Positions 1 through 64,000 of a stretch of 64,000 nucleotides of DNA are shown piece after piece. The translations under genes and the position numbers were made by a program. The DNA is from Eubacteriales bacterium. GTDB taxonomy: Bacteria; Bacillota; Clostridia; Oscillospirales; CAG-272. Location of the stretch: assembly GCA_045661325.1 (NCBI GenBank), contig JAZRFK010000039.1:4563-68562 (forward strand), read 5' to 3'. Within the stretch, counting starts at the first letter, position 1. Each line of letters starts with the position of its first letter. Below the pieces are notes generated by a model, which worked only from the letters and a program-made list of their open reading frames with translations, had not been told where the DNA came from and ran no database searches.

Positions 1-507
1 ACCGGCGCTGCTGACATCTTCGGTGCTACCGGCGGTGTTATGGAGGCTGCTCTGCGTACCGTTTACGCAAAGGTTACCGGCAAGGAGCTGGATGATGTGA
101 ACCTGACTGCCGTTCGCGGTATGGAAGGCATCAAGGAAGCTACCATCAACCTCGGTGGAACTGAGGTAAAGGTTGCCGTTGCTTCCGGTTCCGGAAACGC
201 AAAGGCACTTTTGGAAGCTATCAAGCGCGGCGAAAAGGATTACACCTTTATCGAAATCATGGGTTGCCCCGGTGGTTGTATCAACGGTGGCGGTCAGCCT
301 ATCGTTCCTGCAAAGGATCGTATGTACGTAGACTTCAAGGCACTTCGTGCCAAGGCGCTCTACAACGAGGATGCAGGCAAGGCTCTGCGTCGCTCCCACG
401 AGAATCCTTCCATCCAGAAGCTGTACGCTGAGTATCTTGGTGAGCCCAACGGCCACAAGGCACACGAGCTTCTGCACACCCACTACACCAAGCGCGCCAA
501 GTTCTAA
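1..507 (+). CDS. [FeFe]-hydrogenase catalytic subunit, C-terminal fragment (N-terminus upstream of window)
   Basis: Frame open from base 1; tail contains H-cluster motif FIEIMGCPGGCINGGGQP; TAA stop 505-507 followed by a hairpin terminator. Confidence 0.85.
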   Translation, partial: TGAADIFGATGGVMEAALRTVYAKVTGKELDDVNLTAVRGMEGIKEATINLGGTEVKVAVASGSGNAKALLEAIKRGEKDYTFIEIMGCPGGCINGGGQPIVPAKDRMYVDFKALRAKALYNEDAGKALRRSHENPSIQKLYAEYLGEPNGHKAHELLHTHYTKRAKF

Positions 508-527
508 GAAACGCGCCTAACGGCGAA

Positions 528-563
528 AGCCGCCCAAGAGAAATCTTGGGCGGCTTTTTATTT
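528..563 (+). terminator. Intrinsic terminator after hydrogenase gene
   Basis: Hairpin AGCCGCCCAAGA / TCTTGGGCGGCT with GAAA loop followed by a T-run. Confidence 0.8.
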
Positions 564-657
564 GTTTCAAAAAATGCATCACTTTTTACATTTATATAAC
601 TGCATAAAAAGTTTTAGGCAAGGTCGGAACGACCTTGCCTTTTTGGTATTAGAGCTA

Positions 658-1719
658 TTACACGGAAATAACGATATCGCATTTTTCTTGGATGGCAAAG
701 GCTTGGCGATATGCCTCCTCCATAGGAATCCACTCCGCAAAGAAGCGCTCGGCCAGCTGGGGCGAATTGCGCTTTTGTATCCGCTTCTTTTGCAATGCGG
801 GAGAGATATGCATTAGCACGGAAAAATCATAATAGGACTGCAAGAGGGGGTGCATAGAATAAGCGCCCTCTATGACGGTCAGACGAGAGGGCTTGACCGT
901 TACGGGCGGCAAAAGCCTTTGCTCTTGACACGAGAAGGGCGAATAGGTGATGCTACTCTCTCCCCGATAGAGCGGCAACAGAATCTCCGAAAGGACACGC
1001 TCTCTATCCACGTTACCACCAGCCTCAGCCAAGCGCTCCTTTGTGCGCTGCTCGGGGCGCAGGAAGTAGTCATCCATATGAAAGACGGTAGCACCGTAAA
1101 GCGTTTCCAAGAGGGCGGCAAGGGTGGTTTTCCCGGCAGCACTACCACCCTCTATTGCCAGCACCACTCTGCCCTTGGCAAGCATCTCGTCAAGCCTTAC
1201 CAAAAGAGGCAGATAAAGAAGATATTGCCGTTTGACAACACGGTAGGCGGGATGATAGGCCATTCTATACTGCTCGGAATGGCGGCAAGGGGGATACCCT
1301 TCCCTTTTCCATATCTCCCATTCGCGCAAGAACGCCTCTTCGGAGAAGGGGAGGTTGCCTTCCTTGGCCAAGGACAAGGCAACGGAGAGACCTTCTTCGA
1401 GAGAAGAAAGCCCGTCCTCCTTTTTGGCCGAGGCGAAGAACAGTCCTGCAACAGTTTGAGAACGCAAGCCCTGCTTCATATATCCGAGATAAAGACGCGC
1501 ATAGCGCTCGCCAAGAGACTCGGTTTTTTCCTCCAAATAGGGATAGGCGGCGCTATATTCCTCTTCAATGCGCGCTTGGGCCGCTTCCAAAGAGGTAAGC
1601 AAATGCTCGCACCCGAAGGCGCCCTGATAGAGAAGCTTAAAAACGTCCCTCGGCGTTAAAAGCGGATAGCGGCTTGCCTGTTCCAAAAGGAGAGAGCGAA
1701 GCAGAATGGGATTTGTCAT
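658..1719 (-). CDS. P-loop kinase of the uridine kinase/phosphoribulokinase type with an extra ~170-aa N-terminal domain of unknown function
   Basis: Walker A LAIEGGSAAGKTTLA then HMDDYF in the C-terminal half; ATG at 1719 lies 20 nt after the stop of the upstream ECF S-component gene. Confidence 0.6.
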   Translation of the reverse strand: MTNPILLRSLLLEQASRYPLLTPRDVFKLLYQGAFGCEHLLTSLEAAQARIEEEYSAAYPYLEEKTESLGERYARLYLGYMKQGLRSQTVAGLFFASAKKEDGLSSLEEGLSVALSLAKEGNLPFSEEAFLREWEIWKREGYPPCRHSEQYRMAYHPAYRVVKRQYLLYLPLLVRLDEMLAKGRVVLAIEGGSAAGKTTLAALLETLYGATVFHMDDYFLRPEQRTKERLAEAGGNVDRERVLSEILLPLYRGESSITYSPFSCQEQRLLPPVTVKPSRLTVIEGAYSMHPLLQSYYDFSVLMHISPALQKKRIQKRNSPQLAERFFAEWIPMEEAYRQAFAIQEKCDIVISV

Positions 1720-1739
1720 ATCGGTTTTTCCGTTTCTTT

Positions 1740-2267
1740 TTAAAATCTTTTTGGATTATCGAGCAGCATAACCAAAACAGGAACCAGCACGATTTGAAGA
1801 ATGATGCCCGGAATGGCGTTGGTAAAAGCCCCTGCCAAGAAGGCCGCAAGGGTGAAGGCGCCACCCGAAATACCGAGAAAAAGGAACATTGCCCCGCCCC
1901 AAACGAATCTTCCCAAGAGCATCGCCGCTATCAAGGAAAGGTACACGTACGGCTTTTTAGGCGGCAAAAGGCGGTGCAAGAGGCCCGAAACGGCGCCGTA
2001 GGCGGCAAGCTCCAAGGCCATACAGACGGCGGTAGGAAAAAGCGCGGGCATTCCCAGCGTTAAGGCGCGGAAAAGGGGCGCTACAAGCCCAACAACGAGC
2101 CCCCAAGGCCAGCCGCACAAAAAGCCGCAAAGCAGGACGGGCAGGTGCATCGGGCAAAGCATCGCACCGATTTCCGCAATCTGCCCCGTAAAAAAGGGCA
2201 AGACGTACGCAAGCGCCAGAAAGAACGCCGACAAAACGAGCTTAAAGAGGTTGTTACGCAGCTTCAT
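1740..2267 (-). CDS. ECF transporter S (substrate-capture) component, substrate unknown
   Basis: ~175 aa, multiple hydrophobic helices, PMHLPVLLCGFLCGWPWG segment typical of ECF S components; start set to ATG 2267 (MKLRNN) with GAAGGGAAG RBS, because the longer track ORF runs into a leader hairpin. Confidence 0.7.
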   Translation of the reverse strand: MKLRNNLFKLVLSAFFLALAYVLPFFTGQIAEIGAMLCPMHLPVLLCGFLCGWPWGLVVGLVAPLFRALTLGMPALFPTAVCMALELAAYGAVSGLLHRLLPPKKPYVYLSLIAAMLLGRFVWGGAMFLFLGISGGAFTLAAFLAGAFTNAIPGIILQIVLVPVLVMLLDNPKRF

Positions 2268-2426
2268 CAAAAACTTCCCTTCACAAAGAAAAGGCATCCC
2301 TATCTCTTCTGAGACGGCAATGCCTTATGGTATCATTCAAATTAAGATATAGCATGAAAAGGAAAGCTTCTGCTTTCTCATCACTTTACAAAGTGACGCC
2401 GACGATAAGACGCCGATTACGGTAAC

Positions 2427-2455
2427 AGTATAGCATAAGGAGGCGCATTTGTCAA
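2427..2455 (-). promoter_or_regulatory. Sigma-70-type promoter of the ECF-S/kinase unit
   Basis: Minus strand TTGACA (2455-2450), 17-nt spacer, TATACT (2432-2427). Confidence 0.7.
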
Positions 2456-2479
2456 GCGCCTATACGCTTTTTAGAGAGG

Positions 2480-2887
2480 TCAGGCCAAAAGGCTTTTGAG
2501 CTTTTCAACGGCATCGGCTATCAGGGCGCCTGTGTTATAATCGGAAACACCCGCAACATAATTGCCGCATTTGTTCATCGGAATGAGAATACGCACAGCA
2601 TCTGCCTGCCCGACAGCCTCGGCCATTCTCGGCGTTATTTCCCCAAGCAAAGAGTCTGCAATGACAATGCCAATGGGGCCAACGATGACATCGGCCTTGC
2701 GCGAGGCTACCACCAAGGGATTTTCTCCCGTGGCCGCATTTTTTGCGCCCGCCTTTAACATAGCGGCCGTTGCTATGGCATTGGTGCCAACGGCGGTTAT
2801 TTGTACGCCTTGCACCTTCAAAAGAATGTCCTTTATCAGCTGAGCGCCCAAAAGGCCGCCCTGCCCGTCTACCACGACTACGTTCAT
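2480..2887 (-). CDS. Small Gly-rich protein resembling the DUF3842 family, function unknown
   Basis: MNVVVVDGQGGLLGAQL N-terminus and size recalled as DUF3842-like; ATG at 2887 with weak GAGG RBS. Confidence 0.5.
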   Translation of the reverse strand: MNVVVVDGQGGLLGAQLIKDILLKVQGVQITAVGTNAIATAAMLKAGAKNAATGENPLVVASRKADVIVGPIGIVIADSLLGEITPRMAEAVGQADAVRILIPMNKCGNYVAGVSDYNTGALIADAVEKLKSLLA

Positions 2888-2969
2888 ATAAAGCCTCACA
2901 AGATGTTATTTAAGAGGGGGGCGCCTTTGGGGCGCCCCTTTGCTTCGTATTAAATTCGTATTAAATGGG

Positions 2970-5069
2970 TTAAGCCTTCGAGTCGGGGTCGGAGTTATCC
3001 GTTTCCTCTGTCTCGGTTTGCTCCGTGTCCTGCGCCTCGTTCGCATCAAGGTAGCTATCGGTGAAATCTGACGCATCGGCGACAGTCTCTTCCTCGCTTG
3101 CCTTTTCCTCAGCAGCGGCGCGGTTTTCCTCCTCGCTCTGCTTGGCACGCTTTTTCAGCATCAGAAGCAGCTCTTCCTCGGTGGGCGTTTCGTCCTCCAT
3201 GACGTAGAGGAACTGCTCACCGTCCATTACCTCGTATTTCACCAGGTATTCGGCAATAAAGTCGAGCTTGACTCTGTTTTCGGTCAAAACCTTCTTTGCC
3301 AGGGCATATGCCTCGTCAATGATGCGCTTGACCTCCATATCAATCTTATGGGCAGTTGCCTCGGAATAGTTCTTGGTGCTATTGAAATCTCTGCCCAAGA
3401 ACACCTCGGCGTCACTATGCTCGCCACCCAGGAGAATGGTTCCGATTTCCTCGCTCATACCGTAGCGCGTTACCATATCGTGCGCCACGCGTGTTGCGCG
3501 TTGAATATCGTTGGAGGCACCTCCCGAAACATCGCCAAACACAATTTCCTCGGCAGCTCTACCTGCCAACAGCATCGCGATTTTCTCCTTGAGCTGCGAT
3601 TTATACACGCTGACGCGGTCGCGCTCAGGCACGGAGAGGGTGTATCCCAGGGCTCTTCCGCTGGGAACGATAGAGATGCGGCGCACAGGATCCTGCGTGG
3701 GCAACAAATGCGACAAAATGGCGTGACCGCCCTCGTGATACGCGGTGTTTCTCTTTTCGGTCTCGGTCATACGGGAGGTCTTTTTCTCGGTTCCCACCAA
3801 GACCTTCAAGGTTGCCTGTTCAATTTCATTCATACCGATAAGGTTCTTTCCCTTACGGGCCGCCAAAAGCGCCGCCTCGTTGAGAAGGTTTGCCAAATCG
3901 GCACCTGTGAAGCCTGCGGTTGTCTGGGCAATTTTAGCCAAATCCACATCGCCCTCCAAGGGCTTGTTACGCACGTGAACGCGCAGGATGGCTTCTCTGC
4001 CCCTCAAATCAGGATAGTTGACGGTAACCTGTCTATCAAAGCGACCCGGACGCAAAAGCGCAGGGTCCAAAATATCGGGGCGGTTGGTTGCGGCCATCAC
4101 AATGACGCCCTCGTGGGTGCCAAAGCCGTCCATTTCCACCAAGAGCTGATTCAAGGTCTGCTCTCTTTCATCGTGACCGGCGCCAACGCCCGTTCCACGC
4201 TGTCTGCCGACGGCATCAATTTCGTCAATAAAGATAATGCTTGCAGGGCTTCTGCGCGCCGTTTCAAACAAATCACGCACGCGGGAAGCACCGACACCGA
4301 CATACATTTCCACGAAATCGGATCCCGAAATGGAATAGAAGGGAACGCCCGCTTCGCCCGCAACTGCCTTGGCAAGCAGGGTTTTACCCGTTCCGGGAGG
4401 GCCCACAAGCAACACGCCTCTGGGAATTTTAGCGCCCAGACGAACGAATTTTTCGGGATTTTTCAAAAACTCAACAACCTCTTGCAGCTCTTCCTTTTCC
4501 TCGTCTGCACCTGCAACGTCAGCAAACTTGACGGCGTTTTTGGTATCGGCGTTGGTTTTTACCTTGGCGTGTGAGAAGGATCCCATTTTGCCGCCCTTGC
4601 CCGTTGCCTGACGCATCATCACAATCCAGAAGACAACCAAAACGACAGCGATGATAATATAGGGCAAATAGAGCTGATACCAAGGGGCATCCACAGGCTC
4701 CTCATAGTTATAAAAGTGCAAGGTTCCGCCGGGGTTGCTTTCGGTAATCAGGCTTGCCTTGGCAAGCTCGTTGATTTCCTGATACTGCATAGAATTGGAA
4801 AGGCGATAGGTAACGGTTTTGGTTATTTCCTTACCGTCACTGTCCAGCTTAACGCTTCCGTTTTCGTCATACTCGCGCACCTTCATTTTCAACACGTTTG
4901 ACGTGTCCACCTCGAAGGAGTAAACCTCTCCGTTCTCAAAATGCTGAATCACGTCGCTATACGAAAGCGGCGGTGCTTCCTCGCCGTAGCCGGAAAAGAG
5001 GCTTGCTACCAAAACAAAGCCCACCACCAGCACGAGCAGAAAAATAATATTCTTCAAACTAAATTTCAT
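2970..5069 (-). CDS. ftsH: ATP-dependent zinc metalloprotease FtsH
   Basis: N-terminal TM helices, AAA+ Walker [28 protein letters not shown], zinc site HEGGHA, acidic C-terminal tail. Confidence 0.97.
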
Positions 5070-5107
5070 GGGTAGAAAAAACCTTTCTTATCTATGTTAA
5101 CTTGCGA

Positions 5108-5665
5108 TTAGTTTTCATATGCTTCCGGCTTCAAGACGCCGACGAAGGGCAAGGCACGGTATTTTTCATCAAAATCCAAGCCGTAGCCGATAACAAATTC
5201 GTCCGGCACCTTTTGGCCTACATAGTCTGCCTCAAACTCGACAACGCGGCGCGAGGGCTTATCCAACAGCGTGCAGGTGCGAACGCTTTTAGCTCCCTTT
5301 AACTTCAAGTATTCAACGAGATGGGAGAGCGTTTTGCCGCTATCCACAATGTCCTCAACCAAAATGATTTCGCATTCCGCAATATCGGCGCGCTGCAAAT
5401 CCAAATGAATATTGACGTTGCCCGTGGTCTTGGTTCCGCCACCGTAGGAGGAAACCTTCATAAAGTCGATTTCAATGGGCGTTTTGATTTTCCGCATCAA
5501 ATCACCCAAGAAAACAACAGATCCCTTCAGAATAGCAACAAGCAAAACGCGGAAATCGCTTTCGCCGTAATCTCTGTCAATCTCTGCGGCGATTCGCGTG
5601 GTCATTTTGTCAAGCTCCTCTTCGGAAATCAAAACCTTTAACACGTCATTCATCTCATTTTTCAT
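5108..5665 (-). CDS. hpt: Hypoxanthine phosphoribosyltransferase
   Basis: PRPP-binding loop ILVEDIVDSGKTL, GYGLDF motif; start set to ATG 5665 (MKNEMND) just after the tilS stop; classical tilS-hpt-ftsH order. Confidence 0.9.
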   Translation of the reverse strand: MKNEMNDVLKVLISEEELDKMTTRIAAEIDRDYGESDFRVLLVAILKGSVVFLGDLMRKIKTPIEIDFMKVSSYGGGTKTTGNVNIHLDLQRADIAECEIILVEDIVDSGKTLSHLVEYLKLKGAKSVRTCTLLDKPSRRVVEFEADYVGQKVPDEFVIGYGLDFDEKYRALPFVGVLKPEAYEN

Positions 5666-5681
5666 TTGAACTGTCCTTCTC

Positions 5682-7085
5682 TCATTTTTCAACGTAATAA
5701 ATATGGTATGAATTATACTGCTTTTCTTTATCCTCTTCATTATCCTCGCGCACGCCGAAGCCCGCAACCCAAACGATGCCGCAGTCATCACACAAAACGG
5801 GGACGCGGGAGCGCAGGTGCGGCGGCACGGAAGCATCGGAAAAAAGCTTTTTCAGCTTACGGGTCTTTCCGCCGTACCGATAAGCGTCTCCGTCCTGCTT
5901 CGAGCGCACAAACATCTCTCCCTGTATTTTAGCAGAAAAGAGTGTTCGATATATAAAGGGTTTGTGAAGGTTTATAAAAGGGCTGTCATTCTTTTCGGTG
6001 AATACATACAGTATTCCCCCGTTTGACAGACAATTCTCACCTGTGTGAATTTTTTCCTTGCCAAAATCAAAGACAGGCGCCCCTTCCACCTCAAAAAACA
6101 CGCATTCCTTTTCCGCCACCAAGCGAAAGGATGAGGGAAAGGAAAGGTAGAAGCATTCGCCTTTTTGCATTTTCAAAACGGCAAGCTCTATTTGCTCGGC
6201 CGAGGGCTTCTCTGCCCCCTCGCACTGCACCTCATGCAAAAGAAGAAGCACACGGTAGGCCAAGGAATAGGGCAAGCCAGAAAGCGATGGGCGACAAAGC
6301 CCCTCGCCGCTATACGCCTTGTCAAAGGCCTCCTTCGCCAGCGTGTCAAGATAGGAAGCATCCTCGCCTACCTCCTCGGTCATTCTTAAAATGGCCGCAG
6401 AGACGGCGGGGTTAAGCCTTTCAAGACGCGGCAAAAGCTCGTGTCTGATATAGTTGCGCGCGTATGCCGTGTCCTTGTTCGTGCTATCCTCGACATAGGG
6501 GATAGCCGCCTCGCGCACCGCCTCATACACCTCTTTTTTAGAGACGGAAAGAAGGGGGCGAAGCAAACGGCCGCGCAAAGCGGAAATGCCGCAAAGACCG
6601 CGAAGGCCCGTTCCTCTTACAAGGTGCATTAAAACGGTTTCTACGTTATCGTCAGCATTGTGCGCGGTGGCAATAGAGGCAAGGCCTCTTTCCTCACGCT
6701 TTTTCTCTAAAAGTGCATAACGGTATTTACGCGCCGTTTCCTCGATTCCGCGGCCCTCCTGCTTGGCGAGCGCGGGAACGGAGATACGGGCAACGTGAAA
6801 AGGGATGCCGCGCTCTTCGCAAAGCGAGCGGCAGAACGCCTCGTCACGCTCGGCCTCGTCCTGACGGATACCGTGATTGACGTGCATCGCTTCAAGGGTG
6901 ATGCCCTCTTTTTGACAAAGCTCCGCTAACAGATATAGGAGCAAGGAGGAATCCGCACCGCCCGAAAGAGCCAGAAGCACACCGCCTGACATTGCAGGAA
7001 GAAGGTTCTTTTCCCTGACGGTTTTTTCAAGCTGCGCCCTTGCAAAAGCCAGGGGCGAGTTGTTGTTTTTTTCGCGCATACTCAC
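5682..7085 (-). CDS. tilS: tRNA(Ile)-lysidine synthetase
   Basis: PP-loop LALSGGADSSLLL; synteny with hpt-ftsH; first codon of the track ORF is GTG 7085 (overlaps dnaB stop), alternative ATG at 7079. Confidence 0.9.
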   Translation of the reverse strand: MSMREKNNNSPLAFARAQLEKTVREKNLLPAMSGGVLLALSGGADSSLLLYLLAELCQKEGITLEAMHVNHGIRQDEAERDEAFCRSLCEERGIPFHVARISVPALAKQEGRGIEETARKYRYALLEKKREERGLASIATAHNADDNVETVLMHLVRGTGLRGLCGISALRGRLLRPLLSVSKKEVYEAVREAAIPYVEDSTNKDTAYARNYIRHELLPRLERLNPAVSAAILRMTEEVGEDASYLDTLAKEAFDKAYSGEGLCRPSLSGLPYSLAYRVLLLLHEVQCEGAEKPSAEQIELAVLKMQKGECFYLSFPSSFRLVAEKECVFFEVEGAPVFDFGKEKIHTGENCLSNGGILYVFTEKNDSPFINLHKPFIYRTLFSAKIQGEMFVRSKQDGDAYRYGGKTRKLKKLFSDASVPPHLRSRVPVLCDDCGIVWVAGFGVREDNEEDKEKQYNSYHIYYVEK

Positions 7086-8455
7086 GCCTGACCGTAGGGA
7101 GCGGGCGGCTCGGGCAACGAGCTGTCCTCCAAGGAGCGAAACTTGGTAAACTGCGCGTTCCAGCCCATCAACACGCTACCAACGGCACCGTGTCTGTTTT
7201 TGGCGATAATAATCTCCGCAGTATTGGCGGCGGCCGCCTGCGCCTTGGGATCTACGTCCTTATAATATTCATCGCGATACAAGAACAGAACGATATCCGC
7301 GTCCTGCTCGATAGAGCCCGAGTCACGAAGGTCGGAAAGCATCGGCTTTTTCACCGTTCTGCTTTCAGGTCCACGGGAAAGCTGGGCGCAGCAAAGAATC
7401 GGCACGCCGAAATCCTTTGCCATAATTTTGAGGCTTCGGGAAATATCACCGACCTCTTGCACACGATTTTCAATGGATTTTCCGCTTTGCATCAGCTGCA
7501 AATAGTCAATGACCACCATACCGAGATTTTTCACACGGCGCAGCTTTGCCTTCATATCGGTGGGGGTAATGTCTGCCGTATCGTCAATCCAAATGTCGCA
7601 GCCTGCCAAGGAAACGGTGGCGTCGGCAATGTTTTCCCAATCGGTATCGCTGAACTGACCGCTTCGGATAGCGCGGCTATCCACCATCGCCTCACCCGAA
7701 AGCATACGCATTGCCAGCTGCTCGGCGGGCATTTCCAAGGAGAAGCAGGCAACGGCCTTGCCCGTTTTTTTGGCGACCTCAACGGCGATGTTCATCACAA
7801 AGCTCGTTTTACCCATACCGGGACGGGCGCCGACCAAAACCAAGTCACCCTTACCAAGCTGCACCAGAGTGTTATCCAACTCAGAGAAGCCCGTTTTGAC
7901 ACCCGAAACCTCGCCCGGATGCTCGGATTTATACTGCAAGTCCTTATACACGACCTGCATAACCTCGCTGATATGACGGAAATCCTTGGAATCCTGCTTT
8001 TGCGCCACGTCAAAAATCTTTTGAGCGGAGGCGTCAAGAATCGAATCTATCTCTCCGTTTTCCGCATAGGCGGTGGCGCTGATTTCGTCACAAGCGGCAA
8101 TCAGACGGCGCAAAAGCGCCTTTTCCTTGACGATTTTGGCGTAATCAACGATATTGGCCGCAGAGGGCACGCTTTCGGCCAGACTACGCAAATAGGCAAC
8201 GCCCGATTGCTCGTCATACGAGCCACTCTTTACCAAGGTATTCAAAAGCGTAACGGTATCAACGCGACGGCTTTGCAAAAACATCGTCTGCATAGCCGTA
8301 AAAATCTGTCTATGCTCCTCGATATAAAAATCGTCTGCCACAACCTTGCCCGCGATGCTTTCAAAGGACTCGGGTTTAATCAAAACCGAGCCGAGAACGG
8401 CCTGCTCCGCCTCCAACGAGACGGGCAGCTTTTGGGCTCCAAGCTCAAGTGCCAT
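7082..8455 (-). CDS. dnaB: Replicative DNA helicase (DnaB/DnaC type)
   Basis: Walker A GARPGMGKTSFVMNIA, DnaB N- and C-terminal domain layout, directly downstream of rplI. Confidence 0.95.
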   Translation of the reverse strand: MALELGAQKLPVSLEAEQAVLGSVLIKPESFESIAGKVVADDFYIEEHRQIFTAMQTMFLQSRRVDTVTLLNTLVKSGSYDEQSGVAYLRSLAESVPSAANIVDYAKIVKEKALLRRLIAACDEISATAYAENGEIDSILDASAQKIFDVAQKQDSKDFRHISEVMQVVYKDLQYKSEHPGEVSGVKTGFSELDNTLVQLGKGDLVLVGARPGMGKTSFVMNIAVEVAKKTGKAVACFSLEMPAEQLAMRMLSGEAMVDSRAIRSGQFSDTDWENIADATVSLAGCDIWIDDTADITPTDMKAKLRRVKNLGMVVIDYLQLMQSGKSIENRVQEVGDISRSLKIMAKDFGVPILCCAQLSRGPESRTVKKPMLSDLRDSGSIEQDADIVLFLYRDEYYKDVDPKAQAAAANTAEIIIAKNRHGAVGSVLMGWNAQFTKFRSLEDSSLPEPPAPYGQA

Positions 8456-8481
8456 AAAGGTTTCCCCTTTTCTTTCGTAGA

Positions 8482-8925
8482 TTAGTTATGCACAACCAGC
8501 GCGATTTTGCCAACCACACCCTCGTAAAGCTTCACGTTCAAGGAGTAGCTGCCGTAGGATTTGATATTGTCGGACATTTCGATTTTTCTCTTATCCACCG
8601 TTATGCCGAAATCCTTGGCCAAGGCCTCTGCAACGTCCTTGGAGGTTACAGCGCCGTACAGTCTGCCGTCAGCACCCGAGGCAGAGCGAATTTTAACGGT
8701 GATGGTTTCCAAGCGCTCGGCAACGGCCTTTGCGGCCTTGCGCTCCTCCTCAATCTTGAAGCGCTTGGACTCTTCCTTGCCCTTCAAATCGTTGATAGCC
8801 TGATTATCAGCCCGAATGGCAAGCTTGCGCGGCAAAAGGAAGTTGGCGGCATAGCCTTCTGCAACCTCTACCACATCGTCCTTCTTACCCAGGGCCTTTA
8901 CGTTTTGTAACAAAATAACCTTCAT
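8482..8925 (-). CDS. rplI: 50S ribosomal protein L9
   Basis: MKVILLQNVKALGKKDDVVEVAEGYAANFLLPRKLA; start set to ATG 8925. Confidence 0.95.
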   Translation of the reverse strand: MKVILLQNVKALGKKDDVVEVAEGYAANFLLPRKLAIRADNQAINDLKGKEESKRFKIEEERKAAKAVAERLETITVKIRSASGADGRLYGAVTSKDVAEALAKDFGITVDKRKIEMSDNIKSYGSYSLNVKLYEGVVGKIALVVHN

Positions 8926-8951
8926 TGGTTTTTCCACTCTTTCTTCGTAGT

Positions 8952-10931
8952 TTAATTCATATACTTATCAATGGCCTTTTTCAGCCTTTCAACCGTTGCC
9001 AAGCCCGTGCTTTCGTCTACCTGCGCGCCCGCCGAGTCAAAGTGACCGCCGCCGTGCAGCTCCTCCAAAATCTTCGCCACGTTAACAGAACCGTCCGAAC
9101 GCGCAGAAACGTGCACCCTTCCGTTTATGGGAACGAGGGCGAAGGAGGCGTTAATACCCTTGCCCGCCAAAAGCGCATCGGCCGCCTTAGCGGCGATAAC
9201 GCGATAGCTGGCATCCGTGTCACCGTCGCAAACGGCGATGGCCAGGTTATCCTTATAGACAAGCACATGGGAAAGAAATCTTCCCTGCTTAATCATATCG
9301 GAAACGTCCGTCTTAAACAGCTCGTTGGTTTCGCTGGGGTTGGCACCCTCACCGCGCAAGAACTGGGCTGCTCCGTAGGTTCTCGTTCCCGTGTTCTTGG
9401 TTAACTGCTTGGTGTCAAGCAGAATGCCCGAGAGCATCAGCTCCGCTTCCTCCTTCAAGAGCCGCTTGGTTGTCATATGCTGCTCCAAAATCTCTGCCAC
9501 CATTTCGGAGGCCGAGGAGGCCGAGGGCTCAATATACGAAATCTTGGTTTGCGCGCTTGTGTTTCCCGACTTGGTATGATGGTCAACGATAACCGTATCC
9601 TCTACCATATCGAAAAGCTTGGGACAAACGCTATTGGAAATGTTGTTTACGTCCACCACTATCAGAAGGGTTCTCGGACGCACCATTTCCATAGCCTCGC
9701 TCTCGGTGATAAAGACGTCATCATACTCCTCGCAAGCGGCAATCTTATCAAAGCAGGAGCGCAGGTTTTCATCCGACCGATTGACGATGATATGCGGCTT
9801 TGCGCCCGAAAACATAGCCAAGCGCGCCATACCGATGGAGGCACCGAAGGAATCGTAATCGCCGTAATTGTGGCCCATTATCAAGACGTTATCGGCACGC
9901 ACCATCAAGCCAACGATGGCGTTACCCATCACGCGCGCACGAACGTTTGCGCGCTTATGGACAGCCTTGGTTTTACCGCCGTAAAAATCGGTTCCCATAT
10001 CATTTTTATACACTACCTGGTCACCGCCGCGCTGCAAGGCCATATCCAAGGCCGCCTGTGCCATTTGCTCACGGTAAGACAGGGTTCCCGACACGCAGGA
10101 GACACCGATAGAAACCGTAACAGGCATACCGTCACCTACGCGGATGCTTCGCACCTCGTCCAAGATGCTGAATCGGCTTTCAACGCACTCCGAAAGATGC
10201 GCGTAATCAAAGAGCATAATGTACTTATCGCGCTCATAGGAGCGGATAACGCCGTTCATAGAGGCCGCCCAGTTACGCAAAATCTCCTCAACCTCAGTAG
10301 CGGCAGAGCGGAACTTTTCCTGAATGTACTGCAAAAGCTCCTCAATGTTGTCAATAACGATATAGGCAACCGCCGTTCTGTCCTCAATATAGCGGCGGAA
10401 ATACTCGAAGAGCGCCGTTACGTCCTCCAAGAAAATCATATGCAGGCTCTGCTCCTCCAAGAAGGAACGCCCGACACGGTAAAGCTTATCGTTGATTAAA
10501 ACGATTTCCTCGTTTTCGTGCGCTTCGCTTTCGGGAAGGTCAAGATATTCCTTGGGCACAACCCGACAGTACGAGGAGAAGGAACGGTTTTCCTCCACTC
10601 TTTCCAAGCCCAAGGCAGACAGGAACGCGGCGTTTGCCACAACGATACTGTCCTCCTCGCCGCAAAGGGCGGCGGGGATTTGCAGGTTGGAGATCCAGTT
10701 CTCCGTATTATCCTGTCTCAAAAAAACTTCGGTTTCTTCTTTATGCTGACGCGGCTTCATACGGACTGTCCAATAAACCGCGAGAAACGCAAGATAAACG
10801 AAAACAGCAATCATACCGAGGAAAAGCGGCATGACGGAAACGCGTTCAAGCAGAATGATAAAGGTTACCCAAATGAAGCAGGCAACACCAATCAGAACGG
10901 CAATGTCGTTCCGCGTTGCTATTTTTTTCAT
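8952..10931 (-). CDS. gdpP: GdpP/YybT-type DHH-DHHA1 phosphodiesterase (probable c-di-AMP phosphodiesterase)
   Basis: Two N-terminal TM helices, PAS/degenerate-GGDEF-like middle, DHH-like GHNYGDYDSFG and DHHA1 GGGH motifs; conserved gdpP-rplI-dnaB order; AAGGAG RBS. Confidence 0.8.
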   Translation of the reverse strand: MKKIATRNDIAVLIGVACFIWVTFIILLERVSVMPLFLGMIAVFVYLAFLAVYWTVRMKPRQHKEETEVFLRQDNTENWISNLQIPAALCGEEDSIVVANAAFLSALGLERVEENRSFSSYCRVVPKEYLDLPESEAHENEEIVLINDKLYRVGRSFLEEQSLHMIFLEDVTALFEYFRRYIEDRTAVAYIVIDNIEELLQYIQEKFRSAATEVEEILRNWAASMNGVIRSYERDKYIMLFDYAHLSECVESRFSILDEVRSIRVGDGMPVTVSIGVSCVSGTLSYREQMAQAALDMALQRGGDQVVYKNDMGTDFYGGKTKAVHKRANVRARVMGNAIVGLMVRADNVLIMGHNYGDYDSFGASIGMARLAMFSGAKPHIIVNRSDENLRSCFDKIAACEEYDDVFITESEAMEMVRPRTLLIVVDVNNISNSVCPKLFDMVEDTVIVDHHTKSGNTSAQTKISYIEPSASSASEMVAEILEQHMTTKRLLKEEAELMLSGILLDTKQLTKNTGTRTYGAAQFLRGEGANPSETNELFKTDVSDMIKQGRFLSHVLVYKDNLAIAVCDGDTDASYRVIAAKAADALLAGKGINASFALVPINGRVHVSARSDGSVNVAKILEELHGGGHFDSAGAQVDESTGLATVERLKKAIDKYMN

Positions 10932-11176
10932 TCGTCTTTCTCCTTTCTTTTCGTTCTTACGGCGCGTTTTTTCTTTTTTCGATACGACGCCATAATATCA
11001 TTCCTATTGTATCATATATTTTCCGCTTTGTAAAGCAAAAGAACGCACTTTTTGTCTTTTTTCGAAAAAAGTTTTCTTTTTTTCCCTTTTGCAAGCCTCC
11101 TTTTAAAAAACCTCTTGCAAAAGCGAGGGATTTAGTATAAAATAAAGTAATAAGATGATAAGAGGGGGTGTGCCAA

Positions 11177-13321
11177 ATGAAAAAGCAAGAAGTCAAAATT
11201 TCCTTATCCTCGCCGATTTCCTGCCTTTCGGGCATTGGAGACGCGAAGGCCAAGGCTTTTGCGCGCTTGGGCGTTTTCACCCTCCGCGATTTGATTTTTC
11301 ACATTCCGCGCGCATATGAGGATCGCTCCGTTATTTCACTTTTGCAAAACGTTCCCCACGGCGAAAAGGCCACCCTGCTTTTAACGGTTGCAACCGCGCC
11401 AACCTCCGTTCGACTTAAACGAAGCCTTACAGTTACCAAGCTGCGCGCGTTTGACGACTCGGCAAGCGTTGAGCTTACCTACTTTAATCAGGAATTTTTA
11501 AAGAACGTGTTTTGCGTTGGCGATACCTATCGCTTTTCCGGGCGCATAGAGCGCAAGGGGCGGCGCATTCTGATGACGAATCCGCAATACGAGCCCTATG
11601 ACCCTACTCTTTCCTTACCCGACTACATTCCCGTTTACAAGCTGAGCGACGGGCTTTCAACCGCGGCGATACAAAAGTCCTGCCACCAGGCACTTGCCTT
11701 GGCGCTTCCTCTGCTTGAAGACTATCTACCCGAGGAGATTCGGCGCAGAAACACGCTCCCGACGCTGCAAAGTGCGTTAGCAGAGCTGCATTCTCCCACA
11801 TCCCTGAGCAATATTCGCGCCGCGGCCAAAAGGCTTGCCTTTGACGAGCTTTTCCTGTTCTCTTTGCGTATGCAGCTTTCCAAGCGAAAGGTAGAGACGA
11901 AGCGGGCGCTATCCATTCTTCCCGTCAAAAGAGAGCGCTTTCTTTCCCGCCTTCCCTACGCGCTGACCGGCGCGCAAACACGCTCCATTGATGAGATTGA
12001 GGCCGATATGCAGAGCGGCAGACCGATGGGGCGCATTCTGATAGGCGACGTGGGAAGCGGTAAGACGGTTTGCGCGATGTACGCCGTATTTTTAGCCCTT
12101 TCCTCTGCCCATCAAGCCGCCGTGATGGCACCAACGGAGATTTTGGCCACCCAGCACTATGCAGAGATGAAGCCGTTTTTTGAACAGATGGGCTTTAAGG
12201 TTGCCCTGCTTTTAGGCTCTACCTCCCAAAAGGAGAAAAGAGAAATTTACGAGGGCCTGCAAGCAACAAGCGAGGGGCGCATTGATTTGGTTATCGGTAC
12301 GCACGCGCTTCTTTCTGACAAGACTGTTTTTTCGGATTTGGCGCTGGCGGTGACGGACGAGCAGCATCGCTTTGGCGTTTTACAGCGCGCCGCCTTACGA
12401 AGCAAGGCAGAAAGCGCGCACCTGCTTGTGATGAGCGCGACCCCCATTCCGCGCACCTTGGCCTTGGCCCTATACGGTGACCTTTCCACCTCGATTATTG
12501 ACGAGCTTCCGCTTGGGCGCCAACGGGTTGACACCTTCGTTGTGGACAGCACCTTTGACGCACGGCTCGTTGCCTTTATAGACAAGCTGACGGCAGAGGG
12601 CGGCCAGGCATACGTTGTTTGCCCCGCCATTGCCGAGGAGACGGAAGAGACAGAAATTCCGCTTTCGGATTTGATAACGGAAGGCTCCGCGCTTCCCTCT
12701 CTCCCTCTCGTTTCGGCCGAGAAAAAGGCAGAGGATCTATCCTCTGCTCTGCCGCATTTGCAGGTTGGCCTTTTACACGGAAAAATGAAATCCGCCGAAA
12801 AAGAGGCGGTGATGAGCGCCTTTGCCAAGGGCGAGATACAGGTTTTGGTTTCTACCACCGTTGTTGAGGTTGGCATCAACGTGCCCAATGCCTCTCTGAT
12901 GCTGGTGGAAAATGCCGAGCGCTTCGGGCTTGCCCAGCTGCATCAGCTTCGCGGCCGCGTGGGACGCGGCAAGCGCAAATCCTACTGTGTTTTGCGCTCG
13001 GACGCCAAGGGGGCTACCGCCAAGCAACGCTTGGAGACCATGCGAACCACCTATGACGGCTTCCGCGTTGCCGAGGAGGATTTGAAGCTGCGCGGCCCCG
13101 GCGACTTCTTTTCACAGGCAGGCAGCGACGAGTTTCGCCAAAGCGGCGGTCTCGCCTTCCGCTTTGCCTCGCTTTGTCAGGACGAGTCCTTGATTTACGA
13201 TGCCGCCAAGGAGGCCAAGGCGCTCTTGTCGGGCGACACGGCCGTTTTCACCGAGAAGCACGATGCCTTAATGGCAGAGCTTGAACGCTATGGCAGCGAA
13301 AGCAGCGGCTTCATTTCTTAA
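11177..13321 (+). CDS. recG: ATP-dependent DNA helicase RecG
   Basis: GDVGSGKT Walker A, DEQHRFG box, N-terminal wedge region; ATG 11177 preceded by AGAGGGGG. Confidence 0.93.
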   Translation: MKKQEVKISLSSPISCLSGIGDAKAKAFARLGVFTLRDLIFHIPRAYEDRSVISLLQNVPHGEKATLLLTVATAPTSVRLKRSLTVTKLRAFDDSASVELTYFNQEFLKNVFCVGDTYRFSGRIERKGRRILMTNPQYEPYDPTLSLPDYIPVYKLSDGLSTAAIQKSCHQALALALPLLEDYLPEEIRRRNTLPTLQSALAELHSPTSLSNIRAAAKRLAFDELFLFSLRMQLSKRKVETKRALSILPVKRERFLSRLPYALTGAQTRSIDEIEADMQSGRPMGRILIGDVGSGKTVCAMYAVFLALSSAHQAAVMAPTEILATQHYAEMKPFFEQMGFKVALLLGSTSQKEKREIYEGLQATSEGRIDLVIGTHALLSDKTVFSDLALAVTDEQHRFGVLQRAALRSKAESAHLLVMSATPIPRTLALALYGDLSTSIIDELPLGRQRVDTFVVDSTFDARLVAFIDKLTAEGGQAYVVCPAIAEETEETEIPLSDLITEGSALPSLPLVSAEKKAEDLSSALPHLQVGLLHGKMKSAEKEAVMSAFAKGEIQVLVSTTVVEVGINVPNASLMLVENAERFGLAQLHQLRGRVGRGKRKSYCVLRSDAKGATAKQRLETMRTTYDGFRVAEEDLKLRGPGDFFSQAGSDEFRQSGGLAFRFASLCQDESLIYDAAKEAKALLSGDTAVFTEKHDALMAELERYGSESSGFIS

Positions 13322-13341
13322 TTACAGAAAGGCAGAAGATT

Positions 13342-14571
13342 ATGCTACAACCTCTGGCAGACAGAATGCGCCCCCAAAGCTTTGATGAAATGGTGGGCCA
13401 GCGCCACCTTTTTGGAGAAAAGGGGGTTATCCGCGCGCTTCTTTCCAAGGGAAAGCTGACGAACATGATATTCAGCGGCCCTCCCGGAACGGGCAAGACC
13501 ACCGCCGCCAACATCATTGCTAAAAACGCAGACAGACAGATTTACCGCCTGAACGCCACCACCGCCTCCCTTGCCGACGTGAAACGGATTGCGGAGGAAA
13601 CCAAGACGATTTTCGGCTCCGAGGGCGTTTTGCTCTACCTTGACGAGATACAGTATTTTAACAAGAAGCAGCAGCAATCTCTCCTTGAATATTTGGAGGA
13701 CGGGCGCATCATTCTGATAGCCTCGACCACAGACAACCCCTATTTCTGCATTTATAACGCTCTGCTTTCCCGTTCCTCCGTGTTTGAATTCAAGCCCGTT
13801 CCGCCCGAGGAATGTCTGCCGGCTCTCTGCCGCGCTTGGACGGCCTTGAATCAAGAGGAAAAGACGGAAAAGGAGGCCTCTGACGAGGCACTTCTCTACT
13901 TGGCACAACGCGGCGGCGGCGACGTTCGCCGTTGTCTTGGCATTTTGGAGAACGCCTTTTCCATCTGCGAGGGCCGCTTGGAGAAGGATTGCATCGCCTC
14001 ACTTTTGCCCTCCTTTACGGGCAACTTTGACCTGTCGGGCGACGTACACTATGATCTGCTCTCCTGCTTACAAAAGTCCATTCGCGGCTCCGACGTTGAC
14101 GCTTCCCTCTTTTATTTGGCGAAGCTTTTGGCAGGGGGCGACCTGCTTTCCGTTTGCCGCCGCTTGCAAGTGATTGCCTCCGAGGACGTGGGACAGGCCT
14201 ACCCTCTGGCACCTGCTATCGTATACGCCTGCACCCAGAGTGCCCGTGAGCTTGGGCTTCCCGAGGCGGCCATTCCGCTTTCGCACGCGGTGGCCCTTCT
14301 TGCCACCTATCCCAAATCCAACGCGGCACACGTTGCCTACGAAAAGGCCTTGGCCGACGTGGAGGCGGGGCTTGGCGTTGAGCCGCCCGCGCATTTACAG
14401 AGCCCACTTTTCCGCGGCTACAAGTATCCCCACGATTTTCCGAACCATTACGTCAAGCAGGACTATCTCCCAACCGATTTGAAGGGAAAGAAATATTACG
14501 TCTTTGGCTCCAGCAAGACGGAGCAGCTGGCAAAGACCTACTACGATATGATTCGGGAAGGCCAAAAGTAA
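13342..14571 (+). CDS. rarA: Replication-associated recombination protein A (MgsA/RarA AAA+ ATPase)
   Basis: LADRMRPQSFDEMVGQ N-terminus, GPPGTGKTT Walker A, MgsA-type C-terminal domain. Confidence 0.9.
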   Translation: MLQPLADRMRPQSFDEMVGQRHLFGEKGVIRALLSKGKLTNMIFSGPPGTGKTTAANIIAKNADRQIYRLNATTASLADVKRIAEETKTIFGSEGVLLYLDEIQYFNKKQQQSLLEYLEDGRIILIASTTDNPYFCIYNALLSRSSVFEFKPVPPEECLPALCRAWTALNQEEKTEKEASDEALLYLAQRGGGDVRRCLGILENAFSICEGRLEKDCIASLLPSFTGNFDLSGDVHYDLLSCLQKSIRGSDVDASLFYLAKLLAGGDLLSVCRRLQVIASEDVGQAYPLAPAIVYACTQSARELGLPEAAIPLSHAVALLATYPKSNAAHVAYEKALADVEAGLGVEPPAHLQSPLFRGYKYPHDFPNHYVKQDYLPTDLKGKKYYVFGSSKTEQLAKTYYDMIREGQK

Positions 14572-14572
14572 C

Positions 14573-16861
14573 ATGCTACGCCGTCTTCCCCGTTTATACC
14601 CTCTTTGTCTTTCCTTTTGCAAAAAGCACATTCATCTTTTGCTTTCTCTTTTTTGGATAACGGCGATTGCCCTTGCCTACGCGCTTCCCTTTCCTGCGCT
14701 TCGCATATCAGCCGCCGTTTTTCTTGCGCTCTTTGTCCTATGCGGTATAGGCCGCCTTTTCAAGCGCTTTTATACCGTTTTTATTCTCCTTCCGCTTTTG
14801 CTTGGTCTGGCGCTTTCTCTCGTCTGTGTTCATAGACTTCCAAGCGAGACCCTCTCTGCCTACAAGGGAAAGCAGGGCTTTGCGGTTGTGACCTTAACGG
14901 ACATTTTGGAGCAAACGGACTCTCTTCTCACCGCCGAGGCAACGCTTTCCTCCTTGGGAGAAAAAGAGCTTTCCGCAACGGTTTTACTGCGCTTACAAGC
15001 AAGCGAGGACTTCACAGAGGGAGACACGTTGCGCGTTTACGTTTCGGAGCTTTCTTCTGTATCTGACGCCTATGCGGCAGAGGGATATGACGGAAGCATT
15101 TGGGCCGTGCGCGGCACTAAAATCGGAGAAAGGCACACCCTGCGCTCCGTTCTTGCTCACTATAATTCCCTCCTTTCCTCTTCCTTGCAAAAGCGGATAG
15201 ACCAAGAGGAAGGCGCCTTTCTTTCTGCCCTGCTTTTAGGAGATAAAAGCGGGATTTCCGCCTCCCTTTCTCGCGATATGGCCCGAAACGGCACCTCGCA
15301 CATATTGGCGCTCAGCGGCCTGCACGTCAGCCTTTTTATGTCGGGCGTTACGTTTCTTCTGCGCCCTCTTCACAAGAAGGCGCGCACCGTTCTTTCGCTT
15401 TTGCTGATAGCAGCCTACGTGCTTTTAACGGGCGCCTCGCCCTCTGCCTTGCGAGCGGGCTTTATGTGCTTTTGTGCGCTTCTTTCCTTTCTTGTTGGCC
15501 GTCGGCATAACAGTCTTTTTTCTCTTTTTGCCTCGGTCTCTCTAATTTTCGCTTTTGAGCCCTATTGCGTTTACGGCCTATCGCTTTGGCTTTCGGCCTT
15601 GGCGACCCTTGGTATTCTTCTTTATTTTGAGCGCAAGAAGGAAAAGACGCATAAGGAAGTAACGGCACCAAAGCGCCTTTGGCGCAGAGCGCTTTCCTTT
15701 TTGAAGGAGTATATCATTCTTTCCGCCGTTATCACGGCGGCGGCCTCCCTGATGGTGCTCCCCCTTTCAGCGCGCATCTTCGGCACGCTTTCGCTGTTAT
15801 CCATTCCTGCCAATCTCTTGCTTGCGCCCTTGTCTAATTTGCTTTTATACGGCGCGTTTCTTGTGCTTCCCTTGGGCTTTTTCAAGCCGCTTTCCTTTTT
15901 ACTGGAAAAGGCGACCTCCCTCTTTCTGTTCCTTTCTGCGCGTCTTGCCGATATTCCGCATACGCAGATTTCCTTTTCCAATTTTATTTCGCTCCTTGCC
16001 GCCACTCTTATTCCCTTGGCGATTCTCCTTTACTGCGTTTTCGTGCCAAGGAAGCGCTTTCGCAGAAAGACGGTGCTTTCCCTTTGTCTTGCCCTTTGCG
16101 TCACGCTTTCGGCCGTTCACGTTGGCGATTTTCTATTGCACAAAAACGGTGTCAGGCTTGATTTTGCCGCGAACACCTCTGCCGCGTATGATGCCGTTTG
16201 TCTGCGCGAAAGCACCAAAACCTTTTTAATTGACGGCAGCACCTTTACCGCACAAAGCGCCAAACACGCGCTTTCGCTTGCCAAGGCGTGTGCCAGACAG
16301 GAAATTGACGCATACGTTATCACCTGCTATGACGACAGCACCGCCTCCCTCCTTCGTTCTTTATCGGAAGAAAACACGATTCGAGAGGTCTATTTGCCCG
16401 CACCGATAACGACCGAGGAGAAGCTTTCGGCACGCGCGCTTTTGGAGGACATCACGCTTGACGGCACCAAAGCCACCTTTTACCGCGAGGGAGAGGAAAT
16501 TGCGCTTGGCCGAACCACCTTTTCGCTGCTCTTCCGCATCCCCCAGGCAGAAGCCGCCACCGCTGCCGCTTACACCCTGGAAATAGGAAAAAGCAAGGTT
16601 TTGTGCGCCTCTGCCGCCTCCTTGGCATCGGGCGCGGCTTATCAGCGCCTGATTTACCATCTTGCCGACTGCGACACGCTGCTTTTGGGCAGTTACGGGA
16701 AAGAGGATGCCGTTTTGCCGCTTCCCTCCTCGGCCTTTGAAAAGGATGTTTTGTGCGCGGCAGACGCCGCTTTGGGCAAAAACACGGCGCTTTCTGTAAC
16801 CGAGCGAGGAAAAAGGCGATTCTTTGCGCCCATTATGCAAGGCCCACTCTTTTCTCCGTGA
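14573..16861 (+). CDS. comEC: ComEC/Rec2-family DNA internalisation channel protein
   Basis: Polytopic membrane core with HILALSGLHVS motif; C-terminal beta-lactamase-like region appears to lack the His-rich metal motif. Confidence 0.8.
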   Translation: MLRRLPRLYPLCLSFCKKHIHLLLSLFWITAIALAYALPFPALRISAAVFLALFVLCGIGRLFKRFYTVFILLPLLLGLALSLVCVHRLPSETLSAYKGKQGFAVVTLTDILEQTDSLLTAEATLSSLGEKELSATVLLRLQASEDFTEGDTLRVYVSELSSVSDAYAAEGYDGSIWAVRGTKIGERHTLRSVLAHYNSLLSSSLQKRIDQEEGAFLSALLLGDKSGISASLSRDMARNGTSHILALSGLHVSLFMSGVTFLLRPLHKKARTVLSLLLIAAYVLLTGASPSALRAGFMCFCALLSFLVGRRHNSLFSLFASVSLIFAFEPYCVYGLSLWLSALATLGILLYFERKKEKTHKEVTAPKRLWRRALSFLKEYIILSAVITAAASLMVLPLSARIFGTLSLLSIPANLLLAPLSNLLLYGAFLVLPLGFFKPLSFLLEKATSLFLFLSARLADIPHTQISFSNFISLLAATLIPLAILLYCVFVPRKRFRRKTVLSLCLALCVTLSAVHVGDFLLHKNGVRLDFAANTSAAYDAVCLRESTKTFLIDGSTFTAQSAKHALSLAKACARQEIDAYVITCYDDSTASLLRSLSEENTIREVYLPAPITTEEKLSARALLEDITLDGTKATFYREGEEIALGRTTFSLLFRIPQAEAATAAAYTLEIGKSKVLCASAASLASGAAYQRLIYHLADCDTLLLGSYGKEDAVLPLPSSAFEKDVLCAADAALGKNTALSVTERGKRRFFAPIMQGPLFSP

Positions 16862-16884
16862 CAATCCCGTGCGATGAAAAACAA

Positions 16885-16926
16885 AAATCCGTTTTGCACC
16901 TTTGGTACAAAACGGATTTTTTATTT
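16885..16926. terminator. Bidirectional terminator between comEC and ilvE
   Basis: AAATCCGTTTTG / CAAAACGGATTT hairpin flanked by an A-run and a T-run. Confidence 0.8.
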
Positions 16927-16954
16927 TGGCAAGCGGGCTTGCCGATTTTTTGTT

Positions 16955-18022
16955 TTAGTCCTCTAACTGATAGGTCCAGCCATAGCTGTCGGGAAGAGTT
17001 CCCCACTGGATACCCGTCAAGGAATTATAGAGATGGGCGGTTACCTCACCGATTTCGCCATTGTTGATGGAATACTTCTTGCCCATATAGCAAAGTTCGC
17101 CAATGGGAGAGATAACAGCGGCAGTACCGCAGCCCCAAGCCTCCTCAAGCTTGCCCTCCTCCAAAGCCTTTGCCAGCTCGTCAATGCTCAAGCGGCGCTC
17201 GCTGACGCGATAGCCCTCGGCGCGCAAAAGCTCCAAGCAGGATTTTCTGGTGATACCGGGAAGAATAGATCCGAGAAGCGAAGGGGTAACAACCTCGCCG
17301 TCAATCTTGAACATAACGTTCATAGCGCCGACCTCTTCGATGTACTTGCGCTCAACACCGTCAAGCCAAAGAACCTGCGACTAGCCTGCCTTTCCGGCCT
17401 TCTCACCTGCACGGTTGGAAGCGGCATAGTTACCGCCGCACTTGGCCTCACCGGTACCGCCACGAACGGCACGAACGTCATCTGCCTCGATCATAATCTT
17501 AACGGGGTTAATGCCCTCCTTGTAGTAGCTGCCTACGGGGGAGGTAATGATAACGAAGGTTGCGTGCTTTACCGCGTGCACACCCAAGGTTTCATCGTTT
17601 CCGCACATAAAGGGTCGGATATAAAGGGAGGTGCCGGGGGCAGGGGGCGTCCAATCCTGCTCAAAGGCAATAAACTTGGTTAAAACCTCCATTGCCAAAT
17701 CCTCGGGAATGGTGGGCAGGCAAAGTCTGTCTGCCGAGCGATTCATACGGCGAATGTTCTCGATGGGACGGAACATCTGCACCTTTCCGTCGGCACGGCG
17801 ATAGGCCTTTAAGCCCTCGAAGATTTCGCTTCCGTAATGAAGCGCGGTGCAAGCGGGATGGATAGCCAAGGGGCCAAAGGGAACGATTCTTGCGTCATGC
17901 CAGCCCTCCTCGACAGAATAGTCCATCATAAACATATGGTCGGTAAAATACTTGCCGAAGCCGAGAACAGAAGGCTCGGGCTTTACCGCGGGATTCGGGT
18001 TTCTCGTAATTTTGATTTCCAT
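16955..18022 (-). pseudogene. ilvE: Branched-chain amino acid aminotransferase interrupted by one in-frame TAG (17381-17383)
   Basis: Track ORFs 17381..18154 and 16955..17323 are in the same frame. Translation reads ...GNYAASNRAGEKAGKAG[TAG][28 protein letters not shown]..., colinear with IlvE. ATG 18022 with AAGGAG RBS. Confidence 0.75.
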
Positions 18023-18038
18023 AGCTTTCTTCTCCTTA

Positions 18039-18581
18039 TTAGCCCTGATAGTCCTTGCCAAGACGCATAGCGCCGAGGTTGACATCCAGCATATCCGCAC
18101 GCTTGGCGGAGATAACCTTTTTAAGTGCAGCCAGAACCTTCTCTTCATCCTCAAAGGCGCCGCTTTCTGCCAAAACCTTACCCATGATAATCATATTGGC
18201 GAGAGTGGGCGTTTTGTTGTCGGATGCCATCTGGGTGGCAGGGATATAATGCACCGTCACATCGGTACGGTTAACCTTGCGGGAAATGAGGGTGGAATCC
18301 ACGTAAATGGTGCCGCCGGGAGCAACGCTGGACTCATACTTGTCCAAGGAGGGCAGGTTCATCGCAATCAGAACGTCGGGATTCGATACGATGGGAGAGC
18401 CAACGGGAATATCGCTGATGATAACGCTACAGCTTGCCGTACCACCGCGCATTTCGGGACCGTAGGAGGGCAACCAGCTGACGTTTTTGCCGTCATTGAG
18501 GCCCTGGTAAGCTAAGAACTTGCCTGCGAACAGGATGCCCTGTCCACCGAAGCCTGCAAACAAATACTGGGTCGTTTTCAT
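18039..18581 (-). CDS. 2-oxoacid:ferredoxin oxidoreductase gamma subunit
   Basis: [14 protein letters not shown] and [11 protein letters not shown] motifs; ATG 18581 with AAGGAGG RBS. Confidence 0.85.
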
Positions 18582-18594
18582 TTCTGCTTCCTCC

Positions 18595-19338
18595 TTACTT
18601 TCCTGCGCTTCTATCCTTATACACCCCAAGAGGATAATAAGGAATCATTTTTTCATCAATACAAGCCAAAGCCTTTGCAGGCGTCATACCCCAGTTGGTC
18701 GGGCAAGAGGAAACAACCTCTACCAAGGAGAAGCCTTTTCCGTTGACCTGGTTTTCAAAGGCCTTTTTGATAGCCTTCTTGGCATTCTTGACGTTCTTGA
18801 CGTTGTTAACGGCAACACGCTCCAAATACTCGGGGCCGTCCAGCTGAGAAAGCATTTCGCAAACCTTGATGGGATAGCCGCAATGAGAAACGTCACGTCC
18901 GTAGGGAGAGGTCTGGGTGACCTGACCGGGCAAGGAGGTGGGAGCCATCTGACCGCCCGTCATACCGTAAATGGCGTTGTTGATGAAGATAACGGTGATG
19001 TTTTCGTTTCTGGCGGCGCTATGTACCGTTTCTGCCATACCGATGGAGGCAAGGTCGCCGTCACCCTGATAGGTGAATACGATGTTATTGGGGTCGGAGC
19101 GCTTAACGCCCGTTGCAACGGCAGGTGCTCTACCGTGAGCGGCCTCAATCATATCACAGTTAAAGTAGTCGTATGCCATAACCGAGCATCCAACGGGGGC
19201 AATACCAATGGTTCTTCCCTCAATACCAAGCTCGTCCATTACCTCGGCAACCAGACGATGCACGATGCCGTGGGTACAACCGGGGCAATAGTGTAAGGGT
19301 GCATCGGAAAGCGCATGGGGTTTATCAAATACTACCAT
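18595..19338 (-). CDS. 2-oxoacid:ferredoxin oxidoreductase beta (TPP-binding) subunit
   Basis: HYCPGCTHG Cys motif, GDGD TPP-binding region; ATG 19338 with AAGGAGG RBS, 1 nt after the alpha stop. Confidence 0.88.
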
Positions 19339-19339
19339 T

Positions 19340-20401
19340 TCAGTTACCTCCTTTATCGGCGGCCTCAATAGCGGCCAGCACCTCTTCGGGCGAAGGAATC
19401 ATACCGCCCGCTCTGTTGCAAAGAGTGACGGGGGCCTTGCCGTTGACGGCCAGGCGAACGTCCTCAATCATCTGACCCATAGAAAGCTCAACGGACACGA
19501 AGGCTTTAACCTTTTCGGCCGCTGCGGCAAACTGCTTCTTGGGGAAGGGCCAAAGCGTGATGGGACGAATCATACCCACCTTAATGCCCTTGGCTCTTGC
19601 CTCGTTGATGGCGTTCTTGGAAACACGGGCGGCGATACCAAAGGCGGCCACGCAGATTTCCGCATCCTCCATCATATATTCCTCGTAGAGAACCTCGTTC
19701 TCCTCGATGTACGCATACTTCTCGTAGCGCTCAAAGTTGGTTTTTTCCAGCTCTTCGGGCTTCAAGAACAGAGAGTTGACGATGTTATGGGGTCTTTCAA
19801 GCTTGGTACCCGTCACAGCCCAAGGCTTTGCGGGAGCCTCCTCAATATCAAAGGAGAGAGAAACGGGCTCCATCATCTGACCCATCGTGCCGTCTGCCAG
19901 AATCATAGAGGTCATACGGTACTTGTCTGCCAGGGCAAAGCCCTTCACCGTCAGCTCTGCCATTTCCTGCACGGAGGCAGGCGCCAGAACCAACATATGA
20001 AAGTCGCCGTGTGCGCCACCCTTGGTTGCCTGGAAATAGTCGCTCTGAGAGGGCTGAATACCGCCAAGTCCGGGGCCGCCGCGCTGAACGTTTACGATGA
20101 GAGCGGGAAGATCCGCGCCTGCCAGATAGGAGATGCCCTCGCCCTTCAAGGAAATTCCGGGGCTGGAGGAGGAGGTCATCACGCGCTTGCCCGTTGCGGA
20201 AACGCCGTACACCATATTGATGGCGGCGATTTCACTTTCGGCCTGCAAGAAGGTGCCGCCGATTTTGGGCATTCTTTTTGCCATATAAGCAGCAATTTCG
20301 GTTTGGGGGGTAATGGGATAGCCAAAGTAATGACGGCAGCCTGCGATGATGGCCGCCTCGGCAATGGCTTCGTTGCCTTTCATTAATACCTTATCAGACA
20401 T
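19340..20401 (-). CDS. 2-oxoacid:ferredoxin oxidoreductase alpha subunit (KorA/VorB type)
   Basis: [31 protein letters not shown]-terminus typical of OFOR alpha subunits. Confidence 0.88.
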
Positions 20402-20408
20402 TGCTTTT

Positions 20409-20615
20409 TCACCTTTCTACCTTAATGATACAGTCGGGACACATCGTGGCGCAGAAGGCGCAGCCGATGCACGCTTCCTCGTTCACAGCCTTAACGGGAT
20501 GGTGACCCTTTTGGTTAATGGTTTCGGCATCAAGCGCCAGAACCTGCTTGGGACAAGCATCAACACAAAGGCCACAGCCCTTGCATTTTTCAAATTTAAA
20601 GGTTAATTTTGCCAT
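20409..20615 (-). CDS. OFOR delta subunit, 2x[4Fe-4S] ferredoxin
   Basis: CKGCGLCVDACP and CIGCAFCATMCP motifs in 68 aa; AAGGAG RBS. Confidence 0.85.
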   Translation of the reverse strand: MAKLTFKFEKCKGCGLCVDACPKQVLALDAETINQKGHHPVKAVNEEACIGCAFCATMCPDCIIKVER

Positions 20616-20626
20616 GGTATTCTCCT

Positions 20627-21286
20627 TTACATTCGTTTTTGTAATAATATAGGACGGTAGCTATCGCTCTCGGCCGAAAAATACTGCCAAAGCGACTCGT
20701 GCACCGTGGTATACAAAAATGGAATTTGGGCGGCGGCGGCAACCTCCTTGGCGAAGGCAACCGATCCGCGCACATCCTCTTCGGTGGTTTCCGCACCGAG
20801 ATTGGAATTGTTAATCAGGGCGGTAAAGCGAAGGCCGGAGGCCGCCTCAATCTCGTTCATAACGGTCAAAGCACCGTCAAGATCACGCGTCAAGGGACGA
20901 TAGCCGTTCAAGACGAATATCATCTGGTAATCGTTCTCCTCCTTGATGGCAGGAACGAGTCTACCAAGTGCCAAAGCCCCTCTTTCGTCACCTCCCACAT
21001 CCAGCACGGCGCGAAACGATTTATCGTCTGTCACGGCGTAAATTTCAGCGGGAAGCGCGGGAATGTCAACGTTACTGTTGGCATACGCCGAGCAGATAAG
21101 GCGAACGTCTCGCTCCTTCAAGAGCGCTTCACTGTCCTTCGTGCGAAAATAGGGATTGACAATATCGATATCGGCGATAATCACCTTTTCGTGCGTCTTT
21201 CGCAGAGAGAGCGCGTAATTCACTGCGATGTTGGTTTTTCCGCTACCGTAGTGACCCGAAAAAATCGTTATTCGTTTTTCCTGCAT
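20627..21286 (-). CDS. P-loop NTPase (MinD/ParA/CooC-like), function unknown
   Basis: Walker A FSGHYGSGKTNIAVN close to the N-terminus; GGAAGGAG RBS; sits between acyl-CoA synthetase and OFOR genes. Confidence 0.55.
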   Translation of the reverse strand: MQEKRITIFSGHYGSGKTNIAVNYALSLRKTHEKVIIADIDIVNPYFRTKDSEALLKERDVRLICSAYANSNVDIPALPAEIYAVTDDKSFRAVLDVGGDERGALALGRLVPAIKEENDYQMIFVLNGYRPLTRDLDGALTVMNEIEAASGLRFTALINNSNLGAETTEEDVRGSVAFAKEVAAAAQIPFLYTTVHESLWQYFSAESDSYRPILLQKRM

Positions 21287-21325
21287 AGCTCTCTCCTTCC
21301 CTGCGTTTTTCGCATGATGCTCGCA

Positions 21326-23611
21326 TTATAAAAGATTTCTTTGGATTTTTCCCGTGGCCGTCTTGGGAAGCGCATCACGGAAAACAATAATTCTGGGGTA
21401 TTTATAGGGCGCAGTATGCGTCTTGACGTAATCCTGAATTTCCTTGACAAGCTCGGGCGAGGGCTCTGTTCCCTTCACCAGAACGATGCTGGCCTTGACA
21501 ACCTGGCCTCTGACCTCGTCAGGTGCGGCAGAGACGCCGCATTCCAGAACGTACGGCAGCTCCATAATGACGCTTTCAATCTCGAAGGGCCCGATGCGGT
21601 AACCGGAGGACTTGATAACGTCATCCACGCGGCCAACGTACCAATAGAAGCCGTCCTCATCGCGCCAAGCCACGTCACCCGTATGGTAATAGCCGTCGTG
21701 CTTAACCTCGCGCGTCTTTTCCTCATCGTGATAATACTCGTCAAAGAGACCGCAGGGAGAACCGTTTTCAATCTTGATAACGATTTCGCCCGATTCACCG
21801 ACAGGAACACGACTGCCGTCTGCGGCAAGCAAATCCACGTCATAAATGGGAGCAGGCTTACCCATCGAACCGATTTTATGAGGCGCACCGCGCATATTTC
21901 CGATTATCATCGTGCTTTCGGACTGGCCGAAGCCCTCCAAAATCTGAATGCCCGTTGCCTCCTCGAATTGACGGTAGACCTCGGGGTTTAAGGCCTCGCC
22001 CGCCGTTGTCATATGCTTGACGGAGGAGAGATCGTACTTGGAGATATCCTCCTTGACCATCATACGAAGCATGGTCGGAGGCGCGCAGAAGGTGGTGATT
22101 TGATATTTGGCAAACATAGGCAGAATATCGTCTGCGTGGAAGCGCTCGAAATCGTAAACGAAGGTTGCCGCCTCGCAGAGCCATTGGCCGTAAAGCTTGC
22201 CCCAGAGTGCCTTGGCCCAACCTGTATCCGAAATGGTAAAGTGCAAGCCGTCCGAATCGACGTTATGCCAATACTTTGCGGTATGGAAATGGCCCAAGGG
22301 ATATTTGTGATTATGTACGGCGATTTTGGGATAGCCCGTGGTACCCGAGGTAAAGAACATCAAAAGCGTGTCATTACCGCAGGGGGTATCGGCGGTGCGC
22401 TCAAAATGGGTACTGTAAAGGACGCATTCCTCGTCAAAGCTGCGCCAGCCGTCCTTTTCGCCGCCAACCATAATTTTAATGAGCTTTTTGTCTAACTGCG
22501 CCTCGGCCTTGTCGACCTCCGTGCTGACGCCGCCTCTTCCCGTACAGAGAATGGCCGAAACGCCTGCCGCCTTGAAGCGATATTCAAAATCGTGGTCAAG
22601 CAGCTGATTCATAGCGGGAATGGCGATAGCGCCCAAGCGGTGCAGACCCAGCATTGCGTACCAGAACTGATAGTGTCTGCCCAGAACCAGCATTACGCGG
22701 TCGCCCTTTTTGATACCGAGCGACTTGAAATAGTTGGCCGCACGGCAGGAATTTTTCTTGATGTCGGAAAAAGAGAGTCTGGTTTCCGTTTTATCGTTCG
22801 CCACGTGCAAAAGCGCAAGCTTGCCCGGCTCCTTTTCCGCGATTTTATCCACCACGTCGTAGGCGAAGTTAAAGGTATTCTCGTTTTTGAAGGTGATGGA
22901 GGTGGGGGTGCCGTTTTCGTCCTCCTCGGTATCCACAAATGCGGAGTATACTCTTTCCTTTTCGTCACGCTTGGCCGGACGGCTTTGCACCGCACGAGAG
23001 GGCTGAAGCTCGGGAATGGGCTCGCCCGTGGGATTCAATACAATAGCGTAGAAGCGACAGTCCTCTCCCTCAACGGCTATCATACCGTGGGGCGTGGAGC
23101 TATCGTAATAAATGCTGTCACCGGGGCCAAGAATCTCCACGTGAGAGCCGATTTGCACCTTCAAGTGACCGCTCAACACAATGTCGCACTCCTGACCGTC
23201 GTGCGTGGTTAATTCTATGTCTCTTACCTGCGCCTTTTCGCTATAACGGCTGCACACGTAAAGAGGCTCGGCAATACGGTTTCGGAAAGCAGAGGCCAGG
23301 TTGAAATAGGTCATTCCGTGCGCCTCTTCAATGCGCTGTCCCTGTCCGCTTCTCGTTAAGGTATAAGATTTCAGAGTCGGGCTTTTACCCTCGATAATAT
23401 CCGTTACATCCACGTTGAAGGCGGAGGCACAACGGTAGATAAAGGCAAAGTTCAAGTCCGATTCGCCGTTCTCACAGGCAAGATATTCTGCCTCGGCTAC
23501 GCCCGTTTTGGCGGCCATTTCCGCCACCGTCAAGCCCTCGATTTCGCGAAGCTCACGGATACGGCTTGCCATTTCCTTTATTTTCAAATCAAGTCCCGTA
23601 ATTCCTTGCAT
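21326..23611 (-). CDS. HTH(XRE)-cupin domain fused to an AMP-forming acyl-CoA synthetase (paralog 1)
   Basis: N-terminal HTH (LTVAEMAAKTGVAEAEY), cupin (GDSIYYDSSTPHGM), then adenylation core FFTSGTTGYPK, YHTGD, SSGYRIGPFEIES, PKTATGKIQR. Start set to ATG 23611 (GGAGG RBS), because the longer ORF overlaps the leader terminator. Confidence 0.85.
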   Translation of the reverse strand: MQGITGLDLKIKEMASRIRELREIEGLTVAEMAAKTGVAEAEYLACENGESDLNFAFIYRCASAFNVDVTDIIEGKSPTLKSYTLTRSGQGQRIEEAHGMTYFNLASAFRNRIAEPLYVCSRYSEKAQVRDIELTTHDGQECDIVLSGHLKVQIGSHVEILGPGDSIYYDSSTPHGMIAVEGEDCRFYAIVLNPTGEPIPELQPSRAVQSRPAKRDEKERVYSAFVDTEEDENGTPTSITFKNENTFNFAYDVVDKIAEKEPGKLALLHVANDKTETRLSFSDIKKNSCRAANYFKSLGIKKGDRVMLVLGRHYQFWYAMLGLHRLGAIAIPAMNQLLDHDFEYRFKAAGVSAILCTGRGGVSTEVDKAEAQLDKKLIKIMVGGEKDGWRSFDEECVLYSTHFERTADTPCGNDTLLMFFTSGTTGYPKIAVHNHKYPLGHFHTAKYWHNVDSDGLHFTISDTGWAKALWGKLYGQWLCEAATFVYDFERFHADDILPMFAKYQITTFCAPPTMLRMMVKEDISKYDLSSVKHMTTAGEALNPEVYRQFEEATGIQILEGFGQSESTMIIGNMRGAPHKIGSMGKPAPIYDVDLLAADGSRVPVGESGEIVIKIENGSPCGLFDEYYHDEEKTREVKHDGYYHTGDVAWRDEDGFYWYVGRVDDVIKSSGYRIGPFEIESVIMELPYVLECGVSAAPDEVRGQVVKASIVLVKGTEPSPELVKEIQDYVKTHTAPYKYPRIIVFRDALPKTATGKIQRNLL

Positions 23612-23635
23612 ACTTCCTCCAAGATTGTTATGGCG

Positions 23636-23901
23636 ACAAAAAAAGCCCGCCACAAAGATAAATACTTTGAGACGAGCTTGCTAATCAAAACCCGCGGTAC
23701 CACTCAAATTGCGGCAGATGCCGCCCCTCAGGGTCAATCAACCCGTATGCACTAACGCAGCAAACGCGGAGAGGTTCTACTCGATTCTCTTTCTTCCTCT
23801 CGGCTCGGAAGCTACAAACAGGAGGCAGCATTTAGCGACTCACACCAACCGTCGCTTCTCTGAAAAAGCCGCGTTCCTACACTCTTCGTCAACGCCTTTA
23901 T
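23636..23901 (-). promoter_or_regulatory. T-box leader, specifier read as GUA (Val)
   Basis: Minus strand: stem I base GGC-GTTGA-C-GAAG ... CTTC-C-GA-GCC (GA/K-turn), AGAGA bulge, distal loop GGTTGGTG. T-box AATTTGAGTGGTACCGCGGG (23710-23691). Terminator AGCTCGTCTCAAAG / CTTTGTGGCGGGCT + T7. Specifier GTA (23815-23813) followed by purine G directly before the CTTC helix. Confidence 0.8.
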
Positions 23902-23907
23902 AGAGTC

Positions 23908-23936
23908 ATATTACCACACTTTAAAGTATTTGTCAA
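23908..23936 (-). promoter_or_regulatory. Promoter of T-box(Val) leader
   Basis: TTGACA (23936-23931), 17 nt, TAATAT (23913-23908); spacer contains palindrome ACTTTAAAGT (23918-23927). Confidence 0.7.
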
Positions 23937-23981
23937 CTGTTTTTTTAAAATATTATTTAATTATAGAAGCATCAAGGAAGC

Positions 23982-26249
23982 TTAGAGCTTGTTTCTCTGA
24001 ATCTTGCCGCTGATGGTTTTGGGAAGCTCCGTGCGGAATTCCACAATACGCGGATACTTATAGGGCGCGGTATGCTCCTTGACGTAATTCTGGATTTCCT
24101 TTTTCAATGCCTCTGTTGGCTCGGTTCCCTTCACCAAGACGATGCTGGCCTTGACAACCTGGCCTCTGACCTCGTCGGGTGCGGCAGAGACGCCGCATTC
24201 CAGAACGTACGGCAGCTCCATAATGACGCTTTCAATTTCAAAGGGCCCGATGCGGTAGCCGGAGGATTTGATAACGTCATCCACGCGGCCAACGTACCAA
24301 TAATATCCGTCCTCGTCACGCCAAGCGGTGTCACCCGTATGGTACAAGCCATCGTGCCAGGCATCCGCCGTTTTTGCGTCATCACGGTAATATTCTCTGA
24401 AAAGACCGCAGGGAATGCCCTTATCCGTATGGATAACGATTTCACCGATTTCACCCGCAGGAAGCGATTTTCCATCGGCATCGACAACATCTACGTCATA
24501 TTGGGGATTTGCCTTACCCATAGCGCCGATTTTGGGAGTTGTGCCGTAAAGATTTGCAATAGCAAGGGTGGTTTCCGTTTGACCGAAGCCCTCCATAATT
24601 TCAAGACCCGTTGCCGTTTTGAACTGGTTGAACACCTCGGGGTTCAACGCCTCGCCTGCGGTGGTCATATGATGAATGGAGGACAAATCAAATTTGGAAA
24701 GATCGCCGCGAATAAGCATTCTGAGCATCGTGGGCGGTGCACAGAAGGTGGTGATATTGTACTCTGCAAACATAGGAAGCAGATCGTTTTCATCAAACCT
24801 ATCGAAGTCATAGACGAAAACGGCGCCCTCGCAGAGCCACTGACCGTACAGCTTACCCCACAGGGATTTGCCCCAGCCCGTATCGGAAATGGTTAAATGC
24901 AAGCCGTCACGCTCGCAGCAATGCCAATATTTAGCCGTTACGTAATGACCCAAGGCGTAGGTATGCTTATGCGCCGCCATTTTGGGATTGCCCGTGGTAC
25001 CCGAGGTGAAGAACATCAGCGCAAGGTCATCTCCTGCGGAGCAGTCCTCGGGGCGCTCGTACTTGCTGGAAAACAGCTTATACTCCTTATCAAAGTCAAG
25101 CCAGCCGTCCTTGACGCCGCCAACCATCAAAAGCTTTTCCACCTGAGGACATTTCTTGGCGGCACTTTGTGCATAGGTATAGGTATCTCCGTCAGCGGTG
25201 CATACGATGGCCTTGACCCCTGCGGAATTGTATCTGTACTCAAAATCGTGTTCCTTTAACTGATTCGTTGCGGGAATGGCAATCGCGCCCAGCTTATGAA
25301 GAGCCACCATACAGAACCAGAACTGATAATGACGCTTTAAGACCAACATAACCTTATCGCCCCGCTTGATGCCCAAGGAGGTGAAATAGTTTGCCACCTG
25401 GTTAGATGCCTTCTTGATGTCCTTAAAGGTAAAGCGTCGCTCGTTCTTGTTTCTGTCAAGGTGAAGCATGGCGAGCTTCTCGGGATAGCTATCGGCAATG
25501 CCGTCAACGATGTCGAAGCCGAAGTTAAAGCTTTCGGTGTTTTTGAAGCGAATGCTTTGCAGCTGTCCGTTTGCATTTTCCTTAACGTCAAGGAATTTTT
25601 CGCAAACCAGTGCCTCGCTCTTTTTAGCGGCAATAACGCTTTTTCTGACAACCGTTTCATTGGAATTGTCGCCCGACATAACCACCGCAACGAAGGTACA
25701 GTCCTTGCCGTCAACGGCAATCATTCCGTGCGGAATAGAGGAATTGTAGTAGATGCTATCGCCCTCCTCCAAGACCTCGGTATGCTCGCCGACTTGAATT
25801 TTCAGCTTGCCGTTTAAAACAAGGTCAAACTCCTGACCGCTGTGCGTGGTCAGATGAATGGGCTTATTTTGCTGCGATTGAGAATATTCGTAGGTTACGT
25901 AGTAGGGCTCTGCGAGCTTATCCTTGAACTTGGGCGCCAGGTTGGCAATATCAATGCCGTCCTCCTTGGCAGTTCCCTGTCCCTTGCCCTTTCTCGTCAC
26001 CGTATAGGTAGAAAGCTTTGCCGTGCTACCCTCCAGAAGCTCCGTCATTTCAACGCCGAAGGCCAGCGCACATTTATGGATAAAGGAGAACGGAATATCC
26101 ACCGTACCGCTTTCATAAGAAAGATAGGTAGACTCGTCCACATCGGTTTTTTGCATCATATCGTTTACGGAGAAGCCCATAATTTCGCGCAGCTCTTTGA
26201 TTCGAGTTGCGATTTCCGATAACTGACTTAAAGTGTTGTTTGTATTCAT
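23982..26249 (-). CDS. HTH(XRE)-cupin domain fused to an AMP-forming acyl-CoA synthetase (paralog 2)
   Basis: Same architecture as paralog 1: HTH, cupin (GDSIYYNSSIPHGM), FFTSGTTGNPK, YHTGD, PKTISGKIQR; ATG 26249 nine nt after AAGGAGG. Confidence 0.85.
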   Translation of the reverse strand: MNTNNTLSQLSEIATRIKELREIMGFSVNDMMQKTDVDESTYLSYESGTVDIPFSFIHKCALAFGVEMTELLEGSTAKLSTYTVTRKGKGQGTAKEDGIDIANLAPKFKDKLAEPYYVTYEYSQSQQNKPIHLTTHSGQEFDLVLNGKLKIQVGEHTEVLEEGDSIYYNSSIPHGMIAVDGKDCTFVAVVMSGDNSNETVVRKSVIAAKKSEALVCEKFLDVKENANGQLQSIRFKNTESFNFGFDIVDGIADSYPEKLAMLHLDRNKNERRFTFKDIKKASNQVANYFTSLGIKRGDKVMLVLKRHYQFWFCMVALHKLGAIAIPATNQLKEHDFEYRYNSAGVKAIVCTADGDTYTYAQSAAKKCPQVEKLLMVGGVKDGWLDFDKEYKLFSSKYERPEDCSAGDDLALMFFTSGTTGNPKMAAHKHTYALGHYVTAKYWHCCERDGLHLTISDTGWGKSLWGKLYGQWLCEGAVFVYDFDRFDENDLLPMFAEYNITTFCAPPTMLRMLIRGDLSKFDLSSIHHMTTAGEALNPEVFNQFKTATGLEIMEGFGQTETTLAIANLYGTTPKIGAMGKANPQYDVDVVDADGKSLPAGEIGEIVIHTDKGIPCGLFREYYRDDAKTADAWHDGLYHTGDTAWRDEDGYYWYVGRVDDVIKSSGYRIGPFEIESVIMELPYVLECGVSAAPDEVRGQVVKASIVLVKGTEPTEALKKEIQNYVKEHTAPYKYPRIVEFRTELPKTISGKIQRNKL

Positions 26250-26274
26250 AACGAACACCCTCCTTAAAAATTTT

Positions 26275-26537
26275 AAAAAAACAAAACCCGCCCCAAAGAA
26301 AAATCTTTGAGGCGGGTGAAAACACTCGCGGTACCACTCAAATTGCGCCGAAACGCCACTTTACGAAGTCCAACAACTTCTGCACACTAACGCTGTGCTC
26401 CTCGTGAAGCCCTACTGCTTTCAGGCTCCAGGCTCGGAAGTGATAGGGTTTTCTCTCTGCGCTACGGCTCGCACCAACCGCCGTTTCTCTTGGCCGCTAT
26501 CCGAGAAGCCCGTCTTCGTCATTGCCTTTTTCAATTT
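26275..26537 (-). promoter_or_regulatory. T-box leader, specifier read as AUC (Ile)
   Basis: Minus strand: GGC-AATGA-C-GAAG ... CTTC-C-GA-GCC, AGAGA bulge, GGTTGGTG distal loop. T-box AATTTGAGTGGTACCGCGAG (26344-26325). Terminator ACCCGCCTCAAAGA / TCTTTGGGGCGGGT + T-run. Specifier ATC (26444-26442) followed by A before the CTTC helix. Confidence 0.8.
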
Positions 26538-26543
26538 GGTAAG

Positions 26544-26572
26544 ATTGTATCACACTTAAACGGGTTTGTCAA
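26544..26572 (-). promoter_or_regulatory. Promoter of T-box(Ile) leader
   Basis: TTGACA (26572-26567), 17 nt, TACAAT (26549-26544). Confidence 0.7.
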
Positions 26573-26858
26573 GTGTTTTTTTGATATTTTTTGACCAAAA
26601 AAGGCAAGAAGGCCAAGGGAACAAATTATCGTTGTGAAAAAGAGAAAAAGTGACGGCCGTGCCAAACACTTTTTTAATTCTAAAAGGAAAGCATCAGCCC
26701 TGTTTCCGAAAAGAAACGCCATCACTATCGAAAGCATAACCTCTAAAACATCTGTTCTGTCGAAATGCGTTTAAACTCCCCGTAACCTTGACAAAAGTTT
26801 CATTGACAAATGGCGGGGAGAGCGCGAAAAAATAAAACATCTTTTTTCCTTGATTTGC

Positions 26859-26886
26859 TTGACAAAACGCACGCAGATGGTATAAT
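26859..26886 (+). promoter_or_regulatory. Promoter of the 701-aa gene
   Basis: TTGACA (26859-26864), 16 nt, TGgTATAAT extended -10 (TATAAT 26881-26886). Confidence 0.7.
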
Positions 26887-26943
26887 GAGGGTGTAAGAAA
26901 ACCCCAAAAATTCAGGACATTCCTGGTAAAAAAGGAGTATGGT

Positions 26944-29049
26944 ATGAGAACCGAGCAGAATTACGATTTTCAGCGTGAGCTTTTGACGGTGCATGAGCCT
27001 CACTTGCAAGACGAAAGCCGCACAAAGAGGGCAGACGAGCTTTGGCTCTCTGACGGTGCGCGCATTCGCATTGATGCAAATGCCTCTGAGGTAATAGCTG
27101 TTGCCGCCGCCGATTTTTGTGATTATCTCTCCGTTTCGATGGGTGTCAAGGCATCCGTTGTGACCGAGGGTGAGGGCGACGTGACCGTTCGTCTCGCCGC
27201 CGACGTGGGCGTGGATCTCGGCGAGTTTGCCGCTTACAAGGGCTTCCGTATCGAGACCGACAAGGACGGCATCGTCATCACCGCGCACGATGACAGAGGT
27301 GCGGGACAGGCACTCTTCTATATTGAAGACCTTATGACCTTTGAGGGCGCGCCCTGTCTTGCCTACGGCAAGATCGAAAAGCGTGCCATGTACACTCCGC
27401 AGATGGTACATTCAGCGTACGATATTGACGAATTTCCCGATGAGTACATCGCGCGCATTGCTCACGAGGGACGAGATGCACTTCTCATCTTTACCAAGGG
27501 CGTTGGCATCTCCGCGCGCGGTGAGGAGGACTTTAACGATCTCATCCGCCGCGCCGCACGTTACGGTGTTGATGTGTATGCATACAGCAAGATCAAGAGT
27601 GAAAAGCACCCCGACGATCCCGATGCGGAAGAATACTACGACAGCACCTACGGTGAGCTGTTCCGCCGCTTCCCTGGACTTCGCGGCGTGACGCTGGTTG
27701 GCGAGTCCATTGGATTTCCCTCCAAGGACACTCGTTCCGGTCCGTGGCACAACCCCGACGGTATCCCTTCCGGAAAGACGCATCCCGGATTTTTCCCCTG
27801 CTACGATTATCCCGAATGGATGAATATGCTCAAAAACGCCATCCGCCGTGTTAAGCCGGACGCTGACATTGTTCTTTGGACATATAACTTTGGCTGGTGC
27901 TCGAAAGAAGAGCGTGTCAAGCTTATTGAGTCACTCCCCACCGACATCTCCCTCAACGTCACCTTTGAGATGTACGAGTTTAAGCCGTGCGGTAATTCGC
28001 TCATCAAGTGCTGTGACTATACCCTTGCCTTTGAGGGCCCCGGTTCTTATTTTGCGAGCGAGGCAGAGGTGGCAAAGCGCCGTGGCATCCGCCTCTATTC
28101 TATGACCAACACGGGCGGCAGAACCTGGGACTTTGGCGTTGCTACCTATGAGCCGATGCCTTATCAGTGGATGCGCCGTTACGCCGCCATGAGCCGTGCA
28201 CAGAAGGATTGGGGACTTTCCGGTATTATGGAAAGCCACCACTTCGGCTTCTATCCCTCCATCATTACCAAGCTTTCCAAGCACGCCTTTATGCTCCCCG
28301 AGGAGAATTATGAGGAGCTTCTTGATAAGATCTTAAAGGCTGAATACGGAAAAGAGAACCTTGAAAGCGCCAAGGCAGCGCTTGCCGATTTCAGCGAGGC
28401 TATCCGCTACTATACCCCCACCGAGTCGGATCAGTACGGTGCGCTCCGTGTCGGTCCTGCACATCCCTTCAATCTGGCGCAGACCATCAAGATCCCCTCT
28501 GATCCCAACTCGATGTTTGCTGACCGCATCTGGAAGCCCAAGTACCTGACCACCATTGTCGGACACTGGCTCACATCCGTCTCTCCTCAGGCGATCCGTG
28601 TTCGTGAGGAGGCAAAGTCGATGCAGACCATGCTTTCCCTGATGGAGTCGGGTATTGCCAAGCTGGCCGCCGCTCCTGTGCAAAATGCAAAGCTCGTCCG
28701 CCTTGCAGGGCTTGGACAGTTTATCGCCAACTCCGTCAAGACGGGTATCGCCGCAAAATATTTCCACCTGCTCGATGCAGAGTTGAAGGTTGCTACTGAT
28801 ATTGACAGACAGAAAGCTATCTGCGACGAGATGGAGGCCATCCTTCTTGCAGAGCGTCAAAATGCTCTCGATACCATTCCGCTCGTTGAAGCGGACTCTT
28901 CGCTCGGCTACGAGCCCTCCATGCACTATATGTGCGACAAGGAACACCTTGAATGGAAAATTCGCCATACCGACTACGTTCTCGGCATCGAGATTCCCGA
29001 GCTTCGCGCTTCCATCAAGACCCATGAGGAATTTTTGAAAAAGCAATAA
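26944..29049 (+). CDS. Hypothetical 701-aa protein, putative glycoside-hydrolase-like (GH20b-like N-terminal domain)
   Basis: Long clean ORF with AAGGAG RBS; N-terminal segment VRLAADVGVDLGEFAAYKGFRIETDKDGIVITAHDDRGAGQALFYIEDL resembles the accessory domain of hexosaminidase-type enzymes; catalytic family not recognised. Confidence 0.45.
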   Translation: MRTEQNYDFQRELLTVHEPHLQDESRTKRADELWLSDGARIRIDANASEVIAVAAADFCDYLSVSMGVKASVVTEGEGDVTVRLAADVGVDLGEFAAYKGFRIETDKDGIVITAHDDRGAGQALFYIEDLMTFEGAPCLAYGKIEKRAMYTPQMVHSAYDIDEFPDEYIARIAHEGRDALLIFTKGVGISARGEEDFNDLIRRAARYGVDVYAYSKIKSEKHPDDPDAEEYYDSTYGELFRRFPGLRGVTLVGESIGFPSKDTRSGPWHNPDGIPSGKTHPGFFPCYDYPEWMNMLKNAIRRVKPDADIVLWTYNFGWCSKEERVKLIESLPTDISLNVTFEMYEFKPCGNSLIKCCDYTLAFEGPGSYFASEAEVAKRRGIRLYSMTNTGGRTWDFGVATYEPMPYQWMRRYAAMSRAQKDWGLSGIMESHHFGFYPSIITKLSKHAFMLPEENYEELLDKILKAEYGKENLESAKAALADFSEAIRYYTPTESDQYGALRVGPAHPFNLAQTIKIPSDPNSMFADRIWKPKYLTTIVGHWLTSVSPQAIRVREEAKSMQTMLSLMESGIAKLAAAPVQNAKLVRLAGLGQFIANSVKTGIAAKYFHLLDAELKVATDIDRQKAICDEMEAILLAERQNALDTIPLVEADSSLGYEPSMHYMCDKEHLEWKIRHTDYVLGIEIPELRASIKTHEEFLKKQ

Positions 29050-29060
29050 AAGAAAAACAG

Positions 29061-29088
29061 AAAAAACCACCCGACGGGTGGTTTTTTC
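29061..29088. terminator. Bidirectional terminator between convergent genes
   Basis: A-run, ACCACCC / GGGTGGT hairpin, T-run. Confidence 0.8.
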
Positions 29089-29092
29089 TATA

Positions 29093-29914
29093 TTAATCGG
29101 GAATTTCGGTGTATTTTACACGCTCGATCCATTTTCGTAGGAAGTATTCACTCGATAGCCCAACGCCCATCTCAGCGTTGCATTCGAAGATCATGCCATC
29201 AAGGCGACCTTCCTTCATCAGCTTAAGTCCGTACTCGCACTGGAATTCCATCTGCTCATTGGAAAGCGGCTCTCCTGCTTCAAAGTCGTACATATAAATG
29301 CCAAGCAGCTTTTTCTTATCCGGAAAGCTTTTTTCGATCTTTTCAAAACGCTCGGGAAGCTCGGGCAGCTCCTTCGAGTTCCAGGTCCAAAGGGTGAGTC
29401 CATCGATGTATTGCATAAGGCGCGGCTCAACCATTTCAAATTCCAGCGTGTACCATACCACGTAAAGCTCCATAGGGCGACACGCCTTGTCAAGCCCCGC
29501 GCGAACCTCCTTGAGAAGCGCCTCGGCGCGCTCGGTCATATCGGGCAGACCGCGGAACTTGAGCAGAAAGTCATCCATAAATGCACCGGCAATATTGGGG
29601 TATTTCTCCGCAAGATCGCAAACAAATGCCTCCTCATTTCCAACGCGGAAGCCGTGAGAGCCGGTGACGCCCCACAAGACTTTATCCATGCGGCAAAAGC
29701 TCTCGGCATAGCCGTAGGCATCGTTTGAGAAGGGGACGGGAATGCCGTCACAGTTGATCATCAGCATATTGGGAATATCCAACATAAACGCGCCCTCTGC
29801 GGGCGTGATGCGCGAGGTGGTGCATCTGCGGTTGTTGAAGCTTCTTCCCAGCCAAGGGTCGTCCTGATGCGCTCGAACACCAAACATCCAAAATTTGTCT
29901 TTTGCAATCGCCAT
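29093..29914 (-). CDS. Hypothetical 273-aa protein
   Basis: ATG 29914 (MAIAKDKFW) preceded by AAGGAGG; no family recognised. Confidence 0.5.
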   Translation of the reverse strand: MAIAKDKFWMFGVRAHQDDPWLGRSFNNRRCTTSRITPAEGAFMLDIPNMLMINCDGIPVPFSNDAYGYAESFCRMDKVLWGVTGSHGFRVGNEEAFVCDLAEKYPNIAGAFMDDFLLKFRGLPDMTERAEALLKEVRAGLDKACRPMELYVVWYTLEFEMVEPRLMQYIDGLTLWTWNSKELPELPERFEKIEKSFPDKKKLLGIYMYDFEAGEPLSNEQMEFQCEYGLKLMKEGRLDGMIFECNAEMGVGLSSEYFLRKWIERVKYTEIPD

Positions 29915-30032
29915 AGGTTGATATCCTCCTTGTTTTAGCGGTTCACATCGCCGTCCGCGCGAAGCACCGCACTGTTGAGAATATGGGCATCGTCTGAGCA
30001 AAGGAAGCTTGCCAAAAGGCCATCATAAAAGT

Positions 30033-30063
30033 AAAACCTCATCCTGTTCGGATGAGGTTTTAC
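30033..30063. terminator. Terminator downstream of tRNA-Ala
   Basis: AAAACCTCATCC / GGATGAGGTTTT hairpin. Confidence 0.75.
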
Positions 30064-30064
30064 T

Positions 30065-30140
30065 TGGTGGAGCATAGGGGATTCGAACCCCTGACCCCAA
30101 CACTGCCAGTGTTGTGCGCTCCCAACTGCGCTAATGCCCC
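30065..30140 (-). tRNA. tRNA-Ala (anticodon GGC), CCA encoded
   Basis: Hand-folded cloverleaf, 76 nt: acceptor GGGGCAT/ATGCTCC with the G3:U70 Ala identity pair, anticodon loop CTGGCAG, T-loop TTCGAAT. Confidence 0.9.
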
Positions 30141-30170
30141 GTTTCATTGGTTTTACAATGGAACAGGCGT

Positions 30171-30199
30171 ATTATAGCAAAGATGGCGCCAATTGTCAA
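30171..30199 (-). promoter_or_regulatory. tRNA-Ala promoter
   Basis: TTGACA (30199-30194), 17 nt, TATAAT (30176-30171). Confidence 0.75.
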
Positions 30200-30301
30200 G
30201 AGGTTTTAAGAAAAAACATTGCCGTTGACGAAAAAAGTTTTCCACCGAAGGAAACAAAATAAAAAAGAAAAAACTTTTCTCATCTTTTTTTCAAAAACCT
30301 T

Positions 30302-30330
30302 TTGACTTTTTGATTTTTGTTTGATATAAT
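30302..30330 (+). promoter_or_regulatory. tRNA-Glu promoter
   Basis: TTGACT (30302-30307), 17 nt, TATAAT (30325-30330). Confidence 0.75.
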
Positions 30331-30349
30331 ACGCCTGTTCCAATTCAAT

Positions 30350-30424
30350 GGCCCGTTGGTCAAGCGGTTAAGACGTTAGCCTCTCACGCTGAAAACATGG
30401 GTTCGATTCCCGTACGGGTCACCA
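30350..30424 (+). tRNA. tRNA-Glu (anticodon CTC), CCA encoded
   Basis: Hand-folded, 75 nt: acceptor GGCCCGT/ACGGGTC, anticodon stem TTAGC/GCTGA, loop CTCTCAC, T-arm ATGGG-TTCGATT-CCCGT. Confidence 0.88.
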
Positions 30425-30425
30425 G

Positions 30426-30462
30426 AACGAAGCACACCGAAAGGTGTGCTTTTTTCGTTCTG
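30426..30462 (+). terminator. Terminator after tRNA-Glu
   Basis: GCACACC-GAAA-GGTGTGC hairpin followed by TTTTTT; flanks extend the pairing (see findings). Confidence 0.8.
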
Positions 30463-30667
30463 GTGGCCCGTACGCCTTCGAGCCCACCGCGCACACAACT
30501 TTATGCCGCCCCTTGCGCTCTCTTCAAATTTCTTCCGTTCTCCCCTTCTGCGCCTTTCTTTCCGCGCGGTTGGGTTCGAGCGTTCGCTATAAGCCGAAGG
30601 GAGCTTGCTCACAAAAGGCGCGGCGAACGCCGCCGATGCCGCCAAGGGCGGCAGGCGGATTCCCGTA

Positions 30668-30700
30668 TAAAAAAAGCACTCTTTTCAGAGTGCTTTTTTC
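30668..30700 (-). terminator. Terminator downstream of lipoprotein gene
   Basis: A-run, GCACTCT / AGAGTGC hairpin, T-run; bidirectional in form. Confidence 0.7.
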
Positions 30701-30781
30701 GTTCCGCTGACCCGTTGGATGTTCTTTCCCGGGAACAAAGAAATAGTCGTAATTGTAATTTATATTCTCTCCACAGCGGGT

Positions 30782-31453
30782 TTAATTTTTGTATTTAAAG
30801 TAGGTAAACAGTGTGCAAATAAAGTACAGCACCGCGCCGCCTATCATTATACCGCCCGGTCCACTTCCCCAGTTGAGGCTGATGACAAGGGTAACGATAC
30901 CGAATATGATCAAGCCCCCAAGCCACATAAACGACGGCAGCGCGGTATTGGAATCACACGCATCGCACATCGCCATATATACCGACCATAGACCCCCAAG
31001 CAAAACAACGGCGATAATAACGGTAAGGACGTATCTCCAGGCACTTGAACTATTTTCTGTCTTCTGATTGGCAAGGACAGAAAAATAAACTACCGATTCC
31101 TCCGTCAAAACGTCGTTTATTTCAACGGTAAAGTAGGTCTTATCCTCAAATTTAATGTCATCGGGCACCTCAAGAAAAAAATTCTTTTTCTTCATTAAGC
31201 TGCTATAATCCACATAATACTCTAAACGAACTCTTATTATCCCGTAATCCTCTATGGGATGCTCATCGGAGTTATAATAAAAGCGAAAAACCGTAGAGTC
31301 CTTTTTCACCTCTATCTCGTCGGTTACATAGCCGCCTAAGTTTACCGCCTTGTCAGGATCAAAACCGCAGGAGGTGGCACACGCAGAGACAAGGAGGATT
31401 AGCAATAACGAAATCAAAATTTTAGATAATACGCGGATTTTCGAAGCCTTCAC
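30782..31453 (-). CDS. Membrane lipoprotein, function unknown
   Basis: GTG 31453 after GGAGAG RBS gives (M)KASKIRVLSKILISLLLILLVSAC with lipobox LVSAC; hydrophobic helices at the C-terminus; AT-rich codons unlike neighbouring genes. Confidence 0.6.
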   Translation of the reverse strand: MKASKIRVLSKILISLLLILLVSACATSCGFDPDKAVNLGGYVTDEIEVKKDSTVFRFYYNSDEHPIEDYGIIRVRLEYYVDYSSLMKKKNFFLEVPDDIKFEDKTYFTVEINDVLTEESVVYFSVLANQKTENSSSAWRYVLTVIIAVVLLGGLWSVYMAMCDACDSNTALPSFMWLGGLIIFGIVTLVISLNWGSGPGGIMIGGAVLYFICTLFTYFKYKN

Positions 31454-31705
31454 ATCAACACTCTCCGTAAAGTTATTTTTCAATTTGCCCGTCGCTGTTA
31501 TCTTTTGCAGCACCCGTTCACAACAGGTGTTTAAATTATTATACAACAATGTAATAAAAAATGCAAGTATTTATCGGTGTTACCTTTGGCAACAGCTTTT
31601 ATTAATGAGGTTACTTGTGCTTATGCTTCAGATAATTCCGTCGCACGACGAATGATTGAATATTTGATATACAATACCAATCATAATTCAAAATGGGTGA
31701 AAATG

Positions 31706-31790
31706 ACAAAGTTCGATTTAGCTTTATATTGGCTCACCAGAAAACGAAAACCACCTCGCATGAGGTGGTTTTTTCGTTATGGCCGTCCTT
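31706..31790 (+). repeat. Degenerate second copy of the tRNA-Glu 3' end plus terminator module
   Basis: GTTCGATT (31711-31718) ... CTCACCAGAA(AA)CGAA, hairpin CCACCTC/GAGGTGG, then TTTTTTCGTTATGG. Compare GTTCGATT...GTCACCAGAACGAA, hairpin, TTTTTTCGTTCTGG at 30401-30463. Confidence 0.5.
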
Positions 31791-31826
31791 ACGGAGCGCA
31801 ATCGAAGCCAGCTTTTAGCGCGGCGC

Positions 31827-31868
31827 GCGATAGCGCAAGCGAGATGGCGCAAGCGCGATGGCGCAAGC
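31827..31868. repeat. 14-nt tandem repeat x3
   Basis: GCGATAGCGCAAGC / GAGATGGCGCAAGC / GCGATGGCGCAAGC, a GC-rich patch in an AT-rich intergenic region. Confidence 0.8.
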
Positions 31869-31932
31869 ATACACTTGGGTGCCAAGAGGCGAAATTTGTT
31901 TGTTTTTATATTCACATTCTTGTTCACAGAGA

Positions 31933-31961
31933 TTGAAAAATTGATAAATATGTGTTATAAT
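31933..31961 (+). promoter_or_regulatory. Promoter of small-protein/XRE unit
   Basis: TTGAAA (31933-31938), 17 nt, TATAAT (31956-31961). Confidence 0.7.
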
Positions 31962-31997
31962 ATTCTGCGCGATAAATAAGAGCTGGGAGGTAATGAA

Positions 31998-32345
31998 TTG
32001 AATCCCTCGATATACGTACCGATAATTGTTCTTTGGATTATCATATTTATTATGCTCCGCAATCGACGGAGAGCCGTCATTATGAGAAGAATAATTGAAA
32101 AAAGAAAATCAGGAGGAAACATAGAAATGAAAGAGCTTGCAACGAAATTCATTGATAAAGAATGTATTATTTATTCTTTTGACGGAAGCCATCAGTATGA
32201 GGGCGTAATAAAAGAAGTTACAGATGGAGCAATCCTGATAGAAAAGGACGGCAAGATTGAGGTGTTAAACCTCGACTTCGTTATCCGTATCAGAGAGTAT
32301 CCGAGAAACAAAAACGGAAAGAAAAAGTCCGTTATATTGGATTAA
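31998..32345 (+). CDS. Small hypothetical protein (115 aa from TTG 31998 with one TM helix, or 72 aa from ATG 32127)
   Basis: TTG 31998 follows GGGAGG; internal ATG 32127 follows a strong AGGAGG; C-terminal part MKELATKFIDKECIIYSFDG...LNLDFVIRIREYP; no family recognised. Confidence 0.5.
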   Translation: MNPSIYVPIIVLWIIIFIMLRNRRRAVIMRRIIEKRKSGGNIEMKELATKFIDKECIIYSFDGSHQYEGVIKEVTDGAILIEKDGKIEVLNLDFVIRIREYPRNKNGKKKSVILD

Positions 32346-32465
32346 CAGATTCCAATTTCACGGTCAATTTTGACTCTACCAACGGTTTATTTCTCCTCAC
32401 TAAACCAATGGTGGCTGTACTTTATACAAAATAACCGTTATACTGTATGCGAAGGGAGGGATTCT

Positions 32466-33071
32466 GTGAATCAATTAGCGATAGGAAAATTTATTGCCGC
32501 GTGCAGAAAAGAGAAAAAATTAACGCAAATGCAGTTGGCAGAAAAGCTCGGTATCACCGACAAGGCAATATCCAAATGGGAACGCGGCATCGCAATGCCG
32601 GATTCCTCGATTATGCTTGAACTCTGTGATATTCTCGGCATCAGTGTAAACGAATTATTAAGTGGGGAGAAAAACGGTATGGAAAACAACAATCGAAAAA
32701 ACGAACAGCTTTTACTTGAAATGGCAAAAGAATTAGAGGAGAAGAACAAAACGATTTGGTCTTCTATGTGGGCAATTATGATAGTAAGTATTACAGTACT
32801 GATTGCAGGTATCTTTGTTGCCGCATTCTTGATACCCGAAGGGGTTTGGCAGCTTGTCACCATTCTCGGTTGTTGCGTTGTATTTTTAATACCGTGCCTC
32901 TATGCGTTAAAGCTTGAAGTCAGTGTAGGTGCTTACAAGTGCCAAAACTGTGGGCACGAAATTGTACCCACCTATAAGCAGGCACTTAATGCGATGCACA
33001 GAGGAACGACTCGGTACTTGGCGTGTCCGAAATGCAACAAACGCACTTGGTGTAAAAAAGTATTAAAGTGA
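32466..33071 (+). CDS. XRE-family HTH protein with two TM helices and a C-terminal zinc ribbon
   Basis: GTG 32466 after GGGAGGG; HTH KKLTQMQLAEKLGITDKAISKWERG; two hydrophobic helices; CQNCGH...CPKCNK. Confidence 0.7.
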   Translation: MNQLAIGKFIAACRKEKKLTQMQLAEKLGITDKAISKWERGIAMPDSSIMLELCDILGISVNELLSGEKNGMENNNRKNEQLLLEMAKELEEKNKTIWSSMWAIMIVSITVLIAGIFVAAFLIPEGVWQLVTILGCCVVFLIPCLYALKLEVSVGAYKCQNCGHEIVPTYKQALNAMHRGTTRYLACPKCNKRTWCKKVLK

Positions 33072-33117
33072 TAAAAAAATATAGAAATAGAAAGCAAAAA
33101 GTTAAAAGGAGCTAACT

Positions 33118-33855
33118 ATGATTTACCGTTCCCACAGAGGCGGCGTGTTTTACACGCCCGAAAACACTATGCCCGCATTTGAAAGAGCCTTAAAGAGCGG
33201 CTTTGCCTTCGTTGAGACCGACCCGTGCTTAACCAAGGACGGAGTTATCGTGCTTTCTCACGATAAAACTGTTAACCGTGCCTGCCGCCACGCTGACGGC
33301 TCACGGATTGAGGAACAGGTGTTTATTGCCGATTTAACCTACGAGGAGCTTTTGGCCTTTGACGCGGGAATTGCCAAGGGCGAGGCGTTCCGCGGAACGA
33401 AAATCCCAAAGCTTGAAGAGCTGCTTGCCGCCGCAGAGGGAACGGGCGTTGCCATTACTATTGACAAATTTGTCAAGCTGCACGACGGTGAGGAGCTTGA
33501 CGCGCTTTTTGCGCTGGTGGCAAAATACAACACGCCCGTAGCCTACCTTTGCGAAACCTTAGAGCAGATTGAGAAGGTGCAAAGGCGCAATCCCGACGCG
33601 CACATTGATTGGGATGGGCTTTCCGACGAGGACACGCTCAAGGCAGTTCTTTCCCGTGTCAAGTACGAAAACCTCTTTGTCTGGCTCTATCTCGACAAGC
33701 CCAATTTTGCTTGGTTGAAGGAGTCCCTTCGCAAGACGTCGACAGAAAACTGCGAAAGGGTCAAGCGATATGCACGGCTTGGCATTGCCAACGTCAACAA
33801 TGCCGAGGACGTAAAGGAAGCGCTTGACTTCGAGCCTTATATCGTTGAGGTATAA
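33118..33855 (+). CDS. Glycerophosphodiester phosphodiesterase family protein
   Basis: YRSHRGGVFYTPENTMPAFERA, VETD and LSHD motifs of the GDPD fold. Confidence 0.8.
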   Translation: MIYRSHRGGVFYTPENTMPAFERALKSGFAFVETDPCLTKDGVIVLSHDKTVNRACRHADGSRIEEQVFIADLTYEELLAFDAGIAKGEAFRGTKIPKLEELLAAAEGTGVAITIDKFVKLHDGEELDALFALVAKYNTPVAYLCETLEQIEKVQRRNPDAHIDWDGLSDEDTLKAVLSRVKYENLFVWLYLDKPNFAWLKESLRKTSTENCERVKRYARLGIANVNNAEDVKEALDFEPYIVEV

Positions 33856-33870
33856 AACCGAAAGCCCCCA

Positions 33871-33917
33871 AAAAAGAGACTGCTTCGCTGATAGCGAAGC
33901 AGTCTCTTTTTATTTTT
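33871..33917. terminator. Bidirectional terminator
   Basis: AGAGACTGCTTCGC / GCGAAGCAGTCTCT hairpin flanked by A- and T-runs. Confidence 0.85.
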
Positions 33918-33921
33918 TCGG

Positions 33922-34497
33922 TTAGCGGACGCCCTCTGGGATTTCGACCTCGGTTGTGCCGTACTTTTCAAACGCGAAGAAATGCGACACATCGCCCATA
34001 TCCTCACGTCCCTCAATTTTGGTTATCACACCGTTTTCAAAGTACACGTTAAACTGATAAAAGCCGCTTTCCCCTTCGCCCTTCACATACAGGTACGATT
34101 TCGTTTGCTCATCGTAGGTAAAGCTTTCGTAGCTTGGCAGGCGGAAGCTTCGCATAAGAAAACTGACAGAAGCGGAAACACCGTTCATAGGGGAGCTGAG
34201 CACCCCATCGCGAACGCTATGCCACGTTTCACCTTTCTTTACCACCAGGCTCGTATAGCCATCGTTTTCGGTAAAAATCGCATCGCTTGTGATTTGCATC
34301 AGGAGAGTTTCCTGTCTGTCACGCTCGGTCACGTAGCCATTGACGGTGACGTTGCTTTGTGCAAACGCCGCGTTCCATTCCGCCTCGCTTACGGTTGTTT
34401 TCAAAGCGCCCGCTCCCGTTCCCGTGCAGGACACAACGCCAAGAAGAACGGAGCAGAAAAGGAGAGAGGCAAGCAAAAGAGAGAAAAGCTTTCTCAT
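33922..34497 (-). CDS. Lipoprotein, function unknown
   Basis: ATG 34497: MRKLFSLLLASLLFCSVLLGVVSCTG signal/lipobox; directly downstream of the alpha-galactosidase gene. Confidence 0.6.
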   Translation of the reverse strand: MRKLFSLLLASLLFCSVLLGVVSCTGTGAGALKTTVSEAEWNAAFAQSNVTVNGYVTERDRQETLLMQITSDAIFTENDGYTSLVVKKGETWHSVRDGVLSSPMNGVSASVSFLMRSFRLPSYESFTYDEQTKSYLYVKGEGESGFYQFNVYFENGVITKIEGREDMGDVSHFFAFEKYGTTEVEIPEGVR

Positions 34498-34550
34498 TAT
34501 TTTTATCCTTTCAAAATTGTTTTGAGGAACTTTCAAGCAGACGGCCCTTT

Positions 34551-36401
34551 TCAAGCGCGAAGGTGAAGGCAAAGACAGGCAGCCGCTCCTTCGCCATCCA
34601 AGGAAACAGGTATTCCCTCTTCCTTGATTTGCTCAGCGAAATACACCTCGCCGTTTTCATTTCCGTAGGTGGCGCCATCTGCCAGAACAGGAAGGAGGGT
34701 GACTGTTTTTTGATGCTTACAGCGACCGAAGACGAGAATTTTGACGGTATTAAAAGCCTCGTCACTGAATTGCAGGGCGAGAACGCGCTCATCGTCCGCC
34801 AAAATACGACATTCAGAGGCGCGCCAGAAATCCCTTTCCTTGTGGAAGGTGGCAACGGCATCCGCGAGCTTCCCGAAGGCTCTCTCGGGAATAGCGCTCA
34901 AATCACAGCTGAAGCCGATGGGGCCGCCGAGCATTGCGGCAAGAAGGAATTCCTCTCGGATGCTTTCAGCGACACTCCAGGTGGCGTTTCCGCAGGAATA
35001 GAGAAGCGGCGCCTCCTCGCCTGCGAAATTCTCGCGAAAATGCGCCACACCCTCTACGGTAATCCAATGCTCAAGGGCGCGCGAGGGCATACGGACGACG
35101 GTATTTTTGAAGATGTCAAGCTGGGTCCTGAGGCTATGGTTATCGCTCAACCAGAAGGAATCGAAATCGCCAACGTTGGTCATAGCCATACGCAAGCCGC
35201 CGCCCGCACAGCATTCGATATGCACCTCGGGGTGCGCCTCTCGCAGACGACGGATAAAGGCGCGATAGCCCTTGAAATAGGAAACAAAGGCGTCACCGTT
35301 CGGGCATACGTCGGGCACGAGGTTGTAATCAAATTTGATAAATTCAATGCCGTAGCGCGTGATGCGCTCGGAAAGGAGCGAGAGGATATGCTCGACCGCC
35401 GCGGGCGAGGAAAAGTCGATAAAGGCACGGCCCTTTTCGATGAAATAATGCTCCTTGTTTTCTTGGTAAACGGTGGAAAGGGGGGACGCCCCCTCAATCT
35501 CGAACCAAAGGCCAGGCTTCAAGCCACATTCACGCACACGGGCGAAGAGCTCGGTCATACGGCCGCAAAGGGCTCTCTCCGTTTCCTCCAACCAAGAGCC
35601 GAAGCCGGAGTGGGTATTCCAGCCTCTGCCAAACCAGCCCGCGTCCAAGACGAAATAGTCAGCACCAAGTGCCTTGGCCTTATCAAGCTGTATCAGAAGG
35701 TCGTCAAAATTCAGCTTGCCGAAGCGATACATCCAGGTATTATAGATAACGGGCATTTCCTTTTGCGGATAGAGCGCGTTACAGTAGCGGTGGAGCTTAT
35801 AGGCATCCATATCCAGCTTGCTTTTGAAGGTATAGAAGAGAACGGGGGCAAGGGCAAAGGCCTCACCGGGAGCAACAACGTAACGGAAGCCGCGCTCTGC
35901 GATGCCAAGCTCGACAACAACCTCTGCTGCGTGACTGTCAACAACGAAGTGGCGCGCGGCCTTTACCTGCCATAGCGAGTCGGCCAAGGTGTGATAGGCG
36001 ATTCCCTTGCCCATCTGTTTATTAAAAAGGGCGAGAAAAGGGGCAGCGCCGCAGTTGAAGCGAAGATCGTCATTGACCGCGCCAACGGCCGTATGCAAGG
36101 GCTGCCAGGCGCCAACGCTCTCCTCTGTCCATTCCGTTCTTTGCGTATAAACCTCGTAATCGGCGCCCGCATAGGTGAATTTAGAGAGGGCGGCATAGAG
36201 GGTTAAAGGACGGCTGCTTGTATTGATAAAGGTATCCTCGCGGCGAAGGACGCCCGAGGAATGCGGCAGAATAACCGTTTTTATTTCGTACTCGTCCGAG
36301 ACAAAGGAAAAGGCGTTTTCTTCTCCCTGTACCGTACCGATGGGCGAAGTAAAGTCTCCCATAATACCGTAAAGCTGGCTTGCATTTTCACGTAAAAGCA
36401 T
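34551..36401 (-). CDS. Alpha-galactosidase (GH36-like)
   Basis: FVLDAGWF, KFDYN, CAGGGLR and WLSDN motifs. Confidence 0.8.
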   Translation of the reverse strand: MLLRENASQLYGIMGDFTSPIGTVQGEENAFSFVSDEYEIKTVILPHSSGVLRREDTFINTSSRPLTLYAALSKFTYAGADYEVYTQRTEWTEESVGAWQPLHTAVGAVNDDLRFNCGAAPFLALFNKQMGKGIAYHTLADSLWQVKAARHFVVDSHAAEVVVELGIAERGFRYVVAPGEAFALAPVLFYTFKSKLDMDAYKLHRYCNALYPQKEMPVIYNTWMYRFGKLNFDDLLIQLDKAKALGADYFVLDAGWFGRGWNTHSGFGSWLEETERALCGRMTELFARVRECGLKPGLWFEIEGASPLSTVYQENKEHYFIEKGRAFIDFSSPAAVEHILSLLSERITRYGIEFIKFDYNLVPDVCPNGDAFVSYFKGYRAFIRRLREAHPEVHIECCAGGGLRMAMTNVGDFDSFWLSDNHSLRTQLDIFKNTVVRMPSRALEHWITVEGVAHFRENFAGEEAPLLYSCGNATWSVAESIREEFLLAAMLGGPIGFSCDLSAIPERAFGKLADAVATFHKERDFWRASECRILADDERVLALQFSDEAFNTVKILVFGRCKHQKTVTLLPVLADGATYGNENGEVYFAEQIKEEGIPVSLDGEGAAACLCLHLRA

Positions 36402-36550
36402 AAAAAACCTTTGCTCCTTTTATCGTATTAACACGGTTATTTTAACATACTTCTCTTCGCTTCGCAATATATTTTTCTGCCAAAAAAAATATTTTTTCTG
36501 CTACCGTGGCCTTTTTTGCGGCTTCTACCCCTTTTCAAGCAGAAAAGCCA

Positions 36551-36579
36551 TTGACTTTTTCAAGAAAAGAGACTATAAT
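36551..36579 (+). promoter_or_regulatory. aspS promoter
   Basis: TTGACT (36551-36556), 17 nt, TATAAT (36574-36579). Confidence 0.7.
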
Positions 36580-36639
36580 AACGGTGTATGCTTATAAAAT
36601 TTTATACACGCTATTTTAAAGAATTTGCAGGAGGCAGAT

Positions 36640-37923
36640 ATGAACCGTACGTACATTAAGGACGTGAAGCCCGGCAAGGTAAAAATTCAGGGCTTTATTG
36701 AAAATCTTCGCAACAAGAAATCTATGGCCTTTTTGGTCATTCGTGATTTGACGGGTAAAATTCAGGTAACCGTGGAGAAGGCTTCCCTTCCCGAAATCGC
36801 CGAGACGGTAGACAAGCTTACGCTTGACTCCGTTGTTACGGTTGAGGGCGAGGCCGTTGCCAGCGAATACGTGAAGCTTGGCGGCATTGAAATTCTCCCG
36901 ACCTCCATTCAGATTGAGTCCATCGCGGCGGCTCTTCCCATTCAGGAGGGCGCAGCTATTGACTCTCGCTTGGATTTCCGCTGGATTGACCTGCGCTCCG
37001 AAAAGAACGCTTTGATGCTCAAGGCGCAGACCTGCATGGTTGCCCGTATGCGTCAGTTTTTGCTTGACCACGATTTTCTGGAAATTCACACCCCGAAGAT
37101 CATCGGCGCCGCCTCCGAATCGGGCTCCGAGGTTTTCAAGCTGAACTATTTTGACAGAGATGCATATCTTGCACAAAGCCCCCAGTTCTACAAGCAGATG
37201 GCAATGGCATCGGGCCTTGAAAGAATTTTTGAGGTTGGCCCTGTGTTCCGCGCAGAAAAGTCCTACACCAGCAAGCACACCACCGAGTTTACGGGCTTTG
37301 ACCTTGAAATGAGCTACATTGAGTCCTTTGAGGACGTAATGGCATTCGAGGAGGAGCTTCTGACCGATATGCTGGCAGGCGTAAAGGAAAAGTACGGCGA
37401 GGAAATCGAGCGTCTCTTTGGCCTTGAGGTCATCGTTCCCAAGAAGCCCTTTCCCCGTATGTCCTTGGCCGAAATTTACCGCGAGCTTGAAGCGCGCTAC
37501 GGCTATACCTGCCCGCTTTCCGAGCAGGGCGATTTGACCACCGAGGCAGAAAAGCTGACCTATCGGCTTTCCAAGGATATGTTTGACCACGAGTTCCTCT
37601 TTGTCACCGATTTTGCCGCCGAAAAGCGCGCCTTCTACCATATGCGTAAGGACGGCAAGCCCCAAGGCTACGACCTTATCTGGCGCGGCGTTGAAATCAC
37701 CACGGGCGCACAGAGAGAGCATCGCTATGACGTTTTGCTTGCCCAGGCTGCTGAAAAGGGTCTCGGTAAGGACATCGAATTCTACACCGAGTTCTTCCGC
37801 TACGGCTGTCCTCCTCACGGCGGCTTCGGTCTTGGCGTTGACAGAATGACTATGCTTCTTCTGGGTCTTTCCATTAAGGAATCCATGTTCATTTTCCGCG
37901 GTCCTGACAGACTGAATCCCTAA
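36640..37923 (+). CDS. aspS: Aspartate--tRNA ligase, archaeal/type-2 form (possibly non-discriminating)
   Basis: ~427 aa class IIb enzyme: OB-fold N-terminus, FRAEKSYTSKHTTEF motif 2 region, C-terminus GGFGLGVDRMTMLLLGL...FRGPDRLNP; ATG 36640 after GGAGG. Confidence 0.7.
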   Translation: MNRTYIKDVKPGKVKIQGFIENLRNKKSMAFLVIRDLTGKIQVTVEKASLPEIAETVDKLTLDSVVTVEGEAVASEYVKLGGIEILPTSIQIESIAAALPIQEGAAIDSRLDFRWIDLRSEKNALMLKAQTCMVARMRQFLLDHDFLEIHTPKIIGAASESGSEVFKLNYFDRDAYLAQSPQFYKQMAMASGLERIFEVGPVFRAEKSYTSKHTTEFTGFDLEMSYIESFEDVMAFEEELLTDMLAGVKEKYGEEIERLFGLEVIVPKKPFPRMSLAEIYRELEARYGYTCPLSEQGDLTTEAEKLTYRLSKDMFDHEFLFVTDFAAEKRAFYHMRKDGKPQGYDLIWRGVEITTGAQREHRYDVLLAQAAEKGLGKDIEFYTEFFRYGCPPHGGFGLGVDRMTMLLLGLSIKESMFIFRGPDRLNP

Positions 37924-37970
37924 AAGCCTTTTTCGACAAATATTGATAAGGAGGCTCCGACAAGGAGCGA

Positions 37971-39419
37971 ATGACTGAAATGGAAGAAAAGCTTACAAAA
38001 AAATACGGTTTATTCACCGCCATCTGTATGGTGGTTGGAACGGTTATCGGCTCGGGCGTCTTTTTCAAGGCGCAGGTGGTTTTGACGAAAACCGAGGGCA
38101 ACGTTGCTCTTGGCATTCTCGCTTGGATCATCGGCGGTCTTGTGATGCTCTCCTGCATTCTCGCTTTCTCCGTCATGGCACAGAAGTACCAGAAGGTAAA
38201 CGGCGTTGTGGACTACGCTGAGGCTACCGTCGGCCCCAAGTACGCCTACTTTTTGGGCTGGTTCTTGGCCACCACCTATTACCCCACGCTGACCTCCGTG
38301 CTTGCCTGGCTTTCGGCGCGCTACACGCTGGTGTTCGTCACCTCCGTAGCACCGAACTTCCCCCTTTTGATTCCTGCCTCCGCAGGCGGCTGCGTGGTTG
38401 GCCCCGAATGTATGGCACTGATGATGTTCTATCTGTGCTGCTCCTACGGCTTAAACGCCCTTTCTCCCAAGCTGGCAGGCTATTTCCAGACCTCTACCAC
38501 GGTTATCAAGCTCATTCCCATTGGCTTGATGGCTATCGTTGGCGTTATCGTGGGTCTTGTGAACGGCACCCTGGCAAACAACTTTAACGCCGCTCCCATC
38601 GTTTCTGACGCCGCAAGCGGTGGTCTTTTGACTGCTCCCCTGTTTGCTGCCGTTTGTGCCACCTCCTTTGCTTATGAGGGCTGGATAGTTTCCACCTCCA
38701 TCAACGCAGAGCTGAAGGATTCCAAGAAGAATCTGCCCCGCGCTCTTATCATTGGCGGCTTGATTATCATCGCCGTTTACATTTCCTACTATCTGGGTGT
38801 TTCGGGCGGTGCTTCCGTTGACGTTCTTATCAAGGACGGCGCCACTGTGGCCTTCACCAACGTGTTCGGTAACGTGCTTGGCAACATCCTCAATCTCTTT
38901 ATCGCCATTTCCTGCCTCGGCACGATGAACGGTCTGATGGTTGGATGCACCCGCGGTATGTACGCGCTTTCCGCGCGCGGCGAGGGTTTTGCGCCCGCAC
39001 TTTTCTCCCGCGTGGACGAAAAAACCAATATGCCCAACAACTCCTCCGTTCTCGGACTTTTGTTCTGCGGCACTTGGGGGCTCTACTTCTACCTTTCCAA
39101 TCTGGCAGGAACCTGGTCCGGCCCCTTCGTATTCGATTCCTCCGAGATTCCGATTATCACCCTGTATGCGCTCTACATTCCGATTTTCATTCTCTGGATG
39201 ATTAAGAGCAAGGACGAGTCGCCGCTTCGCCGCTTTGTTCTGCCCGTGTTGGCTATCTGCGGCTCTCTCTTTATGATTTTGGCCTCCATTATCGGTCACG
39301 GTATGGCAAACGTCTGGTATCTCATCGTCTTTGCCTTTATTATGGCAATCGGTGCCATTCCCGTGCTTCGTCAAAAGCTTGCCTCCAAAAAGCAAAGCGA
39401 CGCCGAGAAGGCCGAATAA
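37971..39419 (+). CDS. APC-family amino acid permease
   Basis: About 12 hydrophobic helices, N-terminal GTVIGSGVFFK signature; AAGGAG RBS. Confidence 0.75.
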   Translation: MTEMEEKLTKKYGLFTAICMVVGTVIGSGVFFKAQVVLTKTEGNVALGILAWIIGGLVMLSCILAFSVMAQKYQKVNGVVDYAEATVGPKYAYFLGWFLATTYYPTLTSVLAWLSARYTLVFVTSVAPNFPLLIPASAGGCVVGPECMALMMFYLCCSYGLNALSPKLAGYFQTSTTVIKLIPIGLMAIVGVIVGLVNGTLANNFNAAPIVSDAASGGLLTAPLFAAVCATSFAYEGWIVSTSINAELKDSKKNLPRALIIGGLIIIAVYISYYLGVSGGASVDVLIKDGATVAFTNVFGNVLGNILNLFIAISCLGTMNGLMVGCTRGMYALSARGEGFAPALFSRVDEKTNMPNNSSVLGLLFCGTWGLYFYLSNLAGTWSGPFVFDSSEIPIITLYALYIPIFILWMIKSKDESPLRRFVLPVLAICGSLFMILASIIGHGMANVWYLIVFAFIMAIGAIPVLRQKLASKKQSDAEKAE

Positions 39420-39435
39420 CAACGCAAAAGCAACA

Positions 39436-39474
39436 TAAAAAACGCAACGGCTTTGGCCGTTGCGTTTTTCTTTA
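39436..39474. terminator. Terminator between permease and ispE
   Basis: AACGCAACGGC / GCCGTTGCGTT hairpin with flanking A/T runs. Confidence 0.8.
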
Positions 39475-39505
39475 TTCGTTTTCGTTGGTTTTGCGAGGTT
39501 AAAAA

Positions 39506-40378
39506 TCAAAGAGAGGTCAAGACGGGCGCAGAGGTACAAAGGAAGGCGCCGTCTATGCTCTTGGCGGCGGTTTCCGCCTTTTCCTTGTCGGTAAAGATGC
39601 CGAACACCGCCGTTCCGCTTCCCGACATTACGCTACCGACCGCACCGCCGGCAATCAGCTTTGTGCGAAGCTCCGAGGCCTCCATACAGGTGGGAAGCAC
39701 GGTGCTTTCAAAGACATTATAAAGGGAGGAAAGAGGCTCCTCGGTAAAGAACGAAAAGAGGGCGTTATGCCATTCCCAGTTATCGTCCTTAAAATCGTTA
39801 AAGGCCTCGTCAAGCGCCCGATATGCCAACGGGGTGGCAACGCTTTTTTTCTTGGGCTTGGCTATGACGAAGAAAAGCCCTGCCGTATCAAGCGCAAACT
39901 CCTGCATCTTTTCGCCCCGCCCCGTGCAAAGACGGGTGCCGCCCAGAATACAGAAGGGCACGTCAGCGCCAAGCTCGGCGCCGAGCGCACAAAGCTCCTC
40001 TGCCGAAAGCGGCTTCCCTGCCGCGAGATTCATCGCGCGCAAGACGGCCGCAGCATCGCTGCTTCCGCCGCCAAGGCCGGCACCGGCCGGGATACGCTTC
40101 TTTAAGGTTATCATTACGGCGGCGGTAAAATCGGTTTTTTCCATAAAACGCTCAGCCGCCAGATACGCAAGGTTTTGCATCGGGTCACCCAAATTCTCAC
40201 CACCCTCTACCTGCAAGGTCACGCAAGCATAATCGGCAGGAGAAAAGGAAAGAATCACCTCATCACAAAGGTCAACGGCGTGCATCACAGAGCGAATATC
40301 GTGATACCCATCCTTTCTTTTACCCAGAACATCTAAAAACAAATTGATTTTGGCATACGCCTTTTCTTCTATAACCAT
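39506..40378 (-). CDS. ispE: 4-diphosphocytidyl-2-C-methyl-D-erythritol kinase
   Basis: AYAKINLFLDVLGKRKDGYH N-terminus and GHMP loop PAGAGLGGGSSDAAA. Confidence 0.9.
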   Translation of the reverse strand: MVIEEKAYAKINLFLDVLGKRKDGYHDIRSVMHAVDLCDEVILSFSPADYACVTLQVEGGENLGDPMQNLAYLAAERFMEKTDFTAAVMITLKKRIPAGAGLGGGSSDAAAVLRAMNLAAGKPLSAEELCALGAELGADVPFCILGGTRLCTGRGEKMQEFALDTAGLFFVIAKPKKKSVATPLAYRALDEAFNDFKDDNWEWHNALFSFFTEEPLSSLYNVFESTVLPTCMEASELRTKLIAGGAVGSVMSGSGTAVFGIFTDKEKAETAAKSIDGAFLCTSAPVLTSL

Positions 40379-40474
40379 GGTCCGACCTTTCGTAACCGTT
40401 TTTTTCTATTGTACCCTACTTCAAAAAAAATTACAAGATTTTTTTCCTTTTTTTGTAAATTTTCTTTTTTCCTA

Positions 40475-40503
40475 TTGCATTCGACTTTTCTTTGGTGTAA
40501 AAT
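40475..40503 (+). promoter_or_regulatory. Candidate promoter of AI-2E transporter genes
   Basis: TTGCAT (40475-40480), 17 nt, TAAAAT (40498-40503). Confidence 0.55.
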
Positions 40504-40553
40504 AATAATGATACGAAAAATTTGACTTGCAACGCAAGCGGAAAGGGGTGGCT

Positions 40554-41792
40554 ATGAAATTTTTTCGTCCTTCCAAGCGATATACGACCTTAGCAATTTA
40601 CGCCTGCGCCGTTTTGGCGATTGCGATGCTCGTTGTGGCCGCCGCTATGAACCTTTCCACCGTTGTCTCTTGGATTGGCTCTCTCTGGCGCATTGTGACG
40701 CCCGTTTTCTTCGGCTTCGTCTTTGCCTACATTTTAAACCCTCTCGTCCGTGTTTTCGAGAAGCTTTTTCGCAAGATTCATTCCTTTGCCTTTAAGCGTC
40801 TTTTGTCGATTTTTCTGACCTACATCGTGGTTAGCGCGGTGATTCTCGTTTTCGTTTTCGTGATTATCCCCTTGCTGATGGGAGACACGCAAGCGTTGAG
40901 CGAGCGCCTGCGTGTTTTCATTGCAGATGGACTTAGCCGTCTGACCACCTTCATCAAGGGTCTCGGCTTTGAAATCACCTCTGAAACCATCCAAACCATT
41001 CTCGACCAGTACTGGAACAGAATCGTTGTATATCTGACCTCCCTCGGCGCGAGCATTGTGACCTTCTCGTATCAGCTTATCGTTGCCGCCGCCCTCTCCG
41101 GTGCCTTTATCTACCACAAGGAGCATATTCGCGCCTGTATCAGACAGGGCATGGCTGCCGTTTTTCCTGCCAAGGCTTGCGTCTATACCGAGCGAATTGC
41201 CTTCTACGCCAACGCCGCTTTTGGCAACTATCTGGTTGGAAAAATCTTTGAATCTATCATTGTCGGCGCGCTCAACACCCTTTTCTACTATATTTTCGGT
41301 GTTCCCTACCCCATTCTTATTTCTCTCATTATGACGATAACCGACCTGATTCCCGTTATCGGCCCTTGGATTGGCGGTATTCCCTGCGCCCTTCTGATTT
41401 GCACGAGCGATCCTTGGCGCGTTATCGTGTTCGTTATCGTTTCTCTTGCCATTCAGCAGCTGGATGCCAACATTATCGGCCCCAAGGTCATTGGAGACGC
41501 GGTTGGCTTAAACGGTATGTGGATTTTGATTTCCATTGCCGTTGGCGGCGGCCTTTTCGGCATTCCCGGAATGCTGTTGTCGGCGCCCGTATTCAGCACC
41601 TTCTATATGATTATCCGCGATTTTACCGACCACCGTTTGCGCGCCAAGGGTCACCCGACGGACACCGCCGTTTACAAGGACTTGTTTGCCTCGCGCGCGC
41701 CGCACAAGAGCCACAGAGTTCGCTTTCCCTTCCTGCATCACAAGAAAAAGCCCGAAGCTACCCATGAGGAAGAGGGAGAGGACGGCCGTTGA
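40554..41792 (+). CDS. AI-2E (PerM/UPF0118) family transporter, paralog 1
   Basis: Polytopic membrane protein with TDLIPVIGPWIGGIP motif; ATG 40554 preferred over TTG 40527. Confidence 0.75.
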   Translation: MKFFRPSKRYTTLAIYACAVLAIAMLVVAAAMNLSTVVSWIGSLWRIVTPVFFGFVFAYILNPLVRVFEKLFRKIHSFAFKRLLSIFLTYIVVSAVILVFVFVIIPLLMGDTQALSERLRVFIADGLSRLTTFIKGLGFEITSETIQTILDQYWNRIVVYLTSLGASIVTFSYQLIVAAALSGAFIYHKEHIRACIRQGMAAVFPAKACVYTERIAFYANAAFGNYLVGKIFESIIVGALNTLFYYIFGVPYPILISLIMTITDLIPVIGPWIGGIPCALLICTSDPWRVIVFVIVSLAIQQLDANIIGPKVIGDAVGLNGMWILISIAVGGGLFGIPGMLLSAPVFSTFYMIIRDFTDHRLRAKGHPTDTAVYKDLFASRAPHKSHRVRFPFLHHKKKPEATHEEEGEDGR

Positions 41793-41838
41793 ACACCTTG
41801 CATTTTCACACCAATATCCGTAAAGAAAGGAGTGCCGC

Positions 41839-43098
41839 ATGAAAAAACTGAATGAAAGGCTTTTTACCATTGCCGTTTACGTTTTGATAGTGATTTTGTT
41901 CACCGTTTTGTTCGGCATGATCTTCTTTAATCTCGGAACGATTTTCGGCTTCATAAAGGACGTAACGGTAAAGCTCAGCTCTGTTTTTTACGCCGTTATT
42001 ATCGCCTTAATTCTCTTGCCCGTGGTGCGAAAGCTGGAGCACTTTTTCAGCAAGATTTTTGACAAAAAGAAGCCGCACCCCCGCCTTTGCGCCGCCTTTG
42101 CCATTATCGTTTCTTATCTTTTTGCGCTCGTTCTTTTAGGCGTGTGCTTCGGCTCTATCATCCCTGCCTTGATTCAGGACATCAACTATCTGCGTGTGGC
42201 ATCAACGCCCCTTCTCCATTCCCTTCGGGAATTTTTGGAGAGCGGCAGTCAAAACGGCGGCATTTTGGGCTCCGTTCTGACGGCGCTCAGCGATTATATC
42301 AACGAAAATCTTTTGTCCATTCTGCAAAACTCCTCCGTCCTGCTTTCGCAGGCGGTAGACATTCTTTCGCGCGCGGCCTCTGAGGTTGCCAACCTGTTCC
42401 TCGGCGTGATGGCTTCTATTTACATTTTGGCCTGCCGCAGCATTATTTCGGGCATTTCCGCCAAGCTCGTTGTTGCCATCTTCTCGGAAAAAGCCGCGAT
42501 GCGTATCGTTATTTTCTTCAAGCGCTTGTATTCGGATTTCTGCTCCTTTGCGGGCGCAAGAATCCTCTCCTCCATTTGCTTTGCCACGGTGACCTTCCTT
42601 TTCTCCTGGCTTCTTGGCATTCCTATGCTTTCGGTTGTCACTCTGGTGCTTTTGCTATCCCACCTTATCCCTGTGGTCGGCTCTCTGGTAGGAGACGCCG
42701 TTACCGTGGTTCTGGTGTTGATTTTGCTTCCCCAGAAGGTATTTTTCTTCACGGCCGTTCTTCTGGGTCTTGAAATTCTCAACTCCTTCCTGCTTTTGCC
42801 CGGGCTTACCCCCAAGAAGCTGCGCCCCTCGTACGCTCTGGTGGCGGCGCTCGTGGTTGTTGCGGGCGGACTTTTCGGCGTTATCGGCGCTTTCCTGGCC
42901 GTTCCTGCTTACACCACGCTTCACGCCGAGCTGCACCCTCTCTTAACCCACCGTTTAGGCAAGAAGAATTTGCCCATTTCCACCGACGCCTATCGCGACT
43001 TCGACTTTGAAACGCTGGCACAGCGCGCCCAATCGGCCAAGTCGGAGGAGTTGCCCGACAAGGAGGACGGCGGTGACGAGGAGCGAGACGAGGCTTGA
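41839..43098 (+). CDS. AI-2E (PerM/UPF0118) family transporter, paralog 2
   Basis: Same topology, LSHLIPVVGSLVG motif, acidic C-terminal tail. Confidence 0.7.
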   Translation: MKKLNERLFTIAVYVLIVILFTVLFGMIFFNLGTIFGFIKDVTVKLSSVFYAVIIALILLPVVRKLEHFFSKIFDKKKPHPRLCAAFAIIVSYLFALVLLGVCFGSIIPALIQDINYLRVASTPLLHSLREFLESGSQNGGILGSVLTALSDYINENLLSILQNSSVLLSQAVDILSRAASEVANLFLGVMASIYILACRSIISGISAKLVVAIFSEKAAMRIVIFFKRLYSDFCSFAGARILSSICFATVTFLFSWLLGIPMLSVVTLVLLLSHLIPVVGSLVGDAVTVVLVLILLPQKVFFFTAVLLGLEILNSFLLLPGLTPKKLRPSYALVAALVVVAGGLFGVIGAFLAVPAYTTLHAELHPLLTHRLGKKNLPISTDAYRDFDFETLAQRAQSAKSEELPDKEDGGDEERDEA

Positions 43099-43123
43099 CG
43101 CGTCTTCTCCCAAGCATTTCTTT

Positions 43124-43167
43124 AAAATCCCCTTAACGCATTCGTGCGATAAGGGGATTTTCTTTTG
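43124..43167 (+). terminator. Terminator after AI-2E genes
   Basis: AATCCCCTTA / TAAGGGGATT hairpin with inner CGCA-TTCG-TGCG stem, followed by TTCTTTT. Confidence 0.8.
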
Positions 43168-43274
43168 CGCGCTTTGCAAAAAGCAGGCCAAGCACAGCGC
43201 TGAAAAGCGCCCGAATTACCCATAAACAAACCTAAAAAAACGTTTTTTTATTTTGCAATAAGCCGCTTCGCCCC

Positions 43275-43303
43275 TTGACTTTTCTTCTTTAATATGTTAA
43301 AAT
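43275..43303 (+). promoter_or_regulatory. Promoter of aryl-acid/IOR operon
   Basis: TTGACT (43275-43280), 17 nt, TAAAAT (43298-43303). Confidence 0.65.
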
Positions 43304-43386
43304 AACTGTATTATTTTTATCGCGCGCGTGCGTCTTGCGGCACATAAGGCGCGCACAGGCAAGGACATTTACCGAAAGGAGTCTTT

Positions 43387-45021
43387 ATGACTATCGTTGA
43401 TTTACTGACCCAAAACGCCATTCAATACCCGAGTGAAACGGCGCTTGTGGAGCTGAACCCGCAGTTTGAGCCCGGAAGCCGCATCACCTGGAAGGAATAT
43501 TCTTTGACGCAGCCGACGGTTGGCGAGCCCTTCCGCAGAGAAATCACTTGGCTTGATTTTGAGCAGCGCGCCAATCGCTTTGCCAATCTGCTTTTAACCC
43601 GAGGCTGCCGCCGCGGCGACAAGATTGCCATTCTCTTGATGAACTCGATTGAGTGGCTTCCCATTTATTTCGGTATTTTGAAGGCGGGCGCCATCGCCGT
43701 TCCGCTTAACTATCGCTATACCGCCGATGAAATTAAATTCTGCTTGACCAAGGCAGACTGCTCTATGCTGGTTTTCGGCCCTGAATTTATCGGGCGCTTG
43801 GAGGACATTTGCAGCGAGCTTCCCGCTGTCAAGCATATGTTTTACGTTGGCGAGGACTGCCCCTCCTTTGCAGACAGCTACGAGGATATGATTCCCTACT
43901 GCTCCTCCCGCGCACCGCACATTACTCTTTCGGAGGAGGATTACGCTGCCATTTACTTCTCCTCGGGCACCACGGGCTTTCCCAAGGCTATTTTGCACGC
44001 GCACCGCAGCCTGATTCACGCGGCACGCACCGAGCAGAACCATCACGCGCAAACGCACGAGGACGTTTTTCTTTGCATTCCGCCCCTGTATCACACGGGC
44101 GCCAAGATGCATTGGTTCGGCTCCTTGATGGTGGGCGGCAAGGCCGTTCTGCTCAAGGGCGCGCGCCCCGATTGGATTGTTCGCGCGGCCTCCGATGAGC
44201 ACTCCTCCATCGTCTGGCTTTTGGTGCCGTGGGCACAGGATATTCTGGACGCCATTGACAGAGGCGAGATTCGCCTTTCCGACTACGAGCTTGACGCCTG
44301 GCGCTTGATGCACATCGGCGCGCAACCCGTTCCTCCCTCCTTGATTAACCGCTGGTTAAAGATTTTCCCCCACCACAAGTACGACACCAACTACGGTCTT
44401 TCCGAGTCCATCGGCCCCGGATGCGTTCATCTGGGTATGGACAACGTGCATAAGGTTGGCGCCATCGGTAAGGCAGGCTACGGCTGGACGGTTTGTATTG
44501 CAGACGAAAACGGCCACCCCACCAAGCGCGGCGAGGTTGGCGAGCTTTGCGTCAAGGGCCCCGGTGTAATGCTTTGCTACTACAAGGACGAGAAGGCGAC
44601 CGACGAGGTTTTGAAGGGCGACTGGCTCTTTACGGGTGATATGGCAATGGAGGACGAGGACGGCTTTATCTACCTCGTTGACCGCAAAAAAGACGTTATC
44701 ATCACGGGCGGAGAAAACCTCTATCCCGTACAGATTGAGGACTTTATCCGCGCACACGACGCCGTCAAGGACGTTGCCGTTATCGGTCTTCCCGACGCGC
44801 GCTTGGGCGAGATTGCCGCCGCGATTATTGAGGTGAAGCCCGACAAGACGCTGACCGAGGAGGAGGTTAACGCCTTCTGCTCGCGCCTTCCCCGCTACAA
44901 GCGTCCGCGCGCTGTGATTTTCGCGGATATTCCGCGCAATCCCACGGGAAAAATCGAAAAGCCCAGGCTTCGCGAAATGTATTGCGCGGGCGGTCTGGTT
45001 GCCACGCAAATCAAGAACTGA
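43387..45021 (+). CDS. AMP-forming acyl-CoA ligase (class I adenylate-forming enzyme), substrate unknown
   Basis: YFSSGTTGFPK, TGDMAMEDEDGFIYLVDRKKD, ITGGENLYP, PRNPTGKIEK motifs. Confidence 0.8.
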   Translation: MTIVDLLTQNAIQYPSETALVELNPQFEPGSRITWKEYSLTQPTVGEPFRREITWLDFEQRANRFANLLLTRGCRRGDKIAILLMNSIEWLPIYFGILKAGAIAVPLNYRYTADEIKFCLTKADCSMLVFGPEFIGRLEDICSELPAVKHMFYVGEDCPSFADSYEDMIPYCSSRAPHITLSEEDYAAIYFSSGTTGFPKAILHAHRSLIHAARTEQNHHAQTHEDVFLCIPPLYHTGAKMHWFGSLMVGGKAVLLKGARPDWIVRAASDEHSSIVWLLVPWAQDILDAIDRGEIRLSDYELDAWRLMHIGAQPVPPSLINRWLKIFPHHKYDTNYGLSESIGPGCVHLGMDNVHKVGAIGKAGYGWTVCIADENGHPTKRGEVGELCVKGPGVMLCYYKDEKATDEVLKGDWLFTGDMAMEDEDGFIYLVDRKKDVIITGGENLYPVQIEDFIRAHDAVKDVAVIGLPDARLGEIAAAIIEVKPDKTLTEEEVNAFCSRLPRYKRPRAVIFADIPRNPTGKIEKPRLREMYCAGGLVATQIKN

Positions 45022-45103
45022 TTTGCCGTTTTTCCCTCTGTTTCACATCTGACTGCAAGCAATTTTCTGCTTCTGCATCCCTCTTTGAAAGGAATTCTTA
45101 CAT

Positions 45104-46849
45104 ATGAAAAAGCTTTTACTTGGAAACGCCGCCGTTGCGCGCGGCGCATACGAGGCGGGCGTCCGTTTCGTTTCCTCTTATCCCGGAACCCCCAGCACCG
45201 AAATCACCGAGGAAATGGCAAAATTTCCTGCTGAGGACGTTTTCGTTGAGTGGGCTCCCAACGAAAAGGTTGCCGCAGAGGCCGCTATCGGCGCCTCTAT
45301 TGGCGGTGGCCGCGCAATGAGCTGCTGCAAGCACGTTGGCCTCAACGTGATGGCTGACCCCGTTTTTACCGACAGCTATATCGGCGTTGGCGGCGGTCTT
45401 TGCTTCTGCGTGGCAGATGACCCCGGTATGCACTCCTCCCAGAACGAGCAGGACTCCGCCCATTACGCGAGACCTGCCAAGATTCCGATGCTTGAGCCTG
45501 CGGATTCGGCAGAATGCAAGGAGTTCACCAAGCTGGCATTCTCTCTTTCCGAGGAATTCGATACCCCTGTCTTTATCCGTTTGTCCACCCGCATTTCCCA
45601 CTCGCAGAGCATGGTTGAGCTTTGCGAGCGCGAGGAAGCGCCCTTGAAGGACTACGAAAAGAATATCCCCAAGCACGTGATGATGCCTGCTATGGCCATC
45701 AAGCGCCACGTGGTTGTGGAAGAAAGAACCGAGAAGCTGAAGGCCTTTGCCGAAGCCTCCCCTCTCAACACCGTTATCGACAACGGCAGTGAGATTGGCG
45801 TTATCACCGCAGGTATTTCTTATCAATACGCCGTAGAGGCCCTGGGTGAGCGCGTTAACTACTTGAAGCTCGGTATGGTTTATCCTCTGCCCGATGCACT
45901 TTTGAAGAGCTTTGCCGCCTCCTGCAAGAAGGTTTACGTGATTGAGGAGTTAGACCCCTTTATTGAGGAATATCTCCGTGCGCTTGGCGTTACGGTTATC
46001 GGCAAGGAAGCCTTTACCCTTCTGGGCGAGTACACCCCCTCTATGATTCGCGCCGCCGTTTTCGGCGAGGAAAAGTGCGCGCACGAGGTACCCGCAGAGG
46101 CACTTCCTGCCCGTCCTCCCGTTCTTTGCCCCGGCTGCCCGCACCGCGCGACCTTCTACGTTTTGAAGAAGCTCGGTCTGACGGTTTCCGGCGACATCGG
46201 CTGCTACACGCTTGGCGCCGTTGCTCCCTTGGCCTCGGTTGACACCACCATTTGTATGGGCGCCTCCATCAGCGCCGCGCACGGTATGGCAAAGGTCAGA
46301 GGCGCGGAATTTAACAAGAAGCTGGTTTCGGTTATCGGCGACTCGACCTTTATGCACTCGGGTATTACGGGTCTTTCGGACATCGTTTACAACAAGGGTG
46401 CGAACACCGTCATTATTCTCGACAACTCTATCACGGGTATGACCGGCCATCAGGACAACCCCACCACAGGCAAAACCATTCGCGGCGAGGCCACCAAGCA
46501 GGTTGATTTGATTCTGCTTTGCAAGGCACTCGGCATTGATAGCGTTTCCGTTGTTGACCCCTTTGACCTTGCCGCCTTTGAGAAGACGGTGAAGGAGGAG
46601 GTTGCCAAGGACGAGCCCTCCGTTATCATCGCACAGCGCCCCTGTGCGCTTCTGAAATCCGTGAAATACACGGGACATTGCGAAATCAACGACGATTGCC
46701 GCCGCTGCAAGCTCTGTATGAAGCTCGGCTGCCCTGCCATCAGCGTTGATGGGGACGGCAGAATGAAGATTGACACCTCGCTTTGCAACGGATGCGGTCT
46801 TTGCGTTTCCGTTTGCCCCTTCCACGCCATCGAAAAGAAAGAGGACTAA
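45104..46849 (+). CDS. iorA: Indolepyruvate:ferredoxin oxidoreductase alpha subunit
   Basis: CPGCPHRATFY, TPP region GDSTFMHSG, C-terminal CRRCKLCMKLGCP and CNGCGLCVSVCP clusters. Confidence 0.88.
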   Translation: MKKLLLGNAAVARGAYEAGVRFVSSYPGTPSTEITEEMAKFPAEDVFVEWAPNEKVAAEAAIGASIGGGRAMSCCKHVGLNVMADPVFTDSYIGVGGGLCFCVADDPGMHSSQNEQDSAHYARPAKIPMLEPADSAECKEFTKLAFSLSEEFDTPVFIRLSTRISHSQSMVELCEREEAPLKDYEKNIPKHVMMPAMAIKRHVVVEERTEKLKAFAEASPLNTVIDNGSEIGVITAGISYQYAVEALGERVNYLKLGMVYPLPDALLKSFAASCKKVYVIEELDPFIEEYLRALGVTVIGKEAFTLLGEYTPSMIRAAVFGEEKCAHEVPAEALPARPPVLCPGCPHRATFYVLKKLGLTVSGDIGCYTLGAVAPLASVDTTICMGASISAAHGMAKVRGAEFNKKLVSVIGDSTFMHSGITGLSDIVYNKGANTVIILDNSITGMTGHQDNPTTGKTIRGEATKQVDLILLCKALGIDSVSVVDPFDLAAFEKTVKEEVAKDEPSVIIAQRPCALLKSVKYTGHCEINDDCRRCKLCMKLGCPAISVDGDGRMKIDTSLCNGCGLCVSVCPFHAIEKKED

Positions 46850-46864
46850 GAAAGGATTTCTGCT

Positions 46865-47428
46865 ATGAACGTGATGATTGTTGGCGTTGGCGGTCAGGGA
46901 ACCCTGCTTGCCAGCCGCATTTTAGGAAATACCGTTATCGACCTTGGCTATGACGTGAAGGTCTCCGAGGTTCACGGAATGAGCCAAAGAGGCGGAAGCG
47001 TTTGTACCTACGTAAAATTTGGCGAAAAGGTCTATTCTCCCATCATTGACGCGGGAGAGGCAGACATCATTTTGGCCTTTGAGACGCTGGAGGCTTACCG
47101 CGCCCTTCCCTTCTTGAAAAAGGGCGGCAAAATGATTGTAAACAACCAGAGAATCAACCCTATGCCCGTCATTACGGGCGCTGCGACCTATCCCGAAAAC
47201 ATCTTGGAGAAGCTTTCCGCCGTTGCTGACGTTACCTCGCTTGACGCATTGACGCTGGCCGAAGAGGCAGGAAGCGGAAAGGCCGTTAACGTGGTGCTTC
47301 TCGGCGTTCTCGCCAAGAACACCGACATTCCCAAGGAGGCTTGGCTTCGCGCCGTAGAGGCAACCGTTCCTCCGAAGTTTTTAGACGTTAATCGCCGCGC
47401 ATTTACGCTCGGCTATGAGCTTGCATAA
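46865..47428 (+). CDS. iorB: Indolepyruvate:ferredoxin oxidoreductase beta subunit
   Basis: MIVGVGGQGTLLASRILG N-terminus, size, position after iorA. Confidence 0.85.
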   Translation: MNVMIVGVGGQGTLLASRILGNTVIDLGYDVKVSEVHGMSQRGGSVCTYVKFGEKVYSPIIDAGEADIILAFETLEAYRALPFLKKGGKMIVNNQRINPMPVITGAATYPENILEKLSAVADVTSLDALTLAEEAGSGKAVNVVLLGVLAKNTDIPKEAWLRAVEATVPPKFLDVNRRAFTLGYELA

Positions 47429-47467
47429 GGCGCGCCCGAAAGACACTCCTGTAAAAAGGTGATACAT

Positions 47468-48157
47468 ATGGAAAACGAAGCTATTAAAAACAACCGACAC
47501 GAGAAGCTGCTTATTCTGCTTTACATAGCCTTCTCCTTCTTCTTTCTCGGTGCCTTTATCGCACTCTCTATCTTGGTTAAGCCCTTCGCTGATTTTTCTG
47601 CCGCGCATCCGTATCTGATGGGCTTTTTCAAGTTTGCCTTTTTGGCAACAGCGGGCGAGCTGATTTCCTGCCGTATGGCAAGCGGAAAATGGCAAGCGCC
47701 CCCCTATATCATCGCGCGCTATATCATTTGGGGCGTTATCGGTGTTTGGATAACCTATATGATGAAGATGTTTGGCGCCGGCGTTGAGGGAATGATGCTT
47801 GGCGGCTTACTCCCCACGGTTTCGATTCCCTGGCTGCAAGCCTTGCTTCGCGCCTTCTTTATCAGCGCAACGATGAATATCTGCTTTGGCCCCACCTTTA
47901 TGGCCGTGCACAAATGCTCCGATACCTATCTTGCTCTTCGCGCCGATCGCAAGGGGCGCGTTACGCTTGCCGAGGTGATTAAGGCGGTTGATTTTCATCG
48001 CTTCGTTTCCTTTACCCTCTTTAAAACGATTCCTCTCTTTTGGATTCCCGCCCACACGATTACCTTCCTGCTTCCCGCACAATTCCAAGTGATGCTTGCG
48101 GCCTGCCTGTCGATAGCGCTGGGTATCATTTTGAATTTGCGTAGAAAGGATGCATAA
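47468..48157 (+). CDS. Polytopic membrane protein of unknown function inside the aryl-acid operon
   Basis: Several hydrophobic helices; ATG 47468 after AAAGGTG; C-terminal [18 protein letters not shown] segment weakly reminiscent of Mpv17/PMP22-type proteins (unverified). Confidence 0.5.
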
Positions 48158-48159
48158 AA

Positions 48160-49464
48160 ATGAGCGAAAAAAACATTGATTTTCTTCCCAGAGAAGAATT
48201 AGAGGCCTTGCAATTAAAGCGCCTTCAAGAAACCGTTGCCCGCTCCTACGAGAAAGTGGAGTGCTTCCGTCGCCGTATGGACGAGAAGGGTCTCACGCCC
48301 GCCGACGTAAAATCCTTGAAGGATCTTGCCAAGCTTCCCTTTTCCTACAAGCAGGATTTGCGCGACTATTACCCCTACGGCTTGTTTGCCGAGCCCATGG
48401 AAAACGTGATTCGCGTTCACGCCTCCTCCGGCACCACGGGCAAGCGCATCGTGGTTGGTTACACCCAGAATGACCTTGATATGTGGGCAGACACCATTGT
48501 CCGTATGCTGACAGGCCTTGGCGTTACCAAGGAGGACCGCATTCAAGTCAGCTTTGGCTACGGTCTTTTCACGGGCGGCTTCGGTCTGCACTACGGCGCA
48601 GAAAAGCTTGGCGCTTTGGTTATCCCGATGTCCTCGGGCAACACCCCCTTGCAGATTCAGACGATGATTGACTTCGGCGCTACCGTTCTTTGCTGCACCC
48701 CCTCTTACGCCATGTATTTGGCCGAGGAGGTACAGAAGATGGGCGTGAAGGATCAGCTGAAGCTTCGCATCGGTATTTTTGGCGCAGAGCCCTGGTCTGA
48801 AAATATGCGCGCAAAAATCGAAGAGTCCTTGGGCATCAAGGCTTACGATATTTACGGTCTTTCCGAGGTGCTTGGCCCCGGTGTTTCGGGAGAATGCACC
48901 GCACAGAAGGGCATGCACATTCGCGAGGACAACTTTATTGCCGAGATTATTGACCCTGACACCGAGGAGGTTTTGCCTTGGGGCAGCACGGGTGAGCTTG
49001 TTTTCACCTCCATCACCAAGGAAGCCTTCCCTGTTATCCGCTATCGCACCCGAGACATATGCCGCCTGATTCCCGAGCCCTGCCCCTGCGGAAGAACGCA
49101 CGTTCGTATGGACAAGCCCCAGGGCCGTACCGACGATATGATGATCATTCGCGGTGTTAACGTCTTCCCCTCCCAGATTGAAGAGGTGCTTTTGCGCGTT
49201 TGCGGTGACAAGATTACCCCCAACTATCAAATCGTGCTTGACCGCGTTAATCACAATGACACCTTCGACGTGAACGTGGAAATGAGCCCCTCCTTCTTCA
49301 CGGACGATATCAAGTCTATTGAAAAGCTTGAGCGCACCATCGTGGAGAGCCTGCGCTCTGCGCTTGGCATCGGGGCAAAGGTGCATCTGGTTAATCCGCA
49401 ATCCATCGTTCGCAGCGAGGGCAAGGCAAAGCGCGTTCTCGATTTGCGTAAGGGTAAAATTTAA
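48160..49464 (+). CDS. paaK: Phenylacetate--CoA ligase
   Basis: [41 protein letters not shown] and overall PaaK layout, 434 aa. Confidence 0.88.
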
Positions 49465-49491
49465 TTTGGCTTTTACGAAGGGAGATACAGT

Positions 49492-49923
49492 ATGCTTATC
49501 AAACAGCTTTCGGTATTTTTGGAAAACAAAACGGGATGTCTGCACGCGGCACTCAACACGCTTGCCGCACATAACGTGAACATCAGTGCTCTCTCCTTGG
49601 CAGACACCACCGATTTCGGTATTTTGCGCCTCATCGTTGACGAGCCCGAAACGGCCAAGACCGTGTTGGCCGAGATGGGCGTTGTCGTTCTTCTGAGCGA
49701 CGTTCTCGCCGTTGCGATGGACGACGTTCCCGGCGGCATGGCCGAGCTTCTGCACCAGATTGCCGCGGAGGGACTCAACATCGAATATATGTACGCCTGT
49801 GTTGGCCGCACCAGCGGAAAGGCGCTGACGGTGATGCGTCTTGATGACAACGAAAAGGGCGAGGCCTTGATTCAGCGCGGCAAGCACGGACAGGTCAATC
49901 CCGCCGATATTTATCGTATTTAA
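49492..49923 (+). CDS. ACT-domain protein
   Basis: MLIKQLSVFLENKTGCLHAALNTLAAHNVNISALSLADTTDFGILRLIV, tandem ACT-like halves. Confidence 0.75.
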   Translation: MLIKQLSVFLENKTGCLHAALNTLAAHNVNISALSLADTTDFGILRLIVDEPETAKTVLAEMGVVVLLSDVLAVAMDDVPGGMAELLHQIAAEGLNIEYMYACVGRTSGKALTVMRLDDNEKGEALIQRGKHGQVNPADIYRI

Positions 49924-49965
49924 TTGAGAAAAAGGGGATTTTCCCTTTCAGAAAAGGAACAGCAT

Positions 49966-51156
49966 ATGGAATTTTCAATTTCGAACAGAATGAAATCGAT
50001 GCGCGGCTCTGCCATTCGTGAAATCTTTAAATATGCCGCAGACCCCTCGGTTATTTCTTTGGCAGGCGGAAATCCTGCCCCTGAGCTTTTCCCCAACGAA
50101 GCCTTGGCAAAGATTGCCGAGCGCTTCTTGCGCGAGGAGCCCGTTCTTTCCCTGCAATACGGCATTACGGAGGGCTATATGCCCCTGCGCCAGTACGTCA
50201 AGGAACGCTTGGCAAGGGTTGAGGGCATTCACCGCGAGGGTGACGAGACCATCATCGTTTCGGGCGCCCAGCAGGGCATTGAGCTTTTGGCTAAAACCCT
50301 GCTCAACGAGGGCGATGTTGTTATCGTGGAGGAGCCGAGCTTTATCGGCGCCACCAACGCCTTCCGCTCCTACGGTGCCAAGCTGGTTGGCGTTCCTGTG
50401 GAAGAGGACGGCATGAACGTTGACGCCTTGGAGAAGGTTTTGGCGACCTATCCCGAAGCGAAGCTGATTTACACCATTCCCACCTTCCAGAACCCCACGG
50501 GTACCACGATGTCTCTTGAAAAGCGCAAACAGGTTTACGCGCTTGCCAAGAAGCACGGTGTGCCGATTTTGGAGGACAATCCCTACGGCGACCTTTGCTT
50601 TGATGGGCGCCGCTTCCCCACCATCAAGTCGATGGACACGGAGGGGCTGGTCATTTACAGCGGCTCCTTCTCTAAGATTTTGGCCCCCGGCATCCGCGTT
50701 GGCTTTTTGACGGGTGACGCCGCTTTGATTCAAAAAATCGTCGTTGCCAAGCAGATTTCCGACGTGCATACCCCGATGCTGACCCAGCTGATGTGTCACA
50801 CCTATCTGACCGAGAACGATTTGGAGGCAGACATTGCCAAGACTCGTTTGAATTACGCCCACAAATCCAAGACCATGATGGATGCTATGGAGACCTATTT
50901 CCCCAAGGATTTGCGCTTCATTCGTCCTTTGGGCGGTCTTTTCATCTGGTGCGATTTGGGTCACGGAGTTGACACCCTGGCGCTTTCCAAGGCCGCTATC
51001 GCAGAAAAGGTGGTTTACGTGCCCGGCAACACCTTTATGGTGGATATGGACACCGTTTGCTCCACCTTGCGCCTGAACTACTCTACCTCCTCTGACGAAA
51101 AAATCGAAGAGGGCATTCGCCGCTTGGGCAAGGTTTTTGCCGAGGCTTTGCGATAA
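49966..51156 (+). CDS. PLP-dependent class I/II aminotransferase (aromatic/2-aminoadipate type)
   Basis: MRGSAIREIF N-terminus, LAGGNPAPELFP, PLP-lysine motif SGSFSKILAPGIRVGF; ATG 49966 preferred over TTG 49924. Confidence 0.8.
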   Translation: MEFSISNRMKSMRGSAIREIFKYAADPSVISLAGGNPAPELFPNEALAKIAERFLREEPVLSLQYGITEGYMPLRQYVKERLARVEGIHREGDETIIVSGAQQGIELLAKTLLNEGDVVIVEEPSFIGATNAFRSYGAKLVGVPVEEDGMNVDALEKVLATYPEAKLIYTIPTFQNPTGTTMSLEKRKQVYALAKKHGVPILEDNPYGDLCFDGRRFPTIKSMDTEGLVIYSGSFSKILAPGIRVGFLTGDAALIQKIVVAKQISDVHTPMLTQLMCHTYLTENDLEADIAKTRLNYAHKSKTMMDAMETYFPKDLRFIRPLGGLFIWCDLGHGVDTLALSKAAIAEKVVYVPGNTFMVDMDTVCSTLRLNYSTSSDEKIEEGIRRLGKVFAEALR

Positions 51157-51176
51157 GCACCCATAAATGACACGAT

Positions 51177-51227
51177 AAAAGAGCAAGAGATAGAAGGATT
51201 TTTTCCTTTTACTCTTGCTCTTTTTTT
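51177..51227. terminator. Bidirectional terminator
   Basis: AGAGCAAGAG / CTCTTGCTCT outer stem with inner AAGGA/TCCTT stem, followed by T7. Confidence 0.75.
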
Positions 51228-53061
51228 ATGAATAGCGCGCAAAGGGGCGCTTTTTCCTATCGGCCCTTTGTCTTTTTCTCTTCTTTTTACTTTCACCGTC
51301 AAAGAGTGCCTCGGTGATTTCCTCGGTCAAGCGAAGGAGGCCCTCTTCCCCGCTTTCTCCGTCAACAAAGGCACATTCCCGCTTTTTGACAATGCGGTGA
51401 TTTTCCTCGTCATAATCCAACACACAAAAGGAGAGGTGCTTTCCCGTTTTTTTACAGTACATTTTATCCAAAAGCAAAAAGCCGTTATAAATTTTTTGAT
51501 TGCTTTTATCGGTTAAGGCATAATCGACATCGGCAAAGACCGTGACGCTTTCGCCCTTTTCCAAGCAAGAAAGGGCCTTTCTTAAACAGGAGATGCTTCG
51601 CATATCCTTGCCACGATATACGGCAATCATTTTCATGGATCGCAATAGGGGCGGCACAACGAGGGCGGCGAAAAAGGCGGCTACCGTACCGAAAATGCGG
51701 CGTAGGCGGCTTTCAGAATAGCGCGCGGTGAAGGTGTAATCCTTATACTGCTTAAAGCAGGTGGAAAAGCGGAAGAAGCAATCAAGCCCGAAAAAGTGGG
51801 TGTCAAAGGGCATAAAGGCCGCAAGGGTAACGGGGCCGTGCATATTGAGGTGACGCGAGACGTAAACGGTTGGCGCCTCGGGCGGAAAAAGGTTGGCCTT
51901 GTACTGCTTTAAAAAGGGGCGAACGAGAAAGCGCGCAACGCAAAAGAACGGCCCGTAGAACGCATATTTTTTGCTTTGCTTTGGCGCGAAAACCCATCTT
52001 TTCTGAATATGGTAGGAAAAAAAGGCGAGGGCAAGGTCGACAAGACCCTTGGCAAGCGACAGCCATAGCCCCGTTGGAATAAAGCGGCCAAGAAGAAGCG
52101 TAAGTCCGTAGGAAACGGAAAGCTGCACAGTCCAAAGAATATAATACCGCAAGAGCGATTTTTTCCCTTCGCCGCGAAAAGCCAAGCGGTTGCCGAGAAA
52201 ATTGACAACGGAGGAGGAAATTCTCGCCAATAGCGCGGCCCAAAGCAAGCAAAGCGCCTCCGGTATGCCCACAAAGACGAAGCGAGAGAAAAGATAAAAG
52301 AGGAAAACGTCCAAAAGGGCAGAAACAACGGAGGAAAGAAAATAGATTCCGAAGCTTGAAAAAAAGACGCCCAACACGTCCAAGGAATCCCGAAGCGGTC
52401 TGAAATGAGAGACCCTTCCCTCTCCTTCTCTTCTTTCGCGATAAACCGTTTCTATCTCCACCTGATGCAATAGGAAGCCCTTTTCGTGCAAATGCAGAAG
52501 CACGCGCGTTTCATAGGCAAACCGATTTCCCTCCACCTCTAAAAGATACGGCAAAAGAGCGTGCGAAAAGCCGCGCAGCCCCGTTTGCGTATCGGCAAGA
52601 GAGATGCCGCAGAAGCGTTCCAGTATTTTTATCATAGCGGTGTTGCCAAGGCGACTTCTTCGGGGAACGGACGCCCCCTTAAAATCGCGCACACCCAACA
52701 CCAAGGCGAAGGGGTGGGCCTTGACGGCGTTGAGCACGCGAAAGACATCCTTCACCCTATGCTGCCCATCACAGTCGGCAACGGCATAGAGCGTATTCTC
52801 GCCATTTTCCGCCAAGGAGAAGCGAAAGGCGCTTTTCAGCGCTGCGCCCTTTCCCTTGTTTTCGTTATGCGTCAAAACCGTTGTTCTCGGCAACGAGGAG
52901 ACGGCGGAAAAGACGGCGACGTATTCTTCACCACTTCCATCATCCACCACCAAAAGCGAGACCTCCTTTTTGGCAAGCAGCTCGCGCGCGTACGAAACGA
53001 AGGCCTTGGGCGGCTGATACGCAGGAATGATAATGACAACCTTTTGTTTTTCGCAATCCAT
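51226..53061 (-). CDS. Three-part fusion: family-2 glycosyltransferase + GtrA-like membrane domain + divergent PlsC-like acyltransferase domain
   Basis: N-terminus IIIPAYQPPKAF...VVDDGSGEEY (GT2); middle four helices with SSVVNFLGNRLAFRG (GtrA-like); C-terminal third YVSRHLNMHGPVT... resembles lysophospholipid acyltransferases only loosely. Confidence 0.65.
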   Translation of the reverse strand: MDCEKQKVVIIIPAYQPPKAFVSYARELLAKKEVSLLVVDDGSGEEYVAVFSAVSSLPRTTVLTHNENKGKGAALKSAFRFSLAENGENTLYAVADCDGQHRVKDVFRVLNAVKAHPFALVLGVRDFKGASVPRRSRLGNTAMIKILERFCGISLADTQTGLRGFSHALLPYLLEVEGNRFAYETRVLLHLHEKGFLLHQVEIETVYRERREGEGRVSHFRPLRDSLDVLGVFFSSFGIYFLSSVVSALLDVFLFYLFSRFVFVGIPEALCLLWAALLARISSSVVNFLGNRLAFRGEGKKSLLRYYILWTVQLSVSYGLTLLLGRFIPTGLWLSLAKGLVDLALAFFSYHIQKRWVFAPKQSKKYAFYGPFFCVARFLVRPFLKQYKANLFPPEAPTVYVSRHLNMHGPVTLAAFMPFDTHFFGLDCFFRFSTCFKQYKDYTFTARYSESRLRRIFGTVAAFFAALVVPPLLRSMKMIAVYRGKDMRSISCLRKALSCLEKGESVTVFADVDYALTDKSNQKIYNGFLLLDKMYCKKTGKHLSFCVLDYDEENHRIVKKRECAFVDGESGEEGLLRLTEEITEALFDGESKKKRKRQRADRKKRPFARYS

Positions 53062-53327
53062 AAAAAAAGAATCCTTTCAAAAAGCGTTTCAAATTATCAA
53101 AAAAAGCCCTTTTCGACACCATTCGACAAAGGACTCTCTCAAAGGATACCGCAAGGGAGTCTAAGCAAAGGTGAACAAAAAGGGCTTTAAGCTACTGTAT
53201 TTCTTATTGTAGACCTTAAAGTTCATTATTCCCTCAACAAAGCCTAAACGATTTGTAAACTCGTTCCCCTATTTTTTTCCTTTTTCTTTGTTTTTCGCTT
53301 TTTTTCCTTCTTTTTGGTTCTATTCGA

Positions 53328-53362
53328 CAAAAAAGCAGAGACGGCAAGCGTCTCTGCTTTTC
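53328..53362 (-). terminator. Terminator after EEP gene
   Basis: Minus strand AAGCAGAGACG-CTTGC-CGTCTCTGCTT followed by TTTTGT. Confidence 0.8.
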
Positions 53363-53380
53363 AAGCATATAAGGATAGCA

Positions 53381-54241
53381 TTACAGCACAAGGTCGACAA
53401 ACACGGGGGAATGATCGGATATGGGAAGGTAATATTCGGGAGAATAACGCTCAAAGCGCTTAACGGCCTTATCGGCAAGACCTCTTACCAGAATATGATC
53501 AATGGCCGTTTCAAAGGGGGCGTCCGAATACCTTTCCACATATCCCCAGGGGAAGCAATCGTGATAGCCCACCGTTTCATCCACGTACTCACAGGCAACA
53601 TCGTGCGCGTGCAAAAAGCCGCAAGCAAACAAGGTCTCTACCGCCGCAGAGTTATACCCCGTATTCAAGTCACCAAGCAGGACACACGGCGCGTTATACT
53701 TCTCGCAAAGGGCAGTAACGGTCTCTGCCAAAAGCCCTGCTTGATATGCTCTTGCCTCGTCCGAGCCTGCCAGATACCAGGCCTTATTGGCAATATTGGG
53801 GTCTGCGGATTTCCACCACAAATGCGTGTTAGCAAACACGAGCTTCTTTCCCGTCGGCTTATCCAGAAGGATAGCGGCGTGAGCGGCCTTACTGCCAAGG
53901 TCATTAAAGCTTCCTTCAAGCCCCTCTATGTACTCGGGGTAAGGGAAAAAGACGGATTCCAACAGTTTAAATCTCGCAGTTTTGTAAAAAATCGGGGTAT
54001 AGCAGCCGGGAATAGCGGCATACCCCATCGCGTCACCCAAGGCATCTGCACGCAGCAAATCAAAAATATAATTGGAGACCTCCTGGCAACCGATAACATC
54101 GGGAGAAAGCTCGCGCCAGGTACGCAAAATTCCCTTCATACGCACATCGGCCGAGCAATCCTTGCCTATTTTTTCCCATTCGGGTGCATTACCGTCGCGA
54201 TTCCAAACGTTGTGCGACATCAATCGTATTCGTTGTTCCAT
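53381..54241 (-). CDS. Endonuclease/exonuclease/phosphatase (EEP) family protein
   Basis: LMSHNVWNRD near the N-terminus and SDHSPVFVDL at the C-terminus; ATG 54241 after GGAG preferred over TTG 54280. Confidence 0.8.
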   Translation of the reverse strand: MEQRIRLMSHNVWNRDGNAPEWEKIGKDCSADVRMKGILRTWRELSPDVIGCQEVSNYIFDLLRADALGDAMGYAAIPGCYTPIFYKTARFKLLESVFFPYPEYIEGLEGSFNDLGSKAAHAAILLDKPTGKKLVFANTHLWWKSADPNIANKAWYLAGSDEARAYQAGLLAETVTALCEKYNAPCVLLGDLNTGYNSAAVETLFACGFLHAHDVACEYVDETVGYHDCFPWGYVERYSDAPFETAIDHILVRGLADKAVKRFERYSPEYYLPISDHSPVFVDLVL

Positions 54242-54289
54242 TTTTTCGCTCCACTTTTGTTTTTGTTGTTTTTCACCCAAGCGCCCGTA

Positions 54290-55051
54290 TCAATCAAAGG
54301 CAAAAGCAAAATAAGAGGGGGGCAAGATGCTTTCCTTACCCAGAGGATACCACATCGTAAAGGGGCGCTCTTTTCCCTGCGTGCGAAAAAGCCCCTCCTT
54401 GCATCCCAATGCCGCCACAACGGCAGGGGTCTTTTCATAATCGCCCAAAAGCTCCGCGCAAAAAAGGCGCTCGCCCTCCTTTCGCGCCGCCAAAAGAACG
54501 CCCTCGCCCTCGTAGAATGCGGCTTGGGTCTCTAAAAAGCGCAAGCCTGCCCCTTCCTCCCAAACGCTTCCCTCCGGCAAAAGCGCCCGTCTTTTCTCGG
54601 CGTACTCGCAAACGCTCAAGGGGCGAAGGGCGAGAGGCGCTTGGGCGGCTTGACAACGCTGCTCACGAATATAGGTTGCCGTTTGATAGCCGAGCTTCTC
54701 GTAAAAGCCAAAGAGGTTGGCCTCACTCGGTACCAGAAGAGCCCCTTTATAGCCAAGCATTTCCAAATGCCGATGGGTATTCTCCATCAAGGCGCGGCAA
54801 AGGCCCTGCCCCCTGTACGCCTTTGCCGTGGCAATGGCATAAAGATAGGCAATTTTTTGACCGCGACAGGAGGCATCAAACCAATAAAGCGCTGCGGCAA
54901 TTCTGCCATCCACCGTAACGCAACGGCAACGCGAGGGGGAGAAGGCCACACGCCAAAAAAGGTCTAAAAACGCATCTTTATCTCCAAAGGCCTCCTTCCA
55001 CAAAGCGCGAAGGCCAAGGGTGTTCTCTTTTTTCGGCGCATCAATATTCAT
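54290..55051 (-). CDS. GNAT-family N-acetyltransferase
   Basis: YRGQGLCRALMENTHRHLEMLGYKGALL acetyl-CoA binding segment; ATG 55051 overlaps the upstream gene by 11 nt. Confidence 0.75.
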   Translation of the reverse strand: MNIDAPKKENTLGLRALWKEAFGDKDAFLDLFWRVAFSPSRCRCVTVDGRIAAALYWFDASCRGQKIAYLYAIATAKAYRGQGLCRALMENTHRHLEMLGYKGALLVPSEANLFGFYEKLGYQTATYIREQRCQAAQAPLALRPLSVCEYAEKRRALLPEGSVWEEGAGLRFLETQAAFYEGEGVLLAARKEGERLFCAELLGDYEKTPAVVAALGCKEGLFRTQGKERPFTMWYPLGKESILPPSYFAFAFD

Positions 55052-55976
55052 ATCCGTCCTCCAAAAGACACGCCCAATATTTTTTCACCATATGGTGCGG
55101 ATAATAGCTTTGCTTGGCGCGGCGCAAGCCCTCCAAGCCCATATCCTCTTCCCTGTCCAAATAGAGAATTTCGGGGTATTTTTGCCGAATATGCCGCGCG
55201 AGCGCGGAATTGATGGCGGCATACGCCCCCTGCACATCGGCACGCGCCTTTTCAAAATGCACATCAAAGGTATCGGCAGAGAGACGGCTGGCAAGGGTTA
55301 TACCCAAAACCTCTCCCTCACTCTTTAAAAGCAGGCCCTCCAGCGCCAAGGCGCGAAAATCGCGCAGCGCCTTCTCGATTGCCACCGCTTCCATCTGATA
55401 GTCCGCATCGGGATTTTCCGCAAGCCGACGCTTATACCAATCCGCTACAAAGCATCGGGCTTCATCGACGTTTGCCTCGGTTATTTCCTCGACTGTATGA
55501 TGCGGCTGCGCCTCTACGAAGCGATTAAGGTGATTGCGCTTACCGTGGTATTTTTTGCCCTTTAAATCCGCCAGATCATCAATGGCATAAACGTAATCGT
55601 AAGATCCCTCATCGGTATGAAAGCGGAAGCGATGCGGGTACAGCGCCTCAAGCGTTGCTTTGGCCTCCTCGGAAAGCCCTGTGAGGCGGCAGGGAATGCC
55701 TCTTTCCTCGGCATCGGCGATGACCTTATCAAGCACCGCCCTTTTATCTCCCTTACCAAGCGGATAGGGATAAACGCTGCGGCGGTTGAACTGAGAAAAC
55801 ATCACGATATGCCCCTCGGTAACGGCGAAGCATTGTCTTCCCCAAAGATAGAGATTGGCAAAGGAAAACTCGCATCCGCGCCCGCTTTCCTCCGCTAAAT
55901 AGCGCTCGTAAAGCACCTTATCCTCCAAGGAGAAGTGGGCAAATTCTATTTTTGCCTTGCTTTTGGTTTCTACCAT
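55041..55976 (-). CDS. DUF2156-like protein (fold related to the C-terminal domain of MprF/LysX aminoacyl-lipid synthases)
   Basis: CEFSFANLYLWG, KGKKYHGKRNHLNRF and LDREEDMGLEGLRRAKQSYYP segments recalled as DUF2156-like. Confidence 0.6.
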   Translation of the reverse strand: MVETKSKAKIEFAHFSLEDKVLYERYLAEESGRGCEFSFANLYLWGRQCFAVTEGHIVMFSQFNRRSVYPYPLGKGDKRAVLDKVIADAEERGIPCRLTGLSEEAKATLEALYPHRFRFHTDEGSYDYVYAIDDLADLKGKKYHGKRNHLNRFVEAQPHHTVEEITEANVDEARCFVADWYKRRLAENPDADYQMEAVAIEKALRDFRALALEGLLLKSEGEVLGITLASRLSADTFDVHFEKARADVQGAYAAINSALARHIRQKYPEILYLDREEDMGLEGLRRAKQSYYPHHMVKKYWACLLEDGYEY

Positions 55977-56069
55977 TCCTTTTTACCCTTTCAAGCAATA
56001 TCGTCTTTTTTATATTCTATCACAAAAAAATCCCGTTATCAAGAGCATAATCAAATATTCAAAACACAA

Positions 56070-56098
56070 AAAAGGCTTTCGCATTGAAAGCCTTTTTG
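56070..56098. terminator. Bidirectional terminator
   Basis: AAAAAAGGCTTTC-GCATT-GAAAGCCTTTTTG. Confidence 0.8.
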
Positions 56099-56107
56099 TC
56101 AATACCC

Positions 56108-56770
56108 TTACTGAAAAGAGGGCGCGTGGGTTTTGGGTTCAGCAAACGCATTGGGGCCGGGGTTCGACATGGAGAAATACATTTTTGCGGCCTTGGTCGT
56201 ACCGAAATCGCGGTTAGATCCCGTTTCCTGTACCTTATTAAAGGCATCACGGAACATTTGGTTGTGCGCTTCCTCGCGGTTAAGAAGGAAGTCGATGGTC
56301 GCTCTGACCTTTTTATCCTCTATCTGACGGTAAAGGTATTCGTACACCACCTTGGCTCTTTGCTCGGAAGCAATATTGGAGAGTAAGTCGGCGCACAAAT
56401 CTCCCGTGACGGTAACGTAGTCTGCCGTCCAGGAATAGCCCGAGGCGTTAATGAGGCCGGGATTAAGACCCAAGACTACGTGCGTCTGCACCTCGCCCGC
56501 AGACACCTTGAAGGCGTCTACGTCATGGCCGTTTAACAGATTGATGGTCTGGGCCACCATCTCCATATGGCCAAGCTCCTCGGCGGCGATATCCAAGAAC
56601 AAATCCTTGATTTCAGGGTCCTTGATGCGAAAGCTCTGAGACATATACTGCATCGCTGCCTTTAATTCTCCGTTTCCGCCGCCGAGCTGCTCGTGGAGAA
56701 GAACGGCGTACTGGGGATTGGGCCTTTCCACCTCTACGGGATGGAACAGTTGCTTTTCGTGCTTAAACAT
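56108..56770 (-). CDS. Manganese catalase family protein (CotJC-like)
   Basis: MFKHEKQLFHPVEVERPNPQYAVLLHEQLGGGNGELKAAMQY and AAEELGHMEM di-metal motifs; ATG 56770. Confidence 0.8.
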   Translation of the reverse strand: MFKHEKQLFHPVEVERPNPQYAVLLHEQLGGGNGELKAAMQYMSQSFRIKDPEIKDLFLDIAAEELGHMEMVAQTINLLNGHDVDAFKVSAGEVQTHVVLGLNPGLINASGYSWTADYVTVTGDLCADLLSNIASEQRAKVVYEYLYRQIEDKKVRATIDFLLNREEAHNQMFRDAFNKVQETGSNRDFGTTKAAKMYFSMSNPGPNAFAEPKTHAPSFQ

Positions 56771-56896
56771 AGTGCAAATCACTCCTTTTTTCGTTCTTGG
56801 TTCTATTCTTTCCATTCCCTCCCATTTTTATGCACGAAAAATGAAAGCCCCTCGGCAATATTTTGCCGAGGGGCCACTTGGCTGACGGAGATACGT

Positions 56897-57901
56897 TTAC
56901 CAGCCGTTATACTGGCCGTTACCGTTGCTTCCGCTTCCGTCGTTATAGGTGCGACCGCTACCGTCATCGTAGCCGCCGTTTCCGCCGTTTCCACCGTTGC
57001 CGCCGTTTCCGCCGTTGCCGCCGCGTTTGCGAATAGCGCGAACGATAGCAACAATGGCAAAGATAGCCAGAATAACCAAGAAAATCAGGAACATAATGCT
57101 TCCGATGGGCATGGTTTTTCCAAACACGCTTTCCATCGTATCCACCGCAATAACGGCAGGAATATCCGTTGCCGCGGTAAAGCTTGCCAAGGCGAGATTA
57201 ACCGTTTCCTCATTGATGGCAATATTCGAATAATTCACAACGTGCGAGGGGATGCTCGTGTCACTCCCCACGCCATCAATAAAGGAGGAGCTCAGCCCTT
57301 CCCTCTCGATGCTTCGCGCCATTGAATTCATCACGGAGGCAAGGTTGGAGCTCAGAGAATAGGCGTAATACTCCGGCACCACATTCACCACAGCTCTGCC
57401 AAACTCGGTATATTCGTTGCCAAACTTGTTCTTGATGGTATCGTTTACAAAATCACCTATCCAAGCGATGCAGTAATACTCATCTGCCTCCTCGTTCGTC
57501 AGAAAGACTACCAGAAGATTGCTTTCGTATTCCTCGCTTGCGCCAAAGGCTTCCGCGTACTGCTCATTGGCATAGCGTTGGAAGGCAGCCTCGTCATACT
57601 GCACAACACCGCCGTTTGAAACGTCAGACACAACAGTGCCGATGGTTGCAGTAAAGCTGATAACCACCACCAAGAGCATTATAATGGGGAAAAGCAGAAG
57701 CCCCATCAGGCCGCCAAGGCAACCGCCTCCATAATAGCGCCTACCGAAAAACATCGGTCCGAAATGCGGGCGAAAGCCATAGCCAAAGCCGCCTCTGTGA
57801 TGATGGCCACCGCCAAATCCGCCGCCGAAGCCGCGACCTCCACCGAAGCCGCCGCCACCGCCAAAGCCTCCTCCTCTGCTTCCTCCTCCGGGTCCGGGCA
57901 T
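56897..57901 (-). CDS. Membrane protein with Gly-rich N-terminus, central TPM-like domain and C-terminal (GGN)5 repeat
   Basis: N-terminus GGGFGGGGGFGGGRGFGGGFGGGHHH, TM helix, ~170-aa domain, second TM helix, RKRGGNGGNGGNGGNGGNGGYDDGSG tail; GAGAGGA RBS. Confidence 0.6.
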   Translation of the reverse strand: MPGPGGGSRGGGFGGGGGFGGGRGFGGGFGGGHHHRGGFGYGFRPHFGPMFFGRRYYGGGCLGGLMGLLLFPIIMLLVVVISFTATIGTVVSDVSNGGVVQYDEAAFQRYANEQYAEAFGASEEYESNLLVVFLTNEEADEYYCIAWIGDFVNDTIKNKFGNEYTEFGRAVVNVVPEYYAYSLSSNLASVMNSMARSIEREGLSSSFIDGVGSDTSIPSHVVNYSNIAINEETVNLALASFTAATDIPAVIAVDTMESVFGKTMPIGSIMFLIFLVILAIFAIVAIVRAIRKRGGNGGNGGNGGNGGNGGYDDGSGRTYNDGSGSNGNGQYNGW

Positions 57902-57954
57902 AATACTGTCCTCTCTTTCATTTTTCTTTTATTCCGAATAAAGCAAATCCTTCT

Positions 57955-58992
57955 TTACGAAAAGCATTTGCCGCTTTTGCAGTCCTTGGCTTCTCCCCCT
58001 CGGTAACAAAGCTCGTTGGGGCACTCTCCCGTTTGGGCAAGGGTGACGATATTCTTTACCGTGGTTTCGGCAATGCTATCGAGCGCCTCCTCGGTCAAGA
58101 AGGCCTGATGGGAGGTAACCAAGACGTTTGGCATCGAAATAAGGCGCGCCAAGGTATCGTCCTCCATAATATGCCCCGAATTGTCCTCAAAGAAGAGGTC
58201 TCCCTCCTCCTCGTACACATCAAGGCAGGCCGCTCCCACGTGCCGCGATTTGATGCCCGACAAGAGCGCCTCGGAATCAACCAAGGCACCGCGCGAGGTA
58301 TTGATGAGGACAACGCCCTTTTTCATACGGGAAATGGCGTTCTCATCTATCATATGATCCGTTTCCTCGGTTAAGGGGCAATGGAGCGAGATAACGTCAC
58401 TCTTTTCAAAAAGCTCGGCAAGCGTAACGTACGAGACGCCCTCGCGCTTGACAAGCTCCGCATCGGGATATTTATCGAACGCCAAAACCCTCATACCGAA
58501 GCCAAGGCATATATTGATAAAGACCTTGCCGATTTTTCCCGTACCCACAACGCCGACGGTTTTGCCAAAGAGATCAAAGCCCGTTAAGCCCGCGAGACTG
58601 AAATTAAAATCCTTGGAGCGAATATAGGCCTTGTGAATGCGGCGCACGGAGGTTAAAAGCAGGGCCATCGCGTGCTCAGCCACAGCGTACGGCGAATAGG
58701 CGGGAACGCGCAATACGTGCAATCTTCCATAGGCGTGCTTCATATCGACGTTGTTGAAGCCGGCACAGCGCAAGGCCAAAATGCCAACGCCCATTGCCTC
58801 CAATCTGTCAATTACCTCAGCCCCCACTCTGTCATTAACGAAGGCGCAGACGCCATCATACCCTGCGGCCAGCTCCACAGTATCCTCGGTAAGCTTGGTT
58901 TCAAAAAATTTAAAGCTGACACCGTGCTCCTTGCCGTATTTTTCAAAGCACGGCTTGTCATACGGCTTGGTATCAAAAAAAGCGATTTTCAT
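57955..58992 (-). CDS. ldhA: D-lactate / D-2-hydroxyacid dehydrogenase
   Basis: MKIAFFDTKPYDK N-terminus, NAD loop VGVVGTGKIGKV, catalytic Arg/Glu/His layout; extra Cys-rich C-terminal ~20 aa. Confidence 0.85.
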   Translation of the reverse strand: MKIAFFDTKPYDKPCFEKYGKEHGVSFKFFETKLTEDTVELAAGYDGVCAFVNDRVGAEVIDRLEAMGVGILALRCAGFNNVDMKHAYGRLHVLRVPAYSPYAVAEHAMALLLTSVRRIHKAYIRSKDFNFSLAGLTGFDLFGKTVGVVGTGKIGKVFINICLGFGMRVLAFDKYPDAELVKREGVSYVTLAELFEKSDVISLHCPLTEETDHMIDENAISRMKKGVVLINTSRGALVDSEALLSGIKSRHVGAACLDVYEEEGDLFFEDNSGHIMEDDTLARLISMPNVLVTSHQAFLTEEALDSIAETTVKNIVTLAQTGECPNELCYRGGEAKDCKSGKCFS

Positions 58993-59154
58993 TTCGTTTT
59001 TGCCTTTCTCGGCTTGATTTTGTTCGAATCACCGTTACGTAACTTATTATACACTATTTTCTCCCACTTCGCAAGTAAAAATAACAAAGAAACAAAAAAG
59101 AAAAAACATTCCTTCATAACTTTAATAAAAAGAAGGAAAATTGACGTTTTGCTA

Positions 59155-59183
59155 TTGACAAAAAAGGAAATATATGATATGAT
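59155..59183 (+). promoter_or_regulatory. Promoter upstream of rpmG-secE-nusG
   Basis: TTGACA (59155-59160), 17 nt, TATGAT (59178-59183). Confidence 0.65.
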
Positions 59184-59315
59184 AGGTATACCTCTGTCGG
59201 AGAGGTCTTTTTTTGTGCGCTTTTTTTCTGGGACAAGGCGCCAAAAAGCCCCGATTTTGAGGGAGGTACTCGGCCTTCGGCCGAAATAATATTAAGAAAG
59301 AAAGAGGTGCCGCAC

Positions 59316-59465
59316 ATGAGAGTCAAAATTACCCTTGCCTGCACGGAATGTAAGCAAAGAAATTATGACACGATGAAAAACAAGAAGAATGACCCTGACA
59401 GAATCGAGCTGAACAAGTTCTGCCGCTTCTGCCGCAAGCACACCCTGCACAAAGAAACGAAGTAA
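59316..59465 (+). CDS. rpmG: 50S ribosomal protein L33
   Basis: Not in ORF track (49 aa). Hand translation [49 protein letters not shown]; AGAGG RBS. Confidence 0.92.
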
Positions 59466-59483
59466 GGAACAGGGAGGAAAAAA

Positions 59484-59783
59484 ATGGCTGATTTGAATGA
59501 AAAGCTGCCCGAGGAAGCTGCTTCCTCTGCCGCTGAAAAGAAAGCAAAAGAAGAAAAGAAGCCTAACTTTTTCGTCCGCACCTGGGGAAAAATCAAAAAG
59601 TTTTTCCGTGATTACGTTAGCGAGATGAAGAAGGTTGTCTGGCTGTCTCGCAAGGAGACAATCAGAAGTTCTATCGTCGTCGTTGTGATGGTCGTCATTC
59701 TCAGCATTGCGATTGCCTTGGTTGACACCGGCTTGGAATACGGTGTTATCGGTCTTCGCAATCTCGGATATTATCTCAGATAA
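59484..59783 (+). CDS. secE: Preprotein translocase subunit SecE (long N-terminal extension)
   Basis: C-terminal EMKKVVWLSRKETIRSSIVVVVMVVILSIAIALVD TM segment; position between rpmG and nusG. Confidence 0.88.
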   Translation: MADLNEKLPEEAASSAAEKKAKEEKKPNFFVRTWGKIKKFFRDYVSEMKKVVWLSRKETIRSSIVVVVMVVILSIAIALVDTGLEYGVIGLRNLGYYLR

Positions 59784-59795
59784 GGATAGAAGACG

Positions 59796-60341
59796 ATGAG
59801 CGATTTTGACGAGATGAACCTTGGTCCCAGATGGTACGTTGTTCACACTTATTCCGGCTATGAAAACAAAGTAAAGCTCAGCATCGAGAAGATTGTTGAG
59901 AACCGCGGTCTTGGACATTTGATTTACGATGTTCAGATTCCGATTGAAAAATCTCTCGTTTCCAACGAAAAAGGACAGGTCAAGGAAGTGGAGACCAAGA
60001 TCTTCCCTACCTACGTGCTTGTGAAAATGACGATGACAGACGAAAGCTGGCACGTTGTTCGTAACATCACGGGTGTGACCGGCTTCGTGGGCCCCGGCTC
60101 CAAGCCCGTTCCGTTGACCGAGGAAGAGGTTGAGTTCTTCCGCGTAGAATCCAAGCGCGAAGAGGAATTTGCTTTGAAGGTCGGCAAGAGCGTTAAGCTC
60201 GTTTCCGGTGCTTTTGCAGGATACGAGGGCGTTCTTCAAGAAATTTCCGAGGACAAGAAGCAGGTTACTGTTCTTGTTTCTACGGGTCGGCGTGACATCC
60301 CCGTTATCGTTGATGCGAAGGACGTTTGCGCCAACGAATGA
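59796..60341 (+). CDS. nusG: Transcription termination/antitermination factor NusG
   Basis: WYVVHTYSGYENKVK NGN domain and C-terminal KOW (VKLVSGAFAGYEGVLQEI). Confidence 0.95.
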   Translation: MSDFDEMNLGPRWYVVHTYSGYENKVKLSIEKIVENRGLGHLIYDVQIPIEKSLVSNEKGQVKEVETKIFPTYVLVKMTMTDESWHVVRNITGVTGFVGPGSKPVPLTEEEVEFFRVESKREEEFALKVGKSVKLVSGAFAGYEGVLQEISEDKKQVTVLVSTGRRDIPVIVDAKDVCANE

Positions 60342-60446
60342 TATAACACATTCGTTTTTTGCCTATGCCCGTAAGGGCACTCGTGGGAGGAAGAAAAAAC
60401 TTTATCATTCTTCCGAATCAATCACCACATTAGGAGGTATAGAAAA

Positions 60447-60872
60447 ATGGCAAAGAAAATTTCCGGATATATTAAGCTTCAGCTTCCTGCCGGTAAGGCT
60501 ACTCCCCAGCCCCCTGTAGGTCCCGCACTTGGTCAGTACGGTGTTTCTATCCCGAACTTCACCAAGGAATTTAACGAAAGAACCAAGAATGACGCAGGTC
60601 TTATCATCCCTGTTGTTATTACGGTATATGCTGACCGTTCTTTCACCTTTATTACCAAGACTCCTCCCGCAGCCGTTCTGATTAAGAAGGCTTGCGGCAT
60701 CGAGACCGCTTCTGCTGCTCCTAACAAGACCAAGGTTGCCGTTCTCTCCAAGGAACAGCTCACCAAGATTGCAGAAACCAAGATGAAGGACCTGAACGCC
60801 GCTTCTCTGGAAGCCGCTATGAGCATGGTTGCGGGCACCGCACGCAGCATGGGCGTTACGGTTGAAGAGTAA
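60447..60872 (+). CDS. rplK: 50S ribosomal protein L11
   Basis: [30 protein letters not shown]. Confidence 0.97.
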
Positions 60873-60887
60873 TAGGAGGAACAGAAA

Positions 60888-61580
60888 ATGTTGAACGGAA
60901 AGAAATACGTTGAAAGCGCAAAATTGATTGATAAATCCAAGCTTTACGAGTCCGTTGAGGCTATGGATCTGGTTTGCCAGACCGCAAAGGCAAAGTTCGA
61001 CGAGACCGTTGAAGCACACATCCGCTTGGGCGTTGACTCCCGTCACGCTGACCAGCAGGTTCGTGGTGCTATCGTTCTTCCCCACGGTACCGGTAAGACG
61101 GTAAGAACCCTCGTGTTCGCCCGTGGCGACAAGGCAGCTGCTGCTCAGGCCGCAGGTGCTGACTACGTTGGTGCTGAGGAATTTGTAACCAAGATCCAGG
61201 CTGAAAACTGGTTTGAGTTTGACGTTGTTATCGCAACCCCCGACATGATGGGCGTTATCGGCCGTTTGGGTAAGGTTCTCGGTCCTAAGGGCTTGATGCC
61301 TAACCCCAAGGCAGGCACCGTTACCATGGACGTTGCAAAGGCCGTTTCCGAGGCTAAGGCAGGTAAGATTGAATATCGTTTGGACAAGACCAACATTATT
61401 CACTGCCCTGTTGGTAAGGCTTCCTTCGGCGCTGAAAAGCTTGCTGAAAACTTCAACACTCTCTTGGCTGCTATCATCAAGGCAAAGCCTGCCGCTGCTA
61501 AGGGTCAGTACATCAAGAGCTGCGTTGTAGCTTCCACGATGGGCCCCGGCGTTAAGGTTAACACCGCAAAGATCAACTAA
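60888..61580 (+). CDS. rplA: 50S ribosomal protein L1
   Basis: [30 protein letters not shown]. Confidence 0.97.
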
Positions 61581-61593
61581 TAGAGCGAATAGC

Positions 61594-61631
61594 AAAAGGC
61601 AAACGCAAACGCGTTTGCCTTTTCTTTTTTT
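61594..61631 (+). terminator. Terminator after rplA
   Basis: GGCAAACGC-AAAC-GCGTTTGCC followed by TTTTCTTTTTTTT. Confidence 0.85.
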
Positions 61632-61654
61632 AATTTCGATAGCCAAAAAAGCAT

Positions 61655-61746
61655 CCCCCCCTTAAGCCGACCATTAAGCAAAAAAGCAAGCGGCAAGCAA
61701 AGCAAGCAGAGGGGAGGACAAAAAAGAACAATCGAGCAATCAAAAA
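61655..61746. repeat. Direct repeat copy A (purine-rich, ~90 nt)
   Basis: CCCCCCCTTAAGCCGACCATTAAGC...AAAGCAAGCAGAGGGGAGGACAAAAAAGAACAATCGAGCAATCAAA, matched by copy B at 62498-62586. Confidence 0.8.
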
Positions 61747-61751
61747 GATAA

Positions 61752-61790
61752 AAAGCAAGAAAAAGCGCAGGCACGGTCGTGCTTGCGCTT
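61752..61790 (-). terminator. Terminator downstream of RHH gene
   Basis: GCGCAGGCAC / GTGCTTGCGC hairpin; the minus strand reads a T-rich run after it. Confidence 0.7.
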
Positions 61791-61800
61791 TTCTATATTG

Positions 61801-62001
61801 TCAATCGCCTTCTTCACATTCAGATTTAGCAGGAATCTTAATCTCGCCCTCTGTGTTTTCAAAAGCCTTTATCTCCTGCCGTATCAAATATAAAATTTCT
61901 CCATTGGCAGAACGACCGTAGTATTTCGAAATATAATGCAGTTTATAATGAAGCGTTGGGTCAATTTCAATACCGAGGTGCTTGTTATTTTTATTTCTCA
62001 T
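61801..62001 (-). CDS. Ribbon-helix-helix (Arc/CopG-like) DNA-binding protein
   Basis: 66 aa; IEIDPTLHYKLHYISKYYGRSANGEILYLIRQEI fits a beta-strand then two helices; GGAG RBS; AT-rich. Confidence 0.6.
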   Translation of the reverse strand: MRNKNNKHLGIEIDPTLHYKLHYISKYYGRSANGEILYLIRQEIKAFENTEGEIKIPAKSECEEGD

Positions 62002-62012
62002 AAAATTTCTCC

Positions 62013-62087
62013 AAAAATCTTAATTTAAGTATATTTTAAGATTTTTTTATGTTATAATGTTGTTAGTATACTTGTTTTAAGTATACT
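62013..62087. promoter_or_regulatory. Divergent control region with two inverted repeats and a TATAAT box
   Basis: AAAAATCTTAA ... TTAAGATTTTT (62013-62046); TATAAT 62053-62058; AGTATACTT-GTTTT-AAGTATACT (62065-62087). Confidence 0.55.
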
Positions 62088-62119
62088 AAATTATAGTAAA
62101 GGTGAAAAAAGAGAAAAAC

Positions 62120-62482
62120 ATGAGAATTGCTATTGTTGGGTCAAGAAACATTACATCTTTAAATCTTGAAGAGTTCGTCTCGCAAGGGGATGAAATCGTT
62201 TCAGGGGGTGCTGTGGGTGTTGATAGCTGTGCCGCTGAATACGCAAGAAAAACGGGGTTGAAGCTGACCGAATTTTTACCGCAATATACGCTTTACGGGC
62301 GGGCAGCACCGATTGTGCGAAACAAAAAAATTGTCGATTATGCAGACAAAATTATTATTTTTTGGAACGGCGTCTCCAAAGGCACGTTATCGGTTATCAA
62401 ATACGCGCAAAAAACAGGCAAGCCATATGAGGTTATTCTTTGTTCAACCAATTCACAAGAAAATCATGAAGCAAAAGAATAA
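62120..62482 (+). CDS. SLOG-superfamily protein (DUF2493-like, Smf/DprA-LOG fold)
   Basis: MRIAIVGSRN, IVSGGAVGVDSCAAEYARK, YGRAAPIVRNKKIV, FWNGVSKGT motifs; alternative GTG start 62102; AT-rich. Confidence 0.65.
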   Translation: MRIAIVGSRNITSLNLEEFVSQGDEIVSGGAVGVDSCAAEYARKTGLKLTEFLPQYTLYGRAAPIVRNKKIVDYADKIIIFWNGVSKGTLSVIKYAQKTGKPYEVILCSTNSQENHEAKE

Positions 62483-62497
62483 CGCCCCCTTTTTCTT

Positions 62498-62586
62498 CCC
62501 CCTTTAAGCCAAGCCATTAAGCGCAAAAACCGTCAGGCAAAGCAAGCAGAGGCGAGGGCAAAAAAGAACAATTGAGCCATCAAAGG
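62498..62586. repeat. Direct repeat copy B
   Basis: CCCCCTTTAAGCCAAGCCATTAAGC...AAAGCAAGCAGAGGCGAGGGCAAAAAAGAACAATTGAGCCATCAAA. Confidence 0.8.
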
Positions 62587-62629
62587 CAACCGGAGAAAAT
62601 CAAACGGACATCAGAAAATCGTAAGGCAC

Positions 62630-62672
62630 GAGAAATAGAGAAAGGCGTAAGCACGAGCTGTGCTTACGCCTT
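62630..62672 (-). terminator. Terminator downstream of isocitrate dehydrogenase gene
   Basis: GGCGTAAGCAC-GAGCT-GTGCTTACGCC; the minus strand continues with a T-rich tract. Confidence 0.7.
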
Positions 62673-62678
62673 GGTTTA

Positions 62679-63836
62679 TTATGCAAGAGATGCGAGCGTT
62701 TCCATCACGTAATCGGCGAAGGCGGCGGTGGTTGCACCGTCTCTGTTGCCCGTAACGACAACGCGCTTCTCCTCGTCAACACAAATCTGCATTGCTCTTG
62801 CCAAAACGTCGGCCTCCTTGGCCTTGGCGATATGGCGCAAAAGCATTTCGACTGCCTTGATAATGGAGGAGGGATTGGCGTACTCACCGATGCCCTCTTC
62901 TATCATACGGGGGGCAGATCCGTGAACCGCCTCAAACATCGCGTAGGCATCGCCTACGTTGGCGCTTCCTGCCGTGCCAACGCCGCCTTGAATCTGGGCG
63001 GCCTCGTCGGTGATGATGTCACCGTAGAGATTGGGCAGAACGAAGACCTCAAAGCGAGAGCGAATCGCGGGGTTTACGAGGTTTGCGGCCATAATGTCGA
63101 TGTACCAATCCTCAGCGGTGATGTCAGGATATTCTGCGGCAATTTCGTGACAAATGGCGGTAAAATTGCCGTCCGTCTTTTTCATAATGTTGGCCTTGGT
63201 GACGATAGCCACGTTCTTTTTGCCGTTGTTCTTGGCGTACTCAAAGGCGGCGCGCGCGATACGGCGCGTGCCGAGGTCGGTGGTTACCTTAAAGTCCATT
63301 GCCAGCTTTTCGGGAATTTCGATGCCGCGGCTACCGAGAACGTACTCACCCTCGGTATTCTCGCGGTAGAAAATCCAGTCAATGCCCTCCTCTGCCACAA
63401 CGACAGGGCGCACGTTGGCGTACAGGTCAAGCGCGCGGCGCAAAGCGACGTTGGCGCTTTCCATCGTGCCACCCTTGGGGGTGGTGGTGGGACCCTTCAA
63501 CAGAACGTCACAGGTTTTGATGGCCGCCAACACATCCGAGGGAACGGGCTCACCCTTCTCCAAGCGGTTCTCGATGGTGAGTCCCTCAATTTCCACAAGC
63601 TCGATGCGACCCTTTTCGATTTCGTCCTTTAACAAGAAGGCGAGAATTCTTTTTGCTTCCTTCACGATAATGGGGCCGATACCGTCGCCACCGCAGATAC
63701 CGATACGGATATGCTCCATATCCGCAAAGCTCTTGGCGGGGGCGGCCTTTTTCATTTGCTCCGTTCTATCTAATTGCTCGGTCAGCAGGGCGCGAAAGGA
63801 GGCCACTGCCGCTTCTATTTGCTCTTGTAATGCCAC
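62679..63836 (-). CDS. icd: Isocitrate/isopropylmalate dehydrogenase family protein (probable NAD-dependent isocitrate dehydrogenase)
   Basis: ICGGDGIGP, NLYGDIITDEAAQ, VHGSAP motifs; start uncertain (GTG 63836 after GAAGGA, or ATG 63755). Confidence 0.75.
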   Translation of the reverse strand: MALQEQIEAAVASFRALLTEQLDRTEQMKKAAPAKSFADMEHIRIGICGGDGIGPIIVKEAKRILAFLLKDEIEKGRIELVEIEGLTIENRLEKGEPVPSDVLAAIKTCDVLLKGPTTTPKGGTMESANVALRRALDLYANVRPVVVAEEGIDWIFYRENTEGEYVLGSRGIEIPEKLAMDFKVTTDLGTRRIARAAFEYAKNNGKKNVAIVTKANIMKKTDGNFTAICHEIAAEYPDITAEDWYIDIMAANLVNPAIRSRFEVFVLPNLYGDIITDEAAQIQGGVGTAGSANVGDAYAMFEAVHGSAPRMIEEGIGEYANPSSIIKAVEMLLRHIAKAKEADVLARAMQICVDEEKRVVVTGNRDGATTAAFADYVMETLASLA

Positions 63837-63894
63837 TTTTTTATCCTTCTTTCTTATATACGGTGCGTTTTCTTTTAAAAGAAATGCGCGTTCT

Positions 63895-64000
63895 TTATCC
63901 TTCCTTGCCCGTGTAGGCCAAGAGGCCGCCTGCCTTGAGCATTGCCTTCTGGCGCTCGGTAAAGGCACAGGTCAAGGGGATTTGCTTGCCGCTCGTTTCA
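63895..64000 (-). CDS. C-terminal tail of an aconitase-family protein (rest outside window)
   Basis: Hand translation ...ETSGKQIPLTCAFTERQKAMLKAGGLLAYTGKEG then TAA at 63897-63895; the tail resembles aconitate hydratase swivel-domain ends; adjacent to icd. Confidence 0.45.
   Translation of the reverse strand, partial: ETSGKQIPLTCAFTERQKAMLKAGGLLAYTGKEG

Follow-up and report, generated by a model that had tools for sequence, protein, structure and literature searches.

Predicted conversion of scavenged arylacetic acids to aromatic amino acids by a conserved operon from an uncultured gut Clostridia bacterium

In which direction does carbon flow through an operon that joins two acyl-CoA ligases and an aminotransferase to an indolepyruvate:ferredoxin oxidoreductase (IOR)? 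The question is raised by seven co-directional genes on the plus strand (43387–51156) of the 64,000-nucleotide stretch of Clostridia DNA that we analysed (the window). An earlier sequence-only reading had described this string as an assimilatory module, and ORF coordinates and domain searches confirm the seven genes on the plus strand, where it had placed them or close by (Table 1), separated by intergenic gaps of 2 to 82 nt. The operon, from an uncultured gut Clostridia bacterium, is conserved. Non-redundant Clostridia loci with the same gene order, at 70–96% amino-acid identity, number at least 59. One of them (L002) is 96% identical to the window locus, and because the order recurs so widely it is not a chance arrangement. 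Each of the six soluble proteins could be assigned to a family, and the catalytic motifs are intact in all six.

Table 1. Positions of genes and putative control elements of the operon in the window
Feature	Position	Strand	Remarks
Sigma-70-type promoter-like site	43275..43303	+	TTGACT, 17-nt spacer with extended TG, TAAAAT; 10/12 consensus positions
5' leader, ~83 nt	43304..43386	+	GC-rich CGCGCGCGTGCG element; ribosome-binding site AAAGGAG
lig544, FadD/4CL-class AMP-forming acyl-CoA ligase, 544 aa	43387..45021	+	PF00501 + PF13193; first operon gene
Weak hairpin + T-run	45006..45035	+	Overlaps lig544 stop codon, in 82-nt gap before iorA
IorA, indolepyruvate/arylpyruvate:ferredoxin oxidoreductase alpha	45104..46849	+	TPP domain, two [4Fe-4S] motifs
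IorB, IOR beta	46865..47428	+	PF01558; NF005325 284.8 bits, cut-off 230
Polytopic membrane protein, 229 aa	47468..48157	+	Remote Mpv17/PMP22-like relative
PaaK-family arylacetate-CoA ligase (AMP-forming)	48160..49464	+	PF14535, E = 2.6e-29
ACT-domain pair, 143 aa	49492..49923	+	PF19571, E = 5e-29
Class I PLP aminotransferase	49966..51156	+	Frame open from 49924; KAT-II / Aro8 / LysN / multiple-substrate group
Intrinsic terminator	51179..51227	+	12-bp stem (AAAGAGCAAGAG / CTCTTGCTCTTT) + T-run

IorA scores 706.2 bits against TIGR03336, above the cut-off of 650.9, over residues 1–576 of its 581, with a TPP motif (GDS...N) at 412 and two C-terminal Cys clusters (CRRCKLCMKLGCP and CNGCGLCVSVCP), and iorB starts 15 nt after iorA. 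By these family assignments IorAB is an indolepyruvate:ferredoxin oxidoreductase (EC 1.2.7.8) of predicted activity, and a search of the source genome found IorA to be its only true IOR. The PaaK-type protein reaches 539.8 bits against TIGR02155, under the equivalog cut-off of 646.3, and so is a member of the PaaK family and not a certified PaaK equivalog. Its structure matches are PaaK1 (PDB 2Y27, E = 5.8e-134) and the Bacteroides thetaiotaomicron protein 4R1L (E = 7.3e-120), and both the P-loop (SSGTTGKR) and the C-terminal lysine (SEGKAK) are present. Phenylacetate, 4-hydroxyphenylacetate and indoleacetate are all candidate substrates. The first gene, lig544, which adjoins iorA in 49 of 80 related loci, gives 401 bits against NF004837 (below the cut-off of 476), has FadD13, FadD5 and feruloyl-CoA synthetase as its nearest solved structures, and retains its P-loop (SSGTTGFPK) and A10 lysine motif. 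It is a candidate arylacetate-CoA ligase, conceivably for 4-hydroxyphenylacetate. Since the PaaK-type enzyme falls below its equivalog cut-off and no characterised close relative of lig544 was found, the substrates of both ligases are putative.

The aminotransferase matches PF00155 (E = 8.9e-39), carries the PLP-lysine motif SFSK and resembles PH0207 (1X0M/3AOV, E = 7e-92), LysN (2EGY, 3e-89) and MsAT (1WST, 2e-87). NCBIfam matches to MocR-type regulators were discarded, as the protein has no HTH domain. Translation more likely starts at ATG 49966 than at TTG 49924, because an AAAGGAA ribosome-binding site precedes the former. The 143-aa protein encoded before it scores 101.3 bits against PF19571 (ACT_8, 'ACT domain pair'; cut-off 23.5) over residues 1–138 and matches PDB 2F06 (E = 2.5e-24). 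Its gene lies directly 3' of paaK in 45 of 46 loci, suggesting an obligate downstream partner of paaK and a candidate amino-acid-binding regulatory subunit. The proposal that it serves as a sensor in place of a T-box did not hold up, because the gene follows paaK in this way whether or not the operon bears a T-box.

Searches of Pfam and NCBIfam assign the 229-aa membrane protein to no family at E ≤ 0.001, a structure search gave no solved relative, and the protein's more than 2200 homologues are all unnamed. Its match to PF04117 (Mpv17/PMP22) is confined to the C-terminal motif (14.3 bits, cut-off 27, E = 0.041), and the same family is matched by 20 of 20 diverse relatives (best E = 3.3e-5), so that PF04117 is a consistent remote signal and not certified membership. 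In sister operons the protein and an SSF Na+/solute symporter exclude each other: 15 encode the protein without the symporter, 17 the symporter without the protein, 12 lack both and none has both. The protein is a candidate arylacetate channel or uptake component.

Transcription of the seven genes may start at the promoter-like site claimed earlier at 43275–43303, which was recovered with a 10/12 match, although such a pattern is no rarer than chance in the region (6 sites found, 5.1 expected). Because it sits in a 288-nt gap, after the hairpin closing the upstream gene, and is kept in L002, its position argues for a candidate promoter, recognised as such by consensus match only. The leader downstream has no significant fold (z-score −0.29 for 43304..43386). 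The hairpin at the end of lig544 may act as a partial terminator; it is not conserved, since orthologues such as L003 have only ~30 nt between lig544 and iorA. A terminator after the operon had likewise been claimed, and a 12-bp-stem hairpin with T-run was found there, common to the operon and the convergent gene at 51226–53061. Rfam near-matches to hairpin 3'UTR models at 51175–51230 reflect this hairpin alone.

The control of related operons bears most directly on their purpose. T-box leaders turn genes on when their tRNA is uncharged, and the leader of Bacillus subtilis tyrS is an example specific for Tyr. A T-box above the Rfam gathering score (RF00230) precedes the operon in 15 of the 59 loci and a further ~10 were recognised by motif, giving ~25 in total. 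The validated ones immediately precede the ligase gene, or the symporter and ligase genes, in leaders of 230–280 nt as against 83 nt in the window. The specifier is UAC (Tyr) in every readable operon T-box, including the complete ones of L003, L004, L021 and L151; in GAAUUACN-type T-boxes the codon is not in every case followed by the purine that is usual there. These leaders support the prediction that the sister operons are switched on by uncharged tRNA-Tyr, that is, by Tyr starvation, and a switch turned on by Tyr starvation favours biosynthesis over fermentation. They also shift the emphasis from Phe and Trp, as first proposed, to Tyr as the product that is sensed.

In the window itself a covariance-model search found no T-box or other Rfam element between 42900 and 51400, even at E ≤ 1. 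The earlier statement that the operon has no T-box and is regulated differently therefore stands for this copy, but the absence is probably a secondary loss: in the ligase tree the window copy and L002 fall within a well-supported clade, and their nearest sisters there include loci with a T-box. The source genome has eight T-boxes, all away from the operon; none reads as Tyr (the one labelled C11 is unreadable), and a Trp (UGG) T-box precedes a lone trpB. The window operon is probably expressed free of tRNA gating, and the regulatory argument is one borrowed from its relatives.

From these observations we consider it likely that the operon converts scavenged arylacetic acids to aromatic amino acids, the products being most likely Tyr and Phe, perhaps also Trp, from 4-hydroxyphenylacetate, phenylacetate and indoleacetate, respectively. 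The assimilatory, reductive-carboxylation direction assigned by the sequence-only reading gains support from the T-box gating of orthologous operons and from the gene content: two AMP-binding ligases are co-encoded with IorAB and the PF00155 aminotransferase, and a domain search of the seven proteins found no ATP-conserving exit enzyme (phosphotransacylase, acyl kinase or ADP-forming ligase; PF01515, PF00871 and PF13607 absent) and no thioesterase. In the proposed route, 4-hydroxyphenylacetate, phenylacetate and possibly indole-3-acetate would enter the cell aided by the 229-aa membrane protein, a role that the Na+/solute symporter would take in sister operons. Both ligases would then form arylacetyl-CoA at the cost of ATP to AMP and PPi, IorAB would carboxylate it reductively to the arylpyruvate using CO2 and reduced ferredoxin, and the KAT-II/Aro8-type aminotransferase would yield the amino acid. 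Sugar fermentation may supply the ferredoxin, and the source genome has a PFOR-sized OFOR gene (1224 aa). The ACT-pair protein might, purely by conjecture, restrain PaaK or IOR once it has bound the end product, so that control of the window copy would be post-translational. Salvage would not be essential, because the source genome retains the de novo Phe/Tyr route, and so do the 18 sister genomes tested, all of which have prephenate dehydratase and prephenate dehydrogenase and 17 of which have chorismate synthase.

A bolder version of this scheme, which we hold to be doubtful, makes the window operon a self-contained, post-translationally controlled salvage machine with two components not described before. 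The ACT protein would be a dedicated allosteric subunit, comparable to the small ACT subunit of acetolactate synthase, that inactivates PaaK or IOR on binding Tyr, Phe or Trp. The 229-aa protein would be an arylacetate channel, and indole-3-acetate would, through the same enzymes, supply Trp to a lineage that has lost trpA, trpC and trpE. If true, no earlier bacterial channel of the Mpv17/PMP22 type would have had a cargo assigned to it, here arylacetates, and small-genome gut Clostridia would rely on amino-acid fermenters to cross-feed them aromatic acids.

The same enzymes could instead run oxidatively, with the aminotransferase and IorAB turning Phe, Tyr and Trp into arylacetyl-CoA and reduced ferredoxin, arylacetates being released and the ligases only recapturing or buffering the acids. 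IOR can run in both directions, and its first description was as an enzyme of peptide fermentation (Mai and Adams 1994, cited in PMC13285125), the B. thetaiotaomicron IOR, which adjoins PaaK, reportedly contributes to formation of phenylacetate from Phe (Zhu 2023, cited in PMC13285125), and the window copy has no starvation switch. However, a pair of AMP-forming ligases in an operon with neither an ATP-conserving exit nor a thioesterase argues against such use, and it would be senseless to degrade scarce Tyr in orthologues predicted to be induced by uncharged tRNA-Tyr. Moreover, the carrier genomes are small (1.2–2.1 Mb) and their owners are, we infer, gut bacteria that ferment sugars and not amino acids. 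Oxidative use is in our judgement quite improbable.

A reading that keeps the assimilatory direction makes Trp the main product, formed from indole-3-acetate in a lineage without a de novo Trp pathway. The source genome, which is 98% complete, lacks TrpA, TrpC and anthranilate synthase, TrpA is absent from 18 of 18 operon-carrying sister genomes, eight of which also have no TrpB1, and IOR enzymes accept indolepyruvate while a Bacteroides PaaK-type ligase accepts indoleacetate (PMC13285125). Incompleteness of the MAGs could nevertheless add to these apparent gene absences, all readable operon T-boxes specify UAC and none UGG, and the UGG T-box before the lone trpB suggests that the Trp route under regulation is indole salvage; Trp as the main product is thus unlikely, though somewhat less so than oxidation. 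PaaK-type ligases also start anaerobic phenylacetate degradation, and the operon might on that ground serve catabolism of arylacetates for carbon and energy via phenylacetyl-CoA, as in denitrifying Thauera and Aromatoleum. Here, however, the ligases are paired with IOR and an aminotransferase, the operon contains no phenylacetyl-CoA oxidoreductase or benzoyl-CoA reductase, the source genome measures 1.9 Mb, and T-box control of the orthologues indicates amino-acid supply, so that we give this explanation hardly any weight. Salvage of arylacetates towards Tyr and Phe is the reading that we retain.

This salvage has precedents. Rumen bacteria carry out the reductive carboxylation of indoleacetate to Trp, and the predicted chemistry and habitat of the operon (gut and rumen Clostridia) match theirs. 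Carboxylation of phenylacetate to Phe by rumen ruminococci was first studied by labelling (Allison 1965, cited in PMC7356843); this is classical labelling physiology with no genes assigned. The cultured Ruminococcus flavefaciens and R. albus, species of that group, have lig544 orthologues of 70% identity as well as IOR, but, unlike in the operon, the ligase and IOR genes are not clustered. In archaea, the aryl-acid/IOR route of Methanococcus maripaludis is genetically established (Porat et al. 2004, J Bacteriol 186:4940, as cited in PMC4162585) and Methanobacterium thermoautotrophicum has anabolic 2-oxoacid oxidoreductases (Tersteegen 1997, as cited in PMC13285125). As for the operon, an IorAB-type enzyme is proposed to act there reductively, from arylacetate via arylacetyl-CoA and arylpyruvate to the amino acid, alongside a de novo shikimate route. 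The bacterial operon, by contrast, brings all steps of the proposed route together in a single transcription unit, with two different AMP-forming ligases, the membrane protein, the ACT pair and the aminotransferase, is tRNA-gated in relatives, and is described here from genomic evidence.

Closest in gene content is the Bacteroides iorAB-paaK cluster, in which IOR likewise adjoins a PaaK-type AMP-forming arylacetate ligase (structures 4R1L/4RVN). Its arylacetate-CoA ligase activity has been assayed, and the argument from an AMP-forming ligase to biosynthesis, on which the sequence-only reading of our operon also drew, was already published for this IOR as a 2026 proposal (PMC13285125). The in vivo evidence, as cited there (Zhu 2023), so far concerns only the oxidative direction, and the FadD/4CL-class first gene, the Mpv17-like protein, the ACT partner and the aminotransferase are extra in our operon. 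Oxidative arylpyruvate pathways are partnered by a phosphotransacylase, acyl kinase, ADP-forming ligase or thioesterase, as in the Stickland branch formed by the HpdDEFG OFOR, the phosphate HPA-transferase HpdJ and the HPA kinase HpdK, or in Clostridioides difficile, where IOR is found with a kinase or ADP-forming ligase (PMC13285125). They share with our operon the arylpyruvate, arylacetyl-CoA and arylacetate intermediates and the OFOR superfamily, but end in ATP-conserving PF01515 and PF00871, or PF13607, whereas the operon spends ATP to AMP with two ligases. The chemistry is already known, but a Tyr-sensing RNA switch (RF00230, specifier UAC) precedes sister operons and is missing from the window copy.

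The operon enclosed by the features listed in the table consists of seven co-directional genes with gaps of 2–82 nt. The sequence-only reading of a unit running from a promoter-like site to a terminator is confirmed. Promoter-type consensus matches in the region are no more frequent than chance; we regard the promoter-like site as credible because of its placement and its conservation in L002, a 96%-identical related locus. On inspection of the sequence, every operon enzyme keeps intact catalytic motifs. The solved structures closest to the 544-aa ligase are FadD13, FadD5 and feruloyl-CoA synthetase, and the PaaK-family ligase matches Burkholderia PaaK1 (2Y27, E = 6e-134) and Bacteroides 4R1L (E = 7e-120). 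The gap that holds the hairpin across the 544-aa ligase stop codon is 82 nt in the window and only about 30 nt in orthologues; this hairpin may be a partial terminator uncoupling the first ligase from the remaining operon. Of the related loci, only the near-identical L002 also has the tandem AI-2E family genes that lie directly upstream of the operon, and these are therefore probably unrelated to it.

Features of the operon, its flanks and two T-box clusters elsewhere in the same genome (window positions unless a contig is given)
Feature	Position	Match or description
Tandem AI-2E family transporter genes	40527-43098	PF01594; same strand as operon
Hairpin closing the AI-2E pair	about 43131-43167	
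Promoter-like site	43275-43303	TTGACT-17-TAAAAT with extended TG; consensus match only
CGCGCGCG(T)G-rich element	43318-43360	just downstream of the -10 box
Seven-gene operon	43387-51156	+ strand
544-aa AMP-binding ligase		FadD/4CL class; best NCBIfam match NF004837, 401 bits, below cut-off
Hairpin across ligase stop codon	45006-45035	8-bp AT-rich stem and T-run
IorA		TIGR03336, 706 bits (cut-off 651)
IorB		NF005325, 285 bits (cut-off 230)
Membrane protein, 229 aa		without family at normal thresholds
PaaK-family ligase		TIGR02155, 540 bits, below equivalog cut-off of 646
ACT pair, 143 aa		PF19571; PDB 2F06
Class I aminotransferase	probable start ATG 49966 rather than TTG 49924	closest solved: Pyrococcus KAT-II homologue, Thermus LysN, Thermococcus multiple-substrate aminotransferase
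Terminator closing the unit	51179-51227	12-bp hairpin and T-run
T-box and lone trpB (outside window)	G000:C98:3601-5128	specifier UGG (Trp); TIGR00263, 513 bits
T-box cluster with LeuA-like gene	G000:C27:6189-11880 (L173:190-5880)	specifier probably CUC (Leu)

Relatives of the membrane protein and the 544-aa ligase were taken from one-genome-per-species collections, and the seven proteins were mapped onto their loci. The ligase adjoins iorAB in 59 non-redundant loci, and the most constant part of the arrangement is the ligase-iorA-iorB core (49 of 80 ligase loci). Judged by gene neighbourhood, this uncharacterised FadD/4CL-class enzyme is the most conserved partner of the arylpyruvate:ferredoxin oxidoreductase (IOR). 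The full order in relatives is ligase, iorA, iorB, membrane protein, paaK and ACT, with or without the aminotransferase, at enzyme identities of 70–96%; it is carried by uncultured Clostridia from gut and rumen whose labels are Acutalibacteraceae, Christensenellaceae, Oscillospiraceae or 'Eubacteriales'. The ACT protein had been proposed as a possible amino-acid sensor in an operon without a T-box. It is a constant partner of PaaK and not a substitute sensor, its gene lying directly 3' of paaK in 45 of 46 non-redundant cases (gaps 18–158 nt); a literature search found no relevant paper on an ACT domain with PaaK.

Roseburia and Agathobacter were rejected as cultured carriers, as the records so named are MAGs of only 1.6–1.8 Mb. 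The operons of L003 (Agathobacter sp.), L004 (Roseburia intestinalis) and L005 (Roseburia sp.) share 80% identity with the one in an unclassified 'Eubacteriales' genome, and these MAGs are probably mislabelled. Cultured rumen ruminococci (L145 and L147, Ruminococcus flavefaciens; L169, R. albus) have an orthologue of the 544-aa ligase at 70% identity. Clustering with IOR was rejected in these species: the neighbours of the ligase gene are unrelated to it (a pyrimidine-nucleoside phosphorylase-like gene, a Spo0A_C-like gene and GH3), and the one or two true IOR loci are at other places in the genome. Strains of both species can serve as models in which to test the ligase.

The decisive evidence on the direction of the pathway lies in the leaders of the sister operons. 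Using Rfam, we identified a complete T-box directly upstream of the ligase gene in L003, L004, L014, L019, L021, L027, L092, L093, L094 and L158, and upstream of a symporter gene preceding the ligase in L112, L115, L119, L131 and L151, with scores of 100–128 bits (gathering score 93). About ten further T-box loci were found through the conserved T-box core motif. The specifier columns are UAC in every case shown in the Rfam alignment. The remaining leaders have GAAUACA or GAAUUACN at the specifier position, and UAC is the one codon that the two forms share; a small caveat is that the codon in the GAAUUACN forms is sometimes followed by C or U and not by the usual purine. L119 alone gave no extractable specifier. 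No UGG specifier was seen among T-boxes ahead of the operon. As all readable specifiers are UAC, the sensed amino acid is Tyr, where the sequence-only reading had stressed Phe and Trp as products.

T-boxes switch genes on when the cognate tRNA is uncharged. Induction by tyrosine starvation would mark the operon as a tyrosine supply route and not a fermentation route, and the sister Tyr T-boxes support the assimilatory direction independently of the argument from AMP-forming ligases. The core of the salvage proposal is borne out in this respect, and we consider it likely, from sequence evidence, that the operon serves assimilatory salvage of arylacetates through arylacetyl-CoA and arylpyruvate to aromatic amino acids. 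In a literature search we found no open-access paper joining a T-box with IOR operons or with indolepyruvate and tyrosine.

The window copy itself was described as apparently differently regulated and lacking a T-box. The lack of a T-box stands, a sensitive Rfam search of window positions 42900–51400 having returned no element; it probably reflects loss in this lineage, as suggested by the ligase tree. In the maximum-likelihood tree the window and L002 pair with 100% support. Their clade of seven members (95% support) includes L003/L004 and L092, which bear a T-box, and T-box-bearing loci are scattered across the two halves of the tree. The simplest reading of this tree, which is only midpoint-rooted, is a loss in the window lineage. 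The 83-nt leader folds no better than its shuffles (z = −0.29), and no Tyr/Phe/Trp-rich leader peptide was seen in it by eye. Eight T-boxes are present in the window's genome, none of which was read as Tyr; one leader, on contig C11, could not be read. Three of the T-box-less leaders (window, L002 and L011) share the CGCGCGCG(T)G-rich element, carried in L002 as a 21-nt direct repeat; the element may act as an operator or be a remnant. The specific value of the window is as a natural variant without a T-box, and on its own it adds less than the T-box-bearing copies.

Tyrosine auxotrophy was considered as the reason for Tyr-gated salvage and rejected, since among 18 sister genomes carrying the operon prephenate dehydrogenase and prephenate dehydratase were each found in all 18. 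Chorismate synthase was found in 17 of these genomes, and in the window's genome (1.9 Mb, 98% complete) all three genes lie on one contig. As the de novo genes for Tyr and Phe are kept, salvage would be an economy route for these amino acids and not the replacement of a lost pathway. For tryptophan, TrpA, indole-glycerol-phosphate synthase and anthranilate synthase (trpA, trpC, trpE) were not found in the window's genome; among the sisters TrpA was absent from all 18 and a lone TrpB1 present in 10. The lone trpB behind a UGG T-box in the window's genome suggests a salvage of indole to tryptophan that is controlled by tRNA-Trp. The operon may in addition make Trp from indoleacetate, though its T-boxes in relatives show no UGG. 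IOR is single in this genome, which also encodes an OFOR of 1224 aa, the size of a PFOR, that could supply the reduced ferredoxin. On contig C27 the LeuA-like gene behind the T-box is followed by a gene for an 819-aa protein in which a xylose-isomerase-like TIM barrel is fused to an AMP-forming ligase, and then by genes for an Amidohydro_2 protein and a CAT-like acyltransferase. The cluster may be another tRNA-gated acid-activation module. Amidohydro_2 is also present in some sister aromatic operons (L162).

Sister operons without the 229-aa membrane protein often have a sodium:solute symporter gene (PF00474) directly upstream of the ligase. Of the 44 loci whose flanks were long enough, 15 carry the membrane protein only, 17 the symporter only, 12 neither and none both. 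The counts are uncorrected for phylogeny, and the loci collected first had been selected through the membrane protein. No symporter orthologue was found in the window's genome, where the best match is 28% identical. The 229-aa protein itself scores only 14 bits against Pfam Mpv17/PMP22, a family matched by 20 of 20 diverse relatives (best E = 3.3e-5) from Clostridia, Bacteroidota, Thermotogota, a cyanobacterium and an archaeon; no relative of solved structure was found, even with a profile. Because of the alternation with the symporter and the consistent Mpv17/PMP22 matches, our best guess is a predicted uptake or channel role for operon substrates. The family is widespread outside IOR contexts and is therefore not arylacetate-specific. 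In L071, from an uncultured Thermoplasmatales archaeon, a homologue of the 229-aa protein takes the place of the ACT gene directly after a paaK homologue (47% identity), an independent link of this Mpv17-like family to PaaK outside Bacteria.

Arylacetates, phenylacetate, 4-hydroxyphenylacetate and indoleacetate among them, are abundant in gut and rumen and are precursors of host-relevant compounds, for instance phenylacetylglutamine and p-cresol. If bacteria widely return arylacetates to amino acids, the modelling of arylacetate pools would change, and the salvage operon would give genes to a rumen pathway that since 1965 has been known through labelling alone. Three parts are uncharacterised and offer testable handles: the FadD/4CL-class ligase, the obligate PaaK-ACT pair and the Mpv17/PMP22-like membrane protein that alternates with the Na+/solute symporter.

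Precedents exist for both directions of IOR. The last enzymes of oxidative arylpyruvate pathways are either a phosphotransacylase and a kinase or ADP-forming ligases (PMC13285125, 2026). The same paper confirms the IOR-linked AMP-forming enzyme of Bacteroides as an arylacetate-CoA ligase and argues from it that Bacteroides IOR may be biosynthetic, so that the AMP-forming argument of the sequence-only reading was already published for that system. The IOR of B. thetaiotaomicron is reported to contribute to phenylacetate production (Zhu 2023, as cited in PMC13285125), and direction is therefore unreadable from gene content alone. On the assimilatory side, rumen bacteria form phenylalanine by carboxylating phenylacetate (Allison 1965, as cited in PMC7356843), Methanococcus maripaludis has a second route to its aromatic amino acids, from aryl acids via IOR (Porat 2004, as cited in PMC4162585), and the IOR of Methanobacterium is considered anabolic (Tersteegen 1997, as cited in PMC13285125). 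Set beside these systems, the operon is nothing categorically new; it is a bacterial, fully clustered variant of a known pathway.
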